From NCBI GenBank assembly GCA_048938855.1, contig JBHLLT010000026.1, positions 1-13,407 on the forward strand: a stretch of 13,407 bases of DNA, read 5' to 3'. Shown here piece by piece: positions 1-13,407 of the stretch. The notes beneath the pieces were generated by a model. That model saw nothing but the letters and a program-made list of their open reading frames with translations, ran no database searches and was not told the DNA's origin. Origin of the DNA: Promethearchaeota archaeon. GTDB lineage: Archaea; Asgardarchaeota; Lokiarchaeia; Sigyniarchaeales; SOKP01. The position numbers were made by a program, and so were the translations under genes. Numbering within the stretch: position 1 is the first letter of the stretch; the number at the start of each line of letters is the position of its first letter.

Positions 1-558
1 TTCGAGAAAATTCTAAATGAACAACCAATTCTTCAAAATGTAATTAAAGCTAATTCCCAATTTACTAAAAATCTGACCATAATAAAGGGAGGGATTAAAT
101 CAAATGTTGTACCTGATCAGTGTGAAGCTGTGATTGATTTCAGACTATTACCAGGTCAAAATGTTGAAATGATACTAGATGGATTGAAAACACTGATTGG
201 GAGTTTAGGGTATCAAGTAAAAGATAAACCCATAGGTCTTCCTAAAGAAGTCTTTGTATATTTGGAGATAGAAGAAGCTGGAGAGGCATCTTTTTTCTGT
301 GATTGGAAAAACTCACCCGCATTAGAGGTTTTTTATTCAATGGTAGAGAAACATTATGAGCGAAAACCTTTTTATTTCTTGATGCCTGGTAGTGCAGATG
401 CTAAATTTTATAGAAACACAAATTACTGTCAATCTACAATTCTATTTGGTCCTGGAAATGCACAAGCTGCTCATGCAACCAATGAATCGGTAAGTGTACA
501 AGATTTCATAAACGCTATTAAAGTTTTTACTTTGTTTGCTTATAAGTATCTAAAATAA
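1..558 (+). CDS. M20/M25/M40 family metallo-hydrolase (ArgE/DapE-like), 5'-truncated by the window edge
   Basis: Frame 1 is open from base 1 (FEKILNEQ...IIKGGIKSNVVPDQCEAVIDFRLLPG), matching the M20 dimerisation motif GGxxxNVVPxxxxAxxDxR. The C-terminal GSADAKFY...FGPG...AHATNESV matches the M20 terminal metal-ligand His motif. The GTG at 130 is internal. Confidence 0.88.
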   Translation, partial: FEKILNEQPILQNVIKANSQFTKNLTIIKGGIKSNVVPDQCEAVIDFRLLPGQNVEMILDGLKTLIGSLGYQVKDKPIGLPKEVFVYLEIEEAGEASFFCDWKNSPALEVFYSMVEKHYERKPFYFLMPGSADAKFYRNTNYCQSTILFGPGNAQAAHATNESVSVQDFINAIKVFTLFAYKYLK

Positions 559-660
559 CTATTAACCAAGAGATTTCAAATTAATGTTTATAGAAGTTTA
601 TAAGATTCTGCTACTATTATTTTATTAATTTCAAATAAATGAGATATTTTTTAGAACAAA

Positions 661-1842
661 TTGCCTATACAAAAAATTGAAGACACGGTCATCCTTTTAG
701 ATGCCTCTCGATCTATGTTAAGAAAAGATTTTAAACCAAGTAGACTAGCTATTGAATTAGAAGCGACAAAGAGTTTCATTCAGTCAAAATTATCTTTAGA
801 TATGAAAGATAGATTATCAATAATCACATTTGGGGAAGTTACAAAAAAATTAATTAATTTTGCTTACGATCAGGAAAAGTTAATTAAATCTTTAAAGAAC
901 ATCCAGGTTTCAGGTAAAGGATTGTTACATGAAGGTATAGCATTTGCACTTCAAATTCTTGTGGAAGAGATGAGGAAAGTTGGCGGAAAAACGTCTCGAA
1001 TATTAATCATCACTGACAATAAATTAAATACCGATATCAATAAATTAAGAAAAATGGTTAATATAGCTAAAGGCTTAGGTGTGATTATAGATGCATGTCA
1101 ATTAGGAGGTATAGAGGATAATGGTGAAGATTCTTTAAAGAGAATTACTCAGTTAACTGGAGGAAATTTTGAACATTTTAATAATTCAAAAGCAATTATT
1201 AATACCATTAATGAATTTGCTTCTAAAAAGGATGTAAAACAAACAATAGACTATTTTTCTCCCAATAAAGAGGATAATTCTGCTCCTTTAATAAGCGAGA
1301 TTGCATTACCGTTAAGAAGACCTTCATTATTAGAGATTAGGTTATTGACGAAAGGAGGCGGCAGAGGACACGTAAAGTGTCAAATTTGTCACTCTTTTAA
1401 GGCAGCAGTTACAGGATCTGATTTTTTAAGTGAAGGGCGTTATTGTCCTAGTTGTGATCGAGCAATGCATTTATCTTGTGCTGCCATGTGGGCTAAAAAA
1501 ACAGAATATAAGGAAAATGTGTTTCGATGTCCGTTTTGTTTTTTCTTATTAGAATTACCAACAGCAGCTTTAAAGTTAATTAAAGAAAAAACAGAAGAAT
1601 TTCCAGAAATAAAAATTGCTGAAGAAGATGAAATATTAGAAACGAATATGGTATTAGTGCCCGATGATGAAATCGATCAGATCAACGCTTCTTGTTCTTA
1701 TTGTCATAGTATTTTCTTAGGTGATTATAAAGTTTATAAATGTGAAAATTGTCAAGCTTATTATCATGAACCTTGTTTTCGAAAAGTATATAATGAACTT
1801 AAAGCTTGTCGATATTGCGGAGCAAAAATAATCTTAAAATAA
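661..1842 (+). CDS. vWA-domain protein with two C4HC3 RING/PHD-like zinc fingers (Ssl1/p44-like architecture)
   Basis: N-terminal VILLDASRSM (MIDAS DxSxS) followed by KDFKPSRL, then IITFG, GIAFALQIL and RILIITD, all typical of vWA. Finger 1 at 1378-1539 is C-x2-C-x18-C-x2-C-x4-H-x2-C-x16-C-x2-C. Finger 2 at 1693-1818 is C-x2-C-x12-C-x2-C-x4-H-x2-C-x10-C-x2-C. TTG start. Confidence 0.88.
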   Translation: MPIQKIEDTVILLDASRSMLRKDFKPSRLAIELEATKSFIQSKLSLDMKDRLSIITFGEVTKKLINFAYDQEKLIKSLKNIQVSGKGLLHEGIAFALQILVEEMRKVGGKTSRILIITDNKLNTDINKLRKMVNIAKGLGVIIDACQLGGIEDNGEDSLKRITQLTGGNFEHFNNSKAIINTINEFASKKDVKQTIDYFSPNKEDNSAPLISEIALPLRRPSLLEIRLLTKGGGRGHVKCQICHSFKAAVTGSDFLSEGRYCPSCDRAMHLSCAAMWAKKTEYKENVFRCPFCFFLLELPTAALKLIKEKTEEFPEIKIAEEDEILETNMVLVPDDEIDQINASCSYCHSIFLGDYKVYKCENCQAYYHEPCFRKVYNELKACRYCGAKIILK

Positions 1843-1918
1843 TTAGTCTTAAAAAAACTAATCTGAACATATTTAAATTATTTAAGCATAGGATACTTTA
1901 TATTATTAAATTTAACTA

Positions 1919-4000
1919 TTGAGGTCGATTAATTTAGTTAATACAAAAAAAGGTAAGTGGGTAATAACTTCAGCGTGGCCATATGTGAATGCTACTCCTC
2001 ATTTAGGGAACTTAATTGGAAGTACCTTGTCTGCTGACGTATTTGCAAGATATCTTAGAATGAAAGGTGAAGAAGTGGTGTTTGTTTCAGGATCAGATTC
2101 TCATGGGACACCAATTTCCGTTGAAGCAAAAAAGATTAAAGCCTCTACAGGAAAAGATATAACCGCTGAAGAATTAGCATTTAAATACCATAATATTATA
2201 AAAGATTTACATCAAAAATGGCAAATTTCTTTTGATAATTATACAATTACTCATAATCCTACCCACATTGAATTTGTAAAGAAATTTTATTTAGATATCC
2301 AAAAAAATGGGTATATCTTAGAAAAAGAGATCGAATCACTTTATTGTGAACAGGATAAATTGTTTTTACCTGATAGATTTGTAGAAGGAATATGTCCGCA
2401 TTGTCAATTTGAAGATGCACGAGGAGATCAATGTGATAACTGCCAGAAATTATTAACTCCCGAAGAACTCATTAAACCTAGATGTGTTATATGCGGAAAT
2501 ACTCCAACAATTAAAAAGTCAAGACATTGGTATTTTGATCAACCAAAATTACAGGATAAATTAAAAAAATTAATTGAAGAAAATGAAATTATCCCTGCTA
2601 ATGCACGACAAATGTGTTTAAATAATATAGCTGAAGGATTACCTGAACGTGCAATTACACGAGATTTAGTATGGGGGATTCCGGCTCCATTTGAGAATGC
2701 TGAAAACAAAACTATATATGTATGGTTTGAAGCAGTATTAGGATATATTACTGCTGTTAAAGAATGGGCTGAAAAACTAATCAATGATCCGAGCAAATTC
2801 AATTATTTTTGGAACGACCCTAATACAAAAACAGTTTATTTCATAGGAAAAGATAATATAATTTTTCATTTAATTGTCTTTCCTGGATTATTATTAGCTT
2901 ATAATGATAACAAAAAAGAAAGTGAAAAACTTGTATTACCATATAATGTATCATCTACAGAATTTTTAATGTATGAGAATCAGAAATTCTCAAAATCAAG
3001 AGGAATTGGTATATGGATTGATGATGCGCTAAAATTAGCTCCATTAGATTATTGGAGATTTAATTTGATATTTAATCGTCCTGAGACGAGTGATACCTCC
3101 TTTCTATGGTCAGAATTTGAAAATAACATAAAAACTCTCAATGATAATATTGGTAATTTCATTCATCGCACTTTAACATTTATAGAAAAGCAATTTAATA
3201 GTAAAATCCCAGAAAAAATAGAATACGATGACATTGATAAAAAATTTATAGAGAGTATAAAAAATATAATCAGAGAAGTAGGAGAAAGTCTTTATAATTT
3301 TAAAATAAGAAAAGCAATAAGAGACGTTGTTAATTTTGGTAAAGAAGGGAATATATATTTGAATGATAAGGCCCCATGGCATTTGATCAAAAAAGATAAA
3401 AAAGCTGCTGGACATGTTTTTAATATTTGTTCTCAAGCAGTACATGCTTTAGCAGTATTATTAGGTCCTTTTATACCTGGAACTTCTGAAAAGATTTTGT
3501 CTTATTTAAATGCTCCAAAATTAAAAGATATCTCTTGGGAAAGTGTTAATGAAAATTCTTTGAAGGCAGGGGGAAGTATTAAGAAACCTATCCCTCTTTT
3601 TCAAAAATTAGAGATTAAAGATATTCAAAATGATTATGAAAAATTAAAAGAGAAAAAACCAGAAGAAGGTGAGAAAGAATTGATTTCATATGATGATTTT
3701 AAAAAGTTGGATATTCGAGTTGCTTTAGTTGAAAATGTTGAGAAAGTACCAAAAGCTGATAAGCTGTATAAAATTTCCGTTGATTTAGGAACAGAGAAAA
3801 GAACTTTAGTTGCTGGTTTAGCTGAATATTATAAAATCGATCAATTAAAGGGAAAAAAAATAATTGTATTAACGAATTTAGAACCACGAAAATTGAGAGG
3901 AATTTTAAGCCAAGGAATGCTTTTAGCTGCTGTTGAGGGCAATGATGTATCTATTTTAGTACCTGATAAGGATTTGCCTCCAGGAGCAAGAGTAGAATAA
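1919..4000 (+). CDS. metG: Methionine--tRNA ligase with C-terminal tRNA-binding (Trbp111/EMAP II-like) domain
   Basis: TSAWPYVNATPHLGN (HIGH motif), SGSDSHGTPI, zinc knuckles CEQD/CPHC/CDNC/CVIC, YVWFEA, FIGKDNIIFH, KFSKSRG (KMSKS motif), and C-terminal FKKLDIRV...NLEPRKLRGILSQGMLLAA. The exact start (TTG 1919) is uncertain. Confidence 0.98.
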   Translation: MRSINLVNTKKGKWVITSAWPYVNATPHLGNLIGSTLSADVFARYLRMKGEEVVFVSGSDSHGTPISVEAKKIKASTGKDITAEELAFKYHNIIKDLHQKWQISFDNYTITHNPTHIEFVKKFYLDIQKNGYILEKEIESLYCEQDKLFLPDRFVEGICPHCQFEDARGDQCDNCQKLLTPEELIKPRCVICGNTPTIKKSRHWYFDQPKLQDKLKKLIEENEIIPANARQMCLNNIAEGLPERAITRDLVWGIPAPFENAENKTIYVWFEAVLGYITAVKEWAEKLINDPSKFNYFWNDPNTKTVYFIGKDNIIFHLIVFPGLLLAYNDNKKESEKLVLPYNVSSTEFLMYENQKFSKSRGIGIWIDDALKLAPLDYWRFNLIFNRPETSDTSFLWSEFENNIKTLNDNIGNFIHRTLTFIEKQFNSKIPEKIEYDDIDKKFIESIKNIIREVGESLYNFKIRKAIRDVVNFGKEGNIYLNDKAPWHLIKKDKKAAGHVFNICSQAVHALAVLLGPFIPGTSEKILSYLNAPKLKDISWESVNENSLKAGGSIKKPIPLFQKLEIKDIQNDYEKLKEKKPEEGEKELISYDDFKKLDIRVALVENVEKVPKADKLYKISVDLGTEKRTLVAGLAEYYKIDQLKGKKIIVLTNLEPRKLRGILSQGMLLAAVEGNDVSILVPDKDLPPGARVE

Positions 4001-4001
4001 A

Positions 4002-5249
4002 CTAGAGTTTTAAAGAAAATAATGGATTCAACCGAGCTATTATTTCGCCAAGATCCAACTGAAGGGTTTTAAGAATAACATCTCTTCCTCGATATTCAAA
4101 TTGCAATTCACTAACATTTCTAACTATTTTTAGCCTACTAACACGCGATTTTAAAGATGTAATAAAATATCTTTGGGTCTGATATTCTAATATATCTAAG
4201 ACATCTTCAATATCAGGAAAGGAATATCCCCCTCCATGTGGTAGTATATTAGCATTAAAGAGTAGATCTAAAAGACCTAGTCTTTCTCCTCTTTCTAAGA
4301 GATTTTGATTTTTAAGAGTTCTTTCAGATAAATTTAATTTTCCTTTAAATAGATAAGCAGAAATATCAGCTCTGAGAGTTGTCGGAAAAATGTCTGATCC
4401 TTTCTTTTTATTATTTGTATCAGTACAGTTACTTCCTAAATACATGGTATTATAATCTTTTAAAAATTGGTGAGGTTGGTTGCAAATAATTTCATATCCA
4501 TAATCAAAAAGATTATTTGCAATTATTTCTCTTTTCAAATTAGAAAACTCTAATGCTTTCTTATTTAGTTTAAGATATTCCTTCGCTTCAGAGTCCATTA
4601 AGATGTATTGAGTACCAAATTTAGTCTTTTCTTCAATTGCAATTTCTTTTAATTTTTTTGATTTATCAATATAAAGTCCTATATCTTCATTTTGATCATC
4701 TCTAAATTCAGGAGCAGATCCATGAATTAGGAACACATAGGGGGGAAGCTGTAAATCAGATAAGTTCTTAGTTTCAAAGCAATTAATAAAGTGATTTGAT
4801 ACTCCATAATCCCAATTAATTTTAATGTGATTATAATAGAGTTCTTTAGCCTTTATATCATCAATTTTTTTAATCAAATCATAAGGATCTGGTAATTCTT
4901 CTAACCCTCCCACTAAAATACCGCAACAATTCGGTTTTGTATTTAAAAAAATAATCTTATCATTTCCATCTCCCCAATTTAATTTACCACCATACCCTAA
5001 ACCTGAATTCCATCTAAATTTATTTCGTGAAATCGTTTCATCCGGAGATGATATAAAAGTTGCACAAGGTTCAAACCCATATTTTTCCTGAATGATATGC
5101 ATCATTGACAATCCATATTTCATGTTAGCCCTACACAATTTGGATGTTCCATCATTTAAACCAGTAGAAAAAATATACTGATTAGCTCTGTCTAATAATT
5201 CTGACTTAGATAACTCCGAGATTTCTTGAGAAAGGATGGATGAACCCAT
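4002..5249 (-). CDS. Divergent RtcB-like protein (putative RNA 2',3'-cyclic phosphate/3'-phosphate ligase)
   Basis: Motifs in RtcB order: SPD70, NCC109GI, GVSN152H153FI, LIH176GS, PH260QF, PH338GGG, and the C-terminal VSELQFEYRGRDVI...IIARLNPLFSLK414L. They parallel RtcB MPD, DINCGV, GSGNHFLE, IHTGS, AHN, HGAG and EEAPGAYK..V...LVARMRPIGVAKG. Confidence 0.75.
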   Translation of the reverse strand: MGSSILSQEISELSKSELLDRANQYIFSTGLNDGTSKLCRANMKYGLSMMHIIQEKYGFEPCATFISSPDETISRNKFRWNSGLGYGGKLNWGDGNDKIIFLNTKPNCCGILVGGLEELPDPYDLIKKIDDIKAKELYYNHIKINWDYGVSNHFINCFETKNLSDLQLPPYVFLIHGSAPEFRDDQNEDIGLYIDKSKKLKEIAIEEKTKFGTQYILMDSEAKEYLKLNKKALEFSNLKREIIANNLFDYGYEIICNQPHQFLKDYNTMYLGSNCTDTNNKKKGSDIFPTTLRADISAYLFKGKLNLSERTLKNQNLLERGERLGLLDLLFNANILPHGGGYSFPDIEDVLDILEYQTQRYFITSLKSRVSRLKIVRNVSELQFEYRGRDVILKTLQLDLGEIIARLNPLFSLKL

Positions 5250-5374
5250 TTTTTAGATCAATTTATATCTATTGTATGTTCTACCAAAAAATATATGGAA
5301 AGTATGTATATATAAGATTAATGATATAAATTTGAATTGAGTGAGTCGCTAATACCGAGGAAAAAATAGTTACT

Positions 5375-5998
5375 ATGACAAATTCACCTAATTTCATTCT
5401 ATTTGATTCGTTAAAAGGAATACAAACTAATGGAAAATTTACAGGTTCAATTATATCAAAATGGGAAGACAATGTATTATTCTCTGATAACATAATTGTT
5501 TCAGATATAGAAGGAATTAGTATTTCTGAGGGATTACTTATAGGATTTGACAAAATTGAGGGACGATTCATCCCTTTCTCAAAAAGTTATGATTTTAAAT
5601 GGAAAATGAATGAAAATCCATTGGAATATTCTATTCTAATTCCTGAAAATACGATGGAACAATATGATCAAGGTCAATTTTCGAATGAATTTCCTTTTAC
5701 TATAAATTTACTACATACTGCTGCTCTATATATTAATGATTTGAAAGGTGGTGTCAATCATTTAGATTTCTTTACAGGAGAAATTCTAAAAAATCCAATT
5801 TCAATGATTAGGAACGGTATTATAGTTGCTGATAGAGTAGTCATTGATGATAATGGTGATCCAGTATTTTATGATTGCTTAATTGTTGGAAGGGATAAAA
5901 ATGATGACCTCAAAATAAGTTATGAGCCTATAATTAATGTGGATGATAAAGTACTTGAATATATTATAATATTAGGAATTGAAGAATTGAAAATATAA
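5375..5998 (+). CDS. Hypothetical protein (207 aa, acidic, probably beta-rich)
   Basis: Long ATG-started ORF in AT-rich DNA, co-oriented with the ATPase and 17 nt upstream of it. No recognisable motif. Confidence 0.75.
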   Translation: MTNSPNFILFDSLKGIQTNGKFTGSIISKWEDNVLFSDNIIVSDIEGISISEGLLIGFDKIEGRFIPFSKSYDFKWKMNENPLEYSILIPENTMEQYDQGQFSNEFPFTINLLHTAALYINDLKGGVNHLDFFTGEILKNPISMIRNGIIVADRVVIDDNGDPVFYDCLIVGRDKNDDLKISYEPIINVDDKVLEYIIILGIEELKI

Positions 5999-6015
5999 AT
6001 GTAATCATTAAAACT

Positions 6016-7230
6016 ATGCTTCTTTTTGAAAATAAACAACAAAAATTACTTAATTTCTTAAAATTCACAGGTTCTCCTTTTAAGAAATTTGTATCAACTG
6101 GTGAAATCGAAGAGGATCTTGGATTAGTTCAATCAAGACAAGATTTATTATACTCTATAATCAATATTATTGAAAAGAGTGGAAATTTCATTTTACCAAT
6201 AATAGGTGATGTAGGAACTGGAAAAACTCATTTATATTGGGCTTTAAAACATGAATTATATTATTATAATATTGTTTATATTTCTTTAGAGGAAGTTATT
6301 AAGAAGTTTTATTATTACATATATTCCGAATTTATTGAAAATATGGGTATTGATGTGTTGAGAAATATCGCTAGGAGATTATGTAATAATTGGGGGGCTT
6401 TAAAGAGAAAATTTGGCTTTTTTCATATTGCGGATCTTGTAAAAATCAGAGAAGTTGCTTTTGAAAAGTGGGCGCCTAACTTTGAACATAAAACAGCAAT
6501 AAAAGATATAATCAATGCATTTACAGCTCATCAAATTGATCCGTATAAAAAAATTGAAGTTGAGCGATGGTTTTTGGGTGAAGTTATTGATATAAGAGAA
6601 TTATCAAGATTAGATTTAAGTCAGGATTTAAGGGGAAGGAACCATGCCTATACAATGCTAAAAATATTAGTAGAAAATTCAATGATAAATAGTGTCTTAT
6701 TCATTGATGATTTCGAAAAAGTCATTTCTATGATGAAACCTATATCAATTGAAGAAGAAAAAGAAGAAGTTTTTGATCGAAGTTGGCTATATGGGAGTAG
6801 AGAATCTCCAGAAAAACATAAAGCAGAGAAATTACTTGATAAAATTCTTAATTTAAACCAAATTAAGGGGTTAAGGATAATTATTACCTTAAAATCAATA
6901 GAATATCTTGACGAAATTAAAGAGATGTTAGAAAAAGATTATAATCTCTTAAATATATTAAAGGAACCGATATTTTTATCAAACTTCATAGAGAAGGATC
7001 TTTCAACATTTTATAAGAAAAATCTAGAATTCTTTTTTGGAAATATCAACTATTTTGATTATTTCAGAGATTTTTCAGATTCCTATTTTCCACTTAACGA
7101 GGAAGTTCTTAAGGATATTTATAATAAGTCAAAAGGAAATCCCAGAGAAATAATAAAGATTTTAAATAAGATTTTTAACGAAATCGTATTGTCCAATGAA
7201 GATTTGGGTGAGATTCTTAAACATTATTAA
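6016..7230 (+). CDS. P-loop ATPase (AAA+-like; possibly related to BrxD/DUF2791 or ExeA-type ATPases)
   Basis: Walker A IIGDVGTGKTH, Walker B VLFIDDFE, C-terminal SKGNPREII lid motif, and a long helical insert containing RWFLGE between Walker A and B. Confidence 0.82.
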   Translation: MLLFENKQQKLLNFLKFTGSPFKKFVSTGEIEEDLGLVQSRQDLLYSIINIIEKSGNFILPIIGDVGTGKTHLYWALKHELYYYNIVYISLEEVIKKFYYYIYSEFIENMGIDVLRNIARRLCNNWGALKRKFGFFHIADLVKIREVAFEKWAPNFEHKTAIKDIINAFTAHQIDPYKKIEVERWFLGEVIDIRELSRLDLSQDLRGRNHAYTMLKILVENSMINSVLFIDDFEKVISMMKPISIEEEKEEVFDRSWLYGSRESPEKHKAEKLLDKILNLNQIKGLRIIITLKSIEYLDEIKEMLEKDYNLLNILKEPIFLSNFIEKDLSTFYKKNLEFFFGNINYFDYFRDFSDSYFPLNEEVLKDIYNKSKGNPREIIKILNKIFNEIVLSNEDLGEILKHY

Positions 7231-7243
7231 TAAATAAAATTCT

Positions 7244-7978
7244 TTATCTCTTTGTTAATAGAATTTTTGCATAGGTGTCGATCTCCATTAGATATTTCTC
7301 TTTATACTCAAATTCCCAACTTGATTCTACAATTTTTTTTCGAAATGATTCTAAATTAATGGGAGATCTGAAATAAATTAATAATAAAGCCCTAATTGCC
7401 CGTGGTTTTAAGATGATGTAGTTATCCGAATAGTCTAAAGAATGAAATAATTCATTGAATTCAGGCATATATTTTTCAAAAATCCTTGTACATAGGTTAA
7501 TTAACTCTGAATCTTTTGAATTTAAAGCAAGAAAAAGATTCTTTCTTATAAATAGAGGAATATCATCTAAATTTAAAAATGCTCTAAGAGAATTGATTTT
7601 GATTGGTTTATATTCGTCATTTATCGCATATCCAATTAATTTAATAATTTCTTCCGTCAATCTAGTTTTTTCTATAATTTTTTTTATAGCTTGGATAATT
7701 TCGTTTCTAATCCATCTATCTGAATTGTAATATGTATTTATTATCAATCTCAAATATTTCTCTTCCAAAGGGATTAATCTCCCAATCTCGCCAATTAAAT
7801 ATATTAAGTTTAATTTTATTTTTTCGAAAATTTTAGGATCTGGGTAATCAATAAAGAAATCGAGAAATTTTAAAAAACTTTCATGTGGATTTTTACTTAA
7901 TTCAATTAAAAAATCATTGATTTTTTCTGGGTTATTTGACTCCTTAACATCATTAAATACTTTTTCAATTGCAACCAT
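7244..7978 (-). CDS. HEAT/ARM-repeat-like alpha-helical protein
   Basis: Repeated amphipathic helix pairs at roughly 35-40 aa spacing: IKLNLIYLIGEIG, NSDRWIRNEIIQAIKKI, NDEYKPIKINSLRAF, NSKDSELINLCTRIF. Confidence 0.65.
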   Translation of the reverse strand: MVAIEKVFNDVKESNNPEKINDFLIELSKNPHESFLKFLDFFIDYPDPKIFEKIKLNLIYLIGEIGRLIPLEEKYLRLIINTYYNSDRWIRNEIIQAIKKIIEKTRLTEEIIKLIGYAINDEYKPIKINSLRAFLNLDDIPLFIRKNLFLALNSKDSELINLCTRIFEKYMPEFNELFHSLDYSDNYIILKPRAIRALLLIYFRSPINLESFRKKIVESSWEFEYKEKYLMEIDTYAKILLTKR

Positions 7979-8142
7979 AAAAACCTACTTTTCTATAATT
8001 ATATATAATTTAATTAGATAATACAATTGACTATCAATAAATATCTCCTTTATAAGAGATTTTAGAGAAGGTAAATCCTTTAATTCTACTTCTTTGTTTA
8101 ATTGCAAAAAGATTAAAAACAAATAAAAATAAAATTACAGTA

Positions 8143-8148
8143 GAGGAG
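8143..8148 (+). promoter_or_regulatory. Shine-Dalgarno-like site
   Basis: GAGGAG ends 5 nt before the ATG at 8154. Confidence 0.5.
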
Positions 8149-8153
8149 AATCA

Positions 8154-8813
8154 ATGGAAAATGTAGAGAACTATATCCAATGCTATAATGATTATAAAAA
8201 AGGTAATTATGCATATGGAACTGTAACTTCTATTGAGGATATTAAGAACGCAATAAAAAATAAAAAGAGATTTGTGTTTACAAGGGGAGGAGCAAGAATT
8301 GAGATTATCATTAGCCTAATCACAATCTCTATAGGATTAATAATTACTTTAGGTCTATATGCCTTTTTCGGAAATCTTTTCACTTATAGTCTTTATAGTT
8401 TTTTGATAAGTCTTTTGCCTATTTTTGTCTTTGGACTATGTGGCTCTAGATTTTTATTTCCAGGATTATTTAAACTTCGGTCAAACTTTATAATTCTTGG
8501 CGCTGAAGGAATAGTTTACAAATTGTTGACAGGAGATGTTAAAAATTTTAACTGGAATGATGTTAGTATGGACATCATGGAAAAAACTGTAGAGATTTCA
8601 AGAACTAAACATTTAATTCACTTTGAAGAAATATATCTATCAATGCCAAATGGAGTCCTTTTAAAAAGTGGAGATTATACTTCAAAAGAATTCCCTAAGA
8701 GATTTACGGGGAAACAACGGGGTACACTTGTCTTTTCCACAATTTTATATTATTATAACTACTTTAAATTAGGATTATTAGAACCATCAAAAGGAGAATT
8801 ATATGGAGAATAA
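8154..8813 (+). CDS. Membrane protein, two TM helices plus a soluble C-terminal domain (bacterial PH-like?); paralog 1
   Basis: Hydrophobic segments IEIIISLITISIGLIITLGLYAFF and LYSFLISLLPIFVFGLCG, followed by FIILGAEGIVYK...FNWNDV, a pattern typical of bPH/YcxB-like domains. Confidence 0.75.
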   Translation: MENVENYIQCYNDYKKGNYAYGTVTSIEDIKNAIKNKKRFVFTRGGARIEIIISLITISIGLIITLGLYAFFGNLFTYSLYSFLISLLPIFVFGLCGSRFLFPGLFKLRSNFIILGAEGIVYKLLTGDVKNFNWNDVSMDIMEKTVEISRTKHLIHFEEIYLSMPNGVLLKSGDYTSKEFPKRFTGKQRGTLVFSTILYYYNYFKLGLLEPSKGELYGE

Positions 8814-9387
8814 TATTTTAGAAGAATTGGAAGAAGCTTACAAAAGTTATAAGAAAAGTGAATATATATTTGGCAAATACGGAGCAGGAGAACAAATTGA
8901 GAAAGCGTGTATGGAAGGAAAAATATTTGTACTAAAAGCTAATAAAAAGGTTTTTATTGGTTTTATAGCATTGTTAGCTCCCTTTATTTTTCCTTTTACT
9001 ATAGCGGAAGGTTTTATCATAATTTTAATTTCTGTCTTAATCGCAGATTCTATAGTTGGAATATTGTTACTTATTTTAAGTATTACTTATATAAGGTCGT
9101 TTATTGTTATTGGGCCGTCAGGATTTTATTATCGAAAAGTTGTTAAAAAAAGATTTTTTCAATGGAAGGATGTAACTCTTGCTCAAGCAAGTATCCATAC
9201 AACTATGGGAGGATACAGAAGACGCTCTGTAACAACAGGTCGGGTAGTAATCAAAATTCCTAATAAACATCAATTAACTTTTGATTCAACACGTTATAGA
9301 AGTAAAGAATTTGTGAGAAAAGTCAAACGAATGATGTTTATACGTCTTTTTGAAATTTATTATAAACTCGCTAATAAAAAGCTTTGA
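8803..9387 (+). CDS. Membrane protein, two TM helices plus a soluble C-terminal domain (bacterial PH-like?); paralog 2
   Basis: Hydrophobic segments VFIGFIALLAPFIFPF and FIIILISVLIADSIVGILLLILSITYI, then FIVIGPSGFYYR...FQWKDV. It overlaps the upstream gene by 11 nt, with AGGAG at 8792-8796. Confidence 0.75.
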   Translation: MENNILEELEEAYKSYKKSEYIFGKYGAGEQIEKACMEGKIFVLKANKKVFIGFIALLAPFIFPFTIAEGFIIILISVLIADSIVGILLLILSITYIRSFIVIGPSGFYYRKVVKKRFFQWKDVTLAQASIHTTMGGYRRRSVTTGRVVIKIPNKHQLTFDSTRYRSKEFVRKVKRMMFIRLFEIYYKLANKKL

Positions 9388-9436
9388 AAATATAGAATAA
9401 AAAAAATTAGAAGAGAAAATTCGAATAAATTACTCG

Positions 9437-9466
9437 AATAAGCAGGATAAGAAAAAGCTTATTTTT
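9437..9466. terminator. Possible terminator between convergent genes
   Basis: AATAAGC (9437-9443) and GCTTATT (9457-9463) form an inverted repeat that runs into a T tract. An A-run near 9399-9407 gives a T tract on the minus strand. Confidence 0.3.
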
Positions 9467-9472
9467 AGGTTG

Positions 9473-9991
9473 TTATAATGTTATCTGAATTTTATTATTT
9501 AATTCGGAAGCTATTTTAATTTGTTCCTCTTCAGGTATTTTCAGGATGTCTAATTTGAATACTCCATTTTGTTGATCATCATAGGGCATGCCTGAGGGCA
9601 AAGGAACGATATGCCAATGAACGTGTGAATTACCTTGATGGCTTCCAAGAGATAATATATAAATTCTCTTAGGTTTTAATACATCTATAATCGCTTTTGT
9701 AATAGTATAAATTTTACTTTGAATCGAGAGATAGTCCTCTTGATTGAAATCAAGAACTACACCTTCTTTATGCTTTTTTGGTGCTACTAATGTCCAACCA
9801 TATAATCGAGGATAAGCATCAAGAAATGAAATAATTTCCTCATCTTGATAAACAATGTGAGCGGGATATTTTGGATTGCCTTTTAGAATTTCACATATAA
9901 AACAAGGACCTGTTTGTGCTCTTTCATTATACTTTTTGACATCTAATTTATATCTGATATAATTATTATTATAATAATTATAGTCTCTCAT
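9473..9991 (-). CDS. HIT (histidine triad) family nucleotide hydrolase
   Basis: N-terminal CFIC, then IVYQDEEIISFLDAYP..GWTLVAPKKH, and the triad HVHWHIVP (HxHxHxx). Confidence 0.95.
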   Translation of the reverse strand: MRDYNYYNNNYIRYKLDVKKYNERAQTGPCFICEILKGNPKYPAHIVYQDEEIISFLDAYPRLYGWTLVAPKKHKEGVVLDFNQEDYLSIQSKIYTITKAIIDVLKPKRIYILSLGSHQGNSHVHWHIVPLPSGMPYDDQQNGVFKLDILKIPEEEQIKIASELNNKIQITL

Positions 9992-10013
9992 GCTTATTAC
10001 TAAGTATATTAAA

Positions 10014-10021
10014 CTTTAAAA
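10014..10021 (-). promoter_or_regulatory. Candidate TATA box for a leaderless HIT transcript
   Basis: The minus strand reads TTTTAAAG, centred about 26 nt upstream of the ATG at 9991. The AT-rich background lowers its significance. Confidence 0.3.
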
Positions 10022-10045
10022 AATTGCTCAATTATTTATTTATAG

Positions 10046-10062
10046 AAAAAAGAAAGAAAAAA
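10046..10062 (-). terminator. Archaeal oligo(T) terminator candidate for the redox operon
   Basis: The minus strand reads TTTTTTCTTTCTTTTTT starting about 12 nt after the TusA stop codon. Confidence 0.55.
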
Positions 10063-10074
10063 TTAATTTTATAC

Positions 10075-10311
10075 TTACTTTACTGCTTCAAAATACATAT
10101 ACCATTGTTCATCATCATCAATGAATTCTGTTCCTAAATGTTTATGCTTTGTTTTTGCTAAATCGCGTGGAACGGATTCACTGGCAGGTTTATAATCTGT
10201 TATTACTTTTAAAACAGTCCCAGGTCTCATTTTCATGAGTTGTTTCTTAGTTTTTAAAGCTGGAACAGGACATACTAACCCGCAGACATTTAATTCCATA
10301 TCATATTTCAT
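10075..10311 (-). CDS. tusA: TusA/SirA family sulfur carrier protein (78 aa)
   Basis: LNVCGLVCPVPALKTKKQL...PGTVLKVITDYKPASESVP contains the CPxP TusA motif. The likely start is the ATG at 10311, which has an upstream AAGGAG; the ORF-track start at 10377 overlaps the upstream gene. Confidence 0.9.
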   Translation of the reverse strand: MKYDMELNVCGLVCPVPALKTKKQLMKMRPGTVLKVITDYKPASESVPRDLAKTKHKHLGTEFIDDDEQWYMYFEAVK

Positions 10312-10345
10312 GTTCTTTATCTCCTTTATTTTTTTAATTAAAACT

Positions 10346-12814
10346 TTAATCACAAACAATTGAGAATAATGGCTCATCCATATCAGGTTCAGCTTTCATC
10401 TCAAGTTCCATTAACTGAACTAAACGTAAAGCTTCATATCTCACTTTATTGGGCTCAAGTCTAATATTTCTTGAGATATCCGATATAGTACTTGAACCTT
10501 GAAGGGTTATGTAATCTAATACTTGTTGCCTTGGCGTCTTTTCGAAGTTCATTAATTCTCGCTTTGATTTTAGATTAATAGCAGTTTTCAACTCTTCCTC
10601 ATCAACTTCTCCTTGATCGAATAATCCCTTTTCAATTGCTTTTTCGACAAGTTCTTTACCTCGTTCTGTCCATATTACAACTGTAGTATAACCATCATTT
10701 GAACCTACTTCACCTGCAGTGAGATCAGAATAGATTGCAGGGAAGTCTTGACAGTGAGCACAGAAATGGTTGCAACTCAAACATCTTCTTGCTTCTTGTA
10801 GAGCCATATCTTCATTGAACATTTTATCAATCTCTTCAAAACTCCAATTAATTTCTTCAGTTGCATTATCTAGAGTTTCTGGTTTTAATGAATAATCTTT
10901 TGGTGGTTTTTTAGGTCCAGTGAAAAATGAATTCTCTCTCTTAAATCTTCCTTCCATTAAATTTTGTCCCTTCAAATATCGGTCAATTGAAAAGGCTGCT
11001 TCCTTTCCGTGAGCGATAGCAGCAATCGCTACAGCTTTAGAATTACTAATAATATCTCCACCAGCAAAAACTCCCGGTATATTTGTTTCAAAAGTGACTT
11101 CATTTACTTTTATCTTATTCCGCTCTTTTTCTAATTTATTATTTGTTGCAGCATCTATTTGTTCGAAATCTACTGCTTGGCCAACTGCGATTACAATTGA
11201 ATCAACGGATATCTCGTAATCTGAGCCCTCAATCTTGTTTAATGGCCTTCTTCCATTTTTATCAGGATTACCCCACTCAATATTATAACATTTTAAAACT
11301 AATTTATTCTCTTTATTCTGTGTAATTTTTAAGGTTGAAGTTTTAAAATGATATTCCATAAATTCCATCTCATTTTCAGGAATATCTCTTAACACCAGTT
11401 CTAGTTGTTCCTCTGACATAATATCAACAAGGTGAACCTTCTCAGCCCCCAATCTAAGAGCCGTTTGAGCAACATCAACTGCAACTGCTCCACCTCCAAT
11501 TATACCTAAAGTTTTCCCTTTAAATTCTTCTTTATTCTCCCAGTACCGATACTTTCTATCCATTAGAAAACTAATCGCTACATGAACATTTGGTAAATCT
11601 TCCCCTTCTAAGTGTAAAGTACGAGGTTTATATTGGCCAGTTGCTATAAAAATAGCTTTAAATCCGTCATTCTTTAAATCATCAATAGTCATTTCAGGAC
11701 CTAATGGCTTATTAAGGACTACTTCAACACCCGAGTCTATTATCCTACCTACATCATAATCTAATACATAATTAGGCAGTCTAAATTGAGGTACACCGAA
11801 TCTTAACATTCCTCCTGTTTGGTCTGTTTTTTCAAATATGGTTGGAGCATATCCCATTCTCCTCAAGAAATATGCTGCAGTCAATCCAGCTGGTCCAGAT
11901 CCAATAATTGCAACTTTTTTAGCATTTTTGAGAGATTTATCTTTTGCTTTCGATTTCTTTTTAGCCCTTTCAATTTCCCATTCTGTAACAAATTTCTTCA
12001 ATTCGCGAATGGCAACTGGATGGTCATCTCCAATTAAAGTACATCCATGTTCACATTCATTTGTACAAATTCTTCCACATATAGATGGAAGAGGATTATT
12101 TTCTCTAATTAAATCTACAGCATCTTGGTACTTTCCTTGACGTATTAATGATATATATCCTTGAGCATTTACACCAGAAGGACAATTATTACAACATGGA
12201 GAACATACTAAACCCTTATCAGTTTGGGCAGTTCTCATTTGAGAACTACAGAATAAACCAATTTTTAAAATATCTCTGTTCATTTCTTCTTCAATTTCAG
12301 CAGCCCCACGCATTTCACATGGGACTCCAACAATTCCTATTGGATCAAAAGTCTTGCCAGTAAGCTCTACTAATTGTTCTAAAACTCCAGATCTACCATA
12401 AATCACACCTGCTTTCTGTACTACTTCATCAGGATCCGAAACAATATCAGCAGTAGGTTTTTCATCATCTTCTTGAACCATTACCATTTCTTTAAGTGTC
12501 TCGTTTTCTAACAATTCTTTAGCAAATGTTGTTACAAAACCTCCGTTTGAGGCTTTCGCTAAAATTTCAGGATTTTTACTCCTTAACGAATATATTGCCA
12601 AAGGTTTTTTCTCTTTAAATTTCTTTTGAATTACTTGAGGGCAAGTTTGATAACATTTCCCACAATCTTGCCCATCTCTCTCTAAAATACAATAATCCTT
12701 AAGCGTTGGACGTTTAACTTCCATTACAATATGCTTACATGAACCAGCACATAATCCACATCCTTGACAAAGCCCGGCATCTACAATTTCGTCACTTAAT
12801 AATTTAAAACTCAT
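10346..12814 (-). CDS. Mosaic iron-sulfur flavoprotein: 2x[4Fe-4S] ferredoxin, split FrhB/FdhB-family domain with an inserted GltD/SudA-like FAD/NAD(P) oxidoreductase, and a C-terminal winged HTH
   Basis: Ferredoxin: CQGCGLCAGSC...C-x8-CGKCYQTCP. FrhB first part: ASNGGFVT, IVGVPCEMRG, IGLFC. GltD-like module: SPCCNNCP...NPLPSICGRIC..CEHGC, IIGSGPAGL, GGMLRFGVPQFRLP, GGGAVAVD, VFAGGD, EARRCLSC. FrhB resumes: CAHCQDF...SDLTAGEVGS.DGYTTVVIWTERGKELVEKA. Tail: RQQVLDYITLQGSSTISDISRNIRLEPNKVRYEALRL. Confidence 0.88.
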   Translation of the reverse strand: MSFKLLSDEIVDAGLCQGCGLCAGSCKHIVMEVKRPTLKDYCILERDGQDCGKCYQTCPQVIQKKFKEKKPLAIYSLRSKNPEILAKASNGGFVTTFAKELLENETLKEMVMVQEDDEKPTADIVSDPDEVVQKAGVIYGRSGVLEQLVELTGKTFDPIGIVGVPCEMRGAAEIEEEMNRDILKIGLFCSSQMRTAQTDKGLVCSPCCNNCPSGVNAQGYISLIRQGKYQDAVDLIRENNPLPSICGRICTNECEHGCTLIGDDHPVAIRELKKFVTEWEIERAKKKSKAKDKSLKNAKKVAIIGSGPAGLTAAYFLRRMGYAPTIFEKTDQTGGMLRFGVPQFRLPNYVLDYDVGRIIDSGVEVVLNKPLGPEMTIDDLKNDGFKAIFIATGQYKPRTLHLEGEDLPNVHVAISFLMDRKYRYWENKEEFKGKTLGIIGGGAVAVDVAQTALRLGAEKVHLVDIMSEEQLELVLRDIPENEMEFMEYHFKTSTLKITQNKENKLVLKCYNIEWGNPDKNGRRPLNKIEGSDYEISVDSIVIAVGQAVDFEQIDAATNNKLEKERNKIKVNEVTFETNIPGVFAGGDIISNSKAVAIAAIAHGKEAAFSIDRYLKGQNLMEGRFKRENSFFTGPKKPPKDYSLKPETLDNATEEINWSFEEIDKMFNEDMALQEARRCLSCNHFCAHCQDFPAIYSDLTAGEVGSNDGYTTVVIWTERGKELVEKAIEKGLFDQGEVDEEELKTAINLKSKRELMNFEKTPRQQVLDYITLQGSSTISDISRNIRLEPNKVRYEALRLVQLMELEMKAEPDMDEPLFSIVCD

Positions 12815-12816
12815 CC

Positions 12817-13407
12817 TTATCCCTCTTTTATTTTAATTTCTTTCACAACTCCAATTGGATCAATCGTAAATTCAACTGAACCATTCTTATAGGTTCCCTC
12901 AACCACATCAAAAACGTGGGTTTTATAATCTTCAAAATTATCATTTTCCCCTATTTTGGCTTTAAATCCACCGTAGTACAAGTTTGATAAATTCATGTTC
13001 CCTGCTATCTTTCGAATTTTATCTGTTATATCTTTATATTTGTTTGGATCTTTGTTATTAATTGCATCCCTTAATTCGATTTCTAAGTCTAGTAAATTTT
13101 TCCTATATTTCTTTGTCGTTTCACTCACTTCTAAATTATTAGCGTGTTCATACGTCTCTATAATTTTAATTGTTAATGAAATAAAATGATCTCCTCCTAA
13201 TAGTCCTGAAATCAATGGTAATTCTTCAATTAATCTTCCCGTAAATACATCTTCTAACAAACTCCCCGAATTAGGAATTCTTCCTTTCGGTAATCTTGAT
13301 GTTGGGAGCGTAAACCTAAAGAAATTTCCAACTACATCTGGTAAGCTTTCAGTAATCTCGTCATCCCTATCAGCTAGTTTATCAGTTGCTCCTTTTTCAG
13401 AATGTTC
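12817..13407 (-). CDS. 5'-truncated gene: C-terminus of an MvhG-like [NiFe]-hydrogenase small subunit plus an extension of about 150 aa resembling a degenerate large-subunit fragment
   Basis: The frame is open to the window edge (EHSEKGATDKLADRDDEITESLPDVVGNFFRFTLPTSRLPKGRIPNSGSLLEDVFTGR...). PDVVGNFFRFTLP (13303-13341) matches the MvhG/VhuG C-terminal PDPVGTFYRF(S/T)L motif. The TTG at 13260 is internal. The stop lies 2 nt from the next ATG. Confidence 0.6.
   Translation of the reverse strand, partial: EHSEKGATDKLADRDDEITESLPDVVGNFFRFTLPTSRLPKGRIPNSGSLLEDVFTGRLIEELPLISGLLGGDHFISLTIKIIETYEHANNLEVSETTKKYRKNLLDLEIELRDAINNKDPNKYKDITDKIRKIAGNMNLSNLYYGGFKAKIGENDNFEDYKTHVFDVVEGTYKNGSVEFTIDPIGVVKEIKIKEG

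Follow-up and report, generated by a model that had tools for sequence, protein, structure and literature searches.

A single operon of 12 genes in Lokiarchaeia (Asgard archaea) closes with the three genes found at the end of the window (the whole stretch of 13,407 nucleotides of DNA analysed here). Its gene order is tusA-dsrE-dsrF-dsrH-dsrE2-hdrC-hdrB-hdrA-mvhD-mvhG*-frhB::gltD-tusA, where mvhG* stands for the MvhG-like gene and frhB::gltD for the fusion gene that follows it. We lean, with some reserve, towards the reading that the operon product includes a hydrogenase-independent electron-input arm that passes electrons from NADH and/or F420H2 into a bifurcating HdrABC-MvhD acting on carrier-bound sulfane sulfur. 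The flanking sulfur-carrier proteins would then hint at the long-unknown substrate of the Hdr system. The features of the locus are the following:

12817..13407, minus strand: MvhG-like gene, C-terminal 196 codons and stop, 5'-open at the window end (whole protein 411 aa)
12820..13290, minus strand: C-terminal extension of MvhG*, about 155 aa, Cys-free (hhalign, AF2, conservation)
10346-12814, minus strand: ferredoxin/FrhB/GltD/winged-helix fusion gene, 822 aa
12605..12814, minus strand: 2x[4Fe-4S] ferredoxin-like domain, residues 1-70, 8 conserved Cys
12245..12598, minus strand: FrhB/FdhB N-terminal (FAD-binding) half, residues 73-190, ending at the IGLFC motif
10784..12232, minus strand: GltD/NfnB-type module, residues about 195-677, complete, inserted into FrhB
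10544..10783, minus strand: FrhB/FdhB C-terminal half, residues 678-757, where FrhB resumes at RCLSCNHFCAHCQDF... (Pfam PF04432)
10349..10540, minus strand: winged-helix-like tail, residues 759-822, three helices and a beta-hairpin in the AF2 model
10312..10345, minus strand: intergenic spacer between fusion gene and tusA, 34 nt, with AAGGAG at 10321-10326
10075..10311, minus strand: tusA, TusA-family sulfur carrier, 78 aa (Pfam PF01206)
about 10045..10062, minus strand: T-rich tract directly after the tusA stop

An earlier note, made from the letters of the window, had described three co-oriented genes with gaps of 2 and 34 nt, Shine-Dalgarno-like sites and a terminal T-tract, and all of these are present on the minus strand. 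The gap between the MvhG-like gene and the fusion gene covers 12815-12816; the Shine-Dalgarno-like GAGGGA/AAGG of the fusion gene lies within the 3' end of its upstream neighbour, and the AAGGAG of the spacer stands 9 nt ahead of the tusA ATG. A longer TusA ORF of 100 aa, starting at 10377, was rejected because it overlaps the fusion gene and is without homologue support. The T-rich tract is likely an archaeal oligo-T terminator closing the operon, although with an AT-rich spacer ahead of it tusA might conceivably be transcribed separately. An unrelated HIT-family gene (9473-9991) lies downstream of tusA. At its end the window meets a 100-N scaffold gap whose flanking 77 nt are identical on both sides, and the 5' part of the MvhG-like gene is found past this gap (contig C24, 13508-14230). 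Given these identical flanks, an apparent MvhG-like ORF of 470 aa was discarded as an assembly artefact; since the gap ends are duplicated, the true protein has 411 aa, as in all relatives. The MvhG-like gene and the fusion gene have more than 100 homologues with 70-96% identity and, with the near-perfect synteny described below, this establishes that the MvhG-like, fusion and tusA ORFs are real and not chance ORFs.

The earlier note had placed the upstream part of the operon outside the window. Nine more genes do lie beyond the 100-N gap on the same strand (tusA-dsrE-dsrF-dsrH-dsrE2-hdrC-hdrB-hdrA-mvhD), so that mvhD and hdrA, which it had named as genes to look for, are present together with hdrB, hdrC, dsrE2, dsrEFH and a second tusA; no mvhA or other NiFe large-subunit gene occurs within the 12-gene operon. 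The mvhD and mvhG* ORFs overlap. The order of the three window genes is conserved among related Promethearchaeota MAGs: the MvhG-like gene is directly upstream of the fusion gene in 39/39 assessable loci, tusA follows the fusion gene by 20-49 nt in 40/41 loci, and all 12 genes stand in order at 24 loci. The gene order is also kept in distant members (45-75% identity) from other families of the same taxonomic order, two of them closed genomes. One relative (L041) is without the downstream tusA, and its GltD module is also without the FAD GxGxxG motif. A divergent Lrp/AsnC regulator gene lies upstream of the operon.

The MvhG-like protein is a small subunit in which residues 1-256 match MvhG of the solved Mvh-Hdr complexes (9sw2_E, E 7e-16; 5odc_E, E 5e-14), and it resembles MvhG rather than FrhG. 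Small-subunit matches were likewise obtained by Foldseek and VIA, and the full gene encodes the Oxidored_q6 fold (Pfam PF01058, 42 bits; cut-off 27); a Pfam search with the 196-aa fragment alone gave no match. Thirteen invariant cysteines in the N-terminal 190 residues, a region outside the window, correspond to the ligands of three FeS clusters, proximal, medial and distal. The homology to MvhG stops at residue 256. Profile-profile alignment (hhalign) placed residues 10-71 of the 157-aa C-terminal extension on residues 39-100 of NiFe large subunits with P values of 1.4e-4 to 3.4e-5, reversed-sequence controls giving 0.27-0.61, and we regard the first 60 residues or so as probably a large-subunit relic that corresponds to its L1 region. 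GLLGGD stands where large subunits have RICGIC (RxCGxC), and the Ni-binding cysteines are gone; the RxCGxC and DPCxxC pairs of a group 3c (Mvh) large subunit are thus lacking at the operon. Past the first 60 residues or so, the remainder of the extension showed no significant similarity, and pairwise BLAST, Pfam, fold and Atlas searches with the extension gave no match. The extension is strongly conserved (over 25 genomes the column identity averages 80%), and beyond the relic it is predicted to form a helical bundle with a terminal beta-hairpin (AF2 helices 265-352, hairpin 391-410; pLDDT mostly 60-87 over the helices). Hence the MvhG part of the earlier note's "MvhG-like subunit with a large-subunit-like remnant" stands for residues 1-256, the remnant is moderately supported (P 3.4e-5), and the rest of the extension is unmatched. 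Other loci of the genome do encode genuine NiFe large subunits.

The 822-aa protein bears out the mosaic of ferredoxin, FrhB, GltD and winged-helix parts read from the sequence by the earlier note, with Pfam domains for FrhB and GltD, and for TusA behind it, the tail being predicted by AF2. In the ferredoxin-like domain the invariant cysteines are C16, C19, C22, C26, C42, C51, C54 and C58; residues 9-192 are FpoF-like, and 8rja_E and the N-termini of Fsr match the ferredoxin-like region. Both Pfam domains of the FrhB/FdhB family are present, FrhB_FdhB_N (PF04422) at residues 75-148 with 50 bits (cut-off 22) and FrhB_FdhB_C (PF04432) at residues 659-739 with 67 bits (cut-off 23.3), along with the cluster cysteines of the family (C166, C189, C685 and C688 are invariant, as are C678 and C681 in the resumed FrhB). 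The N-terminal half is modelled with pLDDT 70-91, and the FrhB chains 9r51_B, 6qgr_B and 3zfs_C align to the C-terminal half through their residues ~192-268. The two halves are parted by about 490 residues, the GltD insertion being clean and placed after IGLFC. In keeping with the GltD/NfnB/SudA family, the inserted module carries two [4Fe-4S] motifs, the FAD motif GxGxxG and the NAD(P)H motif GGGxxAxD, with invariant Cys and Gly; Fer4_20 (residues 190-283) and Pyr_redox_2 (residues 299-603) are both above their Pfam cut-offs. Its best matches are NfnA, NfnB and StnC, and in structure it comes nearest to the NAD(P)H modules found in three bifurcating enzymes, NfnABC (Foldseek, 9n5u_A, E 8e-33), NfnI (5jca_L) and StnABC (StnC, 8oh5_C). 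In the main clade the NADPH 2'-phosphate motif YRRS..EMPA is absent and a conserved, acidic VDIMSEEQLEL stands in its place, which suggests NADH rather than NADPH as the nucleotide of the GltD module. The same VDIMSEEQLEL occurs in a paralogue of the module in the same genome, 56-58% identical and fused directly to HdrC- and HdrB-like domains; YRRS is kept only in a distant tandem second copy (P0243 type) of one genus. With two putative flavin sites in one protein the electron donor is ambiguous, NADH and/or F420H2, and some FrhB-family proteins take ferredoxin instead of F420.

The distal TusA belongs to its family by Pfam PF01206 (E 6e-19; 68 bits, cut-off 28.6) and by the active-site CPxP cysteine in VCGLVCPVP. 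It falls below the cut-offs of both NCBIfam equivalogs, E. coli TusA and YedF, and is therefore a family member and not an orthologue of either. Of the 12 operon genes this tusA is conserved best, at 86-100% identity. A separate tusA-iscS-nifU cluster serves biosynthesis in the same genome, so the operon TusAs look dedicated to the Hdr system. A full-length HdrA (5odc_A, E 2e-195), an HdrB with both CCG motifs intact in the alignment to 9sfi_C (9sfi_C/5odc_B, E about 1e-92), an HdrC and an MvhD (E 5e-26) stand together as in HdrABC-MvhD. The search for comA of CoM biosynthesis in this 97%-complete genome found none, and by this one gene CoM-S-S-CoB is probably not the substrate of this HdrB; a DsrC/TusE-type acceptor was not found either. 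The F420 biosynthesis genes cofH and cofD are above their cut-offs. CCG-domain proteins number about 19 in the genome, which also has several Hdr sets, so that the operon is one of many such systems.

Taken as a whole, the operon product would be a cytoplasmic, hydrogenase-independent relative of the flavin-based electron-bifurcating complex MvhAGD-HdrABC, a scheme in which the gene content, the domains, the cofactor motifs, the lost Ni site and the tight, conserved synteny are observed, while the assembly of the proteins, the donor, the substrate and the direction are inferred. The 822-aa flavoprotein would replace H2 as the donor: the FAD of the inserted GltD/NfnB-type module would be the entry point for hydride, with NADH as its probable source given that an acidic motif replaces the NADPH phosphate-binding one; F420H2 could also deliver hydride to the FrhB-type FAD, and F420 is a cofactor that the genome makes. 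From the flavins, the five or six FeS clusters of the flavoprotein would carry electrons to MvhG*, the wire to MvhD and on to HdrA with its bifurcating FAD, while the large-subunit relic on the C-terminus of MvhG* would probably have a structural role as a cap, or one in docking. HdrB, a very near match to its methanogen counterpart, would reduce disulfide- or persulfide-type sulfur delivered by TusA, DsrEFH and DsrE2, and the second electron would go to ferredoxin. The thermodynamics of this proposal are tight, since the standard potential of polysulfide/HS- is near -260 mV, that of NADH is about -320 mV, and bifurcation from NADH to ferredoxin requires an acceptor well above about -200 mV.

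The same parts could run in reverse, in a confurcating or oxidative complex where thiol or sulfide is oxidised at HdrB along with reduced ferredoxin, NAD+ or F420 is reduced, and sulfane sulfur is loaded onto TusA, DsrE2 and DsrEFH; this would make it a sulfide-oxidising or sulfur-mobilising system, functionally closer to sHdr. TusA and DsrE proteins beside hdr genes are indeed the hallmark of sHdr sulfur oxidation (PMC11094781, PMC6067878), Hdr and Nfn-type enzymes are in principle reversible, and the MAG titles point to a sulfidic sediment habitat. We nonetheless hold this direction to be unlikely: the operon has MvhD and one methanogen-type hdrCBA set instead of the hdrC1B1A-hyp-C2B2 of sHdr, none of the 12 operon genes has a lipoyl/GcvH-type Pfam match that would betray a lipoate-binding protein, and cysteine desulfurase already supplies biosynthetic sulfur.

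One may also wonder whether MvhG*, FrhB::GltD and TusA form a self-contained unit, merely co-regulated with Hdr and undocked from it, which could work as an Nfn-like NADH:F420 (or ferredoxin) oxidoreductase or as an NAD(P)H-dependent enzyme of the SudA/NSR kind that reduces TusA-persulfide or polysulfide. The closest relatives of the GltD module, NfnA, NfnB and StnC, are bifurcating sites themselves, two flavins share one chain, TusA follows the flavoprotein directly and in one genus is followed by a second, tandem flavoprotein copy, and the paralogous HdrC-GltD-HdrB fusion shows that a GltD module can feed a CCG site without HdrA. However, MvhD directly precedes MvhG* at every locus with overlapping ORFs, MvhD is known only for linking HdrA to a donor module (PMC12350162), the flavoprotein is without a CCG or other obvious sulfur-reducing site, and outside the operon the fusion was found only as the tandem extra copy, so that we give this arrangement rather little credence. 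It seems less plausible by far that the 822-aa protein is no structural subunit but a redox-sensing transcription factor acting on the operon through its winged-helix tail. The tail topology is predicted with high confidence (helices 761-772, 777-784 and 788-800, strands 804-807 and 816-819; pLDDT 84-90) and some source annotations read "predicted transcriptional regulator", but the Pfam hints are weak (HTH_9, E 0.038; EarA, E 0.22), the Lrp/AsnC regulator upstream is already dedicated to the operon, a wHTH (DUF7347) fused to HdrA-MvhD in another Hdr protein of the genome suggests a structural role in this enzyme family, and an 822-aa protein with multiple clusters and two flavins would be an improbable sensor.

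Compared with known systems, the favoured electron-input arm shares HdrA, HdrB, HdrC, MvhD and a three-cluster MvhG-type small subunit with MvhAGD-HdrABC, the H2:CoM-S-S-CoB/ferredoxin oxidoreductase of hydrogenotrophic methanogens (PDB 5ODC, 9SW2), but MvhA is missing, MvhG bears the relic of about 155 aa instead, the flavoprotein gene occupies the place of mvhA, sulfur-carrier genes flank the operon, and the substrate is probably another one. The GltD module is 30-32% identical over about 480 residues to NfnAB, NfnABC and StnABC (4YLF, 5JCA, 9N5U, 9BOV, 8OH5), with two [4Fe-4S] motifs, the FAD site and the dinucleotide sites in common; unlike them, it is inserted inside another flavoprotein fold and has VDIMSEEQLEL and not YRRS..EMPA in the main clade. 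With FrhB/FdhB/FpoF (3ZFS, 6QGR) the fusion protein shares both Pfam halves, an SSGG-type FAD motif and four cluster cysteines, and with FpoF and Fsr the N-terminal ferredoxin domain, but here the fold is interrupted after IGLFC and F420 is a candidate substrate.

TusA and DsrE-family carriers beside hdr genes are also found in the sHdr systems of Hyphomicrobium and Sulfolobales, in which carrier-bound sulfur is thought to be the substrate of Hdr with TusA/DsrE3 (PMC11094781, PMC4175335). Those systems combine hdrC1B1A-hyp-C2B2 with lipoate-binding proteins and are without MvhD and MvhG, whereas the Lokiarchaeal operon has one hdrC, hdrB and hdrA plus mvhD and the electron-input arm. For the Asgard archaeon Nerearchaeum marumarumayae a cytosolic Hdr has been proposed to reduce TusA- and DsrE-bound persulfides, the donor being H2 via a group 3c [NiFe] hydrogenase (bioRxiv 10.1101/2025.07.22.663070); the passages of that preprint consulted make no mention of an arm made of an MvhG relic and FrhB::GltD. 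The earlier note's suggestion of an undescribed complex holds, within the literature searched, for the MvhG-remnant/FrhB::GltD module; a general link between Hdr and TusA/DsrE had already been put forward for an Asgard archaeon.

The closest precedent, by analogy, is the Elp-Hdr of methanogens (ElpABC-HdrABC of Methanothermobacter marburgensis, Nature 2025), where Mvh is replaced by an FdhA remnant that is catalytically dead, together with an FrhB-like subunit and a homologue of MvhD (PMC12350162). The logic appears to be shared, with a dead remnant of a catalytic subunit as FeS scaffold, an FrhB/FdhB-type flavoprotein giving electrons and an MvhD-type connector to HdrA. The Elp scaffold derives from formate dehydrogenase, ElpA being a truncated FdhA without the molybdopterin domain, whereas the Lokiarchaeal one is of the Oxidored_q6/MvhG type and comes from a hydrogenase (MvhG plus large-subunit relic); in place of the plain FdhB of ElpB there is a Lokiarchaeal FrhB with the inserted GltD/NfnB module and the wHTH tail; and Elp serves methanogenesis with CoM-S-S-CoB as substrate. 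The Lokiarchaeal system would work in the manner of Elp, but it does not belong to it.

Three co-oriented genes, as claimed in the earlier note, lie tightly spaced on the minus strand of the window between 10075 and 13407:

12817-13407, minus strand: MvhG-like ORF, open at its 5' end, 196 codons
10346-12814, minus strand: flavoprotein ORF (FrhB::GltD fusion), 822 codons
start at 10311, minus strand: TusA ORF, 78 codons

The gaps of 2 and 34 nt are as that note gave them, and the SD-like sites that it saw are present as well, GAGGGA/AAGG within the end of the upstream gene at the first junction and AAGGAG 9 nt 5' of the tusA ATG at the second; the terminal T-tract corresponds to a T-rich run 3' of the tusA stop. 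Homologues place the tusA start at 10311 rather than at that of a 100-codon ORF overlapping the previous gene. The gene 3' of the operon encodes an unrelated HIT-family protein, and two neighbouring ORFs (219 and 194 aa; window 8154-9387, plus strand) matched no Pfam family at E 1e-4. The genome (3.95 Mb in 93 contigs, 97% complete, 7% contamination) shows a run of 100 N from base 13408 of this contig, and the 77 nt flanking it are identical (window 13331-13407; contig C24 13408-13584, that is 3409-3585 of the extracted locus L003). This duplicate is an unmerged contig overlap, typical of k=77, which splits the MvhG-like gene. A 470-aa MvhG-like ORF with an internal repeat was thus rejected as a scaffold-gap artefact, since the protein counts 411 aa in every relative and the overlap between its two BLAST segments equals the duplicated stretch.

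Of the upstream genes that the earlier note advised looking for, we found mvhD and hdrA, accompanied by hdrB and hdrC, but not an intact mvhA. Pfam assigns to the genes directly upstream on the same strand, in transcription order, TusA, DsrE, a further DsrE at the DsrF position, DsrH, a DsrE2-like protein (DrsE_2), an HdrC-type dicluster protein, HdrB with two CCG domains, HdrA, MvhD (FlpD) and the MvhG-like protein (Oxidored_q6). The core resembles the methanogen enzymes closely: HdrA matches at full length (E 2e-195), HdrB with its CCG motifs aligned (E ~1e-92) and MvhD at E 5e-26. Ahead of the operon lies a divergently oriented gene for an Lrp/AsnC regulator, and genes of sugar metabolism flank the region. 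The mvhD ORF as called shares 47 nt with the 3' end of hdrA (L003:4671-4717) and its MvhD homology begins at residue 32, the true start being probably a downstream Met. Reviews state that Lokiarchaeia incorporate selenocysteine into proteins of HdrA/VhuD type.

The gene order, on whose conservation the proposal of a complex was made to depend, is kept. With one genome scanned per species, 45 loci were obtained, every one from metagenome-assembled genomes labelled Promethearchaeota or other Asgard, with flavoproteins 69-95% identical, onto which all 12 proteins were mapped. In all 39 loci that could be assessed, the MvhG-like gene ends at most 60 nt upstream of the flavoprotein gene; the distance from the flavoprotein gene to the tusA start downstream is 20-49 nt in 40 of 41, and all 12 genes stand in the same order in 24. 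The sole locus devoid of a downstream tusA (L041) encodes a flavoprotein of 798 aa (L041:5239-7635, plus strand) in which a deletion removes the FAD-binding GxGxxG of the GltD module, and may reflect either decay of this copy or faulty assembly. When 400 Asgard genomes were searched with the flavoprotein (E cut-off 1e-120), matches were obtained in 96 of the 134 genomes of the window's family, the number of full-length fusions being lower as some genomes match only through a paralogue described below, in 6 of 14 and 1 of 4 genomes of two sister families, and in one genome elsewhere at 82% identity, for which mis-binning is possible; the remaining ~225 Asgard genomes gave no match at this cut-off. 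The whole operon is also found in two closed genomes of a sister family (6.04 and 4.32 Mb), at 35-76% identity per gene.

The mosaic of ferredoxin, FrhB, GltD and wHTH parts announced for the flavoprotein is present, in order, along its 822 residues:

residues 1-70: 2x[4Fe-4S] ferredoxin domain
residues 73-190: FrhB N-terminal half, ending in IGLFC
residues ~195-677: complete GltD/NfnB-type module
residues 678-757: FrhB C-terminal half, resuming at a CxxCxxxCxxC stretch
residues 759-822: tail of three helices and a hairpin

Since the N-terminal part aligns with solved FrhB chains up to their residues ~190-200 and the C-terminal part from ~192, GltD is a clean insertion and not an end-to-end fusion. 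By sequence as well as by fold, the insert best matches NAD(P)H modules from bifurcating enzymes, namely NfnA of NfnABC (9n5u_A, E 3e-90), StnC (8oh5_C) and NfnB of NfnI (4ylf_B, 5jca_L). In these enzymes the strand that follows GGGxxAxD ends in YRR(S/T) and then EMPA, whereas the flavoprotein carries VDIMSEEQLEL at this position, a motif kept throughout the main clade. As an acidic residue at the strand end of a Rossmann fold generally disfavours the 2'-phosphate, the motif argues for NADH as the more likely nucleotide over NADPH. One genus of a sister family possesses a second flavoprotein gene 3' of the terminal tusA, 43-46% identical, which has kept the YRRS motif canonical for NADPH:

L096:1665-4405, minus strand: tandem second copy
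L094:7366-10074, minus strand: tandem second copy

The first of these has an apparent frameshift near residue 150. The main and tandem copies would fit two inputs, each specific for its own nucleotide. Among 1.84 billion cluster representatives, the full-length architecture occurs in two only (P0242 and P0243, 57% and 46% identical), whose equivalent loci were recovered by genome search, and all others match the GltD part alone; the database names of the homologues are generic, such as 'FAD-dependent oxidoreductase'.

The small-subunit half of the MvhG-like protein matches the MvhG chains of solved Mvh-Hdr complexes (9sw2_E, E 7e-16; 5odc_E, E 5e-14) far better than it does FrhG (E 0.5). All of its 13 cysteines, four at the ligand positions of the proximal cluster and nine in the medial and distal region, are invariant among 61 sequences, so that the three-cluster wire appears intact. 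The MvhG match ends near residue 256, at an FxFTLP motif aligned with the extreme C-terminus of MvhG, and is followed by a cysteine-free extension (residues 257-411) with a mean column identity of 80% and about 50 invariant positions. The earlier note read here a remnant of the hydrogenase large subunit. When the extension was compared by pairwise BLASTP with the two NiFe large subunits that the genome encodes, nothing significant emerged, and it is by profile-profile comparison only that the likeness is detected: with hhalign and a profile built from 26 large subunits of Lokiarchaeia, residues 10-71 of the extension align with large-subunit residues 39-100 (P 1.4e-4 when the entire extension is used and 3.4e-5 when only its first 75 residues are; 0.27-0.61 for reversed-profile controls), GLLGGD falling at the place of the Ni-binding RICGIC. 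A large-subunit relic, corresponding to the L1 region, is therefore probable for about 60 residues; for the remainder the claim is unproven, as residues 72-157 gave no significant match (best P 0.03, to large-subunit residues 393-407). Circular permutation of the relic found no support, the match to residues 393-407 being collinear. The idea that the relic or the flavoprotein fusion might be a decaying pseudogene was rejected, both being strongly conserved across more than 100 sequences.

AF2 yielded a weak model of the 411-aa protein (pLDDT 54), in which the extension forms four helices and a terminal hairpin; Foldseek and a VIA-wide search with this model recognised the small-subunit half only, and VIA on the extension returned generic helical bundles (Z ~5-6), which speak neither for nor against a large-subunit origin. 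Pfam searches at E up to 5 with the extension and with the wHTH tail of the flavoprotein gave noise-level matches only, and the ESM Atlas held no usable match to the extension. A complex prediction of the MvhG-like protein with the two FrhB halves, the GltD insert removed, scored 0.16 against a mark of 0.32, a value that weighs on neither side.

The product of the last gene is, as noted earlier, a clear TusA with its CPxP cysteine, and it is the best-conserved protein of the operon (86-100% identity). One could regard the two TusAs of the operon as general biosynthetic carriers; this is unlikely given that the genome encodes five other TusA-domain genes, among them a tusA-iscS-nifU biosynthetic cluster and a fusion of a pyridine-nucleotide disulfide oxidoreductase with TusA and rhodanese. 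This last protein (798 aa, persulfide-reductase-like) is encoded in a neighbourhood (contig C49, L097:2469-9581) shared with rubrerythrin, desulfoferrodoxin, an HdrD-like Fer4+CCG protein and the tusA-iscS-nifU cluster. Searches of the 97% complete genome found no comA, DsrC/TusE or YedE/TsuA-type transporter, and F420 is available, as cofH and cofD score above their cut-offs. Genuine NiFe hydrogenases are encoded elsewhere, at two places. On contig C77 (L055:1149-6999, plus strand) stand an FrhB-like gene (383 aa, N-terminal ferredoxin domain), an 849-aa wHTH(DUF7347)-HdrA-MvhD fusion and the NiFe small and large subunits, a hydrogenase-linked HdrA without adjacent hdrBC. Contig C42 (L049, 2526 bp) carries a partial mvhG, mvhA and hycI; it is possibly contamination, since its large subunit is 37-49% identical to those of same-genus genomes and the bin is 7% contaminated. 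The Hdr-like repertoire is unusually large for a non-methanogen, with 37 CCG-domain matches in about 19 proteins. A 920-aa paralogue (contig C62, L092:7328-10090, minus strand), which occurs in the majority of the genomes in the window's family, combines in a single chain an HdrC-like dicluster domain with a GltD module and a pair of HdrB-type CCG domains. Its GltD module is 56-58% identical to that of the flavoprotein and has the same acidic motif (VDIL). The paralogue looks like a direct NADH-dependent disulfide reductase, so that the lineage has combined this type of GltD module with Hdr chemistry more than once.

Taken together, the evidence best supports, as a model, a bifurcating complex akin to Mvh-Hdr with a hydrogenase-free donor arm, whose assembly, donor, substrate and direction we infer. 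The arm would run through MvhD, then the MvhG-like protein with its relic, then the FrhB::GltD flavoprotein. Given the sulfur relay and the apparent absence of CoM synthesis, the putative substrate of HdrB is sulfane sulfur bound to a carrier, or a protein disulfide or trisulfide. Thermodynamically, bifurcation driven by NADH has little room with acceptors of the polysulfide type. It is tempting to go further and to imagine two bifurcation-competent flavins in series (the NfnB-type FAD of GltD and the FAD of HdrA), fed with hydride from both NADH and F420H2, with a persulfide carried by TusA, DsrE2 or DsrEFH as the physiological Hdr substrate. We consider this fuller version improbable; were it true, it would define for the first time a role of soluble HdrABC in non-methanogenic Asgard archaea and provide them with a sulfur-dependent route to reduced ferredoxin.

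Genes for soluble HdrABC-MvhD are common in Asgard archaea, Bathyarchaeia and many anaerobic bacteria without methanogenesis, and to our knowledge their substrate and electron donor in non-methanogens are long-standing unknowns. Published metabolic models of Lokiarchaeia usually interpret such genes as an H2-dependent 'MvhADG-HdrABC'. In the window's family and order, the Hdr set stands beside MvhD and MvhG without a hydrogenase catalytic subunit, has instead an NADH/F420-type flavoprotein and is enclosed by a complete persulfide relay; hydrogen dependence thus needs to be inferred differently from such genes. The operon names concrete, purifiable candidates, NADH and F420H2 as donors and TusA/DsrE-bound sulfur as acceptor, and biochemical tests look feasible as homologous operons exist in closed genomes of the same order.

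Full-text literature searches found no description of an arm made of an MvhG with relic and FrhB::GltD. For Nerearchaeum, another Asgard archaeon, a similar idea on the sulfur substrate has been proposed, the donor being H2 with a group 3c hydrogenase (bioRxiv 10.1101/2025.07.22.663070). A direct precedent for the donor arm is the published Elp-Hdr complex, in which ElpA (FdhA without its molybdopterin domain), ElpB (an F420H2 oxidase of FrhB/FdhB type) and ElpC (an MvhD homologue) jointly replace Mvh (PMC12350162). The operon differs from it in that the remnant is hydrogenase-derived and an NAD(H) module has been added to the flavoprotein. The system belongs among the Hdr bifurcating complexes with exchangeable donor modules, and would constitute, after Elp-Hdr, a second and independent case in which a catalytic subunit has dwindled to a scaffold and the entry of electrons has passed to a flavoprotein.

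Follow-up and report, generated by a model that had tools for sequence, protein, structure and literature searches.

Gene content of the locus

The window, a 13,407-nt stretch of DNA from an Asgard archaeon of the Lokiarchaeia, carries on its reverse strand an extended mvhG, a gene for an 822-aa protein and a tusA copy (Table 1). The 822-aa protein starts with a 2×[4Fe-4S] ferredoxin domain, continues as an FrhB fold that is split at the loop binding its cluster and holds a GltD/NfnB-type insert, and ends in a winged-helix-like tail. Pfam profiles match FrhB_FdhB_N (residues 75–148), Fer4_20 (190–283), Pyr_redox_2 (299–603) and FrhB_FdhB_C in two stretches, the set of domains anticipated in the preliminary description of this DNA. 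A literature search for this architecture returned no paper describing an FrhB-nested cassette.

More than 100 full-length homologues of 817–825 aa occur in independent assemblies, and full-length matches are found in ~70 genomes, two of them single-contig (closed) genomes. These matches rule out an assembly artefact at the domain junctions, for which a check had been proposed.

Table 1 Features of the 822-aa protein gene and its neighbours in the window.
Feature	Position	Strand	Details
Extended mvhG, 3′ part	12817..13407	(-)	Immediately upstream; runs off the window; MvhG plus ~155-aa Cys-free domain
Whole gene, frhB::gltD-wHTH	10346..12814	(-)	822 aa plus stop; ORF listing, translation, >100 same-length homologues
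N-terminal 2×[4Fe-4S] ferredoxin domain	12629..12793	(-)	Residues ~8–62; Cys 16, 19, 22, 26, 42, 51, 54, 58
FrhB fold, first part	12248..12598	(-)	Residues 73–189; GGFVT FAD motif, C166 (PC), C189 (FC)
Circularly permuted GltD/NfnB-type cassette (from sequence)	10763..12247	(-)	Residues 190–684, ~495 aa
Cassette Fe–S domain	11966..12247	(-)	Fer4_20 profile ~13/29–111; Cys 207, 211, 246, 250, 254, 258
Cassette FAD and putative NAD(H) Rossmann domains	11006..11920	(-)	Pyr_redox_2, residues 299–603, Pfam E 2.9e-29
D464-I-M, end of nucleotide-binding β2 strand, second Rossmann fold	11417..11425	(-)	Solved relatives: Y/L-R-R
Cassette tail	10757..10843	(-)	Residues 658–686; displaced first Fer4_20 helix and C678xxC681
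FrhB fold, second part	10535..10762	(-)	Residues 685–760; CxxC ligands, D-L-T-A-G-x-V-G-S motif
C-terminal winged-helix-like domain	10349..10534	(-)	Residues 761–822; model: three helices and a β hairpin
tusA, cluster's second copy	10075..10311	(-)	Immediately downstream; PF01206, E 1.6e-18

An FrhB fold opened at its lid

Two profiles cover the FrhB host. PF04422 scores 50.2 bits (cut-off 22) over residues 75–148, while PF04432 scores 67.3 bits (cut-off 23.3) in two pieces, profile positions 4–49 and 66/71–149, with positions 4–49 falling on nt 12215–12340 and positions 66–149 on nt 10598–10852. In alignments to PDB chains, C166, C189, C685 and C688 correspond to Cys104, Cys134, Cys192 and Cys195 of FrhB, the ligands of its cluster (PMC3591093), and the second FrhB half aligns with 8rja_E, 3zfs_C and 9r51_B. 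All four cysteines are invariant in 68 homologues, as are G91, G92 and T95 of the GGFVT motif, so the reported retention of the FrhB Cys ligands and of the GGxVT FAD motif holds against solved FrhB structures.

An AlphaFold2 model (mean pLDDT 74.7, pTM 0.49) was used to ask if the FrhB halves reassemble. Both superpose together on single FrhB-family chains: 9r51_B (Z 24.2, rmsd 2.5 Å, 207/282 residues, model residues 65–758 against chain residues 1–279), 8rja_K (Z 22.9) and ElpB (8rvu_E, Z 22.1). A whole-model Foldseek search listed GltD-type matches only, and the FrhB match surfaced only in the VIA wide search. Confidence in the model is low in the linker at residues 633–666 and around every cluster site, and the inter-domain geometry and cluster distances are not fixed by the model. 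With FrhB split by an inserted module and its halves superposing on one FrhB chain, the chimera is a genuine domain insertion and not an end-to-end fusion, as the domain-swap proposal had it.

FrhB, Fsr-N and FpoF (4OMF, 9R51, 7NP8, 8RJA) have the fold, the FAD motif and the PC…FC…CxxC cluster in common with the 822-aa protein, and Fsr-N and FpoF likewise possess an N-terminal 2×[4Fe-4S] domain. Between FC and CxxC, however, these proteins have a ~55-residue lid where the 822-aa protein has 495 residues, and an alignment of five canonical paralogues encoded by the genome itself likewise shows ~55 residues there. In FrhB the lid lines the F420 site and forms the F420 channel (PMC3591093; bioRxiv 10.1101/2022.04.07.487323), and its conserved basic loop is placed beside F420 (PMC3591093). 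The stretch noticed at the outset as replaced is this lid: it is absent, basic loop included, and the cassette sits there instead.

Twenty cysteines, including 8/8 of the ferredoxin domain, are invariant in the 68 homologues, a number that matches five [4Fe-4S] clusters, and neither flavin motif has been lost. This conservation supports the capacity for two flavins and about five Fe–S clusters that had been suggested, and two flavins and five clusters would be the expected occupancy.

A circularly permuted cassette next to the FrhB cluster ligands

The insert is indeed large, though the first estimate (~475 aa at 10772–12203) was slightly small. Fer4_20 (79.9 bits) and Pyr_redox_2 (102.9 bits) both score above their gathering scores, and the GSGPAG, GGGxVAxD and GGD motifs and all six cysteines of the cassette Fe–S domain are invariant in the homologue alignment. 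The top sequence and fold matches are StnC, NfnA and NfnB. StnC of Sporomusa ovata StnABC (8OH5) and the Bfu-type NfnA of NfnABC (9N5U/9N5V, 9BOV) match best, with E 1e-78 to 1e-90 and Z 27.7–28.3 at an identity of only 29–39%; NfnB matches with Z 27.5.

The canonical modules NfnB/NfnL, GltD, SudA and the N-terminal module of DPD (4YLF, 5JCA, 6S6S, 1GT8) likewise have Fer4_20 and two Rossmann domains, FAD and two [4Fe-4S] clusters. In their order, a helix with CxxC…C…CP stands at the module N terminus, whereas in the cassette this first Fe–S element is permuted, and the helix and its CxxC follow the flavin domains. The cassette also differs in allowing all-Cys ligation through C246 and in scoring below all NCBIfam cut-offs (PRK12771, gltA TIGR01316 and GltD families; best 400.3 against 516 and 290.2 against 471.75), with the PRK12771 match covering residues 202–689. 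The displaced element is recognizable in the cassette tail, which matches Fer4_20 profile positions 4–33 (E 3.1e-5) and aligns with residues 12–48 of Thermotoga maritima NfnB (4ylf_B) as well as with the post-flavin tails of 9bov_A, 8oh5_C and 9n5u_A. StnC and NfnA have the same permuted layout, with an EA-x-R-C-x-x-C tail behind the flavin domains, and the StnC GltD domain as delimited by its authors (aa 102–565) includes the post-flavin tail (PMC10482914). Eight cassette cysteines (207, 211, 246, 250, 254, 258, 678 and 681) recur in other cassettes of a 50%-identity library, the last two within this tail. Judged by its sequence, the insert is therefore a circularly permuted StnC/NfnA-type cassette with its first helix and CxxC at the C-terminal end, and not the complete GltD-like oxidoreductase first described.

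As a result of the permutation, both cassette ends meet at its distal cluster. On one side, only 14 residues (C189 to C204/207) lie between this cluster and that of FrhB; on the other, C678xxC681 runs straight into C685xxC688 of FrhB, giving a CxxCxxxCxxC that abuts the FrhB cluster.

Related insertions are known from other hosts. In StnC, the GltD domain lies embedded between parts of another Fe–S protein; it takes the place of a hydrogenase subunit and feeds in electrons from NADPH without bifurcation (PMC10482914). The host of the StnC and NfnA cassettes is NuoG/FdhF-like rather than an FrhB fold, and their partner is a HydBC-type bifurcating module, whereas the 822-aa protein neighbours mvhG, mvhD and hdrABC. 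In ANME-1, HdrA9-11 proteins hold a ~500-aa NfnB-like module inside a ferredoxin domain, and this module has been proposed to serve as an entry port for NAD(P)H (bioRxiv 10.1101/2021.09.25.461819; PMC9012536); here too the module lies within an Fe–S domain of an Hdr-system protein, but the host is HdrA and the lineage is another. The same cassette lineage as in the 822-aa protein also occurs in an HdrC/HdrB-type fusion of the same genomes, and the cassette tree conflicts with the host architectures.

The nucleotide site carries an acidic signature

The NADPH-type Y/x-R-R motif after β2 of the second Rossmann fold does not occur in the 822-aa protein. Alignment against 9n5u, 4ylf, 5jca, 9bov and 8oh5 places D464-I-M at this position, in contrast to the Y-R-R of StnC and NfnA. 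Among the 68 homologues the first residue is D in 61, E in 4 and Y in 3 (D or E in 65/68), while Y-R-R is present in 122 of 142 other cassettes. D/E-I-x is an NADH-type signature, unlike that of canonical NfnB/GltD modules, the predicted preference for NADH following only from the classical acidic-residue rule for Rossmann folds. Since Y-R-R persists both in G153, the basal operon member, and in the tandem second copies, NADPH appears to be the ancestral donor, and the change to D/E-I-x inside the family probably marks a switch from NADPH to NADH.

A hydrogenase-less Mvh/Hdr operon

The gene order tusA-dsrEFH-dsrE2-hdrCBA-mvhD-mvhG(extended)-[822-aa gene]-tusA is conserved across one Asgard order and holds down to 52–57% identity, with two closed genomes included. 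Extended mvhG lies directly upstream in 36/36 loci checked, with start and stop codons that overlap or lie a few bases apart; mvhD and hdrABC are also upstream wherever the flank suffices, joined by sulfur-carrier genes in ten loci. In an extended-MvhG orthologue, residues 1–256 span the full length of MvhG in alignments to 5odc_E and 9sw2_E. The downstream tusA is present at every locus whose flank reaches far enough, and is adjacent except in L039 (~4.4 kb away). An Lrp/AsnC regulator accompanies the cluster. One genus has a tandem duplicate, a Y-R-R-type second copy, at the cluster end. A clade of 44–46% identity was considered as hdr-independent and rejected: in G140 it is the tandem second copy right after tusA, and in G142 the contig ends 264 nt beyond the clade copy. 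The operon contains no [NiFe] large subunit; the genome carries two elsewhere.

This setting bears on the idea of a soluble enzyme working independently of the Hdr/Mvh genes, either as an F420H2:NAD(P)+ transhydrogenase or as a NAD(P)H:ferredoxin oxidoreductase that bifurcates like NfnB. In its favour, the flavoprotein NfnB, which the module matches in fold, does bifurcate, and the Y-R-R-type duplicate would also suit such an enzyme. The invariable, tightly spaced coupling to extended mvhG argues against it, as does the N-terminal 2×[4Fe-4S] domain, which is of the kind that wires FrhB-type modules to partners in Fsr and Frh (bioRxiv 10.1101/2022.04.07.487323). StnC, the closest relative of the cassette whose mechanism has been described, is moreover non-bifurcating (PMC10482914). 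We regard a stand-alone enzyme as very unlikely, and the same neighbourhood of mvhG, mvhD and hdrABC makes the free F420H2:NAD(P) transhydrogenase of the preliminary description unlikely. The F420-dependent glutamate synthase FGltS was rejected as a model; there the FrhB-like part is a subunit of its own that partners the synthase and not a GltD insert (PMC3448663).

An operon parallel is offered by ElpB/FdhB of Elp-Hdr (Methanothermobacter marburgensis, 8RVU) and Fdh-Hdr (Methanospirillum hungatei, 7BKB), FrhB-fold proteins that are encoded with MvhD and HdrABC, as is the 822-aa protein. In Elp-Hdr, an FrhB-type subunit with a dead catalytic relic replaces Mvh as the HdrABC donor (PMC12350162). 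ElpB adjoins that relic (ElpA, a truncated FdhA), whereas the 822-aa protein adjoins MvhG without a large subunit. ElpB also has an intact lid and oxidises F420H2, lacks an NAD(P)H cassette and has its extra clusters at the C terminus, and Elp-Hdr is found in methanogens with CoM-S-S-CoB as acceptor. The 822-aa protein shares the features of a non-hydrogenase HdrABC donor arm: it has an FrhB fold and is encoded with mvhD and hdrABC, and its operon holds no catalytic large subunit. A complex prediction of residues 1–192 and 676–822 with extended MvhG scored 0.00 and carries no weight for or against binding.

Proposed electron flow

A heterodisulfide-reductase operon that lacks the hydrogenase catalytic subunit suggests that the gene most likely feeds the complex NADH in place of H2. 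By analogy with Elp-Hdr and StnC, we propose that the 822-aa protein is probably the subunit through which electrons from NADH enter a hydrogenase-less Mvh/Hdr-type complex in Lokiarchaeia. It would be an FrhB-type flavoprotein with a 2×[4Fe-4S] N terminus, its lid swapped for a permuted NfnB/GltD cassette bringing FAD, a nucleotide site and two [4Fe-4S] clusters. NADH would pass a hydride to the cassette FAD, from which electrons would run along both cassette clusters to the [4Fe-4S] cluster of FrhB. The ferredoxin clusters at the N terminus would relay them to the MvhG-like subunit, then the MvhD [2Fe-2S] cluster and finally the bifurcating FAD of HdrA. HdrA would reduce ferredoxin, and HdrBC a disulfide or persulfide, perhaps on the co-encoded TusA/DsrE proteins. 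The FrhB flavin would form a side branch at the FrhB cluster. On this scheme C207, C258, C678 and C681 would ligate a single cluster no more than ~12 Å from that of FrhB, and the ferredoxin domain would touch MvhG at the place normally taken by the large subunit. We infer cofactor occupancy, NADH use, physical assembly with Mvh/Hdr, which way electrons flow and where they end up. For bifurcation, the FAD of the co-encoded HdrA is the obvious site.

The lidless FrhB flavin might still trade hydride with F420 in a pocket rebuilt from the conserved linker (residues 620–657) and the cassette surface, making the protein a dual-port donor or internal transhydrogenase that couples F420H2, NAD(H) and the Hdr chain at a three-way Fe–S junction. 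The FrhB FAD motifs and fold are fully conserved, the corresponding flavin of ElpB and FdhB works with F420 in Hdr complexes (PMC12350162), and the linker has invariant G622, R623, F630 and P638 and several basic residues. CofG, CofD and CofE all score above cut-off in the genome, which also has ~12 FrhB paralogues, and a profile search of it gave no Fno homologue above cut-off. The conserved FAD motifs and the CofG, CofD and CofE genes speak for a possible F420 role. Against it, the whole lid with its basic loop is gone, the linker is modelled at pLDDT <50, and FrhB-fold proteins that do not use F420 exist, such as HCAR (5dqr, a structural match) and Thermococcus Frh, which reduces rubredoxin (PMC13333549). 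F420 use by the 822-aa protein is doubtful, and we consider this dual-port reading rather unlikely. The earlier suggestion that F420 had been exchanged for NAD(P) fits better than its transhydrogenase alternative, with the amendment that the signature is NADH-type and not NADPH-type.

A bolder and quite improbable extension is a two-port hydride junction, in which NADH would act at the cassette flavin and F420H2 or another substrate, such as a sulfur-carrier protein, at the lidless FrhB flavin, the two supplying a bifurcating Hdr with TusA/DsrE-bound sulfane sulfur as its physiological acceptor.

The winged-helix-like tail, kept in all homologues, raises the idea of a redox-sensing regulator whose tail binds DNA while the flavin/Fe–S body senses NADH or sulfur redox state and controls the operon. 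A search of DNA-binding families gave no significant match to the tail (best HTH_9, E 0.037). The cluster already has its dedicated Lrp/AsnC regulator, the gene is placed among structural genes, and five clusters and two flavins would far exceed the needs of a sensor; such a function is highly improbable. A penultimate cysteine, Cys821, is present in 59/68 homologues, and with no dsrC in the cluster it prompted the idea of a DsrC/TusE-like sulfur acceptor. This was rejected, as the tail has no DsrC family match and sequences of the MK-D1 family and of the second copies lack Cys821.

Implications

Hdr complexes are widespread in Asgard archaea, but neither the donors that feed them nor the disulfides they reduce are known. 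As the probable NADH-input subunit, the 822-aa protein is a concrete candidate for the donor arm, a pyridine-nucleotide port in a hydrogenase-derived scaffold that is conserved across one order. We take this order to include cultured Lokiarchaeia, and biochemistry on native material may be possible; the Y-R-R to D/E-I-x switch is amenable to mutagenesis. The two-port junction, if true, would represent a new kind of energy-coupling, sulfur-reducing complex, and the cassette a domain moved repeatedly between Fe–S host proteins. The protein illustrates clearly how anaerobic bioenergetics evolves by modules: a permuted NfnB-type cassette, its ends meeting at one cluster, can enter a loop at the cluster of another protein and wire itself in.

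The FrhB domain is split by a GltD-type insertion

The window (G+C ~30%) encodes frhB::gltD-wHTH, in whose product Pfam finds FrhB_FdhB_N, a split FrhB_FdhB_C, Fer4_20 and Pyr_redox_2, the four matches expected in the preliminary description. A whole-genome scan resolves PF04432 into two distant pieces, which also score individually. PRK12771 is the best NCBIfam model (residues 202–689), with a score under its cut-off, and the GltD, NfnB and FrhB models of NCBIfam all fall below theirs. Against PDB sequences, residues 5–179 align with the N-terminal ferredoxin and FrhB-like portions of Fsr and of two F420-reducing modules (8RJA, 8RIU), residues ~200–685 with NfnA, StnC and NfnB, and residues 685–760 with the FrhB C-terminal part, placing C685/C688 on FrhB C192/C195. 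The FrhB cluster ligands are Cys104, 134, 192 and 195 (Mills et al., PMC3591093); their counterparts here are C166, C189, C685 and C688.

An AlphaFold2 model built from 68 homologues (mean pLDDT 74.7, pTM 0.49) is confident in the domain cores and poor at the cluster-binding loops and linker 633–666. In a structure search independent of Foldseek, both FrhB halves superpose on single FrhB-family chains: 9r51_B (Z 24.2, RMSD 2.5 Å, 207/282 residues, model 65..758), 8rja_K (Z 22.9), 8riu_E (Z 22.3), ElpB 8rvu_E (Z 22.1) and Fsr 7np8_A (Z 19.4). The insert aligns with NfnA 9n5v_A (Z 28.3, model 205..679), StnC (Z 27.7) and NfnB 4ylf_B (Z 27.5). At a pTM of 0.49, the modeled placement of FrhB relative to the cassette is not reliable. 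The split profile match, the PDB alignments and the one-chain superposition bear out the earlier claim that a GltD-like insertion divides an FrhB domain. The protein is a nested chimera, with two flavins and five clusters predicted.

In 59 of 68 homologues the last residue but one of the winged-helix-like tail is Cys (C-D/E); more distant homologues lack it. This residue recalls the C-terminal Cys of DsrC/TusE, a protein otherwise missing from the TusA-DsrEFH cluster; the tail has no DsrC family match.

Coordinates of the 822-aa protein and associated loci (nt of the window unless stated; G000, genome of the window, with its contigs C; other G, other genomes; L, loci)
Feature	Position	Strand	Remark
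frhB::gltD-wHTH ORF	10346-12814	minus	822 residues; ORF listing, translation
FrhB_FdhB_N	residues 75-148		Pfam
Fer4_20	residues 190-283		Pfam
Pyr_redox_2	residues 299-603		Pfam
FrhB_FdhB_C	two stretches		Pfam
PF04432 profile positions 4-49	12215-12340		whole-genome scan
PF04432 profile positions 66-149	10598-10852		whole-genome scan
C-D/E terminus	10349-10354		residues 821-822
Extended mvhG	12817-13407; G000:C24 13408-14229; L001:3817-5229		broken by N run
Lrp/AsnC gene, family of the window	L001:11408-11875		divergent, upstream
Lrp/AsnC gene, closed genomes	L032:17333-17863; L033:4117-4620		inside cluster
920-aa HdrC-GltD-HdrB paralogue	G000:C62:103328-106090; L042:7328-10090	minus
FrhB/[NiFe] locus	G000:C77:1404-10995
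Second gene copy, G140	L038:1647-4090
Second gene copy, G142	L034:8366-10810
Second dsrE-dsrF-dsrH set, G163	L040:12094-13195		inverted

A permuted cassette takes the place of the F420 lid

The inserted module had been described as complete and GltD-like; its GltD/NfnB type stands, but its order is permuted. Fer4_20 profile positions 4–33 match residues 658–686, after the flavin domains, and the main Fer4_20 match starts at profile position 13 here and at 29–30 in homologues. This tail aligns both with T. maritima NfnB residues 12–48, its very N-terminus, and with the post-flavin tails of 9BOV, 8OH5 and 9N5U. Thus, the helix and CxxC that open a canonical GltD/NfnB Fe-S domain sit at the cassette end, and the insert is, on these alignments, a permuted cassette.

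Twenty Cys are invariant in the 68 homologues: eight in the N-terminal ferredoxin domain, the four FrhB ligands and eight in the cassette (207, 211, 246, 250, 254, 258, 678 and 681), the last a pattern shared by other cassettes of the library. C204 and C208 are absent from more distant homologues. From homology, we infer that C678/C681 complete the distal cassette cluster with C207 and C258. C189 lies 14 residues ahead of C204, and C681 three residues ahead of C685; the distal cluster would be the meeting point of both insert ends, beside the FrhB cluster.

In FrhB, the C134–C192 segment comprises a beta sheet with a single conserved loop, which sits next to the F420 isoalloxazine (PMC3591093), and its Fsr equivalent is the lid, a mobile element, that covers the F420 cleft (bioRxiv 10.1101/2022.04.07.487323). 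In this genome, five canonical FrhB paralogues have ~55 residues in this segment with a conserved basic motif; aligned with them, the 822-aa protein has neither, in agreement with the earlier reading that the F420-pocket stretch between IGLFC and CxxC is replaced. The usual F420 channel is therefore gone from this protein. The FAD-site motifs are invariant among homologues. CofG, CofD and CofE score above cut-off in this genome, and F420 production has been predicted for Lokiarchaeota (PMC8498797), indicating that F420 is available. Two canonical FrhB paralogues lie within a few kb of a [NiFe] large-subunit gene, which may mark the real F420-type or Mvh-type hydrogenase locus of the genome.

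The architecture is genuine and narrowly distributed

More than 100 homologues from independent assemblies labelled Loki/Promethearchaeota (71–96% identity, nearly all 817–825 aa) have the same Pfam set, and full-length matches occur in ~70 of 400 Asgard genomes searched, two of them single-contig, so the junctions are not assembly artefacts. All but one of these matches belong to families f1, f3 and f4 of the order from which the window comes; the other, at 82% identity in another family, looks misbinned. A 1.84-billion-protein representative library holds only two other 50%-identity clusters with the full architecture, so the distribution is narrow; all remaining matches there cover residues ~204–690 only. 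Literature searches found no published description of the FrhB-GltD nested architecture, and public records name the homologues only "FAD-dependent oxidoreductase".

Nucleotide signature and cassette history

In solved relatives, V-Y/L-R-R follows the second Rossmann beta2 strand, where the 822-aa protein has V-D464-I-M. The first signature position is D in 61 of the 68 homologues, E in 4 and Y in 3. Y-R-R is present in 122/142 other cassettes, in all HdrC-GltD-HdrB paralogues of 43–46% identity, in tandem second copies and in the basal operon member of G153, and D/E-I-x marks one well-supported clade of the cassette tree. In Rossmann folds, an acidic residue after beta2 classically goes with NADH rather than NADPH, so the replacement of Y-R-R suggests a switch from NADPH to NADH.

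The same genomes encode a ~920-aa protein in which this same permuted cassette lies between an HdrC-like di-cluster (2x[4Fe-4S]) domain and a pair of CCG (HdrB-like) domains. In the cassette tree, rooted on 25 other cassettes, the 43–46%-identity paralogues are sister to all FrhB-hosted cassettes, and those of 56–58%, this genome's included, nest within the FrhB-hosted clade (support 100/100). A single clade is rejected for all HdrC/B-hosted cassettes (AU p 0.007) and marginal for all FrhB-hosted ones (p 0.046), tests that are suggestive only, the constraint groups having been named after the first tree was inspected. The topology suggests one or more transfers of the cassette from one host protein to another. 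This genome's own paralogue carries an NADH-type V-D-I-L cassette (identity 54%). In one genus, the terminal tusA is followed by another copy of the gene (44–46% identity), adjacent to which lies a gene for a VTT-domain membrane protein; these copies keep the NADPH-type Y-R-R, and in G140 the copy is broken into two ORFs of 145 and 639 aa.

Operon context and function

The same-strand order on the contig is tusA, dsrE, dsrF, dsrH, DsrE2-like, hdrC, hdrB, hdrA, mvhD, extended mvhG, frhB::gltD-wHTH and a second tusA, with an Lrp/AsnC gene divergent. This order is kept in ten loci, down to 52–57% identity and in both closed genomes, and extended mvhG lies directly upstream of frhB::gltD-wHTH in 36/36 loci. 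Extended MvhG aligns with whole MvhG over residues 1–256, followed by a ~155-residue Cys-free domain. The operon contains no [NiFe] large subunit; two are encoded elsewhere in the genome.

In the two closed genomes the Lrp/AsnC gene sits between dsrE2 and hdrC, and G163 has its second dsrE-dsrF-dsrH set directly 3′ of the terminal tusA. Just past the window end, an N run bordered by a 25-residue direct duplication (EHSEKG...LPDV) interrupts extended mvhG; the ORF is 470 aa in this assembly versus 410–422 aa in orthologues, and the extra length therefore probably stems from overlapping scaffolds rather than from a true insertion.

Functionally, two precedents come closest. In Elp-Hdr, the donor to HdrABC is not Mvh but a truncated FdhA relic together with an FrhB-type F420H2 oxidase and an MvhD homologue (PMC12350162); in StnC, a GltD domain of the cassette's type, within a NuoG-like protein, gives non-bifurcating NADPH input in place of a hydrogenase subunit (PMC10482914). 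For a different Asgard archaeon, a 2025 preprint proposes that Hdr acts on TusA/DsrE-bound persulfides (bioRxiv 10.1101/2025.07.22.663070). Of the two functions first proposed, a F420H2:NAD(P) transhydrogenase or an enzyme that exchanged F420 for NAD(P), the second fits better, and the Mvh/Hdr operon context speaks against a free transhydrogenase. The best reading of the 822-aa protein is an NADH input arm serving an Mvh/Hdr-type complex that has no hydrogenase.

Follow-up and report, generated by a model that had tools for sequence, protein, structure and literature searches.

An MvhG-type hydrogenase small subunit fused to a cysteine-free large-subunit relic in an Asgard Hdr operon, a candidate nickel-free electron wire

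Several systems that feed electrons to Hdr have been described in archaea. In hydrogenotrophic methanogens, Elp-Hdr (ElpABC-HdrABC) uses a truncated and inactive FdhA, an FdhB/FrhB homologue and MvhD to feed electrons of F420H2 to Hdr when nickel is scarce (Nature 2025; PMC12350162). The locus described here, from a Promethearchaeota archaeon, resembles Elp-Hdr as a putative nickel-free donor arm with an FrhB/FdhB-type flavoprotein, MvhD and a dead remnant of a catalytic subunit, and all of these are found together with HdrABC in one operon (Pfam annotation of the neighbours at 23 loci). A real Mvh-type hydrogenase is also present in both organisms. On the other hand, the Elp relic is FdhA without its molybdopterin domain and Elp-Hdr contains no hydrogenase small subunit, whereas here a relic of the [NiFe] large subunit is fused to MvhG. 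Moreover, F420H2-dependent bifurcation was measured for Elp, while we infer the function of the fusion operon.

As in Mvh-Hdr, there is an MvhG homologue with all 12 Fe-S cysteines, here as part of the fusion protein; the genes of MvhD and HdrABC adjoin it in the order known from Mvh-Hdr, and the relic has the core fold of MvhA. The fusion operon differs in that it does not encode MvhA as a protein of its own. The large subunit has shed about two thirds of its length and both Ni-ligand motifs, and what is left is joined to the small subunit. In addition, the operon encodes a FrhB(/GltD) flavoprotein and sulfur carriers of the TusA/DsrE kind. In FrhAGB (PDB 6QGR/6QGT, 3ZFS), the small subunit likewise works with FrhB, and the relic finds its closest structural counterpart in FrhA (Z = 13.4), but the sequence of the fusion protein is nearer to MvhG than to FrhG and there is no catalytic FrhA.

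With regard to the methanogens, the Methermicoccus shengliensis cluster FrhB1-'FrhG'-MvhD-HdrA2 was listed with proteome intensities and read by its authors as an F420-dependent Hdr (PMC8630106). This 'FrhBG-HdrA2B2C2' has the same gene order as our operon. A cluster of 403-aa fusion members comes from Methermicoccaceae methanogens (MAG proteins), so the fusion family is not confined to Asgard archaea. However, that paper mentions no relic; the likeness is one of gene order. The Asgard operons also differ by the addition of DsrEFH/TusA and, in most lineages, of a GltD insertion in FrhB. Finally, Nqo4/NuoD (49-kDa) of complex I and its MBH/MBS/Ehr homologues are large-subunit folds without Ni cysteines, with a structural role beside a small-subunit homologue (Z = 9.7-11.5 to our model). 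Those proteins are of full size, form subunits of their own in membrane complexes and have a new site, for quinone or something else, whereas the relic is a stump of 155 residues attached to the small subunit of a soluble Hdr system.

The fusion gene, its operon and its distribution

The window, namely the whole stretch of 13,407 nt that was analysed, ends where the minus-strand frame of the fusion gene is still open. The same contig (C24) continues with 100 N (C24:13408-13507), which fall inside the fusion gene, and the 77 bp ahead of this gap are repeated identically behind it. The gap with its duplicated flanks is thus a scaffolding artefact, and the gene is incomplete in the window. When the 77-bp overlap was collapsed, a product of 411 aa was obtained, and this length is backed by database proteins on independent contigs, such as P0002 (94% identical), which reads through without a gap. 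The visible minus-strand frame (12817-13407) gives GSLLEDVFTGRLIEELPLISGLLGGDHFISLTIKIIETYEHANNLEVSETTKKYRKNLL, then NLYYGGF, and then VEG...GSVEFTIDPIGVVKEIKIKEG, in exact agreement with the translation quoted in the earlier note, and its 196 residues contain no Cys (0), also as stated there. The genes concerned are as follows.

13285..13407, minus strand: C-terminal part of the small subunit, 41 residues (216-256 of 411 aa); the rest lies past the window end and the 100-N gap on the same contig
12820..13284, minus strand: Cys-free large-subunit relic, 155 residues (257-411), assigned by AlphaFold2, VIA, Foldseek and hhalign
12817..12819, minus strand: stop codon of the fusion gene; the downstream gene begins 2 nt further
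10346..12814, minus strand: FrhB/FdhB-like partner, 822 aa, carrying Fe-S motifs and, as an insertion, a GltD-type NAD(P)H/FAD module (Pfam FrhB_FdhB_N, Fer4_20, Pyr_redox_2, FrhB_FdhB_C)
10075..10377, minus strand: TusA sulfur-carrier gene, the last of the operon (Pfam TusA, E = 1.6e-18; position conserved)

The complete minus-strand operon on C24 consists of TusA, DsrE, DsrE/F, DsrH, DsrE2-like, HdrC, HdrB, HdrA, MvhD, the fusion gene, FrhB(/GltD) and TusA. Its order, DsrE-DsrF-DsrH-DsrE2-HdrC-HdrB-HdrA-MvhD-X-FrhB(/GltD)-TusA (X, fusion gene), was kept in 23/23 loci inspected; the FrhB-like gene was directly 3' of the fusion gene in every one (23/23), and an MvhA-like ORF was found in none of these 23 operons. 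In the distant family that carries the fusion, the FrhB partner is without the GltD insert. F420 biosynthesis genes were found in the genome, and the partner has the GltD-type NAD(P)H module, so that F420H2 and NAD(P)H are both candidate donors.

The same genome encodes a genuine pair of small and large hydrogenase subunits on another contig (C77), adjoining an HdrA/MvhD-like ORF. Hence the organism does not depend on the fusion as its sole Hdr donor but has it in addition. The phylum shows the same coexistence of the fusion with real hydrogenases, with [NiFe] large subunits in 148/151 sampled genomes. Another large subunit, on a contig of 2.5 kb (C42), was rejected as the MvhA of this organism: it shares 87-95% identity with Thermoplasmatota proteins, and the contig is probably bin contamination.

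The same architecture occurs in more than 300 database proteins of about 403-430 aa, always fused. In the phylum, 80/400 sampled genomes carry it, always as one open frame, including the two closed genomes examined (G135 and G138). The carriers comprise 64/134 genomes of the family of our archaeon, other families of the order, and the distant family, where identity falls to 26-36%. Purifying selection on the extension, for which the earlier note had asked, was evident from the Nei-Gojobori comparison of 435 pairs: the median dN/dS is 0.109 for the extension and 0.107 for the Fe-S domain (pN 0.13 vs pS 0.63, with dS near saturation), so the constraint of about 0.11 is as strong as in the Fe-S domain. 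Among the residues of the extension without an evident structural role, R17, E21, E46, R61, N96 and S100 (extension numbering) are invariant in the family.

Residues 1-256 of the fusion protein belong to the Pfam family PF01058 (Oxidored_q6): the N-terminal part of our protein, P0002, P0022 and P0119 score 44-46 bits, where 27 is the cut-off. In the phmmer search against PDB, residues 93-256 were matched to residues 137-301 of 9sw2_E (E = 4.3e-15) and 132-295 of 5odc_E (E = 1.7e-13). These solved VhuG/MvhG chains stop where the extension starts, since residue 256 of our protein corresponds to residue 301/308 in 9sw2_E and to 295/299 in 5odc_E. The search did not return FrhG, so the N-terminal domain is of the MvhG type. 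The JGI label for the gene family is 'F420-reducing hydrogenase gamma subunit' and another label is 'NuoB family protein'. Twelve Cys columns (11, 14, 76, 109, 132, 135, 159, 167, 175, 179, 186 and 189) are kept in 7/7 fusion proteins and in 9/9 canonical Asgard small subunits. The Fe-S motifs of MvhG are thus complete in the N-terminal part, and by their number these 12 cysteines are enough for predicted proximal, medial and distal [4Fe-4S] clusters.

Large-subunit ancestry of the extension

Searches of Pfam and of PDB sequences with the extension alone gave no meaningful family or structure match, and PF00374 (NiFeSe_Hases) did not match it even at E <= 10. DUF272 (E = 0.011), IR1-M and 4m1a (E = 0.22) were treated as chance matches. 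On the other hand, when a profile of 167 extension sequences was compared by hhalign with a profile of Asgard group-3 large subunits, residues 10-68 of the extension were aligned to residues 41-99 of the large subunit with a probability of 93% (P = 3.5e-7). This is the very alignment to the L1 region that the earlier note had proposed from the letters, and the likeness is far above chance. The profiles were then broadened: alignment A3 of the extension comprises 114 distinct sequences with identities as low as 25%, and the large-subunit profile was widened as well. With these, the match extended over 115 columns (extension 8-123, large subunit 38-179; probability 95.7%, P = 9.4e-9). The suspected parallel between NLYYGGF and the PGGF motif of the large subunit lies within this significant block. 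Two segments with counterparts in the large subunit are as follows.

13081..13263, minus strand: homologue of the L1 region, extension 8-68, GRLIEELPLISGLLGGDH...LEVSETTKKYRKNLL, corresponding to GRxxEExPxIxxRICGxC...AxKLRxL (hhalign, hmmsearch)
12961..13008, minus strand: IAGNMNLSNLYYGGFK, extension 93-108, counterpart of 'GGRaiHP..iPGGf' of the large subunit (inside the hhalign block 8-123); G95, N96, S100 and G106 are family-invariant in this segment

Moreover, among 1.84 billion representative proteins, hmmsearch with the profile of the extension matched 23 in total. Besides members of the family and their fragments, they include two true NiFeSe_Hases (PF00374) proteins, both aligned at the L1 region: P0262 (residues 39-103, E = 3.6e-5) and P0264 (residues 38-99, E = 1.4e-4). 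P0263, a repetitive protein of 902 aa (E = 4e-5 in this search), was discarded as low-complexity noise.

The fold points in the same direction. AlphaFold2 with alignment A3 gave a model of the extension alone with pLDDT 93.9 and pTM 0.88, which consists of five helices and a three-stranded sheet. According to this model, the extension is predicted to be an independently folding, well-folded domain, namely a helical bundle with a three-stranded sheet. The top ranks of Foldseek were FrhA, MvhA, complex-I Nqo4, SHI alpha subunit, HoxH and HycE. In a VIA search of 48,161 chains, which is independent of Foldseek, the best 15 matches were all [NiFe] large subunits or complex-I/MBH/MBS homologues (Z 9.6-13.4, 143-155/155 residues, 2.3-3.6 A), while the next match was an unrelated helical bundle with Z = 5.5. 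These matches include FrhA (6qgt_A, Z = 13.4), a [NiFeSe] large subunit (Z = 12.6), an actinobacterial-type large subunit (Z = 12.3) and MvhA (5odc_F, Z = 12.1), with 147-148/155 residues aligned at rmsd 2.3-2.5 A; for FrhA and MvhA the values are 148/155 residues and 2.4-2.5 A. The extension model thus carries the core fold of the large subunit, in line with the structural likeness expected earlier. A model of the whole fusion protein from a shallow alignment (71 sequences, 71-87% identical) reached a pLDDT of 53 and was uninformative on domain packing.

The large-subunit homology of the extension is visible only via profile-profile comparison, the reverse HMM search and the fold. These three lines agree on the central claim of the earlier note, that an MvhG-like subunit is fused to a vestigial, Cys-free piece of the large subunit.

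Electron path and rival explanations

We consider that the 411-aa protein is a pseudo-hydrogenase, in which an MvhG-type subunit and a collinear, dead relic of the large subunit form a nickel-free electron wire from the flavoprotein to Hdr; we put the probability of this reading at roughly 0.7. By analogy with the known systems, the operon looks like a hydrogen-driven Hdr operon, with the flavoprotein most likely being the actual electron source. FrhB(/GltD) would oxidize F420H2 and/or NAD(P)H, and electrons would enter at its flavin. They would run over the clusters of the small subunit to the [2Fe-2S] cluster of MvhD and then to the flavin of HdrA, and HdrBC would reduce a disulfide or persulfide, with TusA/DsrE as the probable carriers of this substrate. 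The relic would keep that part of the large subunit which packs on the small subunit, and it may shield or stabilize the face of the proximal cluster or dock the flavoprotein. The wording 'structural cap' in a 'pseudo-hydrogenase electron wire' is plausible, as it agrees with the loss of the Ni ligands and with an operon that is conserved with FrhB but without MvhA. In Frh, FrhB is attached to the distal end of its small subunit, and so is MvhD in Mvh. Here one small subunit would have to serve both partners, and the proximal cluster might be a dead end.

A clearly less probable, though serious, alternative is that the relic is an adaptor, which docks FrhB/GltD by its conserved surface or gives electrons a new way in at the proximal cluster, so that electrons would follow the wire of the small subunit in the hydrogenase direction. 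The constant position of the FrhB gene directly 3' at all 23 loci, the invariant R17, E21, E46, R61, N96 and S100, and a constraint on the extension equal to that on the Fe-S domain would all suit an adaptor, as would the fact that the ElpA relic subunit belongs to the donor arm in Elp-Hdr. However, in the established structures of Frh, FrhB sits at the distal cluster, away from the large-subunit side. Similarly tentative is the idea that the relic was kept and remodelled as a functional module, which may gate or open the proximal [4Fe-4S] cluster for electrons from FrhB/GltD, or may bind a new ligand via the invariant Arg, Glu, Asn and Ser.

It is very improbable that the protein is part of a still working hydrogenase, with a large subunit supplied in trans from elsewhere (e.g. 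that on C77) or with a different H2-activating site in the relic. A genuine large subunit does exist in this genome, and in nearly all sampled genomes of the phylum likewise, but the one on C77 has its own adjacent small subunit and the fused relic would fill the place of a large subunit. MvhA is absent from the operons (0/23), and the ligands themselves are lost, as was proposed for the RxCGxC motif (L1), which aligns with the following segment.

13186..13203, minus strand: degenerate Ni-binding motif, LLGGDH instead of RICGxC (hhalign column pairing)

Gly30 and His33 (extension numbering) stand here in place of the two L1 Cys ligands, and position 33 varies across the family. The L2 motif DPCxxC and the maturation-protease tail are absent, because the chain stops three residues past a hairpin whose counterpart lies at about residue 398 in MvhA, which has 447 residues. 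No invariant Cys was found in the extension in the family alignments A2 and A3, and all four Ni/Fe Cys ligands are gone in every family member. Since the L1 cysteines are replaced, the chain ends before DPCxxC and no Cys is conserved, the NiFe site cannot be built. Judging from these residues, the fusion protein would be unable to activate H2.

The pseudo-hydrogenase reading includes a collinear relic, and here we depart from the earlier note, which had compared the terminal VEG...GSVEFTIDPIGVVKEIKIKEG with the N-terminal RIEGH...DDxGxV hairpin of the large subunit and thought of a circular permutation. In favour of permutation there is a resemblance of motifs, and the N-terminal hairpin (15-33) is the second-best match of the tail in hhalign (P = 0.16). 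However, the best match, and the better fit, is residues 353-366 of the large subunit (P = 0.005), the hairpin behind the EAPRG motif late in that subunit.

12829..12897, minus strand: terminal beta-sheet, extension 130-152, VEGTYKNGSVEFTIDPIGVVKEIKI, counterpart of the large-subunit hairpin 'EAPRGxLxHxYxxDxxGxI', which lies late in that chain (hhalign of the tail, structural alignment)

Moreover, the structural alignment is sequential, placing residues 7-155 of the model onto 38-398 of MvhA and 40-402 of FrhA (148 residues aligned), which excludes residues 1-37 of the large subunit. The late-hairpin match and the sequential alignment thus indicate that the relic is a collinear mini large subunit, and permutation is highly unlikely. 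According to the model, the relic has lost about residues 1-37 of the large subunit, most of the middle (about 180-340) and everything beyond about 400.

The last possibility, that the fusion is an assembly chimera at the 100-N gap with its duplicated flanks or that the likeness is a chance one to a generic helical bundle, is already refuted by the independent contigs, as more than 300 gap-free database proteins of 403-430 aa share the architecture on many of them, closed genomes included, and the large-subunit matches reach Z = 9.6-13.4 against Z <= 5.5 for generic bundles.

Consequences for Hdr-linked metabolism

In the literature on MvhG-like/FrhBG proteins and on Asgard vestigial small-subunit fusions, we found no description of a fused relic. 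The hybrid [FeFe]/[NiFe] hydrogenases (PMC11216029) are a different fusion. The rejection of the permutation and the high-confidence model of the relic domain are additions of the present analysis. The model suggests that about 150 residues suffice as a minimal core of the [NiFe] large subunit that still folds stably, which may be relevant to the evolution of hydrogenases and complex I and to protein design. Moreover, Elp-Hdr would no longer be the only example of a donor arm of Hdr in which a catalytic subunit has shrunk to a scaffold, and the fusion would be an independent second one.

Finally, Mvh-type genes beside HdrABC have been taken as evidence of H2-driven bifurcation in Asgard reconstructions and in hydrogen-based models of eukaryogenesis. 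The fusion operon resembles Mvh-Hdr and yet is without any nickel site. In one preprint, a cultured Asgard archaeon is described in which a 3c hydrogenase is coupled to sulfur reduction by TusA/DsrE-Hdr; if such 3c-hydrogenase calls rest on the fusion gene, the electron donor is misassigned. If the relic is indeed a functional module, Asgard archaea and Methermicoccaceae would run a hydrogenase 'wire' with a nickel-free input, and many Asgard 'group 3c hydrogenase-Hdr' calls, including those of H2-dependent sulfur reduction via TusA/DsrE, would be wrong.

Gene models at the fusion gene and other genes of the window

The gene for the 411-aa fusion protein is interrupted in the assembly by a scaffold gap, and this gap and two other genes of the window are as follows.

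Window 13331-13407 and G000:C24:13408-13584 (contig JBHLLT010000026.1): scaffold gap with flanks, 100 N inside the fusion gene with an identical 77-bp overlap on either side
Window 10346-12814, minus strand: FrhB/FdhB-like protein interrupted by an inserted GltD/DPD-type module (Fer4_20 and Pyr_redox_2)
Window 661-1842, plus strand: protein of 393 aa, vWA-like in its N-terminal region, adjoining the methionyl-tRNA synthetase gene

Across the gap, gene callers will predict a product of 470 aa, with a run of X and a duplicated stretch of 25 residues; the contig ends flanking the 100 N should be merged. The FrhB/FdhB-like partner carries a CxxCxxC ferredoxin motif at its N-terminus, whereas the distant family of the phylum has as its ortholog a plain FrhB, about 350-390 aa long, that lacks the GltD/DPD-type insert. 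The C-terminal half of the vWA-like protein contains many CxxC pairs, in the form of several zinc-finger/RING-like motifs.

Relic of the distant family and hydrogenase genes in the assembly

In the distant family (loci L044-L050 and L171), the large-subunit relic is nearer to true large subunits at the L1 region (GRPIEEAPQIAATIYG), and it has a conserved end, ...IREWSCEL(R), whose single Cys is absent from the main-clade relic.

G000:C77:6390-10995: genuine [NiFe] hydrogenase locus, in which an ORF with matches to HdrA as well as to MvhD precedes the genes for the small subunit (265 aa) and the large subunit (435 aa)

Thus, the nickel-free module and a real hydrogenase coexist in this genome. 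An additional MvhG/MvhA pair on the short contig C42 (2526 bp; locus L003) shows 87-95% identity to Thermoplasmatota/Thermoplasmatales proteins; this pair probably belongs to the contaminating part of the bin (estimated at 7%) and is not Asgard.

Sulfur-relay genes around the Hdr operon

G000:C24:18243-20185 (locus L091): sulfur-relay genes upstream of the operon, TusA, DsrE, DsrE/F, DsrH and DsrE2-like
Window 10075-10377: second TusA, downstream of the operon

As listed, with its ATG at 10377, the ORF of the second TusA shares 32 nt with the end of the FrhB/GltD gene (window 10346-10377). The Pfam TusA match within this ORF begins at residue 27, and therefore translation may really begin at an internal Met (MKYDMELNV...). 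Since sulfur-relay genes frame the Hdr operon on both sides, the arrangement suggests that HdrBC acts on a protein-bound persulfide or polysulfide instead of on CoM-S-S-CoB.
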